Shown: positions 1 to 64,000 of the stretch, piece after piece | Layout: each line of letters begins with the position of its first letter | Numbering within the stretch: position 1 is the stretch's first letter | From: a virus | Virus record (IMG/VR): IMGVR_UViG_3300037246_001555 | Coordinates: 23,490-87,489 of that record | Strand: one strand, 5' to 3' | DNA: 64,000 nucleotides | Translations under genes and position numbers: made by a program | The notes under the pieces: model-generated | What the model was told of the DNA's origin: nothing | Database searches by the model: none | What the model saw: only the letters and a program-made list of their open reading frames with translations

Positions 1-2
1 GC

Positions 3-902
3 TCGATGCCAGTGGAAGATCTATGGACAGGTCGCCCAGGCATGATTTGGGAGTACGATCCACGCCGGACCGCGGGCGCTGCACCGGAGCCTGTCTATCC
101 GCCTCCGTATCCCACGGCTGCACTAACAGAGCGTGAGACTCAGATATCTGAGATGGAGGCCATTGCCGGCACGGAGCAGGTTCTACGTGGCGAGCGCCCG
201 ATCGGCGTAAACAGTGCTGCCATGATTGACATTCTACGGAAGCAGGCGCTAGCTAGTCGTTCGGCCACGCTTCAAGAATGGGACGAGTCGCATCAGGAGC
301 TTGGAGAGCTGATGCTTCAGACCACTATTCGATACGTTAAGAAAGACCCTCGGTACCTTGAGCGCATTCGTATTCTGGCTCGCGAGAAGCACAGCCGGGT
401 CTCGATTGAGCAATTCTCAGGCGAAGATCTGGCGGACAACGTTATGGTGCGGGTGGACACGGCTAGCTTGGCTTTGGTGTCCAAGGAAGCCCGCGAGGCT
501 AAAATGATCGAGGTACTACAGTACCTCCCCAACATTCAGGCTATAGAGGATATTGGCCTACGCCAGGCCATCCTTGATGAGATTGGTCTGAAGAAGGCGC
601 TCATGCCCAGTGGTCCTGATGTGAACAGAGCGAAGAAGATGGTCTCTCTAATTAAGCAGGGACGATTCGATAGAGTCACCTACATGCCAGAAGACGACCC
701 GTATATTTTCAAGGCTTTGCTGGTAAACGAATCGAAGAGCGATGGCTTTATTGATCTGCCGCAAGATCAGCAGCAAGCGCTTACTCAGTCCATCGACCTC
801 TATGACCGACAAATCAAGCTGCGTGAAATGCAACAGCAGCAAATGATGCTCGCCCAAATGGAAATGCAAGCCTCCATGCAAGGCGGCGGGCAACAGGAGT
901 AG
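3..902 (+). CDS. Portal protein, C-terminal part (5'-truncated by the window)
   Basis: Frame is open from the window edge. Helical protein with a Gln/Met-rich tail typical of P22-like portals, located upstream of scaffold and MCP. Confidence 0.7.
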   Translation, partial: SMPVEDLWTGRPGMIWEYDPRRTAGAAPEPVYPPPYPTAALTERETQISEMEAIAGTEQVLRGERPIGVNSAAMIDILRKQALASRSATLQEWDESHQELGELMLQTTIRYVKKDPRYLERIRILAREKHSRVSIEQFSGEDLADNVMVRVDTASLALVSKEAREAKMIEVLQYLPNIQAIEDIGLRQAILDEIGLKKALMPSGPDVNRAKKMVSLIKQGRFDRVTYMPEDDPYIFKALLVNESKSDGFIDLPQDQQQALTQSIDLYDRQIKLREMQQQQMMLAQMEMQASMQGGGQQE

Positions 903-905
903 ACA

Positions 906-1856
906 ATGGCAACAACAGCAGGACGATACGGTCGAGGCGAAGTAGCCAAAGCAAAGAAAAAGGGGCGTAGTGATACGGGCTCTGCTTACGAGTACGGCGG
1001 ATCGCGAGCCGCGACTTCATATTTGCGAGGAGACGAAGGCAGTGCGTACCAGCAAGCGTTGGACGTACTGGGTTCTACCCCCTCGATGAAGAAGTCTGGG
1101 AAGCTTAGAAAAGGTGGCACTACCGCAATAAAGCATCAGGACGCTATCCAACGGGCGTCGCGACTTCGTGACGTGGCTTCGAATCGCGCACTGGGGGCGT
1201 TTGAAAGGGCTAGCACCCAGCATTCTAAACCTTGGCTTCAGCGAGCCTCTGAGGGGCTAATCAGTGGCCGCTCTGCGCGTCATTCTCTAGCGAACTTGCA
1301 GCAATTCGGAGGTGAGGGCGTTCGTCATACGGGTCGTACCTCCCGTCGCGCTGCGCTAATGGGCGAGCATGAGTTTGAAGGTCTTGGTATCGAACAAGCC
1401 CGCCAGACACGCGGAAAACTGCGCTCCCTGGCGCAGGGTAATTTTGATCCCTCCCTTATCGGCGACCCCGGTGTCAGGGAAGAAATAGCCCTAGGCAGAC
1501 CCCAGGGTAGTATAGGTATGGAGTACGGTCCGGGCCGTGCTGGCGGGCGAACCGCTGAGTGGCGCGGCGGCGCAGGCACCACGGATATATCTGATGCTGA
1601 ACGGGCCTATTCTGGTCTTGCCGGAGGCGCACGGCAGGAGTACCAGTACGACGTCGCGCCGCCCCCTCCTGCAAGCGCGGCTAGGAACCGATGGGGCGGC
1701 GTCGGAAGTGGCTTTGTAGCCGCCCCCGAGAGCGTCAATTATGGGCGCGTGTCAGGTCTTTCAACTATGGATCGCTATGGTCGGACCCCGGAAGAGCAGG
1801 ATATCTATGAGGCAGGTAAGAAAAAGAAGGGGAAGGGACCCTTCGGTCTCTTCTAA
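906..1856 (+). CDS. Hypothetical Gly/Arg-rich basic protein, possibly virion-internal
   Basis: 316 aa ORF tightly following the portal; low complexity with a KKKKGK tail. Confidence 0.6.
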   Translation: MATTAGRYGRGEVAKAKKKGRSDTGSAYEYGGSRAATSYLRGDEGSAYQQALDVLGSTPSMKKSGKLRKGGTTAIKHQDAIQRASRLRDVASNRALGAFERASTQHSKPWLQRASEGLISGRSARHSLANLQQFGGEGVRHTGRTSRRAALMGEHEFEGLGIEQARQTRGKLRSLAQGNFDPSLIGDPGVREEIALGRPQGSIGMEYGPGRAGGRTAEWRGGAGTTDISDAERAYSGLAGGARQEYQYDVAPPPPASAARNRWGGVGSGFVAAPESVNYGRVSGLSTMDRYGRTPEEQDIYEAGKKKKGKGPFGLF

Positions 1857-1866
1857 GGATTGAAGT

Positions 1867-2028
1867 ATGCCTGCTGTATCTCAAGCGCAGCACAGCTTCA
1901 TGCAAATGTGTGCTTCACAGAAGAGCCGCGCTAAGGCACACGGTAAGTGTCCTCCGCGGCCTATAGCTAGGAAGTTTGCTAAGCTAAAGCTGTCGGCGAA
2001 GGCGAAAAGTAGGGCTTTTGATGCCTGA
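1867..2028 (+). CDS. Small basic protein MPAVSQAQHSFMQMC... (53 aa, not in ORF track)
   Basis: Hand-translated; ATG 1867, TGA 2026-2028. The MPAxSxAQ start resembles small phage proteins found near head genes. Confidence 0.55.
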   Translation: MPAVSQAQHSFMQMCASQKSRAKAHGKCPPRPIARKFAKLKLSAKAKSRAFDA

Positions 2029-2545
2029 CAAGAAAGTATCAACTAAGGGTCTATTGCTGGGTCTTGGAGCAGCAGGAACCGCAGCAGCCGGTACAGCGGC
2101 TCTCGAAGGGCGTCTTGCTGAAAGGGCTAGACGCGAAGCCGCGAAGTCTCAATCAAATACGGTTGTAAAGCGGCAGCTCGACCGCCGCACTCGCCAGAAG
2201 AAAGTAGCCTCGGAGTTTCGACTCTCTGAGACTAAGCTCAAAGAGCACCCCGGAAGGAAGTGGGCCACCAAGTCACTGAATGAGAATCCGAATGAGTTTC
2301 GAATCCAGACCCAAAATCAGAGGCTAGCCCGCCGCGCAGCAAAGGCAGCCGGTAGAAGCATGGGCGCTTTTGGGTTGATGGTTGGAGCTGCCGGAGCTGT
2401 TTCTGATATACGCCGTATTGATCGAGAAGGAGGGCTTTGGGCCAATCGTTTTGGGAAGTTTGTGGAGAAGTTGACTGGCATGCCTCAAGGCTCTTCGGGC
2501 CGAGGAATGACAGACGCGGAGAGTAGAGCTGCAAACTCATTGTAG
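2018..2545 (+). CDS. Hypothetical basic protein with hydrophobic Gly/Ala segments
   Basis: ORF track; overlaps the previous stop; likely ATG at 2021. Confidence 0.55.
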   Translation: MMPDKKVSTKGLLLGLGAAGTAAAGTAALEGRLAERARREAAKSQSNTVVKRQLDRRTRQKKVASEFRLSETKLKEHPGRKWATKSLNENPNEFRIQTQNQRLARRAAKAAGRSMGAFGLMVGAAGAVSDIRRIDREGGLWANRFGKFVEKLTGMPQGSSGRGMTDAESRAANSL

Positions 2546-2554
2546 GGAGGTAGA

Positions 2555-2938
2555 ATGAACGAAGATAAGATCATTGTGTTTCTGGACGACGACCCTAGTC
2601 GAGCGGCGCTTCAGTTTCAGCGAATGAACAAGCAAGATCAGGAACGAACTTTCTGGGTTAAGACAGTCCCCGAAATGCTGGATATGCTCAAGAACTACAG
2701 AGCACGGCTGGACATTGTTTCGCTGGGCTATAACTTGAATGGCGGAGAATGTCCGGCCCATCCAGCTAGTGAGGACTGCGGGCTGGAAGTGGTAAGGTGG
2801 CTGGAAAAGCAACCCTCAGAACTGTATTCTCACGTACGCTTTATTGTTCATACGTGGAACCCAGTAGCTGGCGTAAAGATGGCTACACGACTTAGGGGAC
2901 AAGGTTACAAGGTGATCCGAGTACCGTTCGGATCGTAG
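2555..2938 (+). CDS. Cyclic-phosphate-processing receiver-like (cyREC) domain protein with a degenerate motif
   Basis: FLDDD...DIVSLGYNL...GLEVVRWLE...IVHTWNPVAG matches the family pattern xLDD..SLDHDL..G.dv..Wl..vHS.NP.G; RBS GGGAGG. Confidence 0.7.
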   Translation: MNEDKIIVFLDDDPSRAALQFQRMNKQDQERTFWVKTVPEMLDMLKNYRARLDIVSLGYNLNGGECPAHPASEDCGLEVVRWLEKQPSELYSHVRFIVHTWNPVAGVKMATRLRGQGYKVIRVPFGS

Positions 2939-2947
2939 GAGAATATA

Positions 2948-3265
2948 ATGGCTGAGGCTGAAAAGAAGAAGCGGACGATTCTCATGTCTGAGGACCCGTC
3001 AGAGGTAACCCCTCCGTCGGTTAGGACTCGAACGCGAGAAATTGCCTCTTCCATGCGAAGGTATATTCGTCCTAGAGGGGTCGGTTTCGGAGGGACCATA
3101 GGCAAGCTCTCTCGTAAAAATGGGGGGGATATCAAGGCCAAATGGAAGGTCGGCATCATGAAGGGTTTGGCTAGTAAAGGTATTCGAGGCAACGCTAGAG
3201 GCCCTGGGGGCGGGCGCCTTCGTGGCAAGTCCGGTCCCGGATTCCGCTTTAAGATTAGTTTCTAA
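2948..3265 (+). CDS. Hypothetical Arg/Gly/Lys-rich protein
   Basis: ORF with AGGAG RBS. Confidence 0.55.
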   Translation: MAEAEKKKRTILMSEDPSEVTPPSVRTRTREIASSMRRYIRPRGVGFGGTIGKLSRKNGGDIKAKWKVGIMKGLASKGIRGNARGPGGGRLRGKSGPGFRFKISF

Positions 3266-3279
3266 GGAGAGTCTAAACA

Positions 3280-3501
3280 ATGAACCCTATGGAAGTACTC
3301 GCGCCTAATTACTTGGGCGACATGATGGAGAATCTTGGCGTGGGCGAGCTTGTCAGGAACCGAGGACTTGGAGTCGCTGAGGTAAGCCCTGATGCGATGA
3401 AAGATCGAGAGATCCGTAACAACCCCGCTGTCGAACGAGACCGGATGCGGACCGCTAAGGCCCGTGAGTTTGGAATGACCAAAGAGACCGTAGGGTTCTA
3501 A
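3280..3501 (+). CDS. Hypothetical protein
   Basis: ORF with AAGGAG RBS. Confidence 0.55.
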   Translation: MNPMEVLAPNYLGDMMENLGVGELVRNRGLGVAEVSPDAMKDREIRNNPAVERDRMRTAKAREFGMTKETVGF

Positions 3502-3512
3502 AGGAGTTTGAC

Positions 3513-3767
3513 ATGTCTGATAAGAAAGCGTCGTTGAAGAGGAAAGCCTCCGTCCGGAGTCTATTCGACCTCAGCGACATCCCCACTGTGACGATCCAGC
3601 GTGAGCCTGTACACGTATCTCCGGCTAAAGTAACCGAGCAGGTCATTAGGCTTGATCCTAAGATCAAGAACCGAGGCGGTACGATTGGCGCTGTCGTAGG
3701 TAAACCCAAGCCTCAACGCTATATGGGCCCCAACATAACTAGGTCCCGTAGAAGCACCGGCCGCTAA
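3513..3767 (+). CDS. Hypothetical basic protein
   Basis: ORF with AAGGAG RBS. Confidence 0.55.
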   Translation: MSDKKASLKRKASVRSLFDLSDIPTVTIQREPVHVSPAKVTEQVIRLDPKIKNRGGTIGAVVGKPKPQRYMGPNITRSRRSTGR

Positions 3768-3800
3768 TTGTCTACTATTTTCAACAAAGGAGAAAACGTA

Positions 3801-4004
3801 ATGCGTTCCGCATTTATCACTCTACTTCTAATGGTGAGCCTCAGCTTTGGCTGTGCGCTCTACCCCATGCTGCTTGACGTAGGGAAGGACGCTTGCGATT
3901 CTGCCCTTGAGGGCTCCAAGGCTTCCGCACTCTGCGATAAGATTGAGGAGCTGAAGGCAGAAGCCGAAGCCGATCTGGCCGCCAAAGAGGCAGAGTCCGA
4001 GTAA
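3801..4004 (+). CDS. Putative small lipoprotein
   Basis: AAGGAG RBS before ATG 3801; MRSAFITLLLMVSLSFG-C signal peptide with a lipobox-like Cys. Confidence 0.55.
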   Translation: MRSAFITLLLMVSLSFGCALYPMLLDVGKDACDSALEGSKASALCDKIEELKAEAEADLAAKEAESE

Positions 4005-4085
4005 GGGCCCCTGCACCCCCCTCCCGAGTGCGGCGGGCCTCCCCTGGAAAGCGTTCCTCCCCCGCTTTCCAGGGGCCCTCTTTCC
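4005..4085 (+). terminator. Double stem-loop, probable terminator
   Basis: 13-bp stem CCCCTGGAAAGCG (4041-4053) / CGCTTTCCAGGGG (4063-4075), preceded by a second GC hairpin; weak T tail. Confidence 0.5.
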
Positions 4086-4127
4086 CCTGAATAATTAGGT
4101 TCAGTAAACCTGCCTGATTAAATAGGT

Positions 4128-4148
4128 AAACGGCATTATTTACTAGAG
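4128..4148 (+). promoter_or_regulatory. Conserved phage promoter-like motif, copy 1 (AAACGGCATTATTTACTAGAG)
   Basis: One of six near-identical copies; upstream of scaffold/MCP. Confidence 0.75.
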
Positions 4149-4258
4149 GAAGTAGTTCAACTGCCTATAAGGCCGCCCCTCTTCCTGGGCCGTAAATGTT
4201 GAATGTAACTCGCCCTGATTACTCCATGAGGGCGTTAAACACCTAGGAGGTACAGGCA

Positions 4259-5212
4259 ATGCCTGATGCGAACGAAATCCAAGCAGCTCTAGAAGAGGTG
4301 CTGGACCCCAAAGTGGAATCGCAGCCCACGACCGAACCGAACCCGGATGTAGCCGATGCACTCCAGCAGGCACTCAAGACTGGAGACAAAGCGGAAGGCG
4401 CTTCTGACGACGCGGTTGACAAGAGCACTGACGACACCAGTAAGGAATCGAAGACGGTTCCCTACGAGCGGTTGTCCAAGGTAGTGCAGCAGAAGAATGA
4501 GCTTTCCGAACGCTATAAGAGCCTCGAAGAGCAGTTCAGTTCTGCCAATACGAGAGAACAAGAGCTTCGCGGACGAATCGGAGATCTAGAGCAAGACTCT
4601 CAGATCCTCGATGCGATCAAGAACCTTGCTACGGATGAGCAGCTTCGCCCCCATGTGGTGGCGATTGACAAAGCTCTCCAGGGCATCACGGACGAGATCG
4701 AGACCGCGGAAGAGAAGGGCGACCAGCAGGCCGCATCGAACGCTGAGAAGCGATTCGAGCAGAAAGCGGCTGAGTTGGAAGAACTTCTCGATGATCAGCG
4801 AGCTGAGAACCTCTGGAGCGAGGCTGCTGGTTATGCCAAGGACATGCTCGAAAAACTACCTGATGGCTACACGGACGACGACAGAGCCGTCATAGGACAG
4901 CTCTGGAGTAATCGTGTTGATTGGAACGGGATTGAGCAGGCTGGTAGTGATGCTATCCGCCCGGCTCTGAACGCTTCACTCGCCGAGGTGATCAAGGGGT
5001 ATGGTATCCCGCGCGGTGCTCTGGTCGCTAATACGACCAAGGAAATCGAAGATCGGGTTCCCGAAGCCAGAATCGTATCCGCTGAGGATACGATCAAGAG
5101 CCTTACGGATAAGGACTGGGCCGAGACTGACGATAAGGACAACCTCGTTCATAGCGAGGCTGACTTTAGCGCTGGTTTGGCCGAGATGCTCCGAAAGACT
5201 CGCGGCGCCTAG
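4259..5212 (+). CDS. Capsid scaffolding protein
   Basis: Acidic N-terminus, VPYERL motif and coiled coil; directly upstream of MCP; AGGAGG RBS. Confidence 0.8.
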   Translation: MPDANEIQAALEEVLDPKVESQPTTEPNPDVADALQQALKTGDKAEGASDDAVDKSTDDTSKESKTVPYERLSKVVQQKNELSERYKSLEEQFSSANTREQELRGRIGDLEQDSQILDAIKNLATDEQLRPHVVAIDKALQGITDEIETAEEKGDQQAASNAEKRFEQKAAELEELLDDQRAENLWSEAAGYAKDMLEKLPDGYTDDDRAVIGQLWSNRVDWNGIEQAGSDAIRPALNASLAEVIKGYGIPRGALVANTTKEIEDRVPEARIVSAEDTIKSLTDKDWAETDDKDNLVHSEADFSAGLAEMLRKTRGA

Positions 5213-5288
5213 GGAACCCTAACCAAGCCTTAGAGCCTCCACGCACAGTGCATGGTTGCACCTACGGTTTGATAAGGAGTTCCTAAAA

Positions 5289-6500
5289 ATGGAGACTTTT
5301 GCCACACTTGGCGATATGCTCCTACGTCGGTACGTCGTGGATTTCATCGGGCAGATGCAACAGCTTTCTTCCCCAGTCCACAGCCGACTCAAGGAGAATA
5401 CGCGCTTCATCCCTTCGGGTGACGGTGCGTACTTTGCTGTCAGAATTGACGGCAATGAGTCGGGCGGCGGCTGGCGCGGCACTGACGACAACACCCTGCC
5501 CTCCGCGGGCAACGAGCGCATCAAGCAGGCTCGCGTACGACCCAAGAAGTACTACCACACGGTTACCTTCTCTGGTCTCGCAGAGGCTGTTTCGAAGCGC
5601 GCAGGCGAAGACGCCTTCGCCGCCGGTATCACGGACGCAATCAGTTCGGCTGTAAAGCGTGCGGGTGCCAACTTCGAGACCACGTTCCTGCGTGGCGACG
5701 GTACTGGCCGACTCACTAACGTGAGTGGCTCCCAGGCCGCCGACACGACCATCGTGGTCGATGACTCTCGGACGATTCGTACGGGACAGGTTGTGGTGTT
5801 TCTGAACAACACGACTGGTCTACGCCAGGCAGGCCCGGTGCAGATCACCTCGAACGACATCGCCAACGCCACGATTACGGTCAATGCGGCCGTGACCGTC
5901 ACGGATAACGACGGCGTTTACATCAGCGGTGAGCAGGATGAGGCTTCGGCCCCGTCTGAGCTGACGGCCCTCGGGCTCCCGGCGCTGGTGAACAACACCG
6001 GAACTATCTACAACCTCTCCCGGACGACCTACCCCATCCTTCAGTCGAAGGTGATTGCGGCGGGTTCGACCAGTCTCGATGAGAGCATGCTGCGCAGACT
6101 GCGCAAGCAGCTCATGATCGAGACGGCCGTTGAGAGCCTTGAGGGCTTCGCGCTCATCTCGAATCACGATCAGTACGATCGTTACACTGAGATCGCGCTT
6201 CCCTTCCGGCGCTTCAACGACATGCGTCTGGAGCTGGGTGCTCAGCAGGAGCTGACGACCTTCGAAGGTCGCCCGTGGCTGGTCACTTGGGCCGCGCTGC
6301 CGGACGAGGTGTACTTCCTCAACCTGGGTGCCATCGAACGAGGTATCGTTCGACCTTTCGCGATTGACGAGAGGGTGAATATGGCATGGGTCCCCGGCCA
6401 GGACGCTTTCACGGTTCTGATGAAGACCTACTGCGAGAACGTAGGCAGGTACCTCAACCAGAGTGCGAAAATCACCGGGTTGACTACGCCGACCTACTGA
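5289..6500 (+). CDS. Major capsid protein (HK97 fold, with a beta-rich insertion)
   Basis: About 403 aa after the scaffold; AAGGAG RBS before ATG 5289; LP.AG, GDGTG and K(I)TGL-type MCP features; strong C-ending codon bias; followed by a terminator. Confidence 0.88.
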   Translation: METFATLGDMLLRRYVVDFIGQMQQLSSPVHSRLKENTRFIPSGDGAYFAVRIDGNESGGGWRGTDDNTLPSAGNERIKQARVRPKKYYHTVTFSGLAEAVSKRAGEDAFAAGITDAISSAVKRAGANFETTFLRGDGTGRLTNVSGSQAADTTIVVDDSRTIRTGQVVVFLNNTTGLRQAGPVQITSNDIANATITVNAAVTVTDNDGVYISGEQDEASAPSELTALGLPALVNNTGTIYNLSRTTYPILQSKVIAAGSTSLDESMLRRLRKQLMIETAVESLEGFALISNHDQYDRYTEIALPFRRFNDMRLELGAQQELTTFEGRPWLVTWAALPDEVYFLNLGAIERGIVRPFAIDERVNMAWVPGQDAFTVLMKTYCENVGRYLNQSAKITGLTTPTY

Positions 6501-6530
6501 TCTTAGCGGATCGGTGACAATCTAGGAATA

Positions 6531-6564
6531 GCCCCTGGGGTATCAGCCCCAGGGGCATTCTTAT
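6531..6564 (+). terminator. Rho-independent terminator after MCP
   Basis: GCCCCTGGGG-tatcag-CCCCAGGGGC followed by ATTCTTAT. Confidence 0.7.
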
Positions 6565-6581
6565 ACTCGGGAGAGATTGTT

Positions 6582-7019
6582 ATGGAATGGAAGCCTCTAC
6601 ACGGGTTTAAAGGCCTGTACTCTGTATCTGACACGGGACTCGTTCGTGCTGAAGCTAAAGTCATCAAACGCCCAAGCTCCACCCGTGGAAAGCTTCAACA
6701 CCGGAAGCAGAAGATGATGAGGACTCCAGCTAACGGTCACGGTTACGCTTCCTTCCCTGCCACCAAAGACGGTCAACGTAAGACTGTAGATGTCCACCGC
6801 GCAGTCTATGAGGCCCATGTTCGTCCTCTGGAATCTGGAGAGCACGTACACCACGTGAATGACTGTAAGTTGGACAACCAAGTTTCAAATCTTCAAGCCA
6901 TGCCCGATCTTGAGCACAAGCGCCATACTCAGCAGCGCATAAAAGACAAGATCGCAGTGGCTGACTTTCTAACTCAGATCCTAATGACCAAAGGAGCCCT
7001 AAATGTCTCTACTCTCTGA
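6582..7019 (+). CDS. NUMOD4-HNH homing endonuclease
   Basis: EWKPLHGFKGLYSVSDTG (NUMOD4) and VHR...VHHVND.KLDN.VSNL (HNH). Confidence 0.9.
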   Translation: MEWKPLHGFKGLYSVSDTGLVRAEAKVIKRPSSTRGKLQHRKQKMMRTPANGHGYASFPATKDGQRKTVDVHRAVYEAHVRPLESGEHVHHVNDCKLDNQVSNLQAMPDLEHKRHTQQRIKDKIAVADFLTQILMTKGALNVSTL

Positions 7020-7290
7020 CCACAAGTTCGAGGCCTTCGGTCGCCCCTACGGCCTCGCCCGTGTGGAGTACACAGGCGCCGCAGCCACGTTCCTCGTGGA
7101 TCAATCGGCTTCTGCCGTAGCCTCCATTGAGCCCTCGTCCAGCGCCCCCGCGGCCACCATTGCATCGGGCGACTCCAACTTCGAAAAGACGGTGACCCTC
7201 GCTGCTGGTTCTCCGGCCGCGGTCGTGACCGTAGCAATCGCCTACAGTGGCGGGACCATCTCCAGCTCCAAGCCCGCCTCGCGCGCCTAG
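7003..7290 (+). CDS. Small beta-rich virion/decoration-like protein (paralog of 9916-10197)
   Basis: Shares VDQSA and DSNFEKTVT with 9916-10197; follows MCP. Confidence 0.6.
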   Translation: MSLLSDHKFEAFGRPYGLARVEYTGAAATFLVDQSASAVASIEPSSSAPAATIASGDSNFEKTVTLAAGSPAAVVTVAIAYSGGTISSSKPASRA

Positions 7291-7304
7291 TAGCGCCTAT
7301 AAGG
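7279..7304 (+). repeat. 26-bp direct repeat, left copy TCGCGCGCCTAGTAGCGCCTATAAGG
   Basis: 25/26 identical to 9310-9335. Confidence 0.9.
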
Positions 7305-7495
7305 TGTTCAATCGTAGAGTAATCGCTAAACTGAATGCTAAGATTGATGAGCTTAGTGATCAACTGCTCGAAATGAGTAATAGGCTCTCAAAAAACGACA
7401 GCAAGCTCAACAGTGCGCTAGCCGAGATACGCGGTGTACTGGCCGAGCTAGAAGATGTACGTAGCGGTAGAATTCTAAGTAACCGTAAAGGCTAA
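7304..7495 (+). CDS. Small coiled-coil protein
   Basis: Part of track ORF 7247-7495; GTG at 7304 is the plausible start; heptad pattern. Confidence 0.45.
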   Translation: MFNRRVIAKLNAKIDELSDQLLEMSNRLSKNDSKLNSALAEIRGVLAELEDVRSGRILSNRKG

Positions 7496-7498
7496 ACA

Positions 7499-7789
7499 GT
7501 GAACTACAGAGCGTCAGTCGTAACAAGGGTTACTTTAGACGCGGATAGGCAGATAGCGTCCGGCGACAGTATTGTAGTGTTCGGAATTGTTTTTTCAAAC
7601 AGCACCACTCTACCCGCAGAAATTGATGTTCTTGATGGCGCCGGCACTAAGCATATAACTGTCACGGTCCCTCCTGAAGATACTCGTATAGTTGATTTCG
7701 AGTTCATAGCAGACAGCGGACTCACGATTGACAGCCTAGGCAATGCTAACGTAGTGGCTACCGTGTTCCATAGTCAGGGCGGAAGCTAG
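7499..7789 (+). CDS. Small beta-sandwich virion protein
   Basis: 96 aa, Val/Thr/Ile-rich; lies inside the repeat-flanked cassette. Confidence 0.55.
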   Translation: MNYRASVVTRVTLDADRQIASGDSIVVFGIVFSNSTTLPAEIDVLDGAGTKHITVTVPPEDTRIVDFEFIADSGLTIDSLGNANVVATVFHSQGGS

Positions 7790-9294
7790 TGAGCCGGTTT
7801 CTTACAACGGACAAATCCAGTATTGGAGCCTTCGGGGATTTAAGAACCGCCGCTTTAACTCAAGAGGTCGCTATAGACTTCTCTCTTCCTCCTTCTGAGG
7901 CCTTTGTTAATATTGCTGCAAACAACTTAGGCTCTGTTTCTCAAGACACCACAAATAAGCTCCTTCAAGTTCAAAGTGGTGCTAGCGCGAATTCTGCTGC
8001 TTATCTTGGCACTCGAAGGCCGGTGCAGCACTTTCCCGGCCAGGGAGGGCTCGTACGATTTTCAGGCATCTTCACCGCCGGAGTCGTTGGAAACGTACAA
8101 CTGATTGGATTAGGCAACGAGTCAGACGGGCTTTTCTTCAGTTATAACGGGGTTGATTTTGGAGTGCTTCGTAGGACTGGTGGGAGTTTTGAGGTCCAAC
8201 AACTCGTAGTCTCCAACGGCGCGGATAACAATGCAGGTACACTTACTATCACGCTGAATGGCAATGCTAAAGAAGTAGAAGTAGAGAATGCAGATACCGC
8301 TAGAGAAGTAGCCGAAGCCATCGCCGCTACAGACTTCAGTGACGTTGGAGATGGGTGGTTAACGTCCATATTTGATGAGACAGTAGAGTTCATCTCGTAC
8401 AATTCTGAAGTTAAGGGAGGGGCCTTTTCTTTTGCGGACACCGACTCTACAGCCTCAGCCGCCTCGTTTTCTCAGGCCGTGGCCGGAGTAGCCCCGACAG
8501 AAGAGTTTATTGCTCAAGCCTCGTGGTCTGACGACGCGATGGATGGAGCGGGGGCGACTGCTATGACCCTCGATCCTACAAAAGGAAACGTGTTCGAAAT
8601 ACAGTACCAGTGGCTGGGTTTCGGAATGATCAAGTTCTTTATTGAAGAACAGAACACTGGCGACTTTGCTTTGGTTCATAAGATTAGCTACGCGAACCAG
8701 AATACGGCGCCTAGTCTTTCTAATCCGACACTACCTTTGTGTGTTTCTTCTGTGAACACTTCTAACACCTCAAACGTGACAGTTAAATCAGGCTCTATGG
8801 CGGGATTTACGGAGGGCATAGACCGCGGAGCTGCAAACGCATTTTTCGCAGCCCAAGGAGCAAAGAACGTTACTTCTGCTTCTGAGGCCCCTATACTTAC
8901 TCTTAGCTCTAAGTTGATATTCCAAGGCAGCGTTAACCCTGTAGTAAGCATACCCCAAAATGTGAATTTCTCAGCGTCTGGCTTGAGTAATAAGCAGATT
9001 TGTGAGTTCAGGATATATAGGGGGGCTTCTCTGACCGGACCTGTTGCGTATACCGACGTAAATACTAATTTCTCTGTAACTCGCTTTGACACAGCAGCTA
9101 CAGGATTCTCCGGCGGCCTGTTTCTCTTGGCTACGGAGGTGGCAAACAATGTTTCGGTGAATGTAGACCTTGCAACCTTATTTGGAGCTAGCTGGTTCAG
9201 GGGAGAAAGCATCACGATCACTACTACTATTGTAGGCGGCGGTGCTATAGATATGGAAGCAGCAGTCTCTTTTACGTGGGTAGAAAGCTTCTAA
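7789..9294 (+). CDS. Putative virion structural/attachment protein (lectin-like beta domain)
   Basis: AFGDLR..., W..D.MDG.G, LDPTKGNVF.IQYQWLGFG and P.LP motifs recur in phage structural proteins. Confidence 0.6.
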   Translation: MSRFLTTDKSSIGAFGDLRTAALTQEVAIDFSLPPSEAFVNIAANNLGSVSQDTTNKLLQVQSGASANSAAYLGTRRPVQHFPGQGGLVRFSGIFTAGVVGNVQLIGLGNESDGLFFSYNGVDFGVLRRTGGSFEVQQLVVSNGADNNAGTLTITLNGNAKEVEVENADTAREVAEAIAATDFSDVGDGWLTSIFDETVEFISYNSEVKGGAFSFADTDSTASAASFSQAVAGVAPTEEFIAQASWSDDAMDGAGATAMTLDPTKGNVFEIQYQWLGFGMIKFFIEEQNTGDFALVHKISYANQNTAPSLSNPTLPLCVSSVNTSNTSNVTVKSGSMAGFTEGIDRGAANAFFAAQGAKNVTSASEAPILTLSSKLIFQGSVNPVVSIPQNVNFSASGLSNKQICEFRIYRGASLTGPVAYTDVNTNFSVTRFDTAATGFSGGLFLLATEVANNVSVNVDLATLFGASWFRGESITITTTIVGGGAIDMEAAVSFTWVESF

Positions 9295-9309
9295 ATTCCT
9301 AAACCGTTT

Positions 9310-9335
9310 TCGCGCGCCTAGTAGCGCCTAGAAGG
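9310..9335 (+). repeat. 26-bp direct repeat, right copy TCGCGCGCCTAGTAGCGCCTAGAAGG
   Basis: 25/26 identical to 7279-7304; runs into the AAGGAG RBS of the 9344 gene. Confidence 0.9.
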
Positions 9336-9343
9336 AGTCAACC

Positions 9344-9616
9344 TTGTCCCAAATCCTATCGCAAAAGATTCAATCGGTGCGCCGAGGGAGTAGCTCTGTG
9401 GCCGCCACAGTAGTCAAGCTTACCACGCGGTCCGATTCCGTAGAAGTGCCGAGAATGGCTGCAACTGCGAACACCGCCGCGCAACTCCGACGCCCCGGTG
9501 ACAACGTTGTCACGGTGAGTATCACTGACATTGATACTGTTGCTTTGACGGGAAATGTCGGTGATGAGGTCCTACTCGTCACCCTTCATGATGACCCCGT
9601 TCCGGAGCTGAGGTAA
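9344..9616 (+). CDS. Small beta-rich virion protein (paralog of 11173-11505)
   Basis: SDSVEVP...GDEVLLVTLH compared with SDTVTVP...GSEVVLFTLH. Confidence 0.6.
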   Translation: MSQILSQKIQSVRRGSSSVAATVVKLTTRSDSVEVPRMAATANTAAQLRRPGDNVVTVSITDIDTVALTGNVGDEVLLVTLHDDPVPELR

Positions 9617-9619
9617 GTC

Positions 9620-9910
9620 GTGGCCCCCAAGATTTCTGACGGCACAGAGGTCAGAATTCAGGTTTCCAATAGGCTTACCCTACGGGTTCGTGAGCTGTAT
9701 CCGGTAACCGACAACGACTTTGTTTCAACCACAGCCGGAGGCCTACGTCAGGACCAGGGCGTTCTAGCCACCAAGTCTACGGTTGGCATTGCTGAGAGCG
9801 AGTTCTACACTGGAGTCTCTCGCGTCAAGGGCGCAGCTCCCGGTAGCAACCTCTATGTCAAGAATGCTGCTGGCACTCGGGCAATCGTGGTCCAGCTCGA
9901 AGACAACTAA
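9620..9910 (+). CDS. Small virion-module protein
   Basis: 96 aa, GAGG RBS, beta-rich. Confidence 0.55.
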   Translation: MAPKISDGTEVRIQVSNRLTLRVRELYPVTDNDFVSTTAGGLRQDQGVLATKSTVGIAESEFYTGVSRVKGAAPGSNLYVKNAAGTRAIVVQLEDN

Positions 9911-9915
9911 GTCTG

Positions 9916-10197
9916 GTGGCTGAACTATTGCCTACATCTGAGAAGAACTACGAGTTCCGTTCGAAGATCTACAAGTTCTCAGAGTTCGCCTACGCTGGTA
10001 CGGAAATCACCTTCAAGGTTGATCAATCCGCTGTATCGTCGGTGGCGGTACTCCCCGCCTCAGGGGCGCCTACCGTGACTCTGGGATCGTCTGACTCGAA
10101 TTTCGAGAAGACGGTAACGATAGCCTTAGGCAGCGCATCGGCCACTGTTGTAATTGTCACTGCCCACGGTAAAACCGCGGCGGGAGTTAAACCGTAA
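9916..10197 (+). CDS. Small beta-rich virion/decoration-like protein (paralog of 7003-7290)
   Basis: VDQSA...DSNFEKTVT. Confidence 0.6.
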   Translation: MAELLPTSEKNYEFRSKIYKFSEFAYAGTEITFKVDQSAVSSVAVLPASGAPTVTLGSSDSNFEKTVTIALGSASATVVIVTAHGKTAAGVKP

Positions 10198-10964
10198 TGC
10201 CCTCTGCATACGATACATCCGGACGCCTGAAGAAGAACGCGCTCCTTGGAACCTCCCTTGCGGTAGACCCCGACCAGGCGGTTCAGAAGGGTCAGTTCGA
10301 GGAGCTTCACGCTGAGGCCAAAGGAGTCGCTGGTCAGGGCCGTGAGCCCATGCTCGGCAGGCTACAGGGCCGCTGGCAGGAGTTCGGTCAGCAACAGCAG
10401 CATAGGCTTCAGACTATAGCCGAACGTAAAGGGTCGCTTGAGACTCAGTACTCTGGTCTGGGTGACTCTAAGATGGAGGCAGGCTTCGCCGCCAATAAGC
10501 GGTACTCTCAAGGTGAGGGCTATAATGCGAAGTCAACTTCGGCCCTAGCTAAGGCCGGAATGCCTACGGACTTCTTGAACGAGGCTAGGGAGAGCTTCTA
10601 CAAGGAGTTCTACCATGAGCTGCGATCCGCGGCGAAGAAAAAGAGCAAGGGTGGCTTTCTTGGGAAGATGCTCCCGTCTAAGCTTTCAAAGAAGATGGGC
10701 AAAATAATCCCAAGCAAGATCTCTAGAGTCCTGGGTCTCCCAAGCGGAAGCAAGCACAGCTCCGAAGCAGCGCTCGCCAAGTACGCAAAGAACATGTGGG
10801 AGGCGCGTTACGGTGACCCGGTGGAGCAGCAGTATCGCGAACGAATTAGTGCTGAGGTCGATACACTCAACCAGCAGTATATCCCGCTGCAAGAAGAAGA
10901 GCTTGACCGTCAGGAGCGTCTGGCGGATCGGGCTGAACTCTATAACATGTTCCTTGGAGAATAA
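10197..10964 (+). CDS. Hypothetical helical protein with a central Lys-rich segment
   Basis: 255 aa, TAATG overlap with the previous gene. Confidence 0.6.
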   Translation: MPSAYDTSGRLKKNALLGTSLAVDPDQAVQKGQFEELHAEAKGVAGQGREPMLGRLQGRWQEFGQQQQHRLQTIAERKGSLETQYSGLGDSKMEAGFAANKRYSQGEGYNAKSTSALAKAGMPTDFLNEARESFYKEFYHELRSAAKKKSKGGFLGKMLPSKLSKKMGKIIPSKISRVLGLPSGSKHSSEAALAKYAKNMWEARYGDPVEQQYRERISAEVDTLNQQYIPLQEEELDRQERLADRAELYNMFLGE

Positions 10965-10967
10965 TCA

Positions 10968-11171
10968 ATGAATTGGCTTCGTTCGACTCTGTTGAAGATA
11001 GCACGTAACGCAATCGACCAGCTCATTCAGGAGGCTATGGATTCGGCGATCAAGGAACTTAACGAAGAGATCGACGCGGCGTTCGAGGACGAACGTGAGC
11101 GGGCGGCTCTCAAATCTGGAATCGTGATGCTCCGACAGCGCGTAGCTTTGGCGATTAGAGAGAGGCTATAA
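10968..11171 (+). CDS. Small helical protein
   Basis: GGAG RBS; amphipathic helices. Confidence 0.55.
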   Translation: MNWLRSTLLKIARNAIDQLIQEAMDSAIKELNEEIDAAFEDERERAALKSGIVMLRQRVALAIRERL

Positions 11172-11172
11172 C

Positions 11173-11505
11173 ATGCCCAGTCTTGATAACAGCTATAATG
11201 CCGCTTCCGTGTTTGTAGATGTCCCCGGACGCCCCGATCAGGTAGCTCGTGTGTGGCGCCTAAGAATGCAGTCCAGCTCTGATACTGTAACGGTGCCTGA
11301 GTTGCTGACTCGTTCTGGGTCGAATGATCAAAGCTCCGTACGGGTACTCGACCCGGCCACTGGCGTGACGACTAACGCAGCGGCCACCACTTCGAACAAC
11401 GAGAATGTGGTGACAGTTGCGAGTTCCTCGGCCGGTAGTGAGGTTGTGCTTTTCACGCTTCATCCCCGAAATGCCCGAGGTACCGTGGCCCCTGACCCCT
11501 CGTAA
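11173..11505 (+). CDS. Small beta-rich virion protein (paralog of 9344-9616)
   Basis: Shares SD.V.VP and G.EV.L.TLH motifs. Confidence 0.6.
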   Translation: MPSLDNSYNAASVFVDVPGRPDQVARVWRLRMQSSSDTVTVPELLTRSGSNDQSSVRVLDPATGVTTNAAATTSNNENVVTVASSSAGSEVVLFTLHPRNARGTVAPDPS

Positions 11506-11526
11506 TACCGGCCTAAACAAAGCCTT

Positions 11527-11547
11527 AGACGGTATTATTTACTAGAC
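11527..11547 (+). promoter_or_regulatory. Conserved promoter-like motif, copy 2 (AGACGGTATTATTTACTAGAC)
   Basis: Intergenic; same orientation as the downstream gene. Confidence 0.7.
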
Positions 11548-11651
11548 GACTAAGGGTGTGGTGAACATCCTAGTTGTTTCACTAAACAAAACAATTGGAG
11601 ATTGCTGACCCCCGTTGGAGGGAAGGACTCTTCGCTGAGAAGGAGAATCCA

Positions 11652-12035
11652 ATGGCGCATGACGTTAAGATTCGTTTCAAGTCGTTCCTGCCGGGTGGCG
11701 GGTACGACAGTTCCGGAAACCCCGTGCAGGGTAAGACGCGCGTAGTCGGCATCGTTGATGTGACTTCGTATGACGGCGAAGAGGGTGATCAGTTCGACGC
11801 CCGCTCCGTTGGTCTCACCAACATCGACGCCTTGACCCTTCGTGTCCGGGACCAGATGGACGGATCGTTCCCTGGTGCAAAGAATCGTGACTGCCTGTAC
11901 TCGCAGAGTACCGGTCACTTCTACCTGCTCACTCGCGTTGCCACTGGCGTGGCTCTGGGTGTGGTTGCAGGAAGCACCGAGACGCTGGAGTTCGACGCTT
12001 TCGGCGACAGTGTTGCGGACGTGGAGCTGACCTAG
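11652..12035 (+). CDS. Putative capsid decoration/cement protein
   Basis: AAGGAG RBS before ATG 11652; MCP-like codon bias; has its own promoter motif and terminator. Confidence 0.55.
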   Translation: MAHDVKIRFKSFLPGGGYDSSGNPVQGKTRVVGIVDVTSYDGEEGDQFDARSVGLTNIDALTLRVRDQMDGSFPGAKNRDCLYSQSTGHFYLLTRVATGVALGVVAGSTETLEFDAFGDSVADVELT

Positions 12036-12064
12036 CACCAAGTCAGGACAGCCCTGAACCAGAT

Positions 12065-12099
12065 AGAGGAGGTCCGTATCCTACGGGCCTCCTCTTTCT
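12065..12099 (+). terminator. Rho-independent terminator
   Basis: AGAGGAGGTCCGTA-tcc-TACGGGCCTCCTCT followed by TTCT. Confidence 0.7.
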
Positions 12100-12123
12100 A
12101 CTTAAATCACTTGAGAGGTCTCT

Positions 12124-12309
12124 ATGTCAAGTTACGAAGCCCCGTTGAGATGTCAGCAATGCGGGATGGTTATTCGGAAAAAGCCCAAGGCTAAAACCCC
12201 GAAGTACTGCCCTCAATGCCGTGAAACAAAGCAGCAGGCTTGGAAGAAGGCAAACCTCTCACCAGCCGCCCAACGCAAATCGCGTTTTCAGGCGATACCT
12301 AACAAGTAA
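12124..12309 (+). CDS. Small basic zinc-finger protein
   Basis: CQQC...YCPQC, Lys-rich; GAGG RBS. Confidence 0.6.
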   Translation: MSSYEAPLRCQQCGMVIRKKPKAKTPKYCPQCRETKQQAWKKANLSPAAQRKSRFQAIPNK

Positions 12310-12321
12310 GGAGAAATTCAA

Positions 12322-12576
12322 ATGGCTACTGTTGCCAAGCGCTATATTCTGCCCCTCGGCCCCGTGAAGATTGAGGTGATTAACATCACTGCAATCACGG
12401 ATGCCGATACAGTCACAAGTAGCATTCAACGCCCCGACTTCGGCTTGTTTGTTCAGGGTGAAGATGCTGGAAATACCCAGCTCGCGACCAATGTTTCGAT
12501 CTCTGGTCGAACGGTCACTCTGAACAATGGGAACTTCTCAAGTTCCACTGGAGTCCTGCTTCTGTTCGGCTTCTAG
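12322..12576 (+). CDS. Small beta-rich virion protein
   Basis: 84 aa, AAGGAG RBS. Confidence 0.55.
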   Translation: MATVAKRYILPLGPVKIEVINITAITDADTVTSSIQRPDFGLFVQGEDAGNTQLATNVSISGRTVTLNNGNFSSSTGVLLLFGF

Positions 12577-12608
12577 GCGTGAAAAACTCGTAGGGGAGGA
12601 GGTACGTT

Positions 12609-13304
12609 ATGGTAGTTGATCTGCCTAAATGTGGGCGTCCGTTGGATGTTCGATATCATCAATGTGAGCTTGGAGTGGACCTACCGTCCGCGTTCATGCA
12701 CGATTTGTGGTCTATAGATAGCCACCTGTATCCTATTTTCCATCCGTATCGAATTCTTTGGGACGATTTGGTCAATAGCTACACCGGGGCAACTCAGGAC
12801 GAGCGCTATCCCATTACTGAGAACAGCCATCGTGTTGGCGAGCTGGTTATGGGCCACGTTCTCTCCAACGGGCAGGGAGTACCTACTCCTGACGGTTCTT
12901 GGCATATTTGGCGTTGGTGCGAGCCCGCTCGCGCGTGGGCTCACATCATTCCTGTAGAGTCCAAGGATCGGACTTACTTGAGACTCTTGGTTGAACGCCT
13001 CTGGCTTCAGGCTAAGTACAATGACAGGTACGGCCACCGGGGCTATCAGAAGATGATGGAAGAGGCAGACGTTGATCAGAGACAGAAGATTGCCGATGAT
13101 AAGAATGATCTCATGGGCGAGATTCACAAGGCTAATTCAGGGATGATGAAACGCATCATATCTAACTATGAGCGTGGGGTGGTTGATTCCACCAATCCAC
13201 AGAAGGAATCTGTGATTTCATATACCGGGCAGACGAATAAGAGTAGGACTGTGCGCCCTCTTGAAGACCGCGAAGGTGGTTTGATCCTCCCCGACGATAT
13301 GTAG
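12609..13304 (+). CDS. Hypothetical protein in the virion module
   Basis: 231 aa, GGAGG RBS. Confidence 0.6.
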   Translation: MVVDLPKCGRPLDVRYHQCELGVDLPSAFMHDLWSIDSHLYPIFHPYRILWDDLVNSYTGATQDERYPITENSHRVGELVMGHVLSNGQGVPTPDGSWHIWRWCEPARAWAHIIPVESKDRTYLRLLVERLWLQAKYNDRYGHRGYQKMMEEADVDQRQKIADDKNDLMGEIHKANSGMMKRIISNYERGVVDSTNPQKESVISYTGQTNKSRTVRPLEDREGGLILPDDM

Positions 13305-13312
13305 GAGCGTGC

Positions 13313-14638
13313 GTGGCAACCTCAGCTAAAAGGTACGGTCTTGAAGTTACCAACGATCTTGAGTTGGAGCTAAGACTTAGGCGCATTGAAGGTGAAATTG
13401 ACAAGCGTCCGGTGTCTAGCGACTTCGCAGACTCCGACGCAGTGCAGCGCGTAGACACCATTCCTCAAGTCACTGGGCTTCGTGTGAAGGGTAAGACCGC
13501 CGGTGCAGTTACTGTGGCTTGGAATCAAGTACGGATTTCTGATCTTCGGCGATACGAGCTGACTATAGCTGAAGACTTGGCCTTTTCTATCAATGTCCAG
13601 ACCTTCAATGTTGCTGGTACAGAGTTTCAGTTCAGCACGGTAGCTGAGGAAGGAGGCGGTGGAGACACTACGATCTTTGCTAAGGTGCGGGCCCGGAATA
13701 GGGCGGGCACACCGGGCCCCTTCTCGGCGGTGCTCAACACCGAGACAGGTCAGGCCCAGTCCGCGGACATTGCTGACGGCGCTGTTACGGCTGAGAAGGT
13801 CGATCCTGATGACCCGATTCAGTTCTCCGGGCTAGATGATGCTGATGTTGGTGCTAAGCTGGCTTTGAGCGGCTTTATCAACAATCTGAGGTTGTCAAAC
13901 AACAGCGATGATTCCGATCATGATATAGATATTGCTGTTGGTGTTGCTAGGGATTCGACTAACGCTTTGTCTATTTCGCTCACAAGCGGATTTTTAAAGC
14001 GAATTGATGCACCGTGGACCGCCGGAAGTGGCGGCGGGGGGTTGCCTTCCACGGTAACTTTGTCGGCGGATACCCCGTATTTTGTGTTCTTGGTGTCTAA
14101 CTCCTCAGGTACATCAACAGACGCGGGGTTCGATGATGATCCGGCTGCCGTTAATCTATTAGCGGTAACTGGAGGTTTTACTCGATTCAGACGTATAGGG
14201 TGTGTAGTCACAGACTCTAGTTCGAACATTCTACCGTTTCTTCAGTACGGAGACTACTTCCAGCTAGGCGATCCGCAACAGGATATTGATATTACGGACC
14301 CGGGTACTTCTGTGCTTACACACACGTTGACTCATATACCTGTAGGTATTGAATGTCTAGTGAATTGCACTTTGAACTGGTGTCCGAATTCGGACGACAA
14401 CTGGAGCGGTGTTGTGAAATACGGCCCAGCCGGCGCTTCCTTTTTACCCGCCGTTGACTTCACCAGCTTTGATGGCCGCTCCCGTGGCGACGCTCGGAGT
14501 ATACAGCACTCGCCTCAAATCCTAGTAACGTCTTCCGGCACGTTCAAAACTGATGCTTCAGCTAGTCGAGTCAATCTGCATTTTGTGGTTATGATTCACG
14601 GATGGACTGACCTTAGAGGTAAAGACGGTACGGCATAA
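13313..14638 (+). CDS. Tail fibre/spike-like protein with an FN3 domain
   Basis: PQVTGL..V.W...Y..KVRARN.AG..GPFS (FN3), IADGAVTAEK repeat, and a C-terminal domain with the DIDIA.G..RDS...FRRIG motif of tail-fibre proteins. Confidence 0.65.
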   Translation: MATSAKRYGLEVTNDLELELRLRRIEGEIDKRPVSSDFADSDAVQRVDTIPQVTGLRVKGKTAGAVTVAWNQVRISDLRRYELTIAEDLAFSINVQTFNVAGTEFQFSTVAEEGGGGDTTIFAKVRARNRAGTPGPFSAVLNTETGQAQSADIADGAVTAEKVDPDDPIQFSGLDDADVGAKLALSGFINNLRLSNNSDDSDHDIDIAVGVARDSTNALSISLTSGFLKRIDAPWTAGSGGGGLPSTVTLSADTPYFVFLVSNSSGTSTDAGFDDDPAAVNLLAVTGGFTRFRRIGCVVTDSSSNILPFLQYGDYFQLGDPQQDIDITDPGTSVLTHTLTHIPVGIECLVNCTLNWCPNSDDNWSGVVKYGPAGASFLPAVDFTSFDGRSRGDARSIQHSPQILVTSSGTFKTDASASRVNLHFVVMIHGWTDLRGKDGTA

Positions 14639-14653
14639 CTAAGGAGAAGATGA

Positions 14654-15346
14654 ATGGCAACCATTGATGACAATTTGTCCGGGCTAAGAGACCGCACTAG
14701 GCGGTGGCTCCACGAGCTAGCTCCCGGTAACTCCTTTTGGAGTAACACGTTTATTGACCAGCAAATCAACGTCTCCTATAGGCGCCGCTGTGCAAATCTC
14801 GTGATGGCCTTTGAGGGTTACTTCACGAACGTCGCGACTAGAGATCTCGTCGCAGATCAGGAGAGGTACGCTTGGCCTCCCGGCTTTGAGCGTTGTGAGA
14901 AGATGGAGCTGGTTAGAACAGACGGTACCACGGTGCCGCTTGAGGCGCAACGCCGTCACTACAGCGTCAATTTCACCGAAGTGAACAACACCCAAGACTC
15001 CTACGTCCCCACATATCGCCCCATTGGCGGAGGCTTTGTACTAGAGCCCGCGCCGGGCGAGACCACTGCGAACGGTATCCGAATGGAGTACCACGGCCTC
15101 CCCACGCTGATGCAGGCTGATGGCGACTCCATGCACGCGGACTTCCCTCGTAGTTTTGACGAGCTGGTGGTGCTGGACTCGGTAATCGCTTGCATGGACT
15201 CAGAGAACCTGATGGAGACCGGAGCCATGCGTACCGCCCTCCGCCAGCGCAGCGACTGGGAACAAGACTGGGAAAGGTACATTGACGGTAAGATCATCGG
15301 TACCAACAAGATTCAACCCTTTGTCCCTCACTACGCGGACGCCTAA
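14654..15346 (+). CDS. Head-tail adaptor (P22 gp4 / T7 gp11-like)
   Basis: Size and position; YAWPPGF..CEKMEL pattern; precedes the nozzle. Confidence 0.65.
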   Translation: MATIDDNLSGLRDRTRRWLHELAPGNSFWSNTFIDQQINVSYRRRCANLVMAFEGYFTNVATRDLVADQERYAWPPGFERCEKMELVRTDGTTVPLEAQRRHYSVNFTEVNNTQDSYVPTYRPIGGGFVLEPAPGETTANGIRMEYHGLPTLMQADGDSMHADFPRSFDELVVLDSVIACMDSENLMETGAMRTALRQRSDWEQDWERYIDGKIIGTNKIQPFVPHYADA

Positions 15347-15374
15347 TAACTACAACCAACACAGGAGTTTTATC

Positions 15375-15524
15375 ATGATGGATTACGGAAACAGCAACGA
15401 AAGAAGCATGCGGCATCATCCCAAGTCTAAGGGAGCACACAAGAAGTACATGGCAGATATGAAAAAGAAGGACAAGGCGAAGGACAAGCTGAAGGACAAG
15501 GCGAAGGAGAGAGGCTTCAAGTAA
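15375..15524 (+). CDS. Small Lys-rich peptide with KDKA repeats
   Basis: AGGAG RBS before ATG 15375. Confidence 0.5.
   Translation: MMDYGNSNERSMRHHPKSKGAHKKYMADMKKKDKAKDKLKDKAKERGFK
15468..15508 (+). repeat. 12-bp tandem repeat (AAGGACAAGGCG, about 3.4 copies)
   Basis: aaggacaaggcg aaggacaagctg aaggacaaggcg aagga. Confidence 0.7.
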
Positions 15525-18077
15525 ATGAGCGCCAGACAGAAGATGCCCTCTGTTGACATCCTCAACTTTGAGGGCCTCTTCACCAAGCAGAACCCCGAGA
15601 CACTCAACGTTACTCAGCTCCGTGAGTGCAAGAACGCTGACTTCTTTCGTGAGTACGGCTCGTTGTCGAAGCTGCGCGGGAATACCCGCGTCCTCAACGA
15701 TCAGTACTCAGAAAGTAGCGTTACAAAGGGTATCTATTGGGGGACTAACTACAAGGCCCAAGATCTCTCCGGCGCTATAGATCGGCAAGTTCTCATAGGT
15801 GCGGGTACTACTATTCGTACGATCAATTCTGACGGCTCGACTACTGAGCTATTGGACGGCGAACCCGATTCTCTCTTTCGGACTTCGGGCCAATTGGATC
15901 GGTTCCTGTTCTTCACCAGCCAGGACCCCTTCGATGTAGGCAAACGAGGCCAGATGTCGAAGTATGATGGAACGCGCATAACTAAATGGGGCGTTGACTC
16001 CCCCGGTAATCAGGTAATCAAGTTCACAATTGGCGGGGCCGTTGAATCCGATATTGATGTCCCGATTGAGGGATTTGATGATGTTTCCCTATTCACACCC
16101 ACCAACGCGACGGTTTCAGAATCATCCCAGCCTGCTTGGCGCTCTACCTCGGCGAAGATGACTAAGGGTACGGCGTCTACTAAGGCTAGTATTGAGCGCC
16201 TCGGCACAGACGTCGTTGCGCCCGCCCCCTTTGCAATCAACACCATTATCGAAGATCGCGCACAAATGCAGGTATTCATTCCACGGGAAGACTACCGTAA
16301 GTTGGTTACTAGCGGTGCGGCAATATCTGTGTATATTGGCTCTTCTGCTACCCTGGTTAGCAACTATTTCCGCTACGACTTTCAGATCGGCAGACTATTT
16401 GAGGGTTGGAACACTCTGGTGTTCGACTTTTCGACTTTCCCCAGTGGCGACTTCGGCACCACGGTGGGCATACCGGATGACGATCAGCTTACTAGCTATC
16501 GCTTTGAGGTCACCACCAACAACGCATCGGACATTCTGTCGGTGTATTGGGATTTCTTCACCTCATTCGATCAAGGAGCGCCCGTTCCTACCTTTGCTTC
16601 CGCTGGTGGTACTGTGTTCAATCAGGCCCCCACTGCCATTTGGAAGTACAAGGTTACTTTCGTTGACGATGCGGGTTTTGAATCCAACGCCGGGCCAGAA
16701 TCAGTTGATGCGGACAATACGTCCGGTTCGACAAATTTCGGTCAGATAGACTTGACGGACCTGCCCGTCTCCAAGACCGGCGCTATAGTTAAGCGAAATA
16801 TTTACCGCACAGTAGCAGCCGGCTCGACGTTCCTATTTCTTGCTACCGTCAATGACAATGTAGCTACGACTTATGAGGATACGACTTCGGACGTGTCTTT
16901 GGGTACAGTTACCCCTCCTATTCTCGGCGATCTGATCTTCGATAACAGCCTCCCTCCCAGTGGCGGGATTATGCTCATCTGGAAGCGGACTGCTTTCGTG
17001 GCGGGGGACCCCCTTAACCCCACCATTCTGTCGTTTAGCCGCTTTGATTTGCCTGAGGCTATGCCACTAAATAACGCGATAGAGTTCGATGAGCGCGTTA
17101 CCGGTTTGTTTAAGACCTATCTCGGCGTTGTGGTTACCACCGAAACCTCCTACTGGAGGATCATCGGTGATAATCCCGACTACACTGTAGATAAGGTCAT
17201 CGAAGGCTTTGGCGGTGTAGGCCCCCGCGGTGTGGGGACCGGTCGAGAGATCGGCTGGGCTGTGGATCGCGACGGCCTTCGACTCTATGATCTTCGTGAC
17301 ACCATCAAGGTATCCGAAGTGATCCGTGATCGAGTTGATGCTTTCAACAAATCGAGTCTGGAGGACACCCACACAGTCCACAGCAGAAAGGACAATGCGC
17401 TTATTTGGTTGAACAAAGATACATCGGGGGTGTATTCGGACATTTACATGTACCAGTACATGATTGATGAGGTGCGTCAGGGCTGGTACACACAGGTAAC
17501 CCCGAACCCTTCTTCCTTCAACATGCAGCATCTGTGGGAGATAGAGGACTCCAACGGCGATTTTAGGCTGTACGCCTCTACTGATGGGGGCATGGTCCAC
17601 AATATGATGTCTGACTCCTCCCTCAACTGGCTGAATGACTCGGGCCAGTCGAGAGCTATCACAATGGACGTTCAGACGGCCTATATGCGCCTAGGAGTCA
17701 CGGAGGAGGCTGTGGCGCTGGCTGGGGCCTCTGGCCGTATTACGGTTCGCTACGTCGAGCTGAGGATCAAGGAGAACACTGGTGCTGCCCACACGTGGAC
17801 GGTTACCGTGGACACGAGCGACTCCGCCAGCGAGAACGCAACTGTCCGCGATACTCAAGACCTCACATTTGATTTTAAGGCGGGACAATCGCTTCTACGT
17901 CTACCCACACAGGACCTCACACCCGCGGAGTACGCTAGGCTTCGTTTGGTGAATTCAGAGAAGGACAAGGATTTGTCTATTATGGGCATCAAGATCTACT
18001 ACCACGTGAGGTCAGGCCAGTTCGCGGTCACCGGCGAATCCGGTGGTGGCGTCGCCGGAGGCGGCGGACAGAATTAG
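15525..18077 (+). CDS. Tail nozzle/stabilisation protein (P22 gp10 / T7 gp12-like beta-propeller)
   Basis: 850 aa; NFEGL...N.DF...G.L.K..G start and YKVTFV..G.ES, IYRT, Y.DT motifs; position after the adaptor. Confidence 0.75.
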   Translation: MSARQKMPSVDILNFEGLFTKQNPETLNVTQLRECKNADFFREYGSLSKLRGNTRVLNDQYSESSVTKGIYWGTNYKAQDLSGAIDRQVLIGAGTTIRTINSDGSTTELLDGEPDSLFRTSGQLDRFLFFTSQDPFDVGKRGQMSKYDGTRITKWGVDSPGNQVIKFTIGGAVESDIDVPIEGFDDVSLFTPTNATVSESSQPAWRSTSAKMTKGTASTKASIERLGTDVVAPAPFAINTIIEDRAQMQVFIPREDYRKLVTSGAAISVYIGSSATLVSNYFRYDFQIGRLFEGWNTLVFDFSTFPSGDFGTTVGIPDDDQLTSYRFEVTTNNASDILSVYWDFFTSFDQGAPVPTFASAGGTVFNQAPTAIWKYKVTFVDDAGFESNAGPESVDADNTSGSTNFGQIDLTDLPVSKTGAIVKRNIYRTVAAGSTFLFLATVNDNVATTYEDTTSDVSLGTVTPPILGDLIFDNSLPPSGGIMLIWKRTAFVAGDPLNPTILSFSRFDLPEAMPLNNAIEFDERVTGLFKTYLGVVVTTETSYWRIIGDNPDYTVDKVIEGFGGVGPRGVGTGREIGWAVDRDGLRLYDLRDTIKVSEVIRDRVDAFNKSSLEDTHTVHSRKDNALIWLNKDTSGVYSDIYMYQYMIDEVRQGWYTQVTPNPSSFNMQHLWEIEDSNGDFRLYASTDGGMVHNMMSDSSLNWLNDSGQSRAITMDVQTAYMRLGVTEEAVALAGASGRITVRYVELRIKENTGAAHTWTVTVDTSDSASENATVRDTQDLTFDFKAGQSLLRLPTQDLTPAEYARLRLVNSEKDKDLSIMGIKIYYHVRSGQFAVTGESGGGVAGGGGQN

Positions 18078-18110
18078 TCAGATCAAATAAATATGCTTGT
18101 AGAATGATCT

Positions 18111-18131
18111 AAACGGTATTATTTACTAGGG
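18111..18131 (+). promoter_or_regulatory. Conserved promoter-like motif, copy 3 (AAACGGTATTATTTACTAGGG)
   Basis: Intergenic; runs into the GGAGG RBS of the GNAT gene. Confidence 0.75.
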
Positions 18132-18143
18132 AGGAGTGTATCT

Positions 18144-18662
18144 ATGCCTGAATTGAAGAAGATACGTATTAGAGAGGCCCAGCCCCGGGATGTTGGTTTG
18201 TTCAAGAAGCTGTGGATGAAGCTACTTGAGTCGCAGCATGAAGCTGGAAGTCCTATTCTGCCGAATGAGCACAACCTAGAGGTGGCGGTAGGATTGTTCA
18301 ATATGTACGTTGACGCCGATAGGCCAGACGAGTTTCGGAAAGACGGCGTGGTATTGTTCGTTAGTGACGCGGCCGTCTTGATGTGGGGGGACATGTGTTT
18401 ACCGTATCAAGTCTCCATAGGCGATAAGGTCGCTTACGGCTGGGGTCACTACGTTGATCCGGAATATCGAGGCAAGGGCATAATGGACAAAATGCTAGAT
18501 GAAACTCTTGAACGACTCAAGTCTATGGGGTTTGACGCCATTCTCGGTAGCACTATGGACGGCGATGACCACGCAGACGAAGCTCTGCGTCGGGGAATTA
18601 AACAACGAGGCGATATTCATCTAACCGGTGAGCGCCCTTGCTACGTGCTGTTTAAGGAGTAG
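18144..18662 (+). CDS. GNAT-family acetyltransferase
   Basis: IREA...D start and YVDPEYRGKGIM acetyl-CoA motif; usual podovirus position between nozzle and ejection genes. Confidence 0.85.
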   Translation: MPELKKIRIREAQPRDVGLFKKLWMKLLESQHEAGSPILPNEHNLEVAVGLFNMYVDADRPDEFRKDGVVLFVSDAAVLMWGDMCLPYQVSIGDKVAYGWGHYVDPEYRGKGIMDKMLDETLERLKSMGFDAILGSTMDGDDHADEALRRGIKQRGDIHLTGERPCYVLFKE

Positions 18663-18665
18663 TTA

Positions 18666-19748
18666 ATGGCTGGTCTTGCCGGAGGCGCCCTGAGCGCAGT
18701 AGGCGGTATTGTCACTGGTGCAATGCAGGCCGCCGCCCAGAAGAAAATCGCGAAGCAACAGATCAAGTCTCAGGAGCGTATTCACGAGTCTGGGGCCGCG
18801 GAGCGTGAGAAGCTGAGTCAGATGACTCGCGCCGATCAGGATATCGCCCGCCAGAATCTTTTGGCCTCAGAGCAGGCCCGCCTCAATGTCATGTCTTCTC
18901 TCGGAACCCCCGGTACCTACGGTAGCGTGGGTTCTCGTTCTGGGCCGATCTCTTTGGGGGTCCTCAAGCCTATTGGGCTGGCAGGCCTGAACCGGAGCGG
19001 AGGAGACACTCTAACAGCTTCGGGCGAGCTAACGAAGACCGGTCGAGTAACAGCCGAGGACGTTCAGCTAGGGAAGAAGGCTAGATGGAAGGGGATGCGC
19101 GAGTGGAATGTGACGGGCGCCAATCTGGACCCCGACGCTATGGCTAGCGCTGTTGAGGGCACCGCGGGCTTCCGTACCGTATCCCGCATGGTTGCCGAAG
19201 CAGAGCAGCTCATGAATCGTGAAGGCCCGCTTTGGGATCAACTGAACAATTCAGTTGTTGGTGGGATCTACGAGTCCAACGCCGCATTCCAGCGTCAGGC
19301 TATGGAGGAGGTGTCTCGTATGATGGCCCGAGGAGGCACCGCTCGCAGGGTCGGGCTTCAGATGGCCCAAGCGTTTCAGGTTCAGGAGCAGGTGAACCGG
19401 ACCCGCACAGGCCAGCTATGGCAGGCGAAGATGGGTTTGGAGAAGTTCCGCACCGATTACAGTCAGCAGGTAACCTCCTACTCGCAGGCGTGGGTGAGTA
19501 ATCAAGCTGGTATCCGCGACTCCTTTACAAACGCACTCCAGAATCTCCAGCTATATTGGTCTAGTACGATGGCCCCCACTCTCGTGGGTGCGTCGGTGGG
19601 CGCACAGCAATCCACTCAGCAGGGTGTTTTGAGCGCCGGTCGAGGACTAATGGATGCGGCTAATACACAGGGTCAGGCCATCAGTGGAGCTACTCAGGGA
19701 ATGATTGGTGCGATTAAAACCATTGACTGGTCTGGCGACGGCGGTTAA
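18666..19748 (+). CDS. Internal virion/ejection protein
   Basis: Gly/Ala-rich N-terminus, Gln/Ala helical body; synteny. Confidence 0.65.
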   Translation: MAGLAGGALSAVGGIVTGAMQAAAQKKIAKQQIKSQERIHESGAAEREKLSQMTRADQDIARQNLLASEQARLNVMSSLGTPGTYGSVGSRSGPISLGVLKPIGLAGLNRSGGDTLTASGELTKTGRVTAEDVQLGKKARWKGMREWNVTGANLDPDAMASAVEGTAGFRTVSRMVAEAEQLMNREGPLWDQLNNSVVGGIYESNAAFQRQAMEEVSRMMARGGTARRVGLQMAQAFQVQEQVNRTRTGQLWQAKMGLEKFRTDYSQQVTSYSQAWVSNQAGIRDSFTNALQNLQLYWSSTMAPTLVGASVGAQQSTQQGVLSAGRGLMDAANTQGQAISGATQGMIGAIKTIDWSGDGG

Positions 19749-19759
19749 GGAAGCATAGT

Positions 19760-21895
19760 ATGGCGAACGGATTTCAAGGAGCTGTTTCTTCCGGTACGCA
19801 ACGTCGTATGGCGGGTGCTATGGAATCTGAAATGGGCTTTGGGGCGATGTGGTCCGCAGGAGCATCTCCGCAAGTCCAGCAAGCTCAGATGGCCTCCGCG
19901 CGGGATCGTGGAGCTATGGCCGCGCAGAATATTCGTAACCGCTACTTCAAGAAGGAGTGGGAGCAGATCCAAGAAATCGAAGTCCAGCAGCACTTGGATC
20001 GTCTTTCCGCCGCTGAAGATACGAGGCGTAATACACTACTGACAACCACCATGCCAGTAAAGCGTATGGTAAGTCCCGAAGAGCAGTCCTCTCGCGGCCT
20101 CGGCATTGCTGCGGAGCAGCACGCAGCCGGTCACGGTCAGGTCCAAAGTATACCCGGCGCACCCGGCAGAGACGGCAAGCCTACTCAGTCAACAATTGAT
20201 CAGCCTCCGCCCCCGCCGCCCAATACGATGGGCGACCAGGAGATAGGTGCTGTGGAAGCCGAAGATATGCTAGCACTAATGGACCCTGTTAGTGGGACTC
20301 CCATTGCTGTTTCGTCCGACCGAGGTATCTCTCTCATTAAAAATGCGAACTCAGCCTATTGGGGTACGTACGGCGAAGTAATGCAGAACATGATGTCTAT
20401 CGGCGTAAAGTACGCGGGTAATCCCTATGCCGATAAGTTCATGTCGGAAGTTCTCGGACAGGTAGAGAAGCAGGCTAGCATGTCTGCCACCGGTCAGACC
20501 GACCCGCAAGCAGCTCAGGAATGGATGGAGGGCCGGCAGCAGTGGGAAGCTGAGCAGTCTATCCGTAATCAGAATGTAGACCGTGGACGGCTTGCTCTTG
20601 AGACCAATGAAGCCGATCTTCAGGTAGCCGTACGAGACGCTGACCGCCTGGCTGGGACCGACGCCGCTTTCCGTGACCTCGTTGGTGACAAGATCGTGGG
20701 CAAGTTTGAAAGCGGCGAGCAGCTCACTCGTAGCGAGTCGCTTGAAGCGTCTAGCGCCGTGGCTAAGCACCGCTCACTTCAGGAGAAGGCGATTCTACAG
20801 CGAGTCAACCAGAGGGTTTTCACTATCTCGACGGCCAATCTTCCGAATCCCTCCAACTGGCTTCCTGAGATGTCTACCGGCGATCCAACGTTCAAGCTGT
20901 ATTACAATCAAGCATTTCAGGAAGCGGTGGCGAATAAGCTTCCCGAATTTAGAGATATGGACCCGGAATTTGCGGGTGAGAAGCTTCTCGCTTTGGGAGC
21001 TAATCCGACTGAGGTGCAGTTGTTCATGGCCGGCGGAGGAGCCGGGCCGACGGTTATTGAGGCTATTCAAACGGAGCTGTCTCAGACCGGAGAGGTTCAG
21101 AAAGCCTACGATCAAGCGTTCTTGAGGCGGCTCCCGCAGTTGGAGAAGCAGCAGCCGGAACTCGCGGGCCTCATCGACCAGTCTATTGAGCAGACGATTC
21201 AAGAGATGAGGAATCTAGGCTACAATCCGAATGAAGAACTCCTTAGAACTGATCGGTACCGGACCTTCTTCGAATCGACCTATCAGCGCCGCGCCCCTGA
21301 CTACCATGATCCGGACACTTTCTACCGTTTGGCCCGCACAAAGGACCGTCAGGTAGCCGAAGCAGATGACCGACGCCGTGAGGCTGAAGCGCGCGAAACG
21401 GCTCTGCTGGAGAAGCAGGCGGCCCTTCATAGTCTCGGCGTTTACCCGGAAGGCGGAACTACCAGGCCCACGGGACCGCTTGCAAAGCCGGCTCCTCCGG
21501 TAGAGGTACAAGCGCCCGCTCAGCCCGCCGCCACTGAGACGACCACTACAGGCGAGTCAAGTGAGTGGGATCGAGTATATGGTCCAGGTGCGACGCCCTC
21601 GGAACTCCTAGTTAAGGGCGCCCTCGGAGCAGTCCAGGGCGTAGCTAGATTCTCTCGCCGGGCGTTTGGTGATTACCAACCCTTACTGGTGCGTGAGCCC
21701 ACTAGAGCCGTTAGCTACAACATACAAGGTCAGCCGCTAGACGAGGACGGCCAGCCGTTGGAATCGAGTAACCCCTACGTGAACCTGCCGAGGAATATCC
21801 TACAGCAGCTCATCTCCACAACGCCCTCTGACTCTCAAGCATTTGAGTTGCTTGAGGAGGCCCTCGCCGCTTACTCGGCAGCCGCAACGGAGTAG
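19760..21895 (+). CDS. Internal virion/ejection protein
   Basis: 711 aa, helical, Cys-free; synteny. Confidence 0.6.
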   Translation: MANGFQGAVSSGTQRRMAGAMESEMGFGAMWSAGASPQVQQAQMASARDRGAMAAQNIRNRYFKKEWEQIQEIEVQQHLDRLSAAEDTRRNTLLTTTMPVKRMVSPEEQSSRGLGIAAEQHAAGHGQVQSIPGAPGRDGKPTQSTIDQPPPPPPNTMGDQEIGAVEAEDMLALMDPVSGTPIAVSSDRGISLIKNANSAYWGTYGEVMQNMMSIGVKYAGNPYADKFMSEVLGQVEKQASMSATGQTDPQAAQEWMEGRQQWEAEQSIRNQNVDRGRLALETNEADLQVAVRDADRLAGTDAAFRDLVGDKIVGKFESGEQLTRSESLEASSAVAKHRSLQEKAILQRVNQRVFTISTANLPNPSNWLPEMSTGDPTFKLYYNQAFQEAVANKLPEFRDMDPEFAGEKLLALGANPTEVQLFMAGGGAGPTVIEAIQTELSQTGEVQKAYDQAFLRRLPQLEKQQPELAGLIDQSIEQTIQEMRNLGYNPNEELLRTDRYRTFFESTYQRRAPDYHDPDTFYRLARTKDRQVAEADDRRREAEARETALLEKQAALHSLGVYPEGGTTRPTGPLAKPAPPVEVQAPAQPAATETTTTGESSEWDRVYGPGATPSELLVKGALGAVQGVARFSRRAFGDYQPLLVREPTRAVSYNIQGQPLDEDGQPLESSNPYVNLPRNILQQLISTTPSDSQAFELLEEALAAYSAAATE

Positions 21896-21899
21896 ATAA

Positions 21900-24800
21900 A
21901 TGCCCGAATTCGGTCTCGGAATTTACGACCCGGAGAGGGAAGCTCGTGCGCGTGAGACTGTTTACGGTGACAAGCCCCCCCGCCTCACTCCGGCTCCCCC
22001 CACCGGACCGCTCGCTAAGGCCTCCAAGAAGGACCGCGAGCACGCCGAGATGTCTACCCTCGCCCGAGGAATGATCTCCAAGCACGACGCCGCGACCCGA
22101 GAGCGCGAACTCATTCGTGATTCTAGCTATATGGCTACTGTCGGTCTGGGCACCGTCAACCCGAATGCGAATTACGAGTTCGAGCAGTCCCGCGATTCCG
22201 AGGCCGAATACCGCCGACAAGACTTCCGTCAGAACGACCCGCATGCCGCTTTCCTCCAGCCCGACAACTCGCTCATAGATCCTAATGAGGAGCCGGGAGA
22301 TTCTGGGAACGCCTTCCGTAGTACCTTGAATTTCATCTTCAGTGATGAGATGGGCATGCTAGGTATGAAGTGGGACGATGAGGCCTTCTCGTGGAACAAG
22401 GATAACTTCATCAATCAGATCACTGAGCACCCCTACTCGACAGCATTCACTCTAGCTAGCTATATCGTACCCGTCGGCCTCGCATGGCAGAAGGGGTCAC
22501 GAATTGCTCAGCGCGGGGCTAAACTTGCCGCGGCTACTGGTGCTGATGCCGCTGCTGTCACGGGTAGTGGGATTCTTGGCTCTAAGGTGGGCTGGCGCTT
22601 CGATGATCATGCCAAGCTTGTTCAGACACTTGCGAAGCCCGAAGCAAATGACGGCCGCCGATTCTTCAGTGATAGCACTGCTGACGCGCTAAAGAAGGCT
22701 ACCTCGCCTGACGAGATCAAGGACATCGTATCTCCTACTGAGCTGAACAAGATGCTGATCAACGACTGGCATCAGGAACGGTACTTCGAACTGCGTCAAC
22801 TTGCTAAGCAGGGCAAGCTGGAGACCATCCAGCAGAAGGCTGCTTGGACGATGTGGCGTCGCTTCGGTAACAAGTACTTTGAGAAGCTTCAGGACATCGA
22901 CAAGGTCATGATTCAGAGCATGGACGACTTCTTTGTGAAATCTCAGATCGGGAGATTCCTTGCTCAGGCGCCGGGCCGACTCGGAGAAGAGAGCAACCAG
23001 GCTATCTTTAAGTATTGGCAAGCCGGTACGGGCAATCGCAATACGGCTGAATTGGCAAAGAAGGTCGGTGCTGAGAATGCTGACTGGGCTGAGCGGATCG
23101 TAGGTAAGTGGGAGAATCTATTCGTTGAGCAATATGATGAGGGGTTCATCGACTACGCTACTGTGTCTATGTTCACAGATCCGGATAAGGTACCTGCGGG
23201 TTTCCATCTTCCTGCCATCCTAAAGGGTACGCCGGGGTTTGAGGAGCTAGGAGGTAAGTTTCTGACCGTGGAGGCTGGCTCTCAGTACGGCTCGCTCGTT
23301 GAGCGGAGAGGTCTGGACATAGGGAAGGCTCTGACCGGCCCCACCACTAAGCATCGCGGTAAGTTCACCACAAGCCAAGCAGTACTCGATAACTTGGATG
23401 AGTTGGAGACGAATCCTGCTAAGCTTACTATCGGGGGCTTCATTAAGGACAACATACTCTTTCAGATACACAGGAACTTCCGCGATATCATCGTGGATGC
23501 CACCGAAGGTAGTACTAGGTGGAGCCAAATGATAGCGTCGCGTGAGGCGTATGAGTCTATGCCTAAGTACGCTAAGCAGAATTGGATTAGTTTCGAAGAT
23601 CTTGACAGCGTGGTACCCGGACTCTCTGAACGCATGGAGCGTATGGTTCAATCCAAAGTCACTAAGGAGGGCCTCGACTCGGCCAAATATACTTCTATGC
23701 CTGTCATTGATCGGGAGGTTGTGAAGAAGTTTTTCGGGCGCGAGGGCTCCGCCAGACAGGTTGGAGGCACTTTCGGGAAGTTCTTTGAGCTGTTGACTGC
23801 TGTCCATAAGACGTCACGCACGGCGCTTAATGCTCCCACACATATGTCTAACATCACCGGTAATATGATGTTCCTGGCAATGGCGGGGATGAATCCATTC
23901 GGCAAGCAGGCGCTGAATGACGGTCGTATGTTTGCTAAGGCCTTCCATAGTCTTGCTAAGTCCGCAGGCAGTCGAGGCGAAGATACTATCGACTCTTTGA
24001 TGACCAAGGATAACCTTGCGAAGCTCTTTGGTGATGACCGATATGCGACTGACAAGCTGGGTAACAAGGTCGATTTTGCTGAGCTGTTCTCTGACTCTAT
24101 CATGAAGGATTTGACCGAAGCTCAAGCATTTGATGAGGTGGAAGGTCTGAAGAATGTTGATCGACTCCTCGCCCAGCTCGAAAGGCTGGAGACTGACGGT
24201 TGGGGCGACAAAGCTTTGGAAGCCACAGCTCGCGCCATTGCAGGCGTGGGTGAGGTTCCCGGAATCAAACAGACTTTGCATGCGGCGTCCTCGGCGTATT
24301 TGGCTGAGGACATGATTCCGAAGATGATGTATGCTGCGAATCTTGCTAGGAAGGGCTGGGGCAAGGACGCGATTATACGTGAAGTGGGCCGCCGCCTTCC
24401 TCAATACCGCACTGTAGGCTCCATGCAGCAGGCTGCACGCCGTGTTGTACTGCCTTGGATTACGTTCCCGGCTGAGGCCACTCGAATCATGAAGAACAAC
24501 ATGATGGACCGGCCCGTTCAGATGATGGCGTGGATGCAGGCCCCACAGATCGCGCAGAGTATAGTTAGCGGGTCAGGCCAGGGCCCGGACTTCAGTGAGT
24601 ACGAGGATGCGATTAACGCTGCCCCTCCCTGGGCTGTACGGTACCAAACAGTCATGGTGGACGGTAACGACGCCCCGGAGCTGTTGGGGGCTGTAGGAGG
24701 TGCTGGAGTCGCCGGTACGGTGGGTGCTGCGGTTGGCGGAGCCAGGGGTGCGGCTATTGGAGCTGTCGCTGGCGGTGTCGCAGGCGCAGCCCTCGGGGCG

Positions 24801-25907
24801 ACGTTCGGCCAGGAACAGGCGGAGATTAAGGACTTCAACCGGGCTTGGGTAATGGATTTCCTACCCCAATCGGCCCTGTTCCCTTCTAGCCTTCACCCCT
24901 CTCAGTGGGAGAAGGTGATCCCTTCTGGTATGGGCGGAGCCCCAGTACTCGGTCGTGAGTCGGCTATGACTGCTAAGGACTTGTTTCCTGTGGAGCCCTT
25001 TGCCGTGTTCACTCCGCTATTGGAGCTGTACGCGGGCCGCGGGTCTTTTGGGCGTGAAATCAATGACGCTAAGAGCGGGATAGACTACGCTGGTAAGATG
25101 GCGTTGGGCTTGCTGGGTCACCTTTCGCCGCCGATCATGCAGAAGTACGGTATGAAGTTGGACGACTCTAACGGGAACCCTATAGAGATGGCGGAGATAT
25201 TTGAAAGCAACGGCGGGCAGTCCACGCTGCCTAGGGCTATTACTGCTACCTTTGGCGGTCTTGCTCTGGGGGGCCTGTCCTTCTTGGGGGCTAAGAGCGG
25301 TCTAGGCGTAGCGGCGAAAACGGCCGCGGGATCGGCAGCCCTTGCTGGCGCTATTGGTGCCGGAGCAGGCCACTCTATCAACATGAGTCGTCTCATGGAG
25401 GATCTAGGGCTCAACCCAAATCCCAGAACCGGCCAGATGGGGGATATGACTCTTGACTTTGTGGCTAACAGCTTCTTTGGGCTGAACAAGTCATGGAGGT
25501 CAGACCCCCTTCAAGCCGAGTACCAGCAAACGCTGAGGAACAAGCAGACGGCTGAGCTGCGGGCGTCTTCCGTGAAGCAGTTCCGAGATGCGATCACCAA
25601 CGGACGAGCTAGCTCAGCAGCCGCCATCTTGGCTGAGATCAAGAAGACTTATATCTACCAGTATGGCGATACTAAGATAGCTGATGTTGAGTTCATTGAA
25701 TGGTCTCAGAGGATGATGAGGGACATCGGCAGCCTGCCCATCTATGGTGGGGTCTCTGAGAAGGAGCTGGTTATGCGAATCAACGCCCTCAGAGCGGCCA
25801 ACGCAGAGAAGTACAAGATGCAGCGCGCTCGATTGGCAGAGAACCGCGCGGAGTTTCTACGACGTCAGCTCAAGAAGGCAAACGGACTGAAAGTGATGGT
25901 GGAGTAA
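21900..25907 (+). CDS. Large internal virion/DNA ejection protein with glycine zippers
   Basis: 1335 aa, Cys-free, two long Gly/Ala hydrophobic tracts; last large gene of the module. Confidence 0.65.
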   Translation: MPEFGLGIYDPEREARARETVYGDKPPRLTPAPPTGPLAKASKKDREHAEMSTLARGMISKHDAATRERELIRDSSYMATVGLGTVNPNANYEFEQSRDSEAEYRRQDFRQNDPHAAFLQPDNSLIDPNEEPGDSGNAFRSTLNFIFSDEMGMLGMKWDDEAFSWNKDNFINQITEHPYSTAFTLASYIVPVGLAWQKGSRIAQRGAKLAAATGADAAAVTGSGILGSKVGWRFDDHAKLVQTLAKPEANDGRRFFSDSTADALKKATSPDEIKDIVSPTELNKMLINDWHQERYFELRQLAKQGKLETIQQKAAWTMWRRFGNKYFEKLQDIDKVMIQSMDDFFVKSQIGRFLAQAPGRLGEESNQAIFKYWQAGTGNRNTAELAKKVGAENADWAERIVGKWENLFVEQYDEGFIDYATVSMFTDPDKVPAGFHLPAILKGTPGFEELGGKFLTVEAGSQYGSLVERRGLDIGKALTGPTTKHRGKFTTSQAVLDNLDELETNPAKLTIGGFIKDNILFQIHRNFRDIIVDATEGSTRWSQMIASREAYESMPKYAKQNWISFEDLDSVVPGLSERMERMVQSKVTKEGLDSAKYTSMPVIDREVVKKFFGREGSARQVGGTFGKFFELLTAVHKTSRTALNAPTHMSNITGNMMFLAMAGMNPFGKQALNDGRMFAKAFHSLAKSAGSRGEDTIDSLMTKDNLAKLFGDDRYATDKLGNKVDFAELFSDSIMKDLTEAQAFDEVEGLKNVDRLLAQLERLETDGWGDKALEATARAIAGVGEVPGIKQTLHAASSAYLAEDMIPKMMYAANLARKGWGKDAIIREVGRRLPQYRTVGSMQQAARRVVLPWITFPAEATRIMKNNMMDRPVQMMAWMQAPQIAQSIVSGSGQGPDFSEYEDAINAAPPWAVRYQTVMVDGNDAPELLGAVGGAGVAGTVGAAVGGARGAAIGAVAGGVAGAALGATFGQEQAEIKDFNRAWVMDFLPQSALFPSSLHPSQWEKVIPSGMGGAPVLGRESAMTAKDLFPVEPFAVFTPLLELYAGRGSFGREINDAKSGIDYAGKMALGLLGHLSPPIMQKYGMKLDDSNGNPIEMAEIFESNGGQSTLPRAITATFGGLALGGLSFLGAKSGLGVAAKTAAGSAALAGAIGAGAGHSINMSRLMEDLGLNPNPRTGQMGDMTLDFVANSFFGLNKSWRSDPLQAEYQQTLRNKQTAELRASSVKQFRDAITNGRASSAAAILAEIKKTYIYQYGDTKIADVEFIEWSQRMMRDIGSLPIYGGVSEKELVMRINALRAANAEKYKMQRARLAENRAEFLRRQLKKANGLKVMVE

Positions 25908-26167
25908 TGCGTCGGGGTTGGCTGATAGCCGCCCTATTGCTGCTCTTGGTGACGATAGGTGCAGAACATGCACATCATAGAAGTGGACATCAGTACGACA
26001 GGTGGCGTGAATATCGGGGTATAATCGACTGCGTTGACCTCGACTGGGTTATCTTTGTCTTCGAGGAGCGTGTGAACGGCGACGAGTACGACAGTCTAAC
26101 TATACAAATACACCAGAAGCTCGATAAACTTCGGGAGCTTAGGCGCGGTCTTTGTCGGGACGTCTAA
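25907..26167 (+). CDS. Small protein with an N-terminal signal/TM segment
   Basis: MRRGWLIAALLLLLVTIGA; TAATG coupling. Confidence 0.5.
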   Translation: MRRGWLIAALLLLLVTIGAEHAHHRSGHQYDRWREYRGIIDCVDLDWVIFVFEERVNGDEYDSLTIQIHQKLDKLRELRRGLCRDV

Positions 26168-26901
26168 CCCCAGAGCGCCTCTAGTGCCGGGCACACAGGG
26201 AAGTCTTCAATCCGCTCGCGCAATGCGGGCAACTCCTTCAACAAATCCAGATCAATCAGTTCGCCGGGGTGGTAGGAGCGCTTAGCCTTCCTGCTGATGC
26301 GCCGAGTTGCGTCCTCCTCCTTGGGGGAGCGTAGGGCGTTGTGCATGTGCCAGCAGGTGATATCAGGGAACCATAGCTCCGACTTCTCGTTCTGTTTGTA
26401 ACCGGACCGCTCGCCCGGATGAGTGCCCGACCAGAAGGCATCTCGGGTATACAGGCGGTGGTGGCTGCGACGCCGGTCGTATTGCTTCGTTAGAGCCTCG
26501 TTCACCTCCACCCGCTTGAATACTCCAAACTTGTACGTCTCCTCCACCATCATGTAGTGATGTTGAAGATCATCGGCGGCACCACTTATCTTGCCTAGAT
26601 CCTCGGGAGTATAAAGCTCATCACCGTCGAGAATGAAGTAGATGTCCCTGCGGCCTTCGGCGATCATGCTGTTCCGGAACGCCCCCTGGACCTCCGGCTC
26701 CACGTGAGGCATCTTCCGAACGAACAAGTCGGCCTTCCCGTCCATGCGAGCTGTAAACCAGTCGATGATGTCGCGAGTGTTATCTGTGCTTCCAACGTCG
26801 TAGATAACGTAGGAGTCGAAGAAGCCCTCAGTCTGCTTTAGAACATAGGGCAGAAAATACTCCTCGTTTTTCACGAGTACCATTACGCTAGGGTTGCTCA
26901 T
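26164..26901 (-). CDS. Glycosyltransferase family 2-like
   Basis: VKNEE.FL, YDVGSTDNT, ILDGDE (DxD). Confidence 0.85.
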   Translation of the reverse strand: MSNPSVMVLVKNEEYFLPYVLKQTEGFFDSYVIYDVGSTDNTRDIIDWFTARMDGKADLFVRKMPHVEPEVQGAFRNSMIAEGRRDIYFILDGDELYTPEDLGKISGAADDLQHHYMMVEETYKFGVFKRVEVNEALTKQYDRRRSHHRLYTRDAFWSGTHPGERSGYKQNEKSELWFPDITCWHMHNALRSPKEEDATRRISRKAKRSYHPGELIDLDLLKELPALRERIEDFPVCPALEALWG

Positions 26902-27239
26902 AGATGTCTCACGTCAACGGGGATGCCGTCATCTGCGAAGTCACAGACGATATCTATATCGTTTTTAACGGAGGGTGAATTAGACCATAGGATGAGTGCG
27001 CGGTCGATCTTAGACCCTTCGACATGAAACTTGACACTAAGATCGACAACCTCCCAACCCAGCTCCCGGGCGATAGTGACCGCTGCGGCTTCAACTCCTT
27101 GGTGTCCGCTGTGGAGTAGGGTGTGAGAGGGAGGATTCGCTGCGGTTCCTATCATTCTATACCCTCGGATCAGGTGTTGCAGTTTATCGAACTCTTTCCC
27201 GGTCACCCAGTCGGGCGGGCCTGTTACGTAAAGTCTCAT
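26898..27239 (-). CDS. SLOG-superfamily (YspA-like) protein
   Basis: YVTG..DW...LLHSG..GVE..A..IARELG. Confidence 0.55.
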   Translation of the reverse strand: MRLYVTGPPDWVTGKEFDKLQHLIRGYRMIGTAANPPSHTLLHSGHQGVEAAAVTIARELGWEVVDLSVKFHVEGSKIDRALILWSNSPSVKNDIDIVCDFADDGIPVDVRHL

Positions 27240-28132
27240 GATTGTACGACCTCCAAGATTTGATCAACTCGATTTTCCACTAGGTGGTGTTGCTTTACCT
27301 CAAGGTAAGCGCTCGCCGCAATCACGTTAGCTGCGTTGGGATTATCCATTACCCACCGCATTGCCACTTCAAGTCCCGCGTGGGAATACGCATGATAAGG
27401 GATGAAATGCACTCCCGGCCGGAATAGCTTTTCCGTGCCGGAGCGGGCATCTATGTCATTTATCAGCGGCTTCATCATGAGCATTGACTCCACTACCCTG
27501 AGATTGGGGCCATCGTGCTTCTGACAGTGATTAAAGAGGTGCCGGCACTGAGCCATAGCTTCTGCTGTCTGCGGCCAACGATGTTTGATCCCGGGACCCA
27601 CTTGTCGTGCTTCGACCGTCCAACCGTTGTTTTTGGCTATCTCAACCATTGGATTTGCCCTTGAGAGCCCGCCTTTTGAGCCGAAAAAACCGAAGTCGAA
27701 CGCCTCTTTTTCGCATGTTTCCGCGTATTGCTTCCCATCGAACCATTTCAGGTCCGTGAAGTTGGGACACCAATGAGCACTGGAATGTCCCGCGAACAAG
27801 TCCCTCTTGTCCCAGACCGCGTAGAATACATGGTCGTAGTTCTTGCCTACTCGATGGTGTACCGTAGGCCAGCCATGCGAGTCGATGAACATCACGGCGC
27901 TGGGAACAGGCAGCTTCCCCTCCTGAGCTTGCCACAGCAGCTCCCCCTTCTCGTTACGGCCACAGTCGATGTCGAGCACTAAGTCAACTCCGTCGTAGTT
28001 GGCTTCAATACTCTTGGGGGCGTCCACCACCTCATGGCCCTTCTCGCGGAGGACTCGCACAATAGACCCCGAGTAGGTGTCCACCCGTTTGTTTGATCTA
28101 GTTATCCAGTTCCGCGTGACCATGATGTTCAT
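27236..28132 (-). CDS. Glycosyltransferase, CgeB-like GT-B fold
   Basis: DFGFFGS, FN......NLRVVE, A..IA..AY..V..HH....RV. Confidence 0.75.
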   Translation of the reverse strand: MNIMVTRNWITRSNKRVDTYSGSIVRVLREKGHEVVDAPKSIEANYDGVDLVLDIDCGRNEKGELLWQAQEGKLPVPSAVMFIDSHGWPTVHHRVGKNYDHVFYAVWDKRDLFAGHSSAHWCPNFTDLKWFDGKQYAETCEKEAFDFGFFGSKGGLSRANPMVEIAKNNGWTVEARQVGPGIKHRWPQTAEAMAQCRHLFNHCQKHDGPNLRVVESMLMMKPLINDIDARSGTEKLFRPGVHFIPYHAYSHAGLEVAMRWVMDNPNAANVIAASAYLEVKQHHLVENRVDQILEVVQS

Positions 28133-28500
28133 TGCTGGCTCTTCGCCTTCTTTCTGAGTGCTGCGACGGCGGCTCTTTCCCTACCTAGTTGGTTCCAGTT
28201 GATATAGCCGCTTTCAGTCATCATCGCTCCAATCGACCGCCTCTTCAAACGGAGAATTTTGTCGTATTCACGTATGATTTTGCTTCCTACTAGATCAACC
28301 CTGGCGATTTCTTTCTTTAGTTTGGCTTGTGTGTTTTCTAGGTCCTTCTCCATTACTGAAAGCCGGTTACGCTCCTTGCGCTCTAGTTTTAGCTGTGCGC
28401 GTAGGTTAGCGAGTTCCTCCTTGAAGTCCTTGCGAACCGCCTTTTTGGCCTCCTTGAAGACGCTTGCCATGATCATATCAGAACCTGTTGTCGTTGCCAT
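28129..28500 (-). CDS. Hypothetical coiled-coil basic protein
   Basis: ORF coupled to neighbours on both sides. Confidence 0.55.
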   Translation of the reverse strand: MATTTGSDMIMASVFKEAKKAVRKDFKEELANLRAQLKLERKERNRLSVMEKDLENTQAKLKKEIARVDLVGSKIIREYDKILRLKRRSIGAMMTESGYINWNQLGRERAAVAALRKKAKSQQ

Positions 28501-29195
28501 TACTTGCTCCCTTCTCTAAATCCTTGTTCGAACGCTTGTGCTCTTTTGAGGGCGTACTCTGGCGTCCTCGTAGCGTGTTTGAGCTTTGCTAGTGCTCCCT
28601 TATATCCCTTCCTGTACCTACGTCGTACCTTTCTAGCCCGACGAAGTGCCATGCCCCGCTTCAGGCTGGAAAGGCGGTCAATGAAGCAGAACCCCATCAG
28701 GTGATCCATTTCGTGCTGAATCACAATCGCCTCATAGCCTTCGAACCACTCGTGGTGTGCTTCACCTTCGAAATCCAACCACTCCAGCTCCAGCTTATCC
28801 AGCCGCCGTACGGGGTTCCGGTAACCGTAGGGGAAGGACAGGCAACCCTCGCCCGGCCACTGGAGCTGTTGGGCTCCCTGACCAATGTCAGTGATCCTCG
28901 GATTGAGAAACACGCGGGGCGTCTTTGAGGCGTCCTCTTCCGTCCACTTGGTATCCATGACAAAGATCTGGAAGGGGATGCCTGTTTGTTGTGCTGCAAG
29001 GCCGACACCGTGGTGCTTGTACATTGCCTGGATCATGGCTTCGGCCGTATCACGAACCAGCTCGGTGCCCAGGCCCTCCTCAGGGAATGGCGCAACCGGC
29101 ATCTTCAGGGTCTCGTCAGGCCAGATAACCAGCCTCAGCTCAGGCTTCTCTTCTTCCGCCTCAGGTGCGGGAGTGTTAGGGTCAGGTTCAGTCAT
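28500..29195 (-). CDS. def: Peptide deformylase
   Basis: GVGLAAQQ, EGCLS and QHEMDHL motifs. Confidence 0.95.
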   Translation of the reverse strand: MTEPDPNTPAPEAEEEKPELRLVIWPDETLKMPVAPFPEEGLGTELVRDTAEAMIQAMYKHHGVGLAAQQTGIPFQIFVMDTKWTEEDASKTPRVFLNPRITDIGQGAQQLQWPGEGCLSFPYGYRNPVRRLDKLELEWLDFEGEAHHEWFEGYEAIVIQHEMDHLMGFCFIDRLSSLKRGMALRRARKVRRRYRKGYKGALAKLKHATRTPEYALKRAQAFEQGFREGSK

Positions 29196-29767
29196 TTACT
29201 TTTCTCCGGCAAGTCATTGATGCTGGCGAACTCTCCGAAGTACTCCACCGCTGCTTTGTCATAGGCGGCAGCCGCATCCTCTTCTACGTAGTACGTCCCC
29301 AAGTTGATATGCCTGTGCTCCTGCGTGATCGTGGCCCGCCAGCACTTCTTGCGTCCATCCGTGATCTTAGACACTCCCTTGTAACTAGAGGATGGTTTTC
29401 CCCCGGCTTGTGTGCGCCGCTTCCTCTTGTTGGCCTCGTTATCGCTACGGGTAGCGAGGCGTAGATTTGCGCGACGGTTGTCCAGCTTATCCCCGTTTAT
29501 GTGGTCGATTAGGAATCCACGCGGCAGCGGTGCCCCGAGCATACGCTCCCACACCTCGTTGTGCAGGTAGTACTCCCCGCTTGCCCTACCGGCCTTCCAC
29601 CTACGGATTGCGTAGTAGTGAGGGAACTCCTTGGAGCCGGCCGTCTTTAGACGCCAATCCCCACTCAGAAGCTCCTCGTCCTCCTCATCAATCCAGCTAA
29701 TCAGGCCCGAATCGCCCAGAGGTACTTCGATGATGCCGTCGTCCTCTTCTTCGTACTCTTCTGTCAT
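29192..29767 (-). CDS. HNH-AP2 homing endonuclease
   Basis: DHINGDKLDNRRANLR plus an AP2 domain (SSYKGV..WRA.I..LG.Y..EEDAAAAYD). Confidence 0.92.
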   Translation of the reverse strand: MTEEYEEEDDGIIEVPLGDSGLISWIDEEDEELLSGDWRLKTAGSKEFPHYYAIRRWKAGRASGEYYLHNEVWERMLGAPLPRGFLIDHINGDKLDNRRANLRLATRSDNEANKRKRRTQAGGKPSSSYKGVSKITDGRKKCWRATITQEHRHINLGTYYVEEDAAAAYDKAAVEYFGEFASINDLPEKSK

Positions 29768-29982
29768 TGTCCGAAGATCGCCTTAGCCATCAACATCACT
29801 ACGTAGATGAATCCGAGAGTTGCGCCTATTGAAAGTGCGGAAATTCCAACCCAGACAGCGATCATCAGGCCCGCCGCGTGCTTTACGGTTTTCTCTGATG
29901 CCTTCAACAGAGACTCTAGTGCTTCATCGTCTTCAAAGAAGTCCTTACCAAAGTCGTCAAAGTTCGTTTGAGATTCTCTCAT
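29764..29982 (-). CDS. Small membrane protein
   Basis: Acidic N-terminus, C-terminal TM segment; GGGAG RBS. Confidence 0.55.
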   Translation of the reverse strand: MRESQTNFDDFGKDFFEDDEALESLLKASEKTVKHAAGLMIAVWVGISALSIGATLGFIYVVMLMAKAIFGQ

Positions 29983-29992
29983 GTTGTTCTCC

Positions 29993-30757
29993 CTATTCTA
30001 GTACCAGATCGCAGTACGTGTACTCTTTGCGCTGAAGCTCTTTCAGCACTTGCCGGTTACGGCGGAGTTGATCCGATACGTCTATCTCCCATCGCCCCCC
30101 CTCGGTGTCCCCGAGCTGAACGATCTTGTCTCGGGCTTCCTTGATGTCCACCCACCGGGCTGGGTGGTTTATCAAGCCTGATCTGGCGACGCGGTTGCTC
30201 CACTCTCCGTGGGCGTAGCCCGCTCCCCGGAATAGAGGGTTGAAGGCTCCCACGGTCTGCACGACAGTCGAGGTTAGGAAGGTTAAATCCCCCCTGGGAC
30301 TTGGCCCATAAATTGGTGTGAGGGACGCTTCTGCCATGTAGGCCGAAAACGCCGGCACCTCCTCAGGTATCTCCTTGTCCTGCACGCGGCAAAAGTGATG
30401 GATACCGGATAGTATGGCCGCTGCTTCGTATGCCTCAAACCAGCCCCGCTCTGTAGGCTTCAAATCGTCCTCTAGGATGCACAAGAGATGACAGTCCTGT
30501 AGTGCCCACAGAGCGCGGTTCTTGTTGGCTGCCACGCCTTTGTTCGGGCCTTGGAGTAGGAGCACGTCTTGGCGCCTGGCTATCTGACTAACTGTTTCAC
30601 CATGACCGTCATATGCTTGGGAAGCCGCTTCATCTGACCCATCATCGCAAATCACGACGCGAGTACCGGCTGGGGCCGTGCGCTTGACCGCCTTAACGAT
30701 CTCCTCAAGACGGTCCAGTCGGTTGTAGTGACAGACGGCAACTCCGCGCTTGATCAT
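29993..30757 (-). CDS. Glycosyltransferase family 2
   Basis: HYNR, ICDDGSD, N.GVA.NKN, LEDD, VGAFN..F...GY.H. Confidence 0.88.
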   Translation of the reverse strand: MIKRGVAVCHYNRLDRLEEIVKAVKRTAPAGTRVVICDDGSDEAASQAYDGHGETVSQIARRQDVLLLQGPNKGVAANKNRALWALQDCHLLCILEDDLKPTERGWFEAYEAAAILSGIHHFCRVQDKEIPEEVPAFSAYMAEASLTPIYGPSPRGDLTFLTSTVVQTVGAFNPLFRGAGYAHGEWSNRVARSGLINHPARWVDIKEARDKIVQLGDTEGGRWEIDVSDQLRRNRQVLKELQRKEYTYCDLVLE

Positions 30758-30972
30758 TCTGAGTCCTCGAACTGAAACCATCCTGGGCTAATGAGCATCT
30801 TCGTGGCCTCTCGGAGAGTTTCTACCGCGGGTCCGGTTTCCTCGTACACAAATGCCTTCTCCACGGCCATCCTCAGAGCGGTAGGCAGGGTGGTGTGCCT
30901 TAGCATCGCCTCCACTACTCCGTCGTCTTGTGTGATGTGTCTGATGGCGTCAATAAGTTCGGTCTTGGTCAC
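30754..30972 (-). CDS. Hypothetical protein
   Basis: ORF filling the gap between coupled genes. Confidence 0.5.
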   Translation of the reverse strand: MTKTELIDAIRHITQDDGVVEAMLRHTTLPTALRMAVEKAFVYEETGPAVETLREATKMLISPGWFQFEDSE

Positions 30973-30973
30973 G

Positions 30974-31372
30974 TTAGATTTCTCCCACTATGTTGTCTTC
31001 GATTATGTCATCGAGGGCGTCACTATTTAAGACGGAGGTGTAGCTGTACTTTTTGCCGGTTCTATGATCCGTGACTCGTTGCTTGGGCTCGTTATACGAT
31101 CTTACTCTATCGGAGACTGAACGACCCTTAGGCTGAACGCCCCGTGCAAGATCTTTCATGATCGGCACCAACTTCGCAGCCAACCGCCGAAATGCCTCTT
31201 TGCGGTTTTGAGGCTGTTTCTTGTGGTCTTCACACTGCGACGTGATGCCAGTAGGCAAGTGAGTCATCCGGCAGGCTGAATCTGTCTTGTTTCGGTGCTG
31301 TCCTCCCGCGCCGCTTCCTCGGTAGTAGTCGATTCTCAAATCGCTTTTACGGACCGTCTGGGGCCAAGCCAT
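30974..31372 (-). CDS. Truncated class I peptide chain release factor (GGQ domain only)
   Basis: RGSGAGGQHRNKTDSACRMTHLPTG and RVRSYN.P..RVTDHR. Confidence 0.9.
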   Translation of the reverse strand: MAWPQTVRKSDLRIDYYRGSGAGGQHRNKTDSACRMTHLPTGITSQCEDHKKQPQNRKEAFRRLAAKLVPIMKDLARGVQPKGRSVSDRVRSYNEPKQRVTDHRTGKKYSYTSVLNSDALDDIIEDNIVGEI

Positions 31373-31375
31373 GAC

Positions 31376-34300
31376 TTACTCCTTCTCCGCAAGAACGGTG
31401 TTAATCACCTGATTGAGCTTGTTCCGAAACCTGATCGGGCTGGCTGCTTCCGAAGCCGTTTTGTGCCCGCCAACCACTAGCTTAGTGAACAGTGCCTCGT
31501 CCTCAACCAGTTCCGTAACCAGCTCTCCGCCACGTTGAGCGTCCCCCACAGGATAGAGCAGGCAGTTCTCCCTATCCTTCAGGAACTCAGCGCCTGTGTC
31601 GGTGGTAACAACCGCAACCCCAGCACTCATCGCCTCCAAGGATAGTCGGCCTAGGCCCTCAGTATGGCTAGCCCCGAACCAGACGGTTAGCTGCTTGAGG
31701 ACGAAAGCCATGTCTTTCCGTGAGGCGCTCCTAATGTACTGCATGTGCCAGGGCACCCGCGCCTTCATCTCACCAAAGCCAACAGCTTGGAAATTAGCCT
31801 CGTACTTCTTCTTCAGCGCGTCTATCACAGCCATTGCTTCTGGCGTCCCCTTGAGGGGGTGGTCATGAACCAAAGTGCCGAGACGGAACCCTGCTTCGCC
31901 GCTGCCGTAGGTGCGGTTGGTGGGAGGCATATTGAACATCTCGTGTCCATAGTGGTACCACCCAACCACGGTGACCTTGTCCTCCGGCCAAGCCTTATGG
32001 TCCCAGTCATCTACCGGATTGATACACGCACCGCGAAGCCACTCGGTGCTCGTCATGATGTGGTCCCAAGGCAGATTCAGGTTATCGTTCTCGGTCTTCT
32101 TGAACCTAGCGTTGTGACTCAACTTGTACATGATGAACTTCTTGTTGGGGAAGTCCGTCATGAGCTTCTCGGCAAACGGGTTGTCCGAGTTGATGATCAC
32201 GACCTCTACGTCTTCCGGCACCTCTTCCCACGCGGTACGAACATTGATCCTCTTCGCCATGTTCAGAACCTCAGGGTTCCAGTCGGTGTAAATAGTGGAC
32301 AGCTCCACATTGTGTCCTAGCGCCTGGATCTGCTTGGCGGCCGAGATGATAGTGGTCGGTCCGCCGTGCTTGCGTAGATGCGGAGTGACCACCTCGATGC
32401 GGGTCTTGTTCACTTCAGGCTCAGGCGGAAACACGAAGTTGATGAAGCGCTTCACTGTCTCGTGGCGGTTAACTGATTTATGCAGAAGCGCTCTTCTTAC
32501 CCCCTTCTTTTCTTTCCATGAGAGGGCGAGATTTGCCGCCCTTCCCGGCCTGTCCTGTACCGTGACGCGCGTATCCCAAGCCTCCTCGTACTCGTGGATA
32601 CCCTTGTTCTCTCGGGTGATAACGCGGCACCCCGAGACTAGCGCCTCCAGTCCAGGCATCCCGTAGGAGTGGATCTCGGAGGGGTCTACGAACACGTCCA
32701 CCTCACTGCCTAGAAGCGCCGCCATCTTTGCTTGTGAGAGGTTGCCGACACAAGTGACGCCTCGCCGCCCCGGCAGCGCCTTGGGGCCGATTGCTAGCAC
32801 GCGAATGTCGGGTCTTTTTTCCGGCTTTAAAGCGTCAAGAAACTCAAAGGCCCAGTCCTTTCCCTTGAATGGGTAGATATCGTTGATCAAAATAGCGATG
32901 GTGTATCGCTCATCTCCGTCTTCACGATTGCGCATGTGGAACAAGTCCATATTTACCCCAGGCAAAATAACCCCAGGCACAGCAGCCCCGATGTTCCGAA
33001 GCTCTTTAGCGATCCAGTTGGAGGCGCAGATGTTAGGTAGCCTCTTGTACGACTCCAGAAAAGCCGGGATCAAGTCCTCTCTACCCGTGCTAGTAGCTAG
33101 GGCAACGTCGTAGCTTTGGACGAAGTTAAGGCCCTCGATACCCTTATAGCTTTGATCAATGTCCCACACCAGAGGGGTTAACTCAGTTACGGCGGCAAAT
33201 ACCTTACCGTTCATGAAGACTCGTTGGGTGAAGGTAGAGGTGAACTCGTCATGGCTTTTGAACAGAATCGGGGCTGTCCGAAGGTTGCTGACCACTTGAA
33301 GGTTGAGGGGTTTTTCCTCATCATAGCTCTCTAGCACTACGCAGACCTTAGCGTTGTACCCGTTCTCGATTAGTTCATTTACGATATCAGCGATGAAGTT
33401 CATGCCCCCGCACGTCCCTGCGGACTTAACTACGAAGGCAATGTTACCCCGGTAGATTTTCTTGAAGGCCTCTTTTGGCAGCTTGGACCTAAGGTGATCC
33501 ACGCACCCCTTGGCGTCAAAGCCGTTCTGCCACGACCCAAAGTCCGGATGAAGCTCATTGAATCTGGAGCTGCCACTCTTGCGCAGCCCCATATGCTCTC
33601 CTTCGCCGAGCTGGCTGAAGCTGGTTCCTCGCTCGTGGAAGACGTAGGCGTTGTCCGCGATTACCCCGCGGTTCCGTAGAATGATCCCCCTCTCGTCCGT
33701 TTGCTTGATGGCTTTGAACCAGAAATCCGTCTCCTCGCCATACGAGATGTATGCTTCATCGAACGGTCCGACTTCCTCCCAAGTGCTTCGGCGCGTAGTG
33801 AAGCAGAAGCCAGTCGGCATGATCTCGTTGTACGTGAGGGCGTTCGGTGCTTTAGCCACCGCGTCCGCCATGTCGATATAGCTGCACCCGTTGTACATGG
33901 ATACGTTCACCAACGCTGTATTGTTGGTTACTGGATTCACGATTACGTTCCGCTCGTCTGCTTCCAGGGCCATGAGCTGCCTCACCAGCCAGCCCTTAGT
34001 CACGATGGTGTCGCTGTTCAAGATGCAGACGTATGGGTTACTGCCTTCGGCCACGCCACGATTAGCCGTCGGCGCGAATCCTCGATTCTTTCGGTTGTAG
34101 AGGACGGTGATAGACGGGTGAGCCTTGTCCTTGACTACCGATTCGAGGTACTTCCGTACAGCAGGATCGGGAGAGCAATCGTCTACAATGATTAGATTGT
34201 AGTCCCACTCGGTTCTCTTGGCGATACTCTCCAGACAAGGCTTCAGAACGTGCAGGCCTCCGTAGACGGGGACCACGATATCCACCGGACCCTTCAGCTT

Positions 34301-34483
34301 CCCAATCGTGTTGAACACGTCCGGTCTAGCTGACGGCGTCTCAGTGGGTAGATTGGCCGCGATAGCTTGAATCATCTCTGGCGTGGGCGCGATCTCAGTC
34401 CGTTTGGACATGAGCTGATCGGTGAATGCCGCGTGGTCCGTCTCGTTGGGTTGGCCCCAGATCCCGTTTCTATCAAAGGGCAT
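31376..34483 (-). CDS. Tri-domain glycosyltransferase (GT2 plus two GT4-like domains)
   Basis: DIVVPVY/DDCS/LNSD GT-A domain; two GT-B repeats (SYGMPGLEAL..GC; EGLGRLSLEAM.AG). Confidence 0.88.
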   Translation of the reverse strand: MPFDRNGIWGQPNETDHAAFTDQLMSKRTEIAPTPEMIQAIAANLPTETPSARPDVFNTIGKLKGPVDIVVPVYGGLHVLKPCLESIAKRTEWDYNLIIVDDCSPDPAVRKYLESVVKDKAHPSITVLYNRKNRGFAPTANRGVAEGSNPYVCILNSDTIVTKGWLVRQLMALEADERNVIVNPVTNNTALVNVSMYNGCSYIDMADAVAKAPNALTYNEIMPTGFCFTTRRSTWEEVGPFDEAYISYGEETDFWFKAIKQTDERGIILRNRGVIADNAYVFHERGTSFSQLGEGEHMGLRKSGSSRFNELHPDFGSWQNGFDAKGCVDHLRSKLPKEAFKKIYRGNIAFVVKSAGTCGGMNFIADIVNELIENGYNAKVCVVLESYDEEKPLNLQVVSNLRTAPILFKSHDEFTSTFTQRVFMNGKVFAAVTELTPLVWDIDQSYKGIEGLNFVQSYDVALATSTGREDLIPAFLESYKRLPNICASNWIAKELRNIGAAVPGVILPGVNMDLFHMRNREDGDERYTIAILINDIYPFKGKDWAFEFLDALKPEKRPDIRVLAIGPKALPGRRGVTCVGNLSQAKMAALLGSEVDVFVDPSEIHSYGMPGLEALVSGCRVITRENKGIHEYEEAWDTRVTVQDRPGRAANLALSWKEKKGVRRALLHKSVNRHETVKRFINFVFPPEPEVNKTRIEVVTPHLRKHGGPTTIISAAKQIQALGHNVELSTIYTDWNPEVLNMAKRINVRTAWEEVPEDVEVVIINSDNPFAEKLMTDFPNKKFIMYKLSHNARFKKTENDNLNLPWDHIMTSTEWLRGACINPVDDWDHKAWPEDKVTVVGWYHYGHEMFNMPPTNRTYGSGEAGFRLGTLVHDHPLKGTPEAMAVIDALKKKYEANFQAVGFGEMKARVPWHMQYIRSASRKDMAFVLKQLTVWFGASHTEGLGRLSLEAMSAGVAVVTTDTGAEFLKDRENCLLYPVGDAQRGGELVTELVEDEALFTKLVVGGHKTASEAASPIRFRNKLNQVINTVLAEKE

Positions 34484-34485
34484 TA

Positions 34486-34722
34486 CTAATCTCCCACCAC
34501 AAAGACTTCTATTTCCGTTTCGTCTTCATTAGCATTGTCAAGTCCATACCATTCATATAGGTCTCCGTTTTCGGGATTTCCTATTACGCCTACTTTGGCA
34601 CGAGTAACCCAATAAATAGGAAAGTACTCATGATCTCCGCCCGAACTAACTACACGTAAATCGTCGGGTACGTTTTCGAGCGCCTTGCGAAGATCCTTAA
34701 CTGTCACTACTCGCGTTGCCAT
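34486..34722 (-). CDS. Small acidic hypothetical protein (TV.DLR..LE family)
   Basis: N-terminus resembles 35969-36193. Confidence 0.55.
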   Translation of the reverse strand: MATRVVTVKDLRKALENVPDDLRVVSSGGDHEYFPIYWVTRAKVGVIGNPENGDLYEWYGLDNANEDETEIEVFVVGD

Positions 34723-35307
34723 TTACTTCTCCTTCCCTAGCAGTATCCGTTTGACGAATTCGTTTCGCACGTCCTCGCCTTCAGTCTGCGGCACCTCGAT
34801 GACGGGCAAATCCCAGCGAATGCAGTACCCAGCGATGAGGGCGTCGATCTGGCTTTGCCAGCTCATGAGGTTTTGACGGACGCCGTCGCTTTCCCCTTCC
34901 CAGTAGCCCCAGGGGAAATAGAAGATGTGGCTGTAGGTAGAGAGCATTGAGGCGCGAACCTTCTCTTCGAACTCAAGGTATGTGTTGTCCGGCATGAAAC
35001 CACCGCAGTAGGCCAGGCAGTAGCAGTAGTGATCGAGTATTGTCCTGTCCGCTACATAGCTGAAATTTTGATCTTGCCTGAACTTCTCATCGAAGATTCT
35101 GGTTTGGAGCGATAGTTTTCCGTTGTCCGGTAGGGCCAACACTGAATTTTCGGTTAGATCTTCCGACTCGTAGATGATCCTCGCGGCGCTCTTGAGCAGG
35201 GGAAGGTCCAGCTCTCTAGCGAGGAACTCGGCTGTGGTGGTTTTGCCAACTCCTCCAGCACCCGTGAAAGCGATTCTTGTACCTTGACGAATTGACATAT
35301 TGATCAA
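34723..35307 (-). CDS. P-loop nucleotide kinase (AAA_28 / dNMP kinase-like)
   Basis: FTGAGGVGKTT, DRTILD, DGVR. Confidence 0.8.
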   Translation of the reverse strand: MINMSIRQGTRIAFTGAGGVGKTTTAEFLARELDLPLLKSAARIIYESEDLTENSVLALPDNGKLSLQTRIFDEKFRQDQNFSYVADRTILDHYCYCLAYCGGFMPDNTYLEFEEKVRASMLSTYSHIFYFPWGYWEGESDGVRQNLMSWQSQIDALIAGYCIRWDLPVIEVPQTEGEDVRNEFVKRILLGKEK

Positions 35308-35320
35308 ACCTCCCGAAGGT

Positions 35321-35367
35321 GAAAGTGGGGGGACCCCTCCGTCCCCCCTAGTCGCGGCCCGCGACTA
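35321..35367 (-). terminator. Two hairpins after the secreted-protein gene; probable terminator
   Basis: On the minus strand TAGTCGCG/CGCGACTA, then GGGGGGAC-ggaggg-GTCCCCCC-ACTTTC. Confidence 0.55.
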
Positions 35368-35874
35368 AAAGATGCGACCGATCAGCGGGATCGCCTGGAA
35401 GAAGCGGCGAACCACGTTGTTCCGCCACCGCAGCGTATCGTCAACCCGCTTGAGAGTGCGGTCACCGGCTTCGGTGTCTCCCTGCTCATAGTACATCTGG
35501 GCGAGGGTGAAGAGTAGACACACCTCGTCCGGTCCGCCCATCGAGCCTCCGCCCATCTGAGTATTGGCGGTGAGGCCAGCCTGGCAGGTACCCAGGATCA
35601 GGGTGCTGGGGCTGGAGGCCGAGTTCTCGGCGTCTTCGAACACGACGTTCGAGCTGGAATCGACCTGGGCGCTACCGGCAGTGGCAGAGCTGTTGCCGGA
35701 GCCGAACACGCCAGCACCGGCTGCCGCACCGGCAAAGGCCGTCGAAGAGGCGGCTGCCTCGGAGGTGGAGCCGCCGCCGCAGTTGCCCTTGCAGCTAGAC
35801 TTGTCCTTGCTGGCGAAGGCTGGCCCCGCAAACAGGATGGCAGTCAAAGCCGCCAGAATCGTGAAATATCGCAT
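35365..35874 (-). CDS. Secreted/periplasmic protein
   Basis: Signal peptide ending AFA, Ser/Ala/Gly linker, Cys pairs. Confidence 0.65.
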   Translation of the reverse strand: MRYFTILAALTAILFAGPAFASKDKSSCKGNCGGGSTSEAAASSTAFAGAAAGAGVFGSGNSSATAGSAQVDSSSNVVFEDAENSASSPSTLILGTCQAGLTANTQMGGGSMGGPDEVCLLFTLAQMYYEQGDTEAGDRTLKRVDDTLRWRNNVVRRFFQAIPLIGRIF

Positions 35875-35918
35875 ATTGAGTTTCTCCCTAAAATGAGGTG
35901 TGAGAGATCAATTCGTCT

Positions 35919-35939
35919 CTCTAGTAAATAATGCCGTTT
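35919..35939 (-). promoter_or_regulatory. Conserved promoter-like motif, copy 4 (AAACGGCATTATTTACTAGAG on minus)
   Basis: Plus strand reads ctctagtaaataatgccgttt; intergenic. Confidence 0.75.
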
Positions 35940-35968
35940 CGTGCTAGTCGGTGGCCGAACTTTCTCGT

Positions 35969-36193
35969 TTAATCTGGGGCGTCGCCGATACTGGTGTAGG
36001 GTATTACAAAGGCGTCCTCGGGCTCGCTGTCACAAATCTCCCTCCAGTCCCAGTAAGAGTCACCGACCGACAGGCTATTGACCCTCCAATCCCAAGAATT
36101 GACTCTTAGGCCCTCTCCGAAATGACCCTTCACTACGATCTCTAGAGAGCCGTCAATACCTTCGAGTTTCTCGCGTAGATCGTCAACTGTCAC
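35969..36193 (-). CDS. Small acidic hypothetical protein
   Basis: MTVDDLREKLE; resembles 34486-34722. Confidence 0.55.
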   Translation of the reverse strand: MTVDDLREKLEGIDGSLEIVVKGHFGEGLRVNSWDWRVNSLSVGDSYWDWREICDSEPEDAFVIPYTSIGDAPD

Positions 36194-36819
36194 GGCGTCA
36201 CCCCGTACCCAAAACTCTCCAGTGATAGGTCGAAATCTCCCGTCCCCCTAACTAGCTCCAGCATCTCAGCCGCTATCTCTTGGATCTCCAGTTGAGCGTC
36301 CGGCTTGTTCCTAAGTCCTTGGAAGTGCATGAAGGATCGGAAGTTGAAGCTGACGTCCATGACTGTTTGATTAGCGTAAGGCAGCATGAATCTGGCCGAC
36401 TCCTTGGCTCTCTTGCGGGAGAGACCGGACAGCCCTAGCCGCGTGAGCAACAGGTGATAGTCCTTGTACCGTTCTTCCATCTCGCTTTGGAATTGCTCCT
36501 TGATATCCTCAGGCCAGTCCTCAGGAACGAGCCACTTGTCCCCCTTCAGCTCCTTGTACCTAGCCGACTCGGCGTTTATGCTCACTCCGATACGGTGTTT
36601 GATCAAATGGATGTGGCTGGCGGTATCGCAAGTCACGAGAAAGTGCAGCATGCTCTTTTCGAACGGGGTGTGGTGTCCCGCCCTAGCTAGCGTCCCCAGG
36701 AAGCTCCCTATTCTTGCCCTCTTATCTGGAGTCAGTTCTCTCTCTGTTGAGGACCAACCACTTAGCGCGTGGGTAAGATCGCCGCCGTAATGGCCTAGTA
36801 GCTCTACTTTGTTGTCCAT
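36190..36819 (-). CDS. thyX: FAD-dependent thymidylate synthase ThyX
   Basis: H.TPFE, HLIKHRIGVSINAESARY, KESAR..LP, LR....AQ.EI; ATG 36819 with GAGG RBS. Confidence 0.93.
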   Translation of the reverse strand: MDNKVELLGHYGGDLTHALSGWSSTERELTPDKRARIGSFLGTLARAGHHTPFEKSMLHFLVTCDTASHIHLIKHRIGVSINAESARYKELKGDKWLVPEDWPEDIKEQFQSEMEERYKDYHLLLTRLGLSGLSRKRAKESARFMLPYANQTVMDVSFNFRSFMHFQGLRNKPDAQLEIQEIAAEMLELVRGTGDFDLSLESFGYGVTP

Positions 36820-36823
36820 ACCT

Positions 36824-36973
36824 CTACCCCATCCCCCAGATTGTGCGGTGCCTGATTTCACCCCAAGAATGTTTCTGGCACCGCTCAAGCTTCTCGGGAC
36901 TTATAGCAGTGCAGTGGCAACTGAATAAGTGATGATACTCCTCAGGTTTCTCAGGCTTGGACTTTAGTCTCAT
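36824..36973 (-). CDS. Small hypothetical protein
   Basis: GGGAG RBS before ATG 36973. Confidence 0.4.
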   Translation of the reverse strand: MRLKSKPEKPEEYHHLFSCHCTAISPEKLERCQKHSWGEIRHRTIWGMG

Positions 36974-37098
36974 GGTGTTCTCCCTAGTAAATAGTCTACG
37001 AGGCTGTATTCGGTCGGAAAGAGTAGCGTGCACACAACCCCGAGTGCCGCCACTGCCCAGAAGATATGGATCAGGCTCAGATTAGATCCCCGCTTCAT
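36970..37098 (-). CDS. Small single-TM peptide (42 aa, not in ORF track)
   Basis: Hand-translated MKRGSNLSLIHIFWAVAALGVVCTLLFPTEYSLVDYLLGRTP; ATGA coupling to the next gene. Confidence 0.45.
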   Translation of the reverse strand: MKRGSNLSLIHIFWAVAALGVVCTLLFPTEYSLVDYLLGRTP

Positions 37099-37501
37099 CG
37101 CGAGCTTTTAGCGCTTCTTCAATAGTGGTGTAGGTCCCTATATTTCCAGCCGCCCTTGATTTTACTTGCCACCTTTCTCGATTACGGTAGATATGGTGCA
37201 TGGGGTTATTCCTACGACAGCAATGATTACGGAGGTTCTCTCTGTGGGTTACCGTACGTAGATTTTCTCGTCGATTGTCCAACGTGTCCCCGTTTATGTG
37301 ATCCACCTCTAAGCCCTTAGGCTCGTTCATTAGAACTCGATGTAGGTACGTGAATTGTCTTGTCTTATGGCAACGCCTTGCCGCATAGATTTTTCCGTGT
37401 CCGCTGTCGTGAGCATACCACTTAAAGCTACCTACCAACTTTTCATCTTCGTTGTCAATAAGCGCAGTCAGCCCTTTAGATAACGCAACTGTCGCCATCA
37501 C
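37082..37501 (-). CDS. HNH homing endonuclease
   Basis: LHR..M, VDHINGDTLDNRRENLR; AT-richer than flanks. Confidence 0.9.
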   Translation of the reverse strand: MMATVALSKGLTALIDNEDEKLVGSFKWYAHDSGHGKIYAARRCHKTRQFTYLHRVLMNEPKGLEVDHINGDTLDNRRENLRTVTHRENLRNHCCRRNNPMHHIYRNRERWQVKSRAAGNIGTYTTIEEALKARDEAGI

Positions 37502-39449
37502 ACCCTCGCTCTTCTATCCTATCTTCTGGACCGATTACGTCGTAGCGAACCTTCTTTATCTTGCTAGACTGTTCTTCGTACTGCTCCTTGGTGATCTTCT
37601 CGTACGGCGCTTGCTTGTAGAGCTTGTCCCCGCGGAGCGGCAAGAAGGACACGGCCTTGAGCCTCTTCTCGTACATCGTCAAGGCATGAGCCAGGTCCGC
37701 CTCATCCTCCTTGCGCACGGTGATCGTCACGCTGACTTGGTTGTCCGACCATTTCGCCTGCATGGCAGCAGATAGTTCAAACTGCTCCCAGACGGAGATC
37801 TGATCCTTGGACCGTTCGAAGTGCGGCTCATGGACGGGGAATTCTACCACCATAGTGTGCTCTTGTTCGTATGCGTCCGGCACCACGTTGTAACCGGCCT
37901 CCTTCATGATCCCCACCAGCTCGCTGTTCTTGTTCACTCGGACCCTCCGAATGTAGTACTCGGAGTGGGGGAAGTGAATACCCGGCGTAACCCCAGGCAG
38001 GAGGCTAACGGTGCCAGAAGGCTTGACCGTGGTCACCTTCCGCGAGCGAGGGATGCACAGCCAGTCAGAGTAAACAACGTCCCACTTCTTGACTGTCTGG
38101 TAGCCGTCTTCGCACCAGTTGAGATGCTCTCGGAAGCCTACCTTGTTGATTTGTTCAATGATCCCGCTCTGGCTGAGCCCGATACGGCGGTTTCGAAACA
38201 TCACCGCGTTCGTCCGCGGATCGTGAGTAGAGATTAGAGTCACGGTTTTGGCGTACATATAAGCGTACTTTAGAGTGCGCGTGTAGTCCTCCAGGGTGGT
38301 GTGCCTAGAGGGGAATGTCTCCACGAGATTGCACAGCTCAAACGATTCCAAGCTCTGCTCTCCGCAGGGGTTACAGCCCTTTACTCGGTGGTCTTTATGC
38401 GTCTTGCCGTCACACGTACGCCCATATGCCCTAGCGTTGTCCAACCAAAAGATCCCCGGTTCGCCATTCTTGATTGCACGAGCGGCGATCTCATCGTAGT
38501 TCATTCCGATGTGGCCTATGATGCTGTTATTGGACGCCCATCGGGCCTTCTCCGGGTTGTTGATGTTCTCCTCACTCTTCAGATCCAGAAACTCCTCATC
38601 ATCGGGGCTGCCGAAAGCGATCTCTGCTGTGCGTCGGATGCCTCCCGCAACTACCGCCTCTCCGGCGTAGTTCATCAAGTCCACGATAAGAGTGGAGTCC
38701 ACACGAAGATCCGGCCCAGCATAAGTGTCGCACAGTTTGATCGTACGCTCAATCAGTTTCTTTAGCGGGTCCGGGCCGGGGGCGATTCCGCCAAAGCCCT
38801 TTATCGGGCTGCCTGCCCCTCGAATCTCGCTGAAGTCAAACTCCGAAGGTAGGGTGTCCCGTCCCGAGTATGAATCCAACACCCGCTTGAATGCCGCTGT
38901 CCAGCCCTCTCTGCTATCCTCTACTACGTGCTTCTCCTTGGTGATACGAGGAACTCTCAACTCTACGTCAAGCTGTGACCCGTCAGTATCGAACCCTACT
39001 CCCACGCCTAGAAGAGACATGTCCATCAACCACACAAAGGGGGCTGAGAATTCTCTGTTGATCTCGTCCGTGGACACAAATCCGCAGTTGTTAAGGCAAG
39101 CGCCCCCTCTTTCGAACATGAAAGGCGTGCCCATCGACCACAGACCCCTCCCGGGAGGGAGGAACTCCATGTCAAAGATCAGCCGGTACATCTCCTGAGC
39201 AGAGTGCTGCGCGCGGCGCTCGTTCCACGGCAACTTCCAATCATGACAGTGGATTTTCTGCACGAGGAAGCAGCCCTCAACTACACGTTGAGTTGTCTGC
39301 CACCACTCCTCGGTCTTACTACCTACGGTTGGGCGCGCGTACGTTCGCTTATAGCTGAAGTAGCCTAGTGGGCCCCACAGAACGGTTTTACGCTTATACT
39401 TCTTTAGGAAGTTATCTGTGAGTCTGAACTCAATCTCACGATGAATCAC
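37476..39449 (-). CDS. nrdJ: Class II (adenosylcobalamin) ribonucleotide reductase, monomeric RTPR type
   Basis: PPGRGLW, NNC, NPCGEQ.L...ELCNL, TTVKPSGTVS, C-terminal CDGDSC. Confidence 0.93.
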   Translation of the reverse strand: MIHREIEFRLTDNFLKKYKRKTVLWGPLGYFSYKRTYARPTVGSKTEEWWQTTQRVVEGCFLVQKIHCHDWKLPWNERRAQHSAQEMYRLIFDMEFLPPGRGLWSMGTPFMFERGGACLNNCGFVSTDEINREFSAPFVWLMDMSLLGVGVGFDTDGSQLDVELRVPRITKEKHVVEDSREGWTAAFKRVLDSYSGRDTLPSEFDFSEIRGAGSPIKGFGGIAPGPDPLKKLIERTIKLCDTYAGPDLRVDSTLIVDLMNYAGEAVVAGGIRRTAEIAFGSPDDEEFLDLKSEENINNPEKARWASNNSIIGHIGMNYDEIAARAIKNGEPGIFWLDNARAYGRTCDGKTHKDHRVKGCNPCGEQSLESFELCNLVETFPSRHTTLEDYTRTLKYAYMYAKTVTLISTHDPRTNAVMFRNRRIGLSQSGIIEQINKVGFREHLNWCEDGYQTVKKWDVVYSDWLCIPRSRKVTTVKPSGTVSLLPGVTPGIHFPHSEYYIRRVRVNKNSELVGIMKEAGYNVVPDAYEQEHTMVVEFPVHEPHFERSKDQISVWEQFELSAAMQAKWSDNQVSVTITVRKEDEADLAHALTMYEKRLKAVSFLPLRGDKLYKQAPYEKITKEQYEEQSSKIKKVRYDVIGPEDRIEERGCDGDSCVI

Positions 39450-39748
39450 TTCCGAATCTCCTTGTTACCGGGAGTCCAGTCCCAGTCTGGTTTCTCCTCT
39501 CTAATCTTTGTTGCTACTTTGTCCATACACTGTTCAGTCATATGGGAGTAGTCACTTCCTACCAGTATATGAGCTTCGTCCTTCTGCATGAATTTCCCGC
39601 ACCCCGCGCATCTTCGGTGTTTAGACGAGATGATTGGAGCAGGGTTCTCAGCGGCGCTCGCCATAACCTCCGCGGTGTGGTTCCTAAATTGAGCTGTCCA
39701 CGCCCGTATCTGCTCGGCCGTCATACCCCAGAACATTACGTCAACCAC
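39446..39748 (-). CDS. Hypothetical protein, possible zinc finger
   Basis: CAGCGK...H...C. Confidence 0.5.
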   Translation of the reverse strand: MVDVMFWGMTAEQIRAWTAQFRNHTAEVMASAAENPAPIISSKHRRCAGCGKFMQKDEAHILVGSDYSHMTEQCMDKVATKIREEKPDWDWTPGNKEIRK

Positions 39749-40239
39749 ACCATCTTCGGAAAGAGGCGCCCCTCGATAGTGAAATCTCTACCGAACACTT
39801 CAACGTGCTGGCGTTCGTACTCGGACGCTCTAATCCAGCCGTCTTTAGTCATGAAGCCCCAATCCTTCAAGTGCTTAAAGGCAATGAACAAAGTCCAGCA
39901 CGAACCCGGCTCATCCCCATCAATCAGCTCCAGACGATGAAACTCCTTGGCGCTGCGGAAGATAATGTCCCCCGCTTTTCTATCCAGATATGTGCCGTCC
40001 ATGAAGTGCTCGCGGTATCTCCCCTTCAGGATGATACTGATATTCCACCAGGGATGGCAATGCAAATCATCCGGGTCATTAGCCCACAGCCTATGCAGAT
40101 ATGTGCGGCCCTGCTTGGACCTCCAAAGGAAGTACCGCTCAAGGTAGTCTGCCTCGTTGCGCTTAATCATACGCCAAGAGCCCCGCCGCTTCAACCCCTC
40201 TAAGATGAGATTAGTTACTGACATTGTACCTCCAATCAC
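39736..40239 (-). CDS. Cupin-fold phage protein
   Basis: YLHR....D....H.HPW..IS.IL.G.Y.E...FHRLEL...WTLF. Confidence 0.7.
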   Translation of the reverse strand: MIGGTMSVTNLILEGLKRRGSWRMIKRNEADYLERYFLWRSKQGRTYLHRLWANDPDDLHCHPWWNISIILKGRYREHFMDGTYLDRKAGDIIFRSAKEFHRLELIDGDEPGSCWTLFIAFKHLKDWGFMTKDGWIRASEYERQHVEVFGRDFTIEGRLFPKMVWLT

Positions 40240-41764
40240 CCCAAAGGATGTGAACGAGTTGACGCTTACCGTTGGGCGCGATAATGCAATGGGTGTTCAT
40301 CCAGCTAGAAGCGCCGGACGTATAGTCCAATCTCAGCTCAGAGCTGGTTCCCACCCGGGTAGCTCCCTTGAAGATTTCCGGGCTGTGAAGATGGGCGGTT
40401 ACAGTCTTAGCTCCAATCCTGGCGAACGCCTGTATGTTGCCTCTGGCCCCGTCTGACCCCCGATGACCGTGATAACCCAGATAGTTGTCCTTGACTATGA
40501 ACGGGTAATCCTCTTGGAGGTAGATCACATCAGCTTTGCAGTTCTCTTGCATCCACCACGTGAACGGGTGGAACGGCTGCTTAGTCCTTATCGCCTTTAG
40601 CCACGCGGCCCACATTTCATGGTAGATCTCAGCATTCCACAGCTCCGTTCTCCAGTCCACCTCCTCAAGCCACCGTTTGATATGGTCGTGGTGGTTGGAT
40701 GGCACGATAACGCTAGTGGAGAAGTCCGGGGTGGTCTCTTCAACGTGCTGCGCTACTCTCTTCAACTCACCAAAGAGACAGTTCTTCCCCTCAAGGTACT
40801 TTTCGTACCTAGTCGAGGGGGACTTTTGATGGTGGTGGCTAATGGAGCCGCCGTCGATAACGTCATGACGGACGATGTATTTCGGACGAAGCGTTTGAAC
40901 GATTGAGTCCGGTCCCTCGAAAGTGGCCCTCTTCACATCCTGACTCAACACGTCTACATGCTCATCACCCAGGATGATAGCCTCAACGCGATTGATCTTT
41001 TTGACGCCGCGGCTAGTGATATGGTAGTTTAGATCGTAGAACTCAGAGTCCTTATCGCCCGTTACCGTACGAAGATGGAAGATCTCTTCTTCCCGGTCTA
41101 CCTCAATAACTGAGAACCCCAGCGAGTGGTGCTCTTCACCCTTCTTCCCAGACTTACTCTTGGAATAGTTCTTCTGGCTTATGGAGCCCGTGGTTTGGAG
41201 GATCTTGGGTAGTCTATTCTGCGGCGTCGCGACCGTCTTCATCTGGATCTGGGCGTGACCGAAGACAGCAGAATCCGCACCTGTGAGGGTCTCAAATCCT
41301 GTGAGCGGGTTGACCGCACACGCGCCAATGCCCGCATCGCCAACAACTCGAATCCCTGGAGCTATCTGGATTTGCTGTTCGATGAGGTAAGGCTCTACCT
41401 CGGGCGGCCACCAAGCCACCTTGGAGGCTAGCTCCCCCGGGCACGTCGGGTTCCGGTACAGCAGTTTGACCACAAGGATCTGCGCGTCTCGGAACTTGGC
41501 ATACTTCTTGATGCCGGCCCAAGCCTTTAGGTCTAGGGGGGTGTTATTTTGAGCGCAGGTGACGACAAATATGTCGCTATCCCTCATCCCTGCCAGTTCG
41601 TCTTCAGTGCGCTTGAATGCGGGCACCTCATCGTAGGTAAGTAAAGCCTTGCTCCACCTATTACAGGCCCGGCACTTCAGGCGGGCGTACTCTTCTCCGT
41701 CTTTCTCACGAGTGCCTCGGCGCTCTACGTCCCCAGACTTACAATGCTCGCACATGAATGTCAT
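40211..41764 (-). CDS. Metallophosphoesterase/nuclease, T5 A1-like, with an N-terminal zinc ribbon
   Basis: AQNNT, GDEH, HDV.DG, SNH, HGH, AHLHSP; N-terminal CEHC...CRAC. Confidence 0.7.
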   Translation of the reverse strand: MTFMCEHCKSGDVERRGTREKDGEEYARLKCRACNRWSKALLTYDEVPAFKRTEDELAGMRDSDIFVVTCAQNNTPLDLKAWAGIKKYAKFRDAQILVVKLLYRNPTCPGELASKVAWWPPEVEPYLIEQQIQIAPGIRVVGDAGIGACAVNPLTGFETLTGADSAVFGHAQIQMKTVATPQNRLPKILQTTGSISQKNYSKSKSGKKGEEHHSLGFSVIEVDREEEIFHLRTVTGDKDSEFYDLNYHITSRGVKKINRVEAIILGDEHVDVLSQDVKRATFEGPDSIVQTLRPKYIVRHDVIDGGSISHHHQKSPSTRYEKYLEGKNCLFGELKRVAQHVEETTPDFSTSVIVPSNHHDHIKRWLEEVDWRTELWNAEIYHEMWAAWLKAIRTKQPFHPFTWWMQENCKADVIYLQEDYPFIVKDNYLGYHGHRGSDGARGNIQAFARIGAKTVTAHLHSPEIFKGATRVGTSSELRLDYTSGASSWMNTHCIIAPNGKRQLVHILWGDWRYNVSN

Positions 41765-42168
41765 TGCTTGTTCTCTTCCTCTTCACGTACCTTCTCCAGG
41801 CGAGGTTCAGCTATCTCTTTGTACCACTCAAGGAATTCCCCTAATTCAAACGTAATCATGCTCTTGGCGAGACCGGACCCATGAGGACACCACACTACAG
41901 CCGGGATAGTCATTCCATAAGCATTTGCCGCTGCTTGCCTCATCTCAGCCGCTGCGGGGTGCTTGCGAGTTTTCTTCGCTTCGATTGAGACGGGAAAAGT
42001 GCGTCGGCCTAGTGGGCTGAGCGGGATGTCGATGCCGGAGGAGCCCATCGAACAGCTCCCTACGTCCCCCTCCCCAAGCCACGGAAACGCCTCCAATAGC
42101 CTATCTCGGATGTAGTTTTGAAGTCTTTTGCCTTTCCCCTTAGCCGACGAGGTCTTAATCCCGCTCAT
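41761..42168 (-). CDS. Holliday junction resolvase-like PD-(D/E)xK nuclease
   Basis: SAKGKGKRLQ, G.DI.LSP, SIEAK. Confidence 0.75.
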   Translation of the reverse strand: MSGIKTSSAKGKGKRLQNYIRDRLLEAFPWLGEGDVGSCSMGSSGIDIPLSPLGRRTFPVSIEAKKTRKHPAAAEMRQAAANAYGMTIPAVVWCPHGSGLAKSMITFELGEFLEWYKEIAEPRLEKVREEEENKQ

Positions 42169-42403
42169 CCTTCCTCCATTTTAAGTAGCCTTGTACGGCT
42201 AGAATGTTGAAGATGACACCCTCAATGCCGATGACGATAGACGGCATGAGAATGCCGTAGATCATCCACGCTGTATTCCCCAGAAAGTTGAGCACCCACC
42301 CGGTCTTGCTCTTATTTGCCAAGCATATGTTGGCAAAGAACAAACAGAACGACGCGGCGGCGGCTAAGCCCTCTAGCTCCCAACGAATGTCTCCGAACGT
42401 CAT
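42155..42403 (-). CDS. Small 3-TM membrane protein (PnuC-like half unit)
   Basis: K.K.GW...GN..W..YG...GY.KW. Confidence 0.55.
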   Translation of the reverse strand: MTFGDIRWELEGLAAAASFCLFFANICLANKSKTGWVLNFLGNTAWMIYGILMPSIVIGIEGVIFNILAVQGYLKWRKDERD

Positions 42404-42525
42404 GACTTCCTACGGAACACATAGCCTAGCCACCCAGAGATAGCAGCCAAAAAGCAGGGCAGGGCAATCTTCAACCAGAGAGGGTCACTTACGGCCTCGA
42501 TGACGATTCTTTGCTCTGGCTGCAC
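42400..42525 (-). CDS. Small single-TM peptide (41 aa, not in ORF track)
   Basis: Hand-translated (M)QPEQRIVIEAVSDPLWLKIALPCFLAAISGWLGYVFRRKS; coupled at both ends. Confidence 0.5.
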   Translation of the reverse strand: MQPEQRIVIEAVSDPLWLKIALPCFLAAISGWLGYVFRRKS

Positions 42526-42830
42526 TATTTCCCCCTCCGCGTGAGAGTGGTTTCGCTACTCGAAACAAGGGCTGTATCGTCTAGGCCGAAGATCTCTCGC
42601 CCAGCCTTACGAGCCCTAGTTCGAGTGTCGGATTCTGGCTGTTCTGCCTCTAGCTCCTCAGTACGATCAGCGATACGCTCTACCAGCCCGTCAAAGACTA
42701 AGCCTAGCTGCTCATCTAGTTTGACCTGAATGAAGTCTCCGGCGCGATCAAGCGACCTTCGGTCACTTATGAACAGCGCTATCTCATGTACTATTTCCCG
42801 CGTGAGGGCTGGTTTGAGTCGATTATCCAT
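42525..42830 (-). CDS. Hypothetical protein
   Basis: TAATG coupling to clpP gives start MDNRL. Confidence 0.55.
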   Translation of the reverse strand: MDNRLKPALTREIVHEIALFISDRRSLDRAGDFIQVKLDEQLGLVFDGLVERIADRTEELEAEQPESDTRTRARKAGREIFGLDDTALVSSSETTLTRRGK

Positions 42831-43525
42831 TACTTTCGCTCCAACTGCCAGTCGGTGTACTGAGTGACTGAATGCCAATCAGTGAATATTTCGTCGGCGA
42901 AGCCGTACTTGATCGCGTCACCTGCCAGCAGGTACACGTCTTCTTTCCGGTCCATTTGGTCCTTCAACCATTCCTTGATCCGCTTTCGACTCCAAGTCTT
43001 CATCTTTCCGTGAGGTGTTCGCTTCATAGCGTTAATGTAGACATTGTGCATCTGGTCATCGGCGTGCTTGACAAACTCTATGTCGGACATAACCGATTTC
43101 CATGAGCCGGCTGAGGCTAAGGTCCCCTCATGAAACATGAACGTACTATGAGGCATCATGATACGCTTGTTGGCGGCTTGAAAAATGATGGAGGACATTG
43201 ATCGGGCATGGCTATAGTTGATGATAGTAACAGGGTTTGGAGCTGCTATGATAGCGTCATACATAGCCATACCCTCAGCCCAATCACCCCCGCACGTTTT
43301 CATGGATACGGTGATGGGCTTTTCAGGGTTTATGCCCGAAAGCATATCGAGATTCTTGATGAACCGATTTGCCATCCGGTACTCTACGCCGGGTTCCCCC
43401 TCCTCTTCACCGGCCGTCCACTCCTCTACTCCTTGCAAGTAGATCAGGAATTCATCTCGGTCTAGTCCGTATTCATGAACATCGGACCCTCGATAGTTTT
43501 GCTTCTCAGTGAACGCTGCTGACAT
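42830..43525 (-). CDS. clpP: ClpP-family protease subunit
   Basis: T.GGD..EGMAMYDAI, ARSM (catalytic Ser), FMFH (His), D.YL.A.DA.KYGFAD. Confidence 0.85.
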   Translation of the reverse strand: MSAAFTEKQNYRGSDVHEYGLDRDEFLIYLQGVEEWTAGEEEGEPGVEYRMANRFIKNLDMLSGINPEKPITVSMKTCGGDWAEGMAMYDAIIAAPNPVTIINYSHARSMSSIIFQAANKRIMMPHSTFMFHEGTLASAGSWKSVMSDIEFVKHADDQMHNVYINAMKRTPHGKMKTWSRKRIKEWLKDQMDRKEDVYLLAGDAIKYGFADEIFTDWHSVTQYTDWQLERK

Positions 43526-45389
43526 TGCTGATGCCTCGTGATTTAGTGACGTGTATGCGATTTGGGATGAGCCCCTTGAGAGACTCCTCATTGCTGATGA
43601 GAAGAACGGTATCTCGTCCCCCTTCAACTTCAGAAGTCAAGTACTCCACTACGGCCTCGCCATTTCGTTCGTCTAGCTCAGTGAACGGCTCGTCAAGTAT
43701 TAGGAAGCCGCTTGATGCACCGGCCACCCTACTGGCTAGGTCCGCCAGTGACAGCCCGACGGCAAAACTGACCATTTGCTGCTCGCCGCCGGAAAGTGAG
43801 TCGAATCCCTTCCCGCCGGTCTCCGACCATACGTGGACGGTGAACTCTTCTTTTGCGGAGCCATCAGCCAGACGTTTAACGGTGCTGAACTCGCAGTGCA
43901 TTTGAGCGTTTTGCAACCGGCCAAGGTGGTACTCTGTGCGGGCGTCTAGGAACGGACAGGCATCTTCGAATAACTTCAGCTTCAGCTCCTTCCCGTAAAC
44001 GTCCTTCCAATAGGCCAGGTGCTCGACCTCCTCACGGAGTGTAGCAAGATCCTTGTGCATCCCGTGTAGCGCCCCTCCGAGTTGAGACACTTCCCCCTTC
44101 AGTCTCTTAAAGATTTCCCCGTGGGGGTTCTTTTCGTTGTCTACTGTAGCGAGCCGCTCCCTGGCTCCCGCCTCAGCCGCCTCCTGCTTTGCGCGAATGA
44201 TCTCCGTTCGCTGTTCAAGCCTACCTGTCAGATTCAGCTTGCGTTCGAGATCTTGGCGCCCACGTAGTAGCTCTGTCCGCTGCTTGGAGAGGCTCTGCTC
44301 CTCCGCAATATAGTGACCCGACACCTCAGAGCAGCTAGCGAGGACTTGAACACTATCCTTTATCTGCTCGTCTAGTTGTTCGGCCTTCTCCTTCACGGCC
44401 GTTTGAGTAGTTGCATCGTAGTCTCTCTTGCAAACGGGACATTGCGACTCGGCGTTTATAGCTCTCCTACCCGCAGTGAGAGACTGAAACTTTGCCTCCC
44501 ACAAGCTATGACTTAGATTGCACTCTCTGACGGTTTCCTGCGCCTTAGACAAAGAAGCAGCTACTTCTTCTATCCTCATGTCCAGGGATACCAAATCAAT
44601 CCCGAGTGAATCCTTGGTTGTGCCTTCCAATGAGGCCCTATCAGCCTCCAAAAGATCCCATTCGGGCTTGAAGTCCTTCTTGACTAGAACTAGATGCGAT
44701 TCGGCATTATGTCGGCGCGTTGTCCTTCCCTCTTCAAACTCGATCCCGTCTGTCTCTGCCCTGACCTTCTGACCCTCCAACGCGGCGAGGCGTCCCTGGA
44801 GTTCCCGTATACCCAGCTCACTCTCATTCAGCTTAGGCCTCAGCTCCTTGAGTTGCTTGTCGGCGTAGACGGCCCACCGATCAACCTCCTCCATCGGAAG
44901 GATCTGTTCAAGTACGGCCTTCTGCTCCTTAGGAGGTAAGCTGGGATAAGGAACCCCGCGCCCCTGCCCGAAGAATGACGTTTGCACAAAAGTCCTAAAG
45001 TCAAATCCCAGGACCCGGTCTACAGTACTTTGTGTAGCCTTGGCGGTATGAGCCGAGATATCTGTTACACCCTTGAACAAAGATAGCTTAGCCGGGCGCT
45101 CCCTTCGGATCTTGTAGACTTCTCCGTCCGCGCCTTCGAATTCAATCTCTCCGAAGCACTTCCGCTTCCCATGCCGATTGAGGACGGCGTCAGCCCTCAA
45201 GCCACCAGCCGTCTCGCCGAACAACGTCCACAGTATCGCTTTGTTAGCAAGACTGGACTTGCCCGCCCCATTGGACGAATGCTCGTCCTCGGAGTAGCCA
45301 GTTACCAATGTCAGCCCACGCCCTTGCAAGTTGATCTCTCCCTCCCCAAGAGAGAACAGATTCTTGAACTTGAGACTCAGCAGTTTCAT
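43506..45389 (-). CDS. sbcC: SbcC/Rad50/gp46-like ATPase
   Basis: NGAGKS Walker A, CPVC zinc hook, LSGGE signature, LILDEP. Confidence 0.92.
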   Translation of the reverse strand: MKLLSLKFKNLFSLGEGEINLQGRGLTLVTGYSEDEHSSNGAGKSSLANKAILWTLFGETAGGLRADAVLNRHGKRKCFGEIEFEGADGEVYKIRRERPAKLSLFKGVTDISAHTAKATQSTVDRVLGFDFRTFVQTSFFGQGRGVPYPSLPPKEQKAVLEQILPMEEVDRWAVYADKQLKELRPKLNESELGIRELQGRLAALEGQKVRAETDGIEFEEGRTTRRHNAESHLVLVKKDFKPEWDLLEADRASLEGTTKDSLGIDLVSLDMRIEEVAASLSKAQETVRECNLSHSLWEAKFQSLTAGRRAINAESQCPVCKRDYDATTQTAVKEKAEQLDEQIKDSVQVLASCSEVSGHYIAEEQSLSKQRTELLRGRQDLERKLNLTGRLEQRTEIIRAKQEAAEAGARERLATVDNEKNPHGEIFKRLKGEVSQLGGALHGMHKDLATLREEVEHLAYWKDVYGKELKLKLFEDACPFLDARTEYHLGRLQNAQMHCEFSTVKRLADGSAKEEFTVHVWSETGGKGFDSLSGGEQQMVSFAVGLSLADLASRVAGASSGFLILDEPFTELDERNGEAVVEYLTSEVEGGRDTVLLISNEESLKGLIPNRIHVTKSRGISNVSSVH

Positions 45390-45979
45390 TGTTCCTTCTC
45401 CACTAGAAAGCCCCGTCTCAAGTATTCCCGGTCCTCCACAAGAGGCAGTCCCAGCTCCCATAGTATGAATTCCCCGTCCCAGATCGGGTGAATGACTTTG
45501 TACCCTTCACGAAAATCGGGGTTCAGCCGGAAGTGGACCTCAATCAGTTTCCCGCCAATGAACTCACAGTTGAGGAGCGGAAATGTTTGGTTAAACGGGT
45601 AAGTGACCTTATCGTTTACCTTCTCCCATCGGTCCCACTTGTATAGCGGCGCGTCCTCATCACGGAAGCCCTCCACACACAAGGACTGTTTCCCGTCAAC
45701 ATAGTCTACGCTCAGGTGTCTGCCGGTGAAGACCTCACACCAGAAATACCCTACGGGGAGGCTGTCTGTTGTCTGCTCTATCCATTGAATAAACGCGCCT
45801 CTACCCATACCCAGGATGTTGGTGATGGGTCGGATCACATAGTAGCCGGGCTTAGGGACGTCCACGCCTACCGGCCCACACACGTAGCCTCTCGTTCTAG
45901 CCAAGATCAGCTTGTCGAAGAGCCAGAGATCTTCGTCTGCCGCGTTCTTCCAAGTGATATCGTCAGTCTTGGGGTGCAT
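45386..45979 (-). CDS. Minimal ATP-grasp-like protein
   Basis: YVIRP..N..GMGRG, W.E.F.G.H.SVD, N.EFIGGKLIEVHFR. Confidence 0.55.
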   Translation of the reverse strand: MHPKTDDITWKNAADEDLWLFDKLILARTRGYVCGPVGVDVPKPGYYVIRPITNILGMGRGAFIQWIEQTTDSLPVGYFWCEVFTGRHLSVDYVDGKQSLCVEGFRDEDAPLYKWDRWEKVNDKVTYPFNQTFPLLNCEFIGGKLIEVHFRLNPDFREGYKVIHPIWDGEFILWELGLPLVEDREYLRRGFLVEKEQ

Positions 45980-46988
45980 AGTTCTCCTCCCGTACTTCGA
46001 CGCCCACCTCTCTGCGGCGACCTTCTGTCTGATTTTCGAATTGCTCTACCACGTGCTCGATGGTGATCTCATCCCCGGTGCGAACGGTGCTCTGCTGTTT
46101 ATCTACTTTAACTGTGGGGAACTCCACCGTGAGGGCTCCGTTCTTGATCAAAGAAGCCCTCAACTCTGACTGCTCCTTGACATCGACAGGATTATTGTAC
46201 CTGACGAAATTGCCTTCGAAACCAAGGAACCCGGTACAGTAGTTTATGAAGTGAGGGGCCTTGGTCTGATGCTTCCATTCCATCGTCTCGGACTCGTCGG
46301 CGCCCCAATCGTTCCAGATCACCCACCCCTTATTTTGGTCGATGTCCCCCCAGTTTAGTGCTGTCAGATTCCCTACCACAGTCAGATTAGGCGTGACCGC
46401 TCGGTGAAAGTGATAGTGCCCTGTGAAGGCACGCACGTTATCCGGTATCATGTCGGGGGTGAGCCGCTCGTCCAAGACGAACCCAGAGGAGAGCGGGACC
46501 CCAGCGACGCCCTGGTGCAGCATCACCATCCCGCCTCCACATTCCCCATAGTCCCATGCTAGCTCTCCCAGGAACCGTTTGAGTTTCTCCTCGTCGGTCG
46601 TGTAGGGCAGGGCGTGCACCATCAGCCCGTCATCGTCCCACTTACCCTGGGTCTCCTCATCAGATAGCATTGAGAGCGCGTGGATCGTCCCCAGACGGTC
46701 GTACATATCGTGGTTGCCCGGTATAGCCCGGATCTGAATACCCCGCTCACGGAGCGATTTGAACAGCCTTGAGGCGATTACTAGGGCCTGGGTGGGGATG
46801 GAGCCGTGGACATGGAAGAGATCCCCGCAAAAATATGCGTACTTGACCCCTTCGTTCTCAGCGTCATTGATCATCTCCTGGCATGCCTCCCACTGAGACC
46901 ACAAGCGGGAGTTGAATCCTTGTTCATTTACGGTAGAGCCGTAGCTCCATGTGTGGAGGTGGAGGTCGCTGAATATGAGGCGCTTCAC
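45963..46988 (-). CDS. sbcD: SbcD/Mre11/gp47-like nuclease
   Basis: SDLH, GDLF, GNHD, HQ, GHYH. Confidence 0.92.
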   Translation of the reverse strand: MKRLIFSDLHLHTWSYGSTVNEQGFNSRLWSQWEACQEMINDAENEGVKYAYFCGDLFHVHGSIPTQALVIASRLFKSLRERGIQIRAIPGNHDMYDRLGTIHALSMLSDEETQGKWDDDGLMVHALPYTTDEEKLKRFLGELAWDYGECGGGMVMLHQGVAGVPLSSGFVLDERLTPDMIPDNVRAFTGHYHFHRAVTPNLTVVGNLTALNWGDIDQNKGWVIWNDWGADESETMEWKHQTKAPHFINYCTGFLGFEGNFVRYNNPVDVKEQSELRASLIKNGALTVEFPTVKVDKQQSTVRTGDEITIEHVVEQFENQTEGRRREVGVEVREENYAPQD

Positions 46989-47203
46989 TCTTCCATCCCC
47001 TTATTGTCAAAGTAGATCAGCCAGTCTTCAACCACGTACAGAGGCCACACTAGCATGATGCGAATGTAATGAACGCTTTGTTGAAGTACGGCGATAATGG
47101 ATTCTCTTCGTGAGAGGTCCTTGAAATCGAAGGCGAAGGTTTCGTGCTCTAGCTTTACCGAGACCAGCCCAAAGATCAGGTAAAACAGCAGCTCTACGCT
47201 CAT
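46985..47203 (-). CDS. Small membrane protein
   Basis: Hydrophobic; WP motif. Confidence 0.5.
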   Translation of the reverse strand: MSVELLFYLIFGLVSVKLEHETFAFDFKDLSRRESIIAVLQQSVHYIRIMLVWPLYVVEDWLIYFDNKGMEE

Positions 47204-47445
47204 CTTTCTGCCTTCATTACCGTTAGGTAGATCTTATTGTCCTCAAGGCCTCGTAGCTTGTCGTATAGATGGCCGAAAATGCCTTTGCGAAGTGGAATTA
47301 CCGCATAAACGGCGCAGACTTCTTCATAGTCGAACGTGGGATCAATGATGCTGTCCGAGACCAGCTTAGCAATTACGGCCTCCTTCACCGCGTTAGCGAA
47401 CTTAGTCAGTTCCTCATCTGTATATTCCGCTACTCTAATATTCAC
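47200..47445 (-). CDS. Hypothetical protein
   Basis: Coupled ORF. Confidence 0.5.
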   Translation of the reverse strand: MNIRVAEYTDEELTKFANAVKEAVIAKLVSDSIIDPTFDYEEVCAVYAVIPLRKGIFGHLYDKLRGLEDNKIYLTVMKAER

Positions 47446-48536
47446 CCTTCACTCCCCCAGGGCTGTAACGCCCCTTCACGAACACTCCAACGACGCCAGT
47501 TCTGATAGACCTGATCGTAGCCGCCTTGCTGCTCCACCCACGTTCGGAAGTCCGCTTGTGCGAACTGAGCCTCGTAATCGGTATCCGGCAACACAGTCAC
47601 GATCTTGCCGCCCTTCGGACGCTTAGCGAATCCGGTAGCTACCATCGCTAGCTTCAAGCTCTCGTACTTGTCGAAGCCGTCCTCGTTCATCAATTCAGAC
47701 GTTAGCTTAGGCCACTCAAGGTGCCCCTGCTTCAGCTTGATGATTTCGATGTTCACCTTTTGGCCTCGCCGCTCCTTGGTGGAAGGGTTGAGAATGTGGC
47801 CGATGCTCGTGAATTCAATCCTTACGGTAGCGTAGAACTTGATGCCCAAGCCACCTCCCGAATCGGAGGACTTACCCCACCCGCCGATCTTGGAGACGGA
47901 GTGATTGATGAAAAGGATACTAGGCTTCGAATCGTGCTCATGCAGCAGCGGGTTTACCTTCTTCAGTCCTCGCTTGATCTGCTTGGCTTCGAACCCCGGT
48001 CGGTCGGAGGCGTCAATGTTTCCTTGGGCGTCCGCGATAGTGGGAACCCCCGTAGTAGAATCAATAATGAACAAAACAGGGCCTTCAAAACCAACCTCCT
48101 TCAGCCACCCGGGCTTGCTCTTCTTCTTCGATTCCACGTCGATCTCACCCAGATAGTAAATCAGGGTCTTGAAGATCTCCTCAATGGTATTGGCCTCATG
48201 CCAGAATACCTTCTCTGGGTCACACCCCAGCTCGCGCGCTCTCTCTGGCGTGTAGCTCATTTCGGTGTCGATGAATACGACAAGACCGTCTCGCTTCTGC
48301 CACTCAGCGCCAGCCTGGATAGCAGCGGTCGTCTTCCCACAACCCGGCTTGCCGAAATACTCAATCACCTTGGAGGCCGGTAGACCGCCACGTCTACCTA
48401 GGTAAAGATCAAGCTCCGCCATCCCCGAGCTGATGCCGTAAGGGGCAATCGACCCCATGTTAAGATCGTCACCCAGATGGGTTGTTATGTCTGACTTTCC
48501 CGCCAAGCCAAACAACTTCTTCATTGCCTCGTTCAT
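47442..48536 (-). CDS. recA: RecA/UvsX-like recombinase
   Basis: SSG..LD..LG..GGLP, GKPGCGKTT, FIDTE, IIDS, GG..IKFYATVRI. Confidence 0.92.
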   Translation of the reverse strand: MNEAMKKLFGLAGKSDITTHLGDDLNMGSIAPYGISSGMAELDLYLGRRGGLPASKVIEYFGKPGCGKTTAAIQAGAEWQKRDGLVVFIDTEMSYTPERARELGCDPEKVFWHEANTIEEIFKTLIYYLGEIDVESKKKSKPGWLKEVGFEGPVLFIIDSTTGVPTIADAQGNIDASDRPGFEAKQIKRGLKKVNPLLHEHDSKPSILFINHSVSKIGGWGKSSDSGGGLGIKFYATVRIEFTSIGHILNPSTKERRGQKVNIEIIKLKQGHLEWPKLTSELMNEDGFDKYESLKLAMVATGFAKRPKGGKIVTVLPDTDYEAQFAQADFRTWVEQQGGYDQVYQNWRRWSVREGALQPWGSEG

Positions 48537-48551
48537 TAGTCCTCCTAGTTG

Positions 48552-48585
48552 AGAAAAGGTGGTCCGCGGCCTTCAGCCCGACCAC
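48552..48585 (-). terminator. Probable terminator after SSB
   Basis: On the minus strand GTGGTC...GACCAC followed by CTTTTCT. Confidence 0.5.
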
Positions 48586-48622
48586 TCTGGATTCCTTTTT
48601 TAGGCTCCAGCATATAGTTTCC

Positions 48623-49651
48623 CTAGAAGGGAATGTCGTCGTCCATCGGGGGCGGTGCAGGCACCACAGGCGGCTGAGGGACAGTCGGCTGAGTCGTAGA
48701 CACCATCGCCGCCTTAGCGTCAGCCTCCGCCGAAGCAAATTGCTCAGGCGTAGTTACAGGCTGATTCTGAGGAGGGGTCGGCGTCGAGGCTGCGGGCTGC
48801 GCCACCGGCATGACCGGAGCGGCAGGGGCCGCGACCGGCCCGGGAACCACCGTGGCAGGAGCCGAAGGGATAGCGGCTGCGGCTGCCGGGCTCACCGTAG
48901 GGAGAGCCGGTCGCGGCGTGGGAGTGGGGCCGAAGCCACCACCCACATTGATTGTTGAGGCCACCTTTTCCACCCTCTCACTGTCCGGGGTGGCGTACAC
49001 CTCATTCAGACGGATCAGCTCCAGAGTGTTGGGGTCGATACCCTGAGCAACGCAGTCGGCAAACACATCTGTGCGGCCAGCGCCGTGAGGGGTCACATTG
49101 TACTTGGTGTCCAGCTTATGCCCGGTTCGGGTAATCACTATATTCACGCCCGATTGAGGGTTCGTGATATCAGCCCAGCCGGTGGCCGGATCTTGATCCA
49201 GCGCAATGATCTGTCGGTGGACCATGATGCCGGTTTCCAACACGTACACCTTGCCAAACTCAGGCACCTCACCATCCCGATCTGCGGGTGCGCTGTGTAC
49301 GAGTACGTTGTATAGGTAATGATTCCGAGGACGCAGATCGCGAGCAAACTTCATCTTTGCTTCGTCCTTTGACTCGGTTAGCTCCTGACCTATCACGCAG
49401 ATAGCGCAGGGAAGGCCTTCGGCATCGGCCGGGCAAGCAAAGACATCAACGTTCCTTCCTACCTGAACACGGTGCTTGGTCACGTGATGGTAGAAGACGC
49501 CTGCGTCGCTGTAGGGGGGAAGGACACGGACCATTGTGGTGCCGCTTTGAGGGAATACCATCGGGGCGTTGTTTCCCCACTCATTGGCCTTCTTATCCAG
49601 AGCATCCTTCTCGCTCTGAATAGTCTCTTCATTTCGTCCGAAAAATTCCAT
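48623..49651 (-). CDS. ssb: Single-stranded DNA-binding protein, gp32-like
   Basis: VRVLPP, H...CP...CAIC, G.NI.ITR.G..L.TKY; Pro/Ala linker; DDDIPF tail. Confidence 0.85.
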   Translation of the reverse strand: MEFFGRNEETIQSEKDALDKKANEWGNNAPMVFPQSGTTMVRVLPPYSDAGVFYHHVTKHRVQVGRNVDVFACPADAEGLPCAICVIGQELTESKDEAKMKFARDLRPRNHYLYNVLVHSAPADRDGEVPEFGKVYVLETGIMVHRQIIALDQDPATGWADITNPQSGVNIVITRTGHKLDTKYNVTPHGAGRTDVFADCVAQGIDPNTLELIRLNEVYATPDSERVEKVASTINVGGGFGPTPTPRPALPTVSPAAAAAIPSAPATVVPGPVAAPAAPVMPVAQPAASTPTPPQNQPVTTPEQFASAEADAKAAMVSTTQPTVPQPPVVPAPPPMDDDIPF

Positions 49652-49698
49652 TATGTTCTCCTTTGATTAGAGCTACCTTGGCGTACGCCTTCCTTGCT

Positions 49699-49719
49699 CT
49701 CTAGTAAATAATGCCGTTC
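49699..49719 (-). promoter_or_regulatory. Conserved promoter-like motif, copy 5 (GAACGGCATTATTTACTAGAG on minus)
   Basis: Intergenic, upstream of SSB. Confidence 0.75.
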
Positions 49720-49749
49720 CCTGCTATGTTCGGGCGCGCTTTTGGCGCG

Positions 49750-50214
49750 TCAAATCCTCTTCATCTCCTGACCCTGCCGATACGCTAGCGCGTTCAACAG
49801 CTCCGCCTTCTTGATGATACTGCGCCACCAATGTTCAGCCTTGAGCGCGTCGGCTCGCATGATATGTAGCTCACCTAGGGCCTTCTGGTATGACGCATCA
49901 ACCGTGACCTTCTCAGACAGCTTACCCTCAGTCATCTTGTCCCCTGCCGCCTCAGCAGAGGACCTCATGTAGCCAGACACTCTATCCCGAATGTACTTGA
50001 CGTTCTCTTCCTTCCGTTTCAGGTTTGCCTGCATTTGTGCTGCGAGGTCGCCGTATCGGACTAGGAGCTGGCCCATCCGACAGATCTCAGGATTCAGGTT
50101 ACCGTCATCAATAGAGAAGTCAGCTCCAGTATTGAAGTGTTCGGCTTGGGGCTTCCACACCCATTCGCCTTCGTGCTGGATGAGTCTCTCTACCCAGATT
50201 GTGGTGGCGGTCAC
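49750..50214 (-). CDS. UvsY-like recombination mediator
   Basis: D.SID...L..E, helical, KMTE..L...V..D..Y; next to SSB and RecA; GTG start after GGGAG. Confidence 0.6.
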   Translation of the reverse strand: MTATTIWVERLIQHEGEWVWKPQAEHFNTGADFSIDDGNLNPEICRMGQLLVRYGDLAAQMQANLKRKEENVKYIRDRVSGYMRSSAEAAGDKMTEGKLSEKVTVDASYQKALGELHIMRADALKAEHWWRSIIKKAELLNALAYRQGQEMKRI

Positions 50215-50591
50215 AATGGACTCCCGCAGGCACCGTGAAAACGAGGCGCACGGTAGCGTGTCCATCTACGGGTCAAGCGTCCGTCGCCTCTTCTCCACAG
50301 CTCCAGCTCTTCGCCCGTCGCCCAGACATCGTAGACCGCGACCACGTCCCAGCCGAACCAGAACGAAGACAGGGAAGTGGGGAGGGTATAGATCTTCTCC
50401 ACTTTGGAAGCTATCGCGAATCCTCGTGCCACACAGTCCTCGGTACCGTTTCCCGCCACGAGGCAGACCTCCACGAGAGACAAGCCCGGTTGATTGATGG
50501 CGACGCAGACCCGCTGGTCCGCCCTCGCCTCGCCGCATAGCGCGAAGGTCAGCATGCCAATTACTGCGATTGCTATTTTGAAACTCATCAA
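50211..50591 (-). CDS. Hypothetical exported protein
   Basis: Signal-like N-terminus; coupled ORF. Confidence 0.45.
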   Translation of the reverse strand: MMSFKIAIAVIGMLTFALCGEARADQRVCVAINQPGLSLVEVCLVAGNGTEDCVARGFAIASKVEKIYTLPTSLSSFWFGWDVVAVYDVWATGEELELWRRGDGRLTRRWTRYRAPRFHGACGSPL

Positions 50592-50968
50592 CTATTTCCT
50601 CCTCGGAATACTTTGTCTAGCACGGCTTTGATATCCGGCGGCTCATAGTCCGGTCCCTTCATGATCTTTCCACCGGCATCCGTTGTCGGAGTCTTAGTCA
50701 TGTTGGATTTATGTACTTCAGCAAACACCTCGTCAACCGGAATGCCGTACTCTAGCCCGGTTCCGTACACAACATAAAGCACGTCGCACAGCTCCTTAGC
50801 TATCTGCGGGTAATCGTGAAGCTGCATGGCCTCTACAAGCTCGGCTAGCTCCTCCATCATGATCCTAGCCCTCAGCAGCGCCCGCTCGTCTGTGCATAGG
50901 TGACCCTTGGAGCCTATTACCACGCTGAACTTCTCGTGGAACTCACTTAGCTTTTCGAAGTTAGTCAT
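50588..50968 (-). CDS. MazG-like NTP pyrophosphohydrolase (dUTPase-like)
   Basis: EFH..F, MEELAEL, KELCDVLYV, EVH.SNMTK, GKIMKGP.Y.PPD. Confidence 0.88.
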   Translation of the reverse strand: MTNFEKLSEFHEKFSVVIGSKGHLCTDERALLRARIMMEELAELVEAMQLHDYPQIAKELCDVLYVVYGTGLEYGIPVDEVFAEVHKSNMTKTPTTDAGGKIMKGPDYEPPDIKAVLDKVFRGGNS

Positions 50969-51738
50969 TTGCTTCCCTGTATATGCTTCCGCACGGCTTC
51001 GATGGCTTGGCGTATCTCAGCCATGTTAGTTCTGGCATTGTTATCCCAGCCGTCCACCACAGCCCGCAGCAACCGGCCGCGCTCGGCATTCTCGCGTAGG
51101 CACGTTGCCACGTAATCGAGCTGTGGTTTTGTCAAGTAGCCGCCAACCGTACCAGTCAGTTTGTGATTGTCGGGCCACCACTCCGGCAGCTCCCCCGCAG
51201 AGCCCACGTCTACCTCGTAGTTAGTGCCTGGGTTGACGCAGATCGGCGGCGACGGGTGTTTAGATCCCATCAACTTGGTAACGTCAAATCCCGTAGGCTT
51301 CAGAGGGCGCAGCCACACCCCAGCACTTTTGAATTGGGCGGCTGCTCGGTTCATTGAATCCTCCCAATCATCTCGATAGGAAAAGGGGTCCTCCTCTTTG
51401 CAAGGGATTACCACCTTGGTAATGCCTACTTGAATTAGCCGAGAAGTACAGCGGTCGCATGCCATACCAGATAGATAAATCTCGGTATCGTAGAGAGGTG
51501 TAAAGGAATTGAGGATGGCATTTTCCTCGCTGTGGATTACCCCGCTGTATTTTGCGTCCTTGTCCGCGTACCTCTCTGGCGAGTCGTCGGTGGCGGCGGC
51601 AAACCCGTTGAACCCCATTCCTAGCACCTTCTTGTGCCGGTCTACGATTACCGCCCCGCACTTGGTGCTGGGGTCTTTACTCCACTGCGCCACGTGGCGT
51701 GCTAGTTCTACAAATCTCACGTCCCACTTGTCGTTCAT
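50965..51738 (-). CDS. dCMP deaminase with a C-terminal extension
   Basis: WSKDPSTK.GAVI, G.NG, HSEENA, CDRC. Confidence 0.92.
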   Translation of the reverse strand: MNDKWDVRFVELARHVAQWSKDPSTKCGAVIVDRHKKVLGMGFNGFAAATDDSPERYADKDAKYSGVIHSEENAILNSFTPLYDTEIYLSGMACDRCTSRLIQVGITKVVIPCKEEDPFSYRDDWEDSMNRAAAQFKSAGVWLRPLKPTGFDVTKLMGSKHPSPPICVNPGTNYEVDVGSAGELPEWWPDNHKLTGTVGGYLTKPQLDYVATCLRENAERGRLLRAVVDGWDNNARTNMAEIRQAIEAVRKHIQGSK

Positions 51739-54443
51739 GCTGCCCTCTCTGCGTCCGTCCAGTTTTGTCCATAGCCGCAGTCAATCTTGAACACGGCGTT
51801 TCCAAGCTCAGGATACGGGGTTTGGGAGATAGCCTCTAGTGCCTTCATGAACCACTCCACGTGACTGTCCTTTACCTCATAGGCCACGGAGTCATGTACG
51901 GTGTTTACCAGGCAGACGACGTCCTCGCCTATATCGTACTCCGCAAGCATCTTGTCAATGACAATAATGGTCCGATTGGTGAGAGACGCCGCCACGCTCT
52001 GAATGAAGAAGTTGACGCATTCTCTCTCGGCCTTCCCCCTCTCCCACTCGTTAGGAGCGTTGAGGGACGTACCGAAGTGACGCTCTCTACCGAACACGTT
52101 CGTCGCGATACCGCCTTTCGCCCTCACGTTGTCCGGAGTGAGGTCAATGAATCGGCCTACTCCGGAGAACCTCTCCTTCCAAGAGGCCATCCCTGCGTTC
52201 AGCATGTCCCATGTGAAGTTTCTCTCGATGCCGTTGGCGTCGTACCACTTACCTGTCTTGACTAGAGAATACCCTTCCGATCCATAAGCGAGGCCGAAAT
52301 TGACTCGCTTGCCCACTTCGGTGCGATTGGCCTTGCTAACGTCCGACTCCTTCATATCCGCCCACTGAGTGCGAATGAACTCGAACGCCGTAGCCGTGTG
52401 TAGGTCCTGCTTCGGATCCGAAAGAATGTTCAACATCTCCAAGTCGTTAGCTTCAATTGCCATTATGCGCAGCTCTACTTGGGAGAAATCGCCGTAGACG
52501 TACTTGTAACCTTCTGGAGCGATGAACATATCCCGCATGACCAGCTTCTCGTCCTTTAGCCTCTGGGCGAACGGGACGTAGGCTTTCTTAGGTCCGTAGC
52601 AAACGATGGACTCATCAATCTTCGGGATCTGATGAAAGAACCGGCAAGACAGCCTACCCGTTACCGGGCCCGCAATCACCCAAGAATATCGTACCCTACC
52701 ATCAGAGTCGAGGTCCTCCTTGCAGTTCTCTAGGTAGGTGCTGATCATCTTAGTGCGATTCCGGTAGGTAATCATGTCTGCGGCAAAATCAGCCTGGGGC
52801 TGTTTGTTAGATTCAACTAAGTCATTCAACTTCTGCTTGTCGGTGGAGTAGCCCGAGGCGTTTCTGTTCTCCTCCAGTTCCACGTCCTTTACGCCCATAG
52901 TCAAGAGGGCAGCTAACACTTGGGTGTCGCTGTTGGGGTTGAAATCCGGCTTGGCTGAGGCCCCGCGCAAACGGGTCAACAGAGTCTTCTGCTCTCGGCT
53001 GAACCTGTCGTTTAGAAGGCCCATCGCCGTGGTGTGGACGAGCGCGCCCTTGTACTCAGCGCGGGCCAGGGATCTCTGGAGGGGCTCCGACTCTATGGTG
53101 TGGAAGTCCCACAGGTTCTGGTGCTGCTTTTTGAGTCGGTCAGCGTAGAGGCACGTCAGCCTGTAGGTTCCCAGGGCGTCAGTTGCCCCATAAGGCCACA
53201 GGATCGCATCCGGCACCTTGTCGTAGGACGCCTTCAGCTTCTTACCTGAGCCTGTGATAGCCCTCTTCTCGGCGGAGTAATCGCCCCATCCGAACTCCAG
53301 ATCACATAGGAACTCTAGCGTGGACGGGGGTACCTCATCCTGAAGGTGCTTCATCGTCCACGTGTCGTATAGGAAACCCTCGATGTTGACGCCGTAGCCC
53401 CACCGTAGCACGTTCACGTCAAACTTGTGGTTGTGGGCTGATTTAGCGATGTTGGGGGTCTTGAATACGTCCCGCATGAACTGGGTAACCAATTCATCAT
53501 TCTTGGCGCCAAACCCCTGCTTCAAGTGGAATTCCTGCTCCTCGGGGGCGTCGGGATCATGCAGCATGATAGGTAGCACAGCGCACTCGTCCCAGCCCCA
53601 GGCGAACTGGTAGCTGATCACGGGTGCCCTATGCAGGCTCAGTCCAGCGGATTCCGTATCCCACCCAAACATAGTCGAATTCAGTAATCTATCCTTCAGC
53701 CATTCCAGCTTCTCAGGTGAGTCGATAAGCTCCCAATCGGGGACGAAGTGGTCGCTAGCCTCCTTACCGTCCAACAGATCCTTAGCGACTAGATAGTCGT
53801 GTCCGATTCGGGCCTGAAGCTTCTTGTTGGGCCGGTAGAAGAAGGTGGCCGGATTGAGAGTAGGAACGACCTTGAAGGTTGGCCCGTCGTCCCACCCCGC
53901 GAACTTCTCCTCAAACACCCTCCCGTGAATGGAGTTGATGGAGCCGTTACCCATGAGGTTGAACGCGCGAAGCGAGGGAGCGCCAACGAGTATGACCACT
54001 TTGGGCTGGATCAACATGATCTCCTTACGGAGGTGCTCATCCCGGCACGTGTTGTACTCGGAAGTGGTGGGCTTGCGGCCTCTCACACGGGGCCTGCACT
54101 TGGCGAGCTTGGTCATCCAGACCCGGTCGAGGTTGTGCCCCGCCTTCTGGAGGAAGTTGACGACTTGAGCACCCGAATTGTCCGCCCAAACCATGTCGAG
54201 ACGGTCATCGTCCATTGCTGGCATATCGCCGATCACCATGAGGTCATACTGGCCCCCGCCCAAAGCCGGTACGGGGCTGAGGCACTTAGCCTCTGTCTGC
54301 TGCGTTTCAGCCACATGAGATGCTGGCTGCCCGCTGATCTGGACAGACGAGCACCCCATAGCGCCGAGCTTGCAAAGGAAATTGCCGTCTCGACAAGACA
54401 GGGTGGACATATCCACCACGGGAATGATCTGGGGTTGGGTCAT
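51735..54443 (-). CDS. polA: Family A DNA polymerase with N-terminal UDG family-4-like domain and 3'-5' exonuclease
   Basis: UDG-like (KCRP, EI..I.PKV.ILVG); exo DTE, HN.KFD, YGATD; pol TGRLS, DFSQVELR, K.VNFGLAYG, VHDS. Confidence 0.93.
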   Translation of the reverse strand: MTQPQIIPVVDMSTLSCRDGNFLCKLGAMGCSSVQISGQPASHVAETQQTEAKCLSPVPALGGGQYDLMVIGDMPAMDDDRLDMVWADNSGAQVVNFLQKAGHNLDRVWMTKLAKCRPRVRGRKPTTSEYNTCRDEHLRKEIMLIQPKVVILVGAPSLRAFNLMGNGSINSIHGRVFEEKFAGWDDGPTFKVVPTLNPATFFYRPNKKLQARIGHDYLVAKDLLDGKEASDHFVPDWELIDSPEKLEWLKDRLLNSTMFGWDTESAGLSLHRAPVISYQFAWGWDECAVLPIMLHDPDAPEEQEFHLKQGFGAKNDELVTQFMRDVFKTPNIAKSAHNHKFDVNVLRWGYGVNIEGFLYDTWTMKHLQDEVPPSTLEFLCDLEFGWGDYSAEKRAITGSGKKLKASYDKVPDAILWPYGATDALGTYRLTCLYADRLKKQHQNLWDFHTIESEPLQRSLARAEYKGALVHTTAMGLLNDRFSREQKTLLTRLRGASAKPDFNPNSDTQVLAALLTMGVKDVELEENRNASGYSTDKQKLNDLVESNKQPQADFAADMITYRNRTKMISTYLENCKEDLDSDGRVRYSWVIAGPVTGRLSCRFFHQIPKIDESIVCYGPKKAYVPFAQRLKDEKLVMRDMFIAPEGYKYVYGDFSQVELRIMAIEANDLEMLNILSDPKQDLHTATAFEFIRTQWADMKESDVSKANRTEVGKRVNFGLAYGSEGYSLVKTGKWYDANGIERNFTWDMLNAGMASWKERFSGVGRFIDLTPDNVRAKGGIATNVFGRERHFGTSLNAPNEWERGKAERECVNFFIQSVAASLTNRTIIVIDKMLAEYDIGEDVVCLVNTVHDSVAYEVKDSHVEWFMKALEAISQTPYPELGNAVFKIDCGYGQNWTDAERAA

Positions 54444-54646
54444 GAATACGTCTTACCTGTCCACCCGCCGCCCTTCAAAGTGAAAGAACCTCCGGGAGCT
54501 ATGAGCCTAATTATCTCGCCGTCACAGGCCTCTCCGTGACCGCCGAACTTCATGTGCTTCTGATGCGTGCGAGCGTCTTCCTTGATGTTGTGCTCAATGT
54601 CCAGCTCCCGCAAGCACTCCTTACATTGGTATAGGTATTGGGGCAT
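54440..54646 (-). CDS. FmdB-family zinc-ribbon protein
   Basis: MP.Y.Y.C..C...R.I.....F.LKG.GW. Confidence 0.8.
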   Translation of the reverse strand: MPQYLYQCKECLRELDIEHNIKEDARTHQKHMKFGGHGEACDGEIIRLIAPGGSFTLKGGGWTGKTYS

Positions 54647-54647
54647 A

Positions 54648-54776
54648 TTACCGCAGCCGCCGCGCGTTCACACCGTTAGCGATGTGCTTGAGTTGCTCGT
54701 GGATATCCTTGAACAAAGCAAACCACTGTTCCTCGCTGGGCGGGACCAGCGGCTTGTCTTGGGCATTCGGTTCCAT
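54648..54776 (-). CDS. Small protein (42 aa, not in ORF track)
   Basis: Hand-translated MEPNAQDKPLVPPSEEQWFALFKDIHEQLKHIANGVNARRLR; AGGAG RBS. Confidence 0.55.
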   Translation of the reverse strand: MEPNAQDKPLVPPSEEQWFALFKDIHEQLKHIANGVNARRLR

Positions 54777-54784
54777 AGTTTCTC

Positions 54785-54805
54785 CTCTAGTAAATAATGC
54801 CGTTT
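54785..54805 (-). promoter_or_regulatory. Conserved promoter-like motif, copy 6, overlapping the primase 3' end
   Basis: AAACGGCATTATTTACTAGAG on minus; also encodes NGIIY-stop. Confidence 0.7.
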
Positions 54806-55728
54806 GCGCGAAGCTCGCGGCACTCTTCTCGGAAATCCAGCCAGCGGACTCCCTCGTCCGCGGCCTTCTTTACCAGTTTACACTTCTCCTCTACCCACTC
54901 AATGGGATAGTCATCGGGCTGCCCCAAGATTCTCCAACAGGCCGTCCTTACTCCTCGATCACTAAGTTTCTTGATCGCTCGATCACCTCCCATCTCGGCA
55001 CCCTCATCCCAGAGGACGGCAACACGTCTGACCCCTGACTCGGCAATAGCATCTGCTTGGGTGTCGGATACATTCGACCCGAACGTGGTTGAACAGTGCA
55101 TTCGACTTCGATAAGCGAGGGAGACGAAGGTGTTTTCAACCAAAGCGAGGTCTTCCCAGTCTCGACATTCTCCCCAACCGAGGATGTAGTGACTGGTTTT
55201 GGCTCCTTTACAATAAAGGTACTTAGGGCCATCATAACCAGGGAGAACACGAGAATTCCAGTTACACAAAACGCTACCGTCGCCATTAAAAATCGGTACA
55301 TATATTCTCTCTCCATCACACGTCAACCCCCAATTGAGGGTAACCGCGTCGTCAATGCCTCGGCCCCTAAGGTAGTCCAAGGCGGCTTGGTTAGTAGTCA
55401 TCAACTCCTGAATCATCAGGGTCAGGAGAGGCCAGCCCGGTAGCTTCACCTCTTTCAGTGCATGTTCAGCTTCCTGAGCCTCCCATTCTCCTCCCTGGTT
55501 CGGGGCAAATCCAAACACCTCGATCAGGTCACTGAGGAGTACCTTCGCGTGCCACTTACAGGAGGCTGAGTGACAGATTCCTACCTGCTTCTGGATGTTG
55601 AAATACAGCTTACTCCCGCTGCATTCCGGACACGTTGTTTGTACTTCATCCGGGGATGGCCTACTATCCACCCCCGATGTTCGATGCAGCCAGTCTAGGA
55701 CTGCTGATTTGGTGTAGTCACCCTTCAT
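54787..55728 (-). CDS. dnaG: DNA primase (zinc finger + TOPRIM)
   Basis: CPEC...CH..C, YL.GRGI, RI..PI, PKYL, LVE, LWD. Confidence 0.85.
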   Translation of the reverse strand: MKGDYTKSAVLDWLHRTSGVDSRPSPDEVQTTCPECSGSKLYFNIQKQVGICHSASCKWHAKVLLSDLIEVFGFAPNQGGEWEAQEAEHALKEVKLPGWPLLTLMIQELMTTNQAALDYLRGRGIDDAVTLNWGLTCDGERIYVPIFNGDGSVLCNWNSRVLPGYDGPKYLYCKGAKTSHYILGWGECRDWEDLALVENTFVSLAYRSRMHCSTTFGSNVSDTQADAIAESGVRRVAVLWDEGAEMGGDRAIKKLSDRGVRTACWRILGQPDDYPIEWVEEKCKLVKKAADEGVRWLDFREECRELRANGIIY

Positions 55729-56024
55729 CGTCTATTCCTTCGTCTCTTTGCTATCACACGTAGAGCCTCCGCGTAGCCCGACGTCTCATTTGCGGGCCGG
55801 ACGGCCTGGGCTTTGTCGCGAGCGCGAGTAACGTAGTCGGTCATAACGTGATGCTCACCTCCATTGTCTTCATGCTCAAGAACTGCGACAAGGTCCTCGC
55901 GTTTCTCATGCACATATAGCCTCCGAAGTCTAGCCCAATAGGCCTTAACGTTCGGCTGGTCTATTCTTACACGATCCCCGATATGCGGGATACGCCCCGA
56001 AACGTCTAGGAACCTATCTATCAT
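55725..56024 (-). CDS. Hypothetical protein (SH3/KOW-like start)
   Basis: IGDRVRI; coupled ORF. Confidence 0.5.
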   Translation of the reverse strand: MIDRFLDVSGRIPHIGDRVRIDQPNVKAYWARLRRLYVHEKREDLVAVLEHEDNGGEHHVMTDYVTRARDKAQAVRPANETSGYAEALRVIAKRRRNRR

Positions 56025-56030
56025 TCAAAC

Positions 56031-57452
56031 TCACGGCTTATTCTTCACTTGGTGCTGGCCCATAATCTTCTTCTTACCCTTAGGCTGCACGTCATCCGTA
56101 TCGGCGTCCTCGATCTCCTTGATGCCCTCAATCTCCTTGTCCGAGATGTGCATCCTAGAGAGGTCACATTCCATGACCATCTTCCGGCCCTCCATTGCCC
56201 CATGACGTGATTTCAATTCCGCGAACTCTAGTCCAATCTTCGGCTGGCCGGTAGCGTCGGTTACCTTCACTCGTTTGACTGCCACTAGCAAAGCGGCCTC
56301 CTGAAGGTGCTGAATCGAGCCCTGGGCTGAATCCATGCCTAGCTCCGCCTTGGCCCGCATGCCAGAACGGTTAGTCTGGATCGCGGTCCAGATCGAACAG
56401 TTGCGCCTCTTAGCCAACCACACCAGCTCCTTCGCTATCTGACCGTAGTACGTCCATGTGGCCCCCTTGTCCATTCGGATCACGGTGCTCATACGTTCTA
56501 TGTAATCTATCACCACCATATCAGGCCAAACGCCGTGCTCGTTCCTAACCCTCTTCATCACGTCCTCTACACCCTCGACCGTCTGACCGAGGTTAGCAGA
56601 GTAGATGAACAAACGCTTGCTAAGCATAGCCTGATAGCCCTGTAGCTTTTTGTATGCTTTGCTGGGCTCGTCTTGAATCTCGTTCATCGAGACGAACGAG
56701 AGTTCCCCCGTGACCGGGTCAACGGCGGGTTGTTGCATCCTGACAGCGAATCGTTCCGTTTGCTCGTTGGTGGTCATCTCGTTCGTGATGAACAGCACCG
56801 TTTGGTCTTCAATAGCCGCCGCATGGAAGGCGACGTTCATCAAACAGGCCGACTTACCGTGGCCGCTAGGCGCCATGATAATACCCATCTGAGGAGAGCG
56901 CAACCCCCCAGACCAAAGGTCGATGGGCTTCAGCCCCGTGCCGATCTTTGGCCTCTTGCCCTTCCACGGATGGTCGTCCACCATCTTGTCGAACGCCTCT
57001 TGGATGCTGAACAGCCCCTCATCATCCGATTCAGTGTGCTGAGCTAGCCAGGTTGACAGCTCCCCCTTCAGCGCGTCGGCTTGTCCGTTAGTGAGCATCT
57101 TCTGGAACCGCTGCTCGTGGATCAGATAGTGCAGTGACATGGCGGCTGCCGCTTCTTTAGCTTTGGCTACATTGTAACGTTGTGTGGCTGTATCGTATCC
57201 CTTGAGCTGTTCAATCGTTGTACGCCACCTCGCGTTGAACTTCTCCTTATCGCGCTCTTCCATGAACTGAGATAACGAGGGGATGCTGGGTGTGGTCGCT
57301 TGGCTGTCCATGTAATCAAACACGGCCTTGAGCACCGGCTTCAACTCAGCGTCCTTCAGCCAGTCAGGATTGAACACCTTCTTGACGTCGTGGGCGTCCT
57401 GCTCCCTAGAGCATAGAGCGGACACCATTGCGTACTCATTGAACTTCAGCAA
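56031..57452 (-). CDS. dnaB: Replicative DnaB-like helicase
   Basis: TG...D..SGG, APSGHGKS, IT.EM, VIDY, WTAIQ.NR, KSRHG. Confidence 0.92.
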   Translation of the reverse strand: MLKFNEYAMVSALCSREQDAHDVKKVFNPDWLKDAELKPVLKAVFDYMDSQATTPSIPSLSQFMEERDKEKFNARWRTTIEQLKGYDTATQRYNVAKAKEAAAAMSLHYLIHEQRFQKMLTNGQADALKGELSTWLAQHTESDDEGLFSIQEAFDKMVDDHPWKGKRPKIGTGLKPIDLWSGGLRSPQMGIIMAPSGHGKSACLMNVAFHAAAIEDQTVLFITNEMTTNEQTERFAVRMQQPAVDPVTGELSFVSMNEIQDEPSKAYKKLQGYQAMLSKRLFIYSANLGQTVEGVEDVMKRVRNEHGVWPDMVVIDYIERMSTVIRMDKGATWTYYGQIAKELVWLAKRRNCSIWTAIQTNRSGMRAKAELGMDSAQGSIQHLQEAALLVAVKRVKVTDATGQPKIGLEFAELKSRHGAMEGRKMVMECDLSRMHISDKEIEGIKEIEDADTDDVQPKGKKKIMGQHQVKNKP

Positions 57453-57697
57453 CTACTTCTCCTGTTCCATTTTTCAATGGCCCGCCGCTCACACCACATC
57501 TCGATGCTGTGTAGTGTATCAGGGATTCCTTTAGGATGCCTATCTGGGCTGGCTACTACAATCCTTCCTCCACACCCGCTTTCTTTTTCAAAGTCAAAGC
57601 ACCAAACTGCGCTAGTCATGAATCTATGCGGACCTACATAGGGGTTAGATTGGCCGCAGAACGGGCAGGGCTTCGGCTTCTGTCGTCGTTCACTCAT
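57446..57697 (-). CDS. Lar-like zinc-ribbon protein
   Basis: KPCPFCG...C...CG...AIEKWNRR. Confidence 0.75.
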   Translation of the reverse strand: MSERRQKPKPCPFCGQSNPYVGPHRFMTSAVWCFDFEKESGCGGRIVVASPDRHPKGIPDTLHSIEMWCERRAIEKWNRRSSC

Positions 57698-57947
57698 CTA
57701 CGTACCTAGCCAGACAGACGGTAATGAAAGTTTGAGCGCCCTGTATGAAGATCTCCACTTCTCGTTTGTTTTTAGACGCGAAACAAGCCCACCCGTCGTG
57801 ACGCTCTAGGCCCGGCCCTCTAACATCCCAATCTCCTTCATCGTCCCAATATGATCCCATCTCCCCGCTATACACCATATGAGTGGGCTCTTCTGTGCAC
57901 AAGCCTCCTCCGATATTTACCTTGGCCGCCCACAACTTCTTACCCAT
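57690..57947 (-). CDS. Hypothetical protein
   Basis: Coupled ORF. Confidence 0.5.
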   Translation of the reverse strand: MGKKLWAAKVNIGGGLCTEEPTHMVYSGEMGSYWDDEGDWDVRGPGLERHDGWACFASKNKREVEIFIQGAQTFITVCLARYVDE

Positions 57948-59466
57948 GAATCACCTCGAACTCCTGTTCTCTGTACACCGCTTCCCGTGCTTTGGAGTGC
58001 TTCTCCAACATAGTGTGGTGCGCGTCATAAAAGTCCACGATCTCCGCCACGCTCTTACCGCCAGCCTTACGCAGGGCCCGACCTACTCGTTGAATGGTCT
58101 TCACTTGCGACTTGCCGCCCGAAGCCAAGATCACCTTCCGTAGCTCCGGAACGTCTACCCCCTCATCGAAAATGGTCGTCGCTATGACAGCTTGAACAGA
58201 GCCGTCTCTCAACTGCCCAATCGCAGCACGTCGATCCTTAGCCGAGTCCCTTCCAGACAGAAATAATATGTCGTGACCCACTATCCTCTTGTGGGCGTCC
58301 TTGATGAAGTGGGCCTGCTCGATGGTCTTTACCAAGATCAACATAGGGTACGGCCCCTTAGCCACCTCATCTACGATCATATTGGTGCGGATCTCGTTGA
58401 ACTTGATTCCCTTCTCCTCAACCTTACGCCAGTACTCAGCCCGCGACTTGCTGGAGCGGGAGCCCTTCCAGTCCAGCGTCACAGCTATGGTGCCCTTGAC
58501 GCGCTTCATGACGACCCTGGGAGGGGTTAGATAGCCTAGGTCAATCAACTCCTTAGAGCTGATACGATATAACGCTTGACCTGTTACCGCCTCTAACAGC
58601 ATATTGTCGTACTGCGTCCTCATGAACGGCGTGGCTGTCAAGCCCCAGCGGTAGGGTACGTCAATGAAGTCGGAGACCTTGACGAACTGATTACCCCTGT
58701 CCATATTGGAAGCCATGAGGTGGCACTCATCAAAGAACGTCTGCTTGGTGCTGGACATGTAGGAGCTTAGTTTGTTTAGCCTATCGAGGTCCGCGGCTGA
58801 CGCTTCTAGCGCGCCGTCTCCATGCGCCTGTAAGATCCTATGAAAGGTTTGCATGGTGGCAACGGTGATGCCCTTATGGGGCTCAAACTTCCCGTCGCCT
58901 ATAACACCTACGGTGTGACCGTACTGCTCAAAGCGCTCCTTTGCTTGGATCAACAGATCCTTCCGATGAACAAGGAAGACGGTAGGCACGCGGTTCATCT
59001 CGTACATTGCGACCGCTATCTCGGTCTTGCCTGCGCCAGTAGCCAGAGCGAGCACGCCCCGAGGCCACCACCCGAACTCATTCTGGTTTCCAAAGGCGGC
59101 CTTTACCGCCTCGAATTGGTAGTCCCGCAATTTCACCTGTGTGGTCGTTAGGCTGGCCGAACGAGTCAGCGCCCGCGAGTCTAGGCCTACTTGCCAAGTC
59201 ACCCCACCTAAGTTCAATAGAGAGATGAGTCTCGGGACAAGGCCGCTGCGGATCTGAACACCCGCGTGTTGCTTGGTGGTAGGATCAATGTAGTCCTCCC
59301 ATAGCCGGGCTTTGCCGTCCCAAGCACCAGACTTGAACGAGTACAGGTACTCCGCCCCGGGCACCTCTACCTTCAAGCCCCGGTCCAGTATGTTCTTTAG
59401 CGGGCTGGCTCCCGCGTTGTCGTAGCGACACAGTGTCCATACGTTGTCAGGCTCAATGGTTATCAT
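57940..59466 (-). CDS. SF2 DEAD/DEAH helicase (UvsW-like)
   Basis: WDGK, LRDYQ, ATGAGKT, DECH, LTATP, EGVDVP, QRVGR.LR. Confidence 0.92.
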   Translation of the reverse strand: MITIEPDNVWTLCRYDNAGASPLKNILDRGLKVEVPGAEYLYSFKSGAWDGKARLWEDYIDPTTKQHAGVQIRSGLVPRLISLLNLGGVTWQVGLDSRALTRSASLTTTQVKLRDYQFEAVKAAFGNQNEFGWWPRGVLALATGAGKTEIAVAMYEMNRVPTVFLVHRKDLLIQAKERFEQYGHTVGVIGDGKFEPHKGITVATMQTFHRILQAHGDGALEASAADLDRLNKLSSYMSSTKQTFFDECHLMASNMDRGNQFVKVSDFIDVPYRWGLTATPFMRTQYDNMLLEAVTGQALYRISSKELIDLGYLTPPRVVMKRVKGTIAVTLDWKGSRSSKSRAEYWRKVEEKGIKFNEIRTNMIVDEVAKGPYPMLILVKTIEQAHFIKDAHKRIVGHDILFLSGRDSAKDRRAAIGQLRDGSVQAVIATTIFDEGVDVPELRKVILASGGKSQVKTIQRVGRALRKAGGKSVAEIVDFYDAHHTMLEKHSKAREAVYREQEFEVIHG

Positions 59467-59630
59467 GAAACTCCAAACTCAGTTAGAGGGAACATTGCTA
59501 ACCCCGTGCCGCAGCACGACCCGCAAAGGCCTCTGTACTCTATACCGTGGTCACTGTCCCTCCTCACAGGAGGCCAGTCTCGTCCTGAGCCGTTGCATTT
59601 GAAGCACAGTGCATCACTAAACTTCCTCAT
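59463..59630 (-). CDS. Zinc-finger microprotein, TEF family copy 5 (55 aa, not in ORF track)
   Basis: MRKFSDALCFKCNGSGRDWPPVRRDSDHGIEYRGLCGSCCGTGLAMFPLTEFGVS; ATGA overlap with the helicase. Confidence 0.8.
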   Translation of the reverse strand: MRKFSDALCFKCNGSGRDWPPVRRDSDHGIEYRGLCGSCCGTGLAMFPLTEFGVS

Positions 59631-59798
59631 CTAGCCAAACTCCGTGATAGCAATGGGCACTATCGACGTGCCATGACAGGCTTTACAACGGATGAGTCTA
59701 CGGGTGTCGCGGCTCCGTACTTCCGCCCACGTGGCACCGTCAGCCCATACCGTTCCCGTACCAATGCAAGAGTTGCAAATGAGATCAAGGTTGTTCAT
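59631..59798 (-). CDS. Zinc-finger microprotein, TEF family copy 4 (55 aa, not in ORF track)
   Basis: MNNLDLICNSCIGTGTVWADGATWAEVRSRDTRRLIRCKACHGTSIVPIAITEFG. Confidence 0.8.
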   Translation of the reverse strand: MNNLDLICNSCIGTGTVWADGATWAEVRSRDTRRLIRCKACHGTSIVPIAITEFG

Positions 59799-59804
59799 CT
59801 ATAT

Positions 59805-59987
59805 CTAACCAAACTCCGTGATAGCAATCGGCGTTATCGTCGTGCCGTGACAGGCTTCACACCGCACCGTGGGGGGCTCGCGCATACTGGCCCACCTATT
59901 CTTGTACCGCCATACCAACTCGCCCCTCAGACAAGTGTGACATACTAGATCTCGCCAACCTTTTGCAAAGCCCTCATTCGCCTCCAT
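59805..59987 (-). CDS. Zinc-finger microprotein, TEF family copy 3 (60 aa)
   Basis: MEANEGFAKGWRDLVCHTCLRG...RCEACHGTTITPIAITEFG. Confidence 0.8.
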   Translation of the reverse strand: MEANEGFAKGWRDLVCHTCLRGELVWRYKNRWASMREPPTVRCEACHGTTITPIAITEFG

Positions 59988-60255
59988 CCTCCTGCTCCTC
60001 CACCCGTAGTCGTTGTAGCCCCTTGATCGCCATACCAAAGGACCAGATGTTCAATAGGTTGTATGACCAGAGCCCCCAATATTGAGGGTCGTTCACCGAA
60101 ATGGTTACATTGATCAAAGTGTTAGCCACAGCCATGAGCAACATCAACCAGTAGACGGGCTTCAACGTGCCTTGAGCGACCCACCAATTCCTAGCAACGC
60201 CGCTAATGAGTACGAACGTCGCAGCCATGTTCACGATCCACGCCTCAGGGCTCAT
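59974..60255 (-). CDS. Small 3-TM membrane protein
   Basis: Start MSPEAW with GGAG RBS; three hydrophobic segments. Confidence 0.6.
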   Translation of the reverse strand: MSPEAWIVNMAATFVLISGVARNWWVAQGTLKPVYWLMLLMAVANTLINVTISVNDPQYWGLWSYNLLNIWSFGMAIKGLQRLRVEEQEDGGE

Positions 60256-60400
60256 CGTAGAACTCCGTAAGGGGAAACGGTTCCAGCCCGGTTGAGCAAC
60301 AACTTTTACACTCCCCACACCTACCCACCGCCGGAGCGATTATGCTGGTCCACCCGACAGAACCGCAGGCGTAGCACATATAGTGCTCATGATAGTCCAT
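60245..60400 (-). CDS. Zinc-finger microprotein, TEF family copy 2 (51 aa, not in ORF track)
   Basis: MDYHEHYMCYACGSVGWTSIIAPAVGRCGECKSCCSTGLEPFPLTEFYDEP. Confidence 0.8.
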   Translation of the reverse strand: MDYHEHYMCYACGSVGWTSIIAPAVGRCGECKSCCSTGLEPFPLTEFYDEP

Positions 60401-60530
60401 CGTAAAACTCCGTCAGAGGAATAGGCTCTCGAAAAGTCTCTGCGCAGGGGTTACAGTATTTATTGAACCCGTTTCTCAGACAGGCTTGACACGCTATGAT
60501 CCATAAGCTTAGTTGAGGGTCAGGGATCAC
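60387..60530 (-). CDS. Zinc-finger microprotein, TEF family copy 1 (47 aa, not in ORF track)
   Basis: (M)IPDPQLSLWIIACQACLRNGFNKYCNPCAETFREPIPLTEFYDGLS; GTGA overlap and AAGGAG RBS. Confidence 0.75.
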   Translation of the reverse strand: MIPDPQLSLWIIACQACLRNGFNKYCNPCAETFREPIPLTEFYDGLS

Positions 60531-61180
60531 AAAATCTCCTTGGTCCACGTACCCCAGCAAATAGCGTGGTCCTTCACGCTCAGTTCACTTCGTGTGACCT
60601 CAATCGCCGCCGCCACTCCTTGGTGCTCAATGATCCTAGCGATACGGTAGAGTCGAAGCCCGTGCTCCCACCAATGCACCATCACCACTCGCTCGGTCAT
60701 GACGGACAAGTCTCGCGTCTCACGAAGCCTAGGGTCCAACGTCTTCTGATCAATGACGGGGTAGTCGGTCGTCTCGATTACCAGATTGAACTTACCTGCC
60801 GCGGCTTGCATGGCGGCGCTGTCCGCGCCGTGGGGCGTCACCCACCTGATGGGGAGAACCCCTAGGTTCTTCTTGAACCAGACCATCGACTTATCCAAGT
60901 GCTCTTCCACCTCAGCTTGTGAGCGAGGGGCGTAGGGCCCATGATCCCAGCCGTGCAGGTCCGGGTAGATGACCTCCTCCTCGGTCATTTCCCTTAGCAG
61001 CTTGATCCCGTCGGGGAACTCTTCGATATCTTGACACAGGATAGCCGGAGTTAACAGCACCCCTGTATTGACGCACCAGTTGACGTTCTTGAAGAACTTC
61101 TGAACCTCTTTCCCGCGCAGCTTGGGATCACTGGAGTTGGTGATGGCGTCATCGAATCTGATTCTAGTGGGTCTGATCAT
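60527..61180 (-). CDS. Polysaccharide deacetylase-like (CE4/NodB fold)
   Basis: RFDD, LHGWDH, VTPHG, MVHWWE. Confidence 0.7.
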   Translation of the reverse strand: MIRPTRIRFDDAITNSSDPKLRGKEVQKFFKNVNWCVNTGVLLTPAILCQDIEEFPDGIKLLREMTEEEVIYPDLHGWDHGPYAPRSQAEVEEHLDKSMVWFKKNLGVLPIRWVTPHGADSAAMQAAAGKFNLVIETTDYPVIDQKTLDPRLRETRDLSVMTERVVMVHWWEHGLRLYRIARIIEHQGVAAAIEVTRSELSVKDHAICWGTWTKEIL

Positions 61181-61185
61181 AGCGC

Positions 61186-61428
61186 TTACTTCTTATCGCC
61201 TCTTACGTCGTAGTCCTTGATGAACATGTAACGCCCTCGCATCTCGACCACGTCGTTGATGTTCTCCCGAAGAACCTTCAACTCCTCGATCTTGAAGGGG
61301 CCCGCCAGCTTACCTGAAACAGACAGAAGGAACTCTCGGGTCTCAGTGTTGAAGGACACCACGGTATTGCCGTTGTGGTCGTCTCGTACCGCCACGGGCA
61401 TGAAGCCCTCGGTTAGGTTGTCTATCAT
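61186..61428 (-). CDS. Hypothetical protein
   Basis: Coupled ORF with GGAGG RBS. Confidence 0.5.
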   Translation of the reverse strand: MIDNLTEGFMPVAVRDDHNGNTVVSFNTETREFLLSVSGKLAGPFKIEELKVLRENINDVVEMRGRYMFIKDYDVRGDKK

Positions 61429-61673
61429 GACCGTGTATTCGCCTCCTTGATCCGTCCATCATCTCTTACATCGGAGAAGCTGCCGCCAGCGTACCTGTAG
61501 AAGGTACCGTCATGCTTGATGCTAAGGATGTACTTACTCGTACCTCCACTATCATCTAGCTGCACCAAATCCACGTCATCGGATTTGGATTCGGATGGTT
61601 TTAGAGCAAGCCGAATGGGCGTTGCTTCTTGCTCCACCGGAGTATCGCCCAAAATGAATCTGAACTTTGTCAT
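61425..61673 (-). CDS. Hypothetical protein
   Basis: GGGAG RBS. Confidence 0.5.
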   Translation of the reverse strand: MTKFRFILGDTPVEQEATPIRLALKPSESKSDDVDLVQLDDSGGTSKYILSIKHDGTFYRYAGGSFSDVRDDGRIKEANTRS

Positions 61674-61686
61674 TATCGTCTCCCTT

Positions 61687-61944
61687 TTAGATGGACACTA
61701 GGCCTAGCGTGAAAATTCTCACGATGGCCTTAGCTGTCCCGTTAATGATGGCTTCCCAACCCGAGAAGGCATCTGTTTCAAGATAGGTGCACCGCTCCAC
61801 CGTACCGTCCTCGCGGAAGGTACAGTCCTCCACCGAGGCAATCCCCAGCGTGCTGTACTGTGCCCCGTCCGGAAGCCTGACCATAGCACACCCTGAGAGC
61901 AGTAGGCAGGCTACGATTACACAGATGAGCTGTCGGGTGTTCAT
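61687..61944 (-). CDS. Putative lipoprotein
   Basis: Lipobox LLSG-C after a hydrophobic signal. Confidence 0.65.
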   Translation of the reverse strand: MNTRQLICVIVACLLLSGCAMVRLPDGAQYSTLGIASVEDCTFREDGTVERCTYLETDAFSGWEAIINGTAKAIVRIFTLGLVSI

Positions 61945-62405
61945 GTCTTCTCCTCAAACGAGATGTGCGCCCATGTTCTACCTCTATACGCCTTACTGGC
62001 CGTAGTGCGATCTACCCCAACCATTTCGCCTATCTCCCCCCAAGTTAGACCTTTTTCCCGTAACTTGCGAATGTTCACTACTTTCTTCTCTGTCAGTTTA
62101 GATAGTCCTTGTAGCTCCCCTCGCGCTATTCTACCCTTCTCACGGCAGTCGTGAATGTTGTCTCTGTACGTGCCTACAAAAAGGTGTTTCGGGTTAACGC
62201 ATTTTCGGTTATCACAAGTATGACAGATCAGGAGCCCATAAGGAATTGGTCGTTCGTGCGTCAACTCCCAAGAGGCTCTGTGCGCCCGAACATTTTTTCC
62301 GTTGAGCCAGAAGCAGCCGTAACCATCGGGCCAAACGTAAGCAGTCCAAACCCAGCATAAGTCCGGATCATCCATTTTGTCCACCTTACTCCAGAATCTA
62401 AACAA
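61941..62405 (-). CDS. HNH homing endonuclease with C-terminal HTH
   Basis: RFWSKVDK..CW.W, AHR.SW, CH.CDN..CVNP.HL; probable TTG start at 62405 (track ORF begins at 62549). Confidence 0.88.
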   Translation of the reverse strand: MFRFWSKVDKMDDPDLCWVWTAYVWPDGYGCFWLNGKNVRAHRASWELTHERPIPYGLLICHTCDNRKCVNPKHLFVGTYRDNIHDCREKGRIARGELQGLSKLTEKKVVNIRKLREKGLTWGEIGEMVGVDRTTASKAYRGRTWAHISFEEKT

Positions 62406-63318
62406 TTCCTCGCGCCTCTCTCGCCCATTCCAAGTAATCCTCCCAACGCCAGCCCCTAAGGAACTCAGTCGCTGATCGGTACCCGCTGTGGTACAGCTCT
62501 TCCTTCTGCGCGGCAGTGATGCCGAAGTCGGTAGCCTTGGTGTCACCAACGGGCACCATGATTGTTCGGTGCTGTAGGTCCCCCGGACGGATGAACCGCT
62601 TATCGTGAGCCTCCAGCCCTGTCTGTATGATGGCCTGTAGGAAGTCCAGATTGCTGTCGATCTTCCGTGCCCTACCCGACCCGCTCTCCGACAGATTGAT
62701 GCCGAAGGTGGGGTGGTTGGGGGTCCGGTTAGAGTCGAACTGCCAGATTGGGAAGTTACTCAATAGGCCTCCGTCTACGAAGTAGCTACCTCCCATCCGG
62801 ATAGGCCAGAAGAAATATGGGATACTCATGCTAGTTCTGACAGCCCACGCTACCTCAAGAAAGTCCGGGTCAAGCCCATACAACTTGGCGTCGTCCGGCC
62901 ATGTGACTAGCGTGCCCCGGGTGATATCCGCAGCGAACACCCTCAGCTTGTACCGCCTCTTCGGCTCAGCCCCGTCCACCTTCAGATCACCAAAGGTCAG
63001 CAGTCCCTTGTCCCTCATGAAACCTTGCATCATACGGTAGAAGGTGTCTCCGCGATAGATGCCCTTCTTCCGCAGCAGGTTCGGAATCTTACGGCCGAAC
63101 CCCGCGCCGTCCTTGAAGGACTCGAAGTTCACGTCATTTAGGATCATGTGCATCTCATCCGGGGTGTAACCGCTTGCGTACATGGAAGCCACGATGGCCC
63201 CAGCCGACGTACCGGCTATGCAGGCAGGTTCGAACCCTTGTTGTTCAATTGCCGCTACGGCTCCGACGAGACCGGGTACCTTGACCCCGCCTCCCTCTAG
63301 TACTAGATCGTAGTTCAT
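62398..63318 (-). CDS. Patatin-like phospholipase
   Basis: EGGGVK, GTSAG, SMSIP, DGG. Confidence 0.92.
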   Translation of the reverse strand: MNYDLVLEGGGVKVPGLVGAVAAIEQQGFEPACIAGTSAGAIVASMYASGYTPDEMHMILNDVNFESFKDGAGFGRKIPNLLRKKGIYRGDTFYRMMQGFMRDKGLLTFGDLKVDGAEPKRRYKLRVFAADITRGTLVTWPDDAKLYGLDPDFLEVAWAVRTSMSIPYFFWPIRMGGSYFVDGGLLSNFPIWQFDSNRTPNHPTFGINLSESGSGRARKIDSNLDFLQAIIQTGLEAHDKRFIRPGDLQHRTIMVPVGDTKATDFGITAAQKEELYHSGYRSATEFLRGWRWEDYLEWAREARGIV

Positions 63319-63319
63319 T

Positions 63320-63505
63320 TTAGTTGTCTCCTCGGGCGGTTATTTGAGGGCAATCGTGGTGGCGTAGTCCGCCCTTGTCCCACCGGACGAAATCGTCATC
63401 GAACAACTCACACTTGCAGGTTACACAGTCCTCGTCCATCGGCGGACGATCACGGAAACGAAAGGCCCCCTCGGGGCAGCGCTCGGGGATGGCTCGCTTG
63501 GTCAT
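63320..63505 (-). CDS. Small Cys/His-containing protein
   Basis: ATGA-coupled start MTKRAIPERC; CVTC...HHDC. Confidence 0.5.
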   Translation of the reverse strand: MTKRAIPERCPEGAFRFRDRPPMDEDCVTCKCELFDDDFVRWDKGGLRHHDCPQITARGDN

Positions 63506-63789
63506 TCTGCTTCCCCTTCGCTTACTACCGTGGACGTGCATTGATTGTACACGTGCGTGCTTTGGCGCGTCCCCTTTCCTACGATAGCGTATCGAGCGCA
63601 CGTAGGGCTGATCCCCGATTCTATCAGCCTGGTAACAGCTTCGGCTGTCTTACCGCTGTTTCTGGCTTCACGTAGCCCACTTCTGATGCTACATTGAACC
63701 GTCAGCGTTAGCAGTACGACAGCGATACTCAGTATCGCCACCATGCCTATCTTGTGGTCGTCGCTCTCTACCTTGAACAAATCTTTCAT
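63502..63789 (-). CDS. Small membrane-anchored protein
   Basis: N-terminal TM segment; GGGAG RBS. Confidence 0.55.
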   Translation of the reverse strand: MKDLFKVESDDHKIGMVAILSIAVVLLTLTVQCSIRSGLREARNSGKTAEAVTRLIESGISPTCARYAIVGKGTRQSTHVYNQCTSTVVSEGEAE

Positions 63790-63803
63790 TCGGTCTCCCT
63801 TAT

Positions 63804-64000
63804 TTAAAACAACTCCGGTGCCAGCTCTTTAGTACGTACGATGCAAAGCCGGTTCAGCTTCGCAAAGTCGATAGTGGCCTTCTTGTGCTTCTTTAGCGCC
63901 GACCACAACTCCTCTTTGATCAAAGAGTAGTACACTGTCTGGAGAAGCCGGGGGATCACCTTAGCTCGGTTAGTCACCATCACCTCGTTGTAATGGGCGA
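63804..64000 (-). CDS. C-terminal fragment of a probable phage RNA ligase-like protein (truncated by the window)
   Basis: Hand-translated ...IPRLLQTVYYSLIKEELWSALKKHKKATIDFAKLNRLCIVRTKELAPELF; recalled resemblance to C-termini of phage Rnl2-type proteins; catalytic motifs would lie outside the window. Confidence 0.45.
   Translation of the reverse strand, partial: AHYNEVMVTNRAKVIPRLLQTVYYSLIKEELWSALKKHKKATIDFAKLNRLCIVRTKELAPELF

Follow-up and report, generated by a model that had tools for sequence, protein, structure and literature searches.

What are five short cysteine-rich genes doing, packed one behind another, among the replication genes of a phage? The locus lies in the record of an uncultured marine-sediment phage (87,489 bp, 73% complete), of which one stretch of 64,000 nucleotides, here called the window, was analysed. 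Within it, an array of five chained minus-strand genes encodes microproteins of 47-60 amino acids, each with a CxxC knuckle, a variable loop, a second CxxC knuckle and an [LI]TEF tail. An earlier note on this DNA had placed five minus-strand ORFs at 59463-60530, and all five are borne out there. Together with the genes that flank and interrupt them, they are, in window coordinates:

60527..61180, minus strand: CE4 (polysaccharide deacetylase)-like gene, preceding the array; weak Pfam Polysacc_deac_1 match.
60387..60530, minus strand: copy 1 (P0003 in the protein collection), 47 aa; GTG start 5 nt past AAGGAG; knuckles CQAC and CNPC, loop of 8 aa, tail EPIPLTEFYDGLS; profile match 43.1 bits.
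60245..60400, minus strand: copy 2, 51 aa; knuckles CYAC and CKSC, tail EPFPLTEFYDEP; 55.5 bits.
59974..60255, minus strand: membrane gene, encoding a 93-aa hydrophobic protein outside the microprotein family.
59805..59987, minus strand: copy 3 (P0002 in the protein collection), 60 aa; knuckles CHTC and CEAC, tail TPIAITEFG; 63 bits.
59631..59798, minus strand: copy 4, 55 aa; tail VPIAITEFG; 57.7 bits; copy 3 is its closest paralogue.
59463..59630, minus strand: copy 5, 55 aa; both knuckles perfect CxxCxGxG, tail MFPLTEFGVS; 63.4 bits.
57940..59466, minus strand: SF2 (UvsW-like) helicase, following copy 5 in the operon; matches to Pfam ResIII and Helicase_C and to phrog_16.

The chain is entered through a GTGA overlap, in which the CE4-like gene stops and copy 1 starts, and left through an ATGA overlap, in which copy 5 stops and the helicase starts. 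Between these points, copies 1 and 2 overlap by 14 nt, copy 2 and the membrane gene by 11 nt, and the membrane gene and copy 3 by 14 nt; 6 nt separate copy 3 from copy 4, and 0 nt separate copy 4 from copy 5. The tails read as first reported (EPIPLTEFY, EPFPLTEFY, TPIAITEFG, VPIAITEFG and MFPLTEFG). Across the whole 87,489-bp record, five ORFs combine at least two CxxC with TEF within the last 12 residues, and all are array genes. A strict tail pattern occurs at four places in the record, each inside the array (mean of 20 shuffles, 0.0), and a relaxed pattern at six, five of them inside (mean of 20 shuffles, 0.45). The description of the knuckles as often DnaJ-like holds in part: paired CxxC is present in all copies, but perfect CxxCxGxG is found in only 3 of the 10 array knuckles. 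The five are genuine paralogues that vary in the middle and keep a constant element at the C-terminus and, judged from sequence, the family is protein-coding and also present beyond the source phage.

The constant part comprises knuckle 2 and a gap-free tail, C-x2-C-x2-T-x5-P-x2-E-hydrophobic, or more fully C-x2-C-x-G-T-G-x2-P-hydrophobic-P-hydrophobic-x-E-hydrophobic. Both cysteines of knuckle 2 and the Glu are invariant (27/27 aligned members), and the T of GTG and one Pro are nearly so. The variable module consists of the N-terminus and the hairpin between the knuckles, with loops of 8-31 residues. The proposal of a constant tail beside a variable loop thus survives as a protein-level element that extends beyond the source genome, but TEF is not itself the conserved unit; its counterparts in relatives are GEL, REF, VEI, EEI, NEI and SEL. 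The distance from knuckle 2 to the Glu is free of indels in 23 of 24 members, and because of this fixed spacing the tail behaves as part of a domain rather than as a tag on a flexible linker. Such spacing is equally compatible with a contact surface and with a strand of purely structural function. Tail subtypes are array-specific, with T-E-F in 5/5 copies of the source phage and P/E-C-P in 4/4 copies of the array of a relative (G001), a pattern that common descent or gene conversion alone could explain.

A profile search among 1.84 billion representatives found 11 tail-bearing small proteins, and the presence of the tail in these 11 is partly ascertainment, because the profile itself includes it; only the relatives' copies and the neighbours on one contig are free of this bias. 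That 112-kb metagenome contig (L002) carries an eight-gene array, which answers the earlier suggestion that tandem arrays be sought elsewhere with a profile. Seven of its genes are neighbours that the search pattern had not selected, and all seven encode hydrophobic-P-x-x-E-hydrophobic, six with knuckle 2 and one without any Cys. Several L002 copies have no first CxxC yet retain knuckle 2 and tail, and in L002:7012-7284 the tail follows a Cys-free, repeat-rich N-terminus. The motif on this contig lies 2-38 residues before the stop, and the outside homologues continue for 12-27 residues beyond the tail.

How the copies have diverged is clearest for copies 3 and 4. Their 3' ends match at 52 of 60 nt, as previously noted, but their loops are not unrelated as was then supposed: the proteins are identical at 26 of 52 positions and have the loop motif V-W-x5-W-A-x-[MV]-R in common. 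Between these two copies dN/dS is ~0.3; over the final 20 codons dS is 0.38, against ~2.4 for the remainder. Copy 1 has its first knuckle in common with copy 3 and its tail in common with copy 2. A sediment contig from a closer relative has, in place of two window genes, a single gene in which the copy-3 head is joined in frame to the copy-4 tail. Two changes are listed for that copy-4 tail, both synonymous, and the gene next to it has six, all at third codon positions. For copy 2 on this contig, hand translation indicates that F-P-L-T-E-F is kept with three synonymous changes and that the preceding residues differ.

Comparison with related phages separates the array from its surroundings. The earlier interest in copy-number variation proved well placed: the source phage has five copies, and relatives whose PolA is 71%, 62% and 57% identical have at least five, none and one, respectively, the phage without copies being a 40-kb fragment (CheckV, 34% complete) in which the syntenic interval itself is complete. 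The junctions that copies occupy in relatives are those ahead of the primase, between HNH and def, and ahead of the CE4-like gene; in one relative an array precedes the primase, and in another a single copy precedes the CE4-like gene. The relatives retain the backbone CE4 - membrane - helicase - DnaB - primase - PolA. The CE4-like gene belongs to this backbone (55% identical orthologue in a relative), and the helicase has a 45% identical orthologue in the microprotein-free relative. The array does run into the helicase in the source phage, through the ATGA overlap, but relatives do not keep this adjacency, and no sign of a functional tie between helicase and array was seen.

The membrane gene sits between copies 2 and 3 as described, but it does not belong to the array, since relatives without copies at that position keep it. 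Its product is 30% identical (E 4e-14) to that of L019:2781-3101, which in the microprotein-free relative has the CE4-like gene on one side and the helicase on the other, and a further counterpart occurs at L020:1960-2241. These comparisons indicate that the membrane gene is conserved backbone, normally directly before the SF2 helicase; in the source phage, microprotein genes are inserted on either side of it. Pfam and PHROG scans gave no family match for the protein, and beyond the relatives' counterparts no further homologue was found. Its description as three-spanning is plausible, although only one segment exceeds the classic Kyte-Doolittle threshold and two are weaker. Because the counts run 5, at least 5, 0 and 1, the junctions differ and the membrane gene is backbone, the copies are best regarded as accessory inserts with fast turnover.

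No Pfam, PHROG, NCBIfam or PADLOC family matches the five genes at threshold, in agreement with the first impression that the array is not a described system. By profile comparison, the zinc part is DnaJ-, lambda-Q-arm- and Anti-TRAP-like, under every family threshold. Against the DnaJ cysteine-rich domain (PF00684), copy 4 reaches 17.4 bits (cut-off 32.7) and the other four copies give no match; among 21 family members, nine give sub-threshold matches at E up to 0.05, the best of them at 1.5e-5. The knuckle type is the same, but DnaJ proteins are J-domain chaperones with four CxxCxGxG and two zinc centres, whereas the microproteins have two knuckles and a predicted single centre, and no J domain (PF00226) was found in the phage record. 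One repeat unit of the J-domain protein P0012 (knuckle, loop, knuckle, GTGL-x-PIPV) matches the architecture of one microprotein, but the P0012 units are without the [LI]-[TS]-E-hydrophobic end of the microproteins. Anti-TRAP (RtpA) of Bacillus is closer in format, being a free-standing protein of ~53 residues with DnaJ-type CxxCxGxG knuckles. It forms a trimer or dodecamer that binds TRAP and acts by binding and blocking another protein; it is, however, a cellular regulator, whereas the microproteins are a multi-copy phage family. Copy 4 scores 17.3 bits against PF15777 (cut-off 32), 5 of 10 proteins scanned score 15-17 bits against NF058604 (cut-off 65), and the PDB entries 2bx9 and 3lcz match at E 0.018-0.21.

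Lambda Q (PF03589, phrog_127) is among the best PDB sequence matches (E 0.001-0.003), and hhalign gives a probability of 56% for an alignment restricted to residues 113-161, a similarity too weak for a claim of homology. Its arm (residues 114-152; PDB 4mo1, 7ubm) has two CxxCxGxG ~20 residues apart followed by hydrophobic-Pro at the same spacing. In Q this ribbon is inserted in a helix-turn-helix body, whereas the microproteins stand alone, and the Q segment that re-enters the body corresponds to their conserved tail. Although 8 of 21 members match the Q-like phrog_6060, so do 13 of 14 control genomes; this match is therefore generic and reports only DnaJ-type knuckles.

Taken together, these data are tentatively read, with a confidence a little short of even, as a rare undescribed zinc-ribbon family whose turned-over accessory copies serve as binding modules that help the phage take over its host or counter its defences. 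The microproteins would be single-zinc (Cys4) ribbons of ~50-60 residues and lineage-specific tandem duplicates, with genes that are probably co-transcribed and translationally coupled with the phage replication genes. The copies would act as accessory cassettes that insert at junctions of the conserved replication genes and are quickly gained, lost and recombined, the conserved 3' module providing a recombination substrate. Each may be a small binding module, the variable hairpin determining its target and the knuckle-plus-tail making a contact common to all copies, with one shared partner or with one another; no candidate partner emerged. Most known host-takeover and counter-defence functions are found among small phage proteins, which gene callers and family databases largely miss. 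The array offers a testable case, with a constant module built around an invariant Glu, variable heads and a backbone that marks the copies as inserts, and natural variants are at hand in the copy-number differences and the head-tail recombinant.

The role of the tail is where the readings diverge. In a more specific form of the binding-module proposal, which we consider unlikely, the knuckle-plus-tail would be a lineage-specific plug: each phage would maintain a small library of quickly reshuffled zinc-ribbon heads, all docking via Pro-x-Pro-x-x-Glu on one hub whose evolution is coupled to that of the tail. T-E-F in 5/5 copies here and Pro-Cys-Pro in 4/4 copies of the relative's array would then be explained, and if true the array would exemplify a more general, so far undescribed strategy, a 'tagged microprotein arsenal' recurring with differing tags in many uncultured phages. 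Alternatively, though this too is rather unlikely, the tail may be a structural strap, the last strand closing the ribbon, so that all copies have a common fold and no common partner and each presents its own surface. The fixed distance from knuckle 2 to the Glu suits such a strap, and the G-x-G-x3-hydrophobic-P spacing recurs in lambda Q, whose arm stops at residue 152 as the chain returns to the body, and in the P0012 repeat units (C..C.GTGL.PIPV.IP). A strap nevertheless predicts neither an invariant Glu nor array-specific tail residues, and it sits poorly with the L002 copies that retain knuckle 2 and tail without the first CxxC, or with the one that bears the tail behind a Cys-free N-terminus. 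The consequences differ: a common docking element would give a handle for pulling out the partner and a sequence rule for finding libraries in other phages, and a purely structural tail would make the family one more zinc-ribbon expansion. The microproteins might also bind nucleic acid, as transcription factors or readers of replication origins or priming sites, in the manner of the lambda Q arm or a primase zinc-binding domain. The Q similarity and the placement within replication modules point this way; the Q arm contacts the DNA major groove and the zinc-binding domain of RNA polymerase beta' (PMC9388147). Net charge, however, ranges from -7 to +9 over 21 members, of which 11 are net acidic, the source-phage primase already carries its own zinc-binding motif, the Q-like PHROG is unspecific, and a range from 0 to at least 5 copies among relatives argues against a core role in replication or transcription, leaving this quite unlikely.

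Three further explanations concern the conserved tail or the peptide format itself. The T-E codons are ACGGAG in copies 1-4. In copy 1 this puts a Shine-Dalgarno sequence 7 nt ahead of the start of copy 2, in copy 2 one 7 nt ahead of the membrane gene, and in copy 4 one 9 nt ahead of copy 5, so that the codons could be held by the start of the next coupled gene; the low dS over the final 20 codons in the comparison of copies 3 and 4 is consistent with this. Yet the codons are ACT GAG in copy 5, and 15 nt separate the GGAG of copy 3 from the next start. Homologues do not keep GGAG in preference to the residue: the x-Glu codons contain GGAG in one of the eight L002 copies (Glu codons GAG 5, GAA 3) and in 2 of 4 G001 copies, and Glu is GAA in 4 of 12 overall, whereas the Glu is kept in every aligned member, although TEF itself varies. 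With motifs up to 38 residues before the stop and homologues that extend past the tail, the codon readout contradicts this overlap as the sole cause of conservation, and nucleotide constraint as the origin of the shared tail is very unlikely. Docking on a sliding clamp through PIP-box or QL[SD]LF-like peptides is highly improbable. The tails are hydrophobic with an aromatic residue and QLSLW is indeed present in copy 1, but the likeness claimed to clamp-binding motifs found no support. The clamp-binding consensus opens with Gln and has hydrophobic residues as its fourth and fifth positions; the tails, P/A-L/I-T-E-F, contain no Gln and place Glu rather than Leu at position 4. QLSLW directly precedes knuckle 1, where other copies hold an N-terminal strand, and it is not kept in the relative, whose contig reads LSFRV with the Gln codon missing (hand translation; one contig, depth 7.9). 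The polymerase is family A, and the 73%-complete record has no DNA_pol3_beta (PF00712) match. Least probable of all, to the point of being scarcely credible, are RiPP precursors with Cys-rich cores and a common recognition sequence: a tandem series of short Cys-rich peptides, each partly constant and partly variable, would suit them, but the Cys pattern is that of a classic paired-knuckle zinc ribbon, the neighbours are replication genes, and the record holds no radical SAM gene, the one RiPP enzyme family searched.

In Bacillus phage G, a small zinc ribbon has undergone a lineage-specific expansion to ~35 copies (Iyer et al. 2021, Viruses 13:63, PMC7824862), the sole printed description of such an expansion found in the literature searched; that report proposes transcription-factor or DNA-binding roles, which would favour nucleic-acid binding here. 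Both phages multiply one small zinc ribbon within a single lineage, in a number that differs from relatives, but phage G is a jumbo phage and the five copies here lie in an 87-kb record; in the passage on the phage G ribbon the gap-free Pro-x-Pro-x-x-Glu tail goes unmentioned. When 50,697 phage records were searched by tblastn with P0010 and copy 2 as queries (E up to 1), the outcome was a weak Q-like match or nothing, and no match to phage G, which the collection may not include. For the favoured reading of accessory binding modules, precedents by analogy are the lambda Q arm, with its contacts to DNA and to RNA polymerase beta', and Enki, a 52-aa predicted zinc ribbon encoded by a single gene of Vibrio phage 1.080.O. 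Enki is like the microproteins in size and predicted domain type, and it has been shown to block two host defences, AbiH and Retron (bioRxiv 10.1101/2024.06.14.598830).

On the minus strand of the window, five small genes and a hydrophobic ORF of 93 aa (the membrane gene, 59974-60255) form a head-to-tail run from position 60530 to 59463. The five genes each encode a zinc-ribbon microprotein of 47-60 aa:

The five microprotein genes in the window
60387-60530, minus strand, copy 1
60245-60400, minus strand, copy 2
59805-59987, minus strand, copy 3
59631-59798, minus strand, copy 4
59463-59630, minus strand, copy 5

The run is tightly packed: the GTG start of copy 1 and the stop of the CE4-like gene upstream of it share bases; overlaps of 14, 11 and 14 nt follow at the next three junctions; the spacing is 6 nt between copies 3 and 4 and 0 nt between copies 4 and 5; and the stop of copy 5 overlaps the start of the SF2 helicase gene (ATGA). 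Every copy contains two CxxC knuckles and ends in [LI]TEF followed by 1-5 residues. This combination occurs in these five ORFs only, across the whole record (linear, 87,489 bp, 73% complete by CheckV), and the tail pattern is absent from shuffled sequence. A family profile run against the record scores copies 1-5 at 43-63 bits; a sixth match (28969-29055, 14.7 bits), interrupted by one TGA and in a different frame from the def gene that contains it, was taken as chance. The earlier note had described five packed minus-strand zinc-finger ORFs sharing an [LI]TEF end, and its coordinates, knuckles and tails are confirmed with small corrections. The five genes are real, paralogous and under purifying selection. 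Promoter and terminator scans of the region gave nothing above shuffles. The stretch has its best DNA match in a marine-sediment metagenome run, possibly its source; the three runs listed are DNA contigs from marine sediment, with no RNA run among them.

Copies 3, 4 and 5 lie in one reading frame, separated by TAG ATA TAG (copies 3 and 4) and a single TAG (copies 4 and 5). Translation of the three as a read-through polyprotein was rejected, as TAG is the terminator of 25 large ORFs out of 78 across the record, and a relative's contig spans the copy 4/5 stop with no listed change there. The shared frame looks like the result of in-frame tandem duplication, not recoding.

Homologues outside the window are few. 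A profile built from the five copies and scored against 1.84 billion representative proteins (E up to 0.001) returned 24 proteins: three of the window's own, 11 small metagenome proteins and 10 unrelated Cys-rich proteins. The last group comprises CxxCH-rich repeat proteins, which look like multihaem cytochromes, DnaJ-class proteins and one repeat protein. The 11 homologues (53-92 aa) share the architecture of the copies, with tails such as LPIPLTEFY, HPMPLTEFY, VPIPLTEV and EPIPITEFY. All belong to clusters of one or two members with uninformative names, which indicates that the family is rare. For two of them, P0010 and P0016, the longest contig measures 8118 bases in each case, and the two may be neighbours. 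Word-index protein searches added no family members to those already known and, for the membrane protein, returned only itself. The DNA of 57900-61200 has no match among 50,697 phage records; queries with the SF2 helicase, the five-copy alignment and DnaB found no relatives among viral contigs, where two degenerate tail patterns gave 0 matches.

A degenerate DNA pattern spanning knuckle 2 and the tail identified one true locus among 241 million metagenome records. This locus, L002, is part of the 112-kb contig PJEL010000060.1 and carries the motif in eight consecutive plus-strand ORFs (L002:5654-7507); the array continues off the end of the examined locus. The other two of the three metagenome loci were false, and the four loci in genome contigs were all chance. 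At least four of these six chance loci (L001, L004, L005 and L007) read as one and the same long frame; in L001 it runs antisense to a gene for an ABC-type ATPase. The profile search that the earlier note had proposed for relatives and tandem arrays yielded the 11 small homologues, and the L002 array came from the DNA pattern.

As the pattern selected only one of the eight L002 ORFs, the other seven are an unbiased sample. All seven contain hydrophobic-P-x-x-E-hydrophobic, and six of them show the same spacing between it and knuckle 2. The remaining one (L002:7012-7284) carries the tail after a Cys-free, repeat-rich N-terminus, and both knuckle 2 and the tail persist in several L002 copies from which the first CxxC is gone. 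In an alignment of 27 sequences, three positions never vary (both Cys residues of knuckle 2 and the Glu of the tail), and three more hardly do: the second Cys of knuckle 1, the G-T-G Thr and one Pro. The family combines a constant knuckle-plus-tail module with a variable head (N-terminus and hairpin). Its specific trait is the proline-rich tail, rigidly spaced and gap-free, which ends in the invariant Glu and a hydrophobic residue. The proposal that TEF is under selection at the protein level holds for the Glu, but the TEF unit itself varies, with GEL, REF, VEI, EEI, NEI and SEL at this position in relatives. In the array copies of a related phage, G001 (L013:2-577 and L015:1486-1641; IMGVR_UViG_3300037246_000359), a Cys lies between the two tail prolines (P/E-C-P), giving a fifth conserved Cys that could be an extra ligand or form a disulfide.

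The same codons could have been retained for translation initiation at the next gene, as the earlier note cautioned. This overlap is real in the window, where ACGGAG lies 7, 7 and 9 nt upstream of three of the next starts. However, GGAG is present at the x-Glu codons in one of the eight L002 copies, the Glu is encoded by GAG in five and GAA in three, and 2-38 residues separate the motif from the stop. With this codon use and position, a Shine-Dalgarno role cannot be the reason for conservation of the tail.

The family corresponds to no described system: Pfam, PHROG, NCBIfam and PADLOC gave nothing at threshold (PADLOC matched 0 of 10 proteins), and no description of the tail or the family was found in the open-access literature. 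Below threshold, 9 of 21 members match DnaJ_CXXCXGXG, Anti-TRAP is matched by 3 of 21 with the Pfam model and by 5 of 10 with the NCBIfam model, and two 'Q-like' PHROGs are matched by 8 and 6 of the 21. As 13 of 14 control genomes likewise contain a match to the small Q-like PHROG, its signal reports only DnaJ-type knuckles. Sequence comparison with solved structures ranks C2H2 fingers, lambda Q, DnaJ and Anti-TRAP highest, with E no lower than 2e-4. The family aligns to residues 113-161 of lambda Q (hhalign, 56% probability). This places its tail where the Q chain exits the zinc-ribbon arm (residues 114-152) and re-enters the body (PMC9388147). In P0012, a J-domain protein of 316 aa from the profile search and known from one 1217-bp contig only, the repeat unit of knuckle, loop, knuckle and G-T-G-L-x-P-I-P-V-x-IP is built like a single microprotein. 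Its zinc part thus makes the family an ordinary single ribbon of DnaJ type. P0012 could be a cellular or viral protein from which the module came. The idea that the copies are spare primase zinc-binding domains was discarded, the primase having its own C-x2-C...C-H-x3-C motif. In the open-access literature, the only printed case of small zinc ribbons multiplying in phages is phage G, where the expansion appears as a remark (PMC7824862).

Comparison with related phages places the copies in a changing genomic context. The family-A polymerase identifies three IMG/VR relatives, G001, G002 and G003, at 71%, 62% and 57% identity. In G002 and G003 the order is an 80-aa gene, the CE4-like gene, HNH (G003), the membrane protein, SF2 helicase, DnaB-like helicase, primase and polymerase; between G002 and the window, CE4 is 55%, the membrane protein 30% (E 4e-14) and the helicase 45% identical. 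The membrane gene makes up the whole CE4-helicase interval of G002, and the family profile found nothing on its 40-kb record. G003 has one family member, before the CE4-like gene, and its membrane gene abuts the helicase. G001 has four ATGA-coupled copies directly before the primase, one cut by the contig end, and a fifth between an HNH gene and def, a junction present in the window without a copy. The variation in copy number that the earlier note suggested looking for is therefore evident: five in the window, at least five in G001, none in G002 and one in G003.

Gene order thus indicates that, over the divergence of these phages, copy number changes and copies shift from one gene junction to another. 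The membrane gene, kept in the order of G002 and G003, is part of the conserved backbone, with the five genes inserted to either side. The earlier note had named it as an embedded gene to be co-folded with the tails; it is instead a neighbour by insertion. The array does run into the SF2 helicase, as first described, through the overlap at copy 5, but this association is not conserved in relatives. A conserved pairing with the helicase was rejected, since related phages place copies elsewhere and no such genes flank the nearest helicases from cultured phages (two phages, 33% and 30% identity). Within replication modules the copies are accessory genes, inserted and rapidly turned over, and the comparative picture of them as mobile inserts is unusually clear.

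Other small Cys-rich proteins occur in these modules. Directly before the polymerase, two relatives encode a small FmdB-like CxxC protein (L013:2476-2682 and L019:8660-8923); the gap before the window polymerase is 344 nt (54444-54786). The relatives also encode, in this module, a 101-aa DnaJ-like Cys-rich protein (L020:177-482) and a 51-aa protein with nine Cys (L019:5945-6100), both unrelated to the family. The replication module seems to gather small zinc-type inserts from several families.

Exchange between copies is suggested by a closer relative in sediment run X3, whose contigs are 80-95% alike to the window. Here, a single in-frame gene joins the copy-3 head to the copy-4 tail and is followed directly by copy 5. 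The joint skips 186 nt with 9 nt between, and is a weak observation from one 151-nt contig at depth 2. Copies 3 and 4 share a 62-nt 3' module that is 87% identical, and the fused gene is the expected product of unequal recombination within it. Consistent with the recombining-insert picture, dS for the copy 3/4 pair amounts to 0.38 over the final 20 codons and is saturated, at about 2.4, elsewhere, and copy 1 has its first knuckle in common with copy 3 and its tail with copy 2. Two single short X3 contigs, translated by hand, also fit. Over the end of copy 2, F-P-L-T-E-F is kept with three synonymous changes and the six preceding residues differ; over the start of copy 1, the Gln of QLSLW is missing and the sequence reads LSFRV. 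The last change touches the idea that QLSLW and the PIP-like tail bind the sliding clamp, for which nothing here speaks.

Taken together, these properties suggest that the copies may be small binding modules, with hairpins that would differ in target from copy to copy, serving host takeover or counter-defence. This reading draws on gain-and-loss behaviour, which is typical of such genes, on the spread of net charge among members (-7 to +9), which speaks against a uniform role in binding nucleic acids, and by analogy on two precedents: the zinc-ribbon arm of lambda Q, which acts as a contact element (PMC9388147), and a 52-aa zinc-ribbon phage protein with an anti-defence role (bioRxiv 10.1101/2024.06.14.598830). 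That the copies are binders with a shared module, which would make a contact common to all of them, either to one partner or to each other, is a tentative reading, a little short of an even chance. In favour of a contact through the tail are its presence in the Cys-free L002 protein and, with knuckle 2, in copies without knuckle 1, the invariant Glu and the array-specific tail subtypes. The gap-free spacing of the tail could equally reflect a closing strand of the fold, and the same spacing recurs in lambda Q and P0012, where it is part of a larger fold; a purely structural tail is judged less likely than the binder reading.

Three further features lie in the window. Between the two helicase genes, an 83-aa CxxC protein (57446-57697) has a match to Lar-like restriction alleviation PHROGs (E 4e-6); this small zinc-type protein belongs to the same operon and is distinct from the microprotein family. 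As listed, with a TTG start, the HNH endonuclease ORF shares about 150 nt with the patatin-like phospholipase gene (61941-62549 and 62398-63318), and the HNH start is probably further in. The family-A DNA polymerase (51735-54443) has an N-terminal uracil-DNA-glycosylase-superfamily domain (Pfam UDG, E 7e-17), a fusion that is kept in the relatives' orthologues at 57-71% identity.
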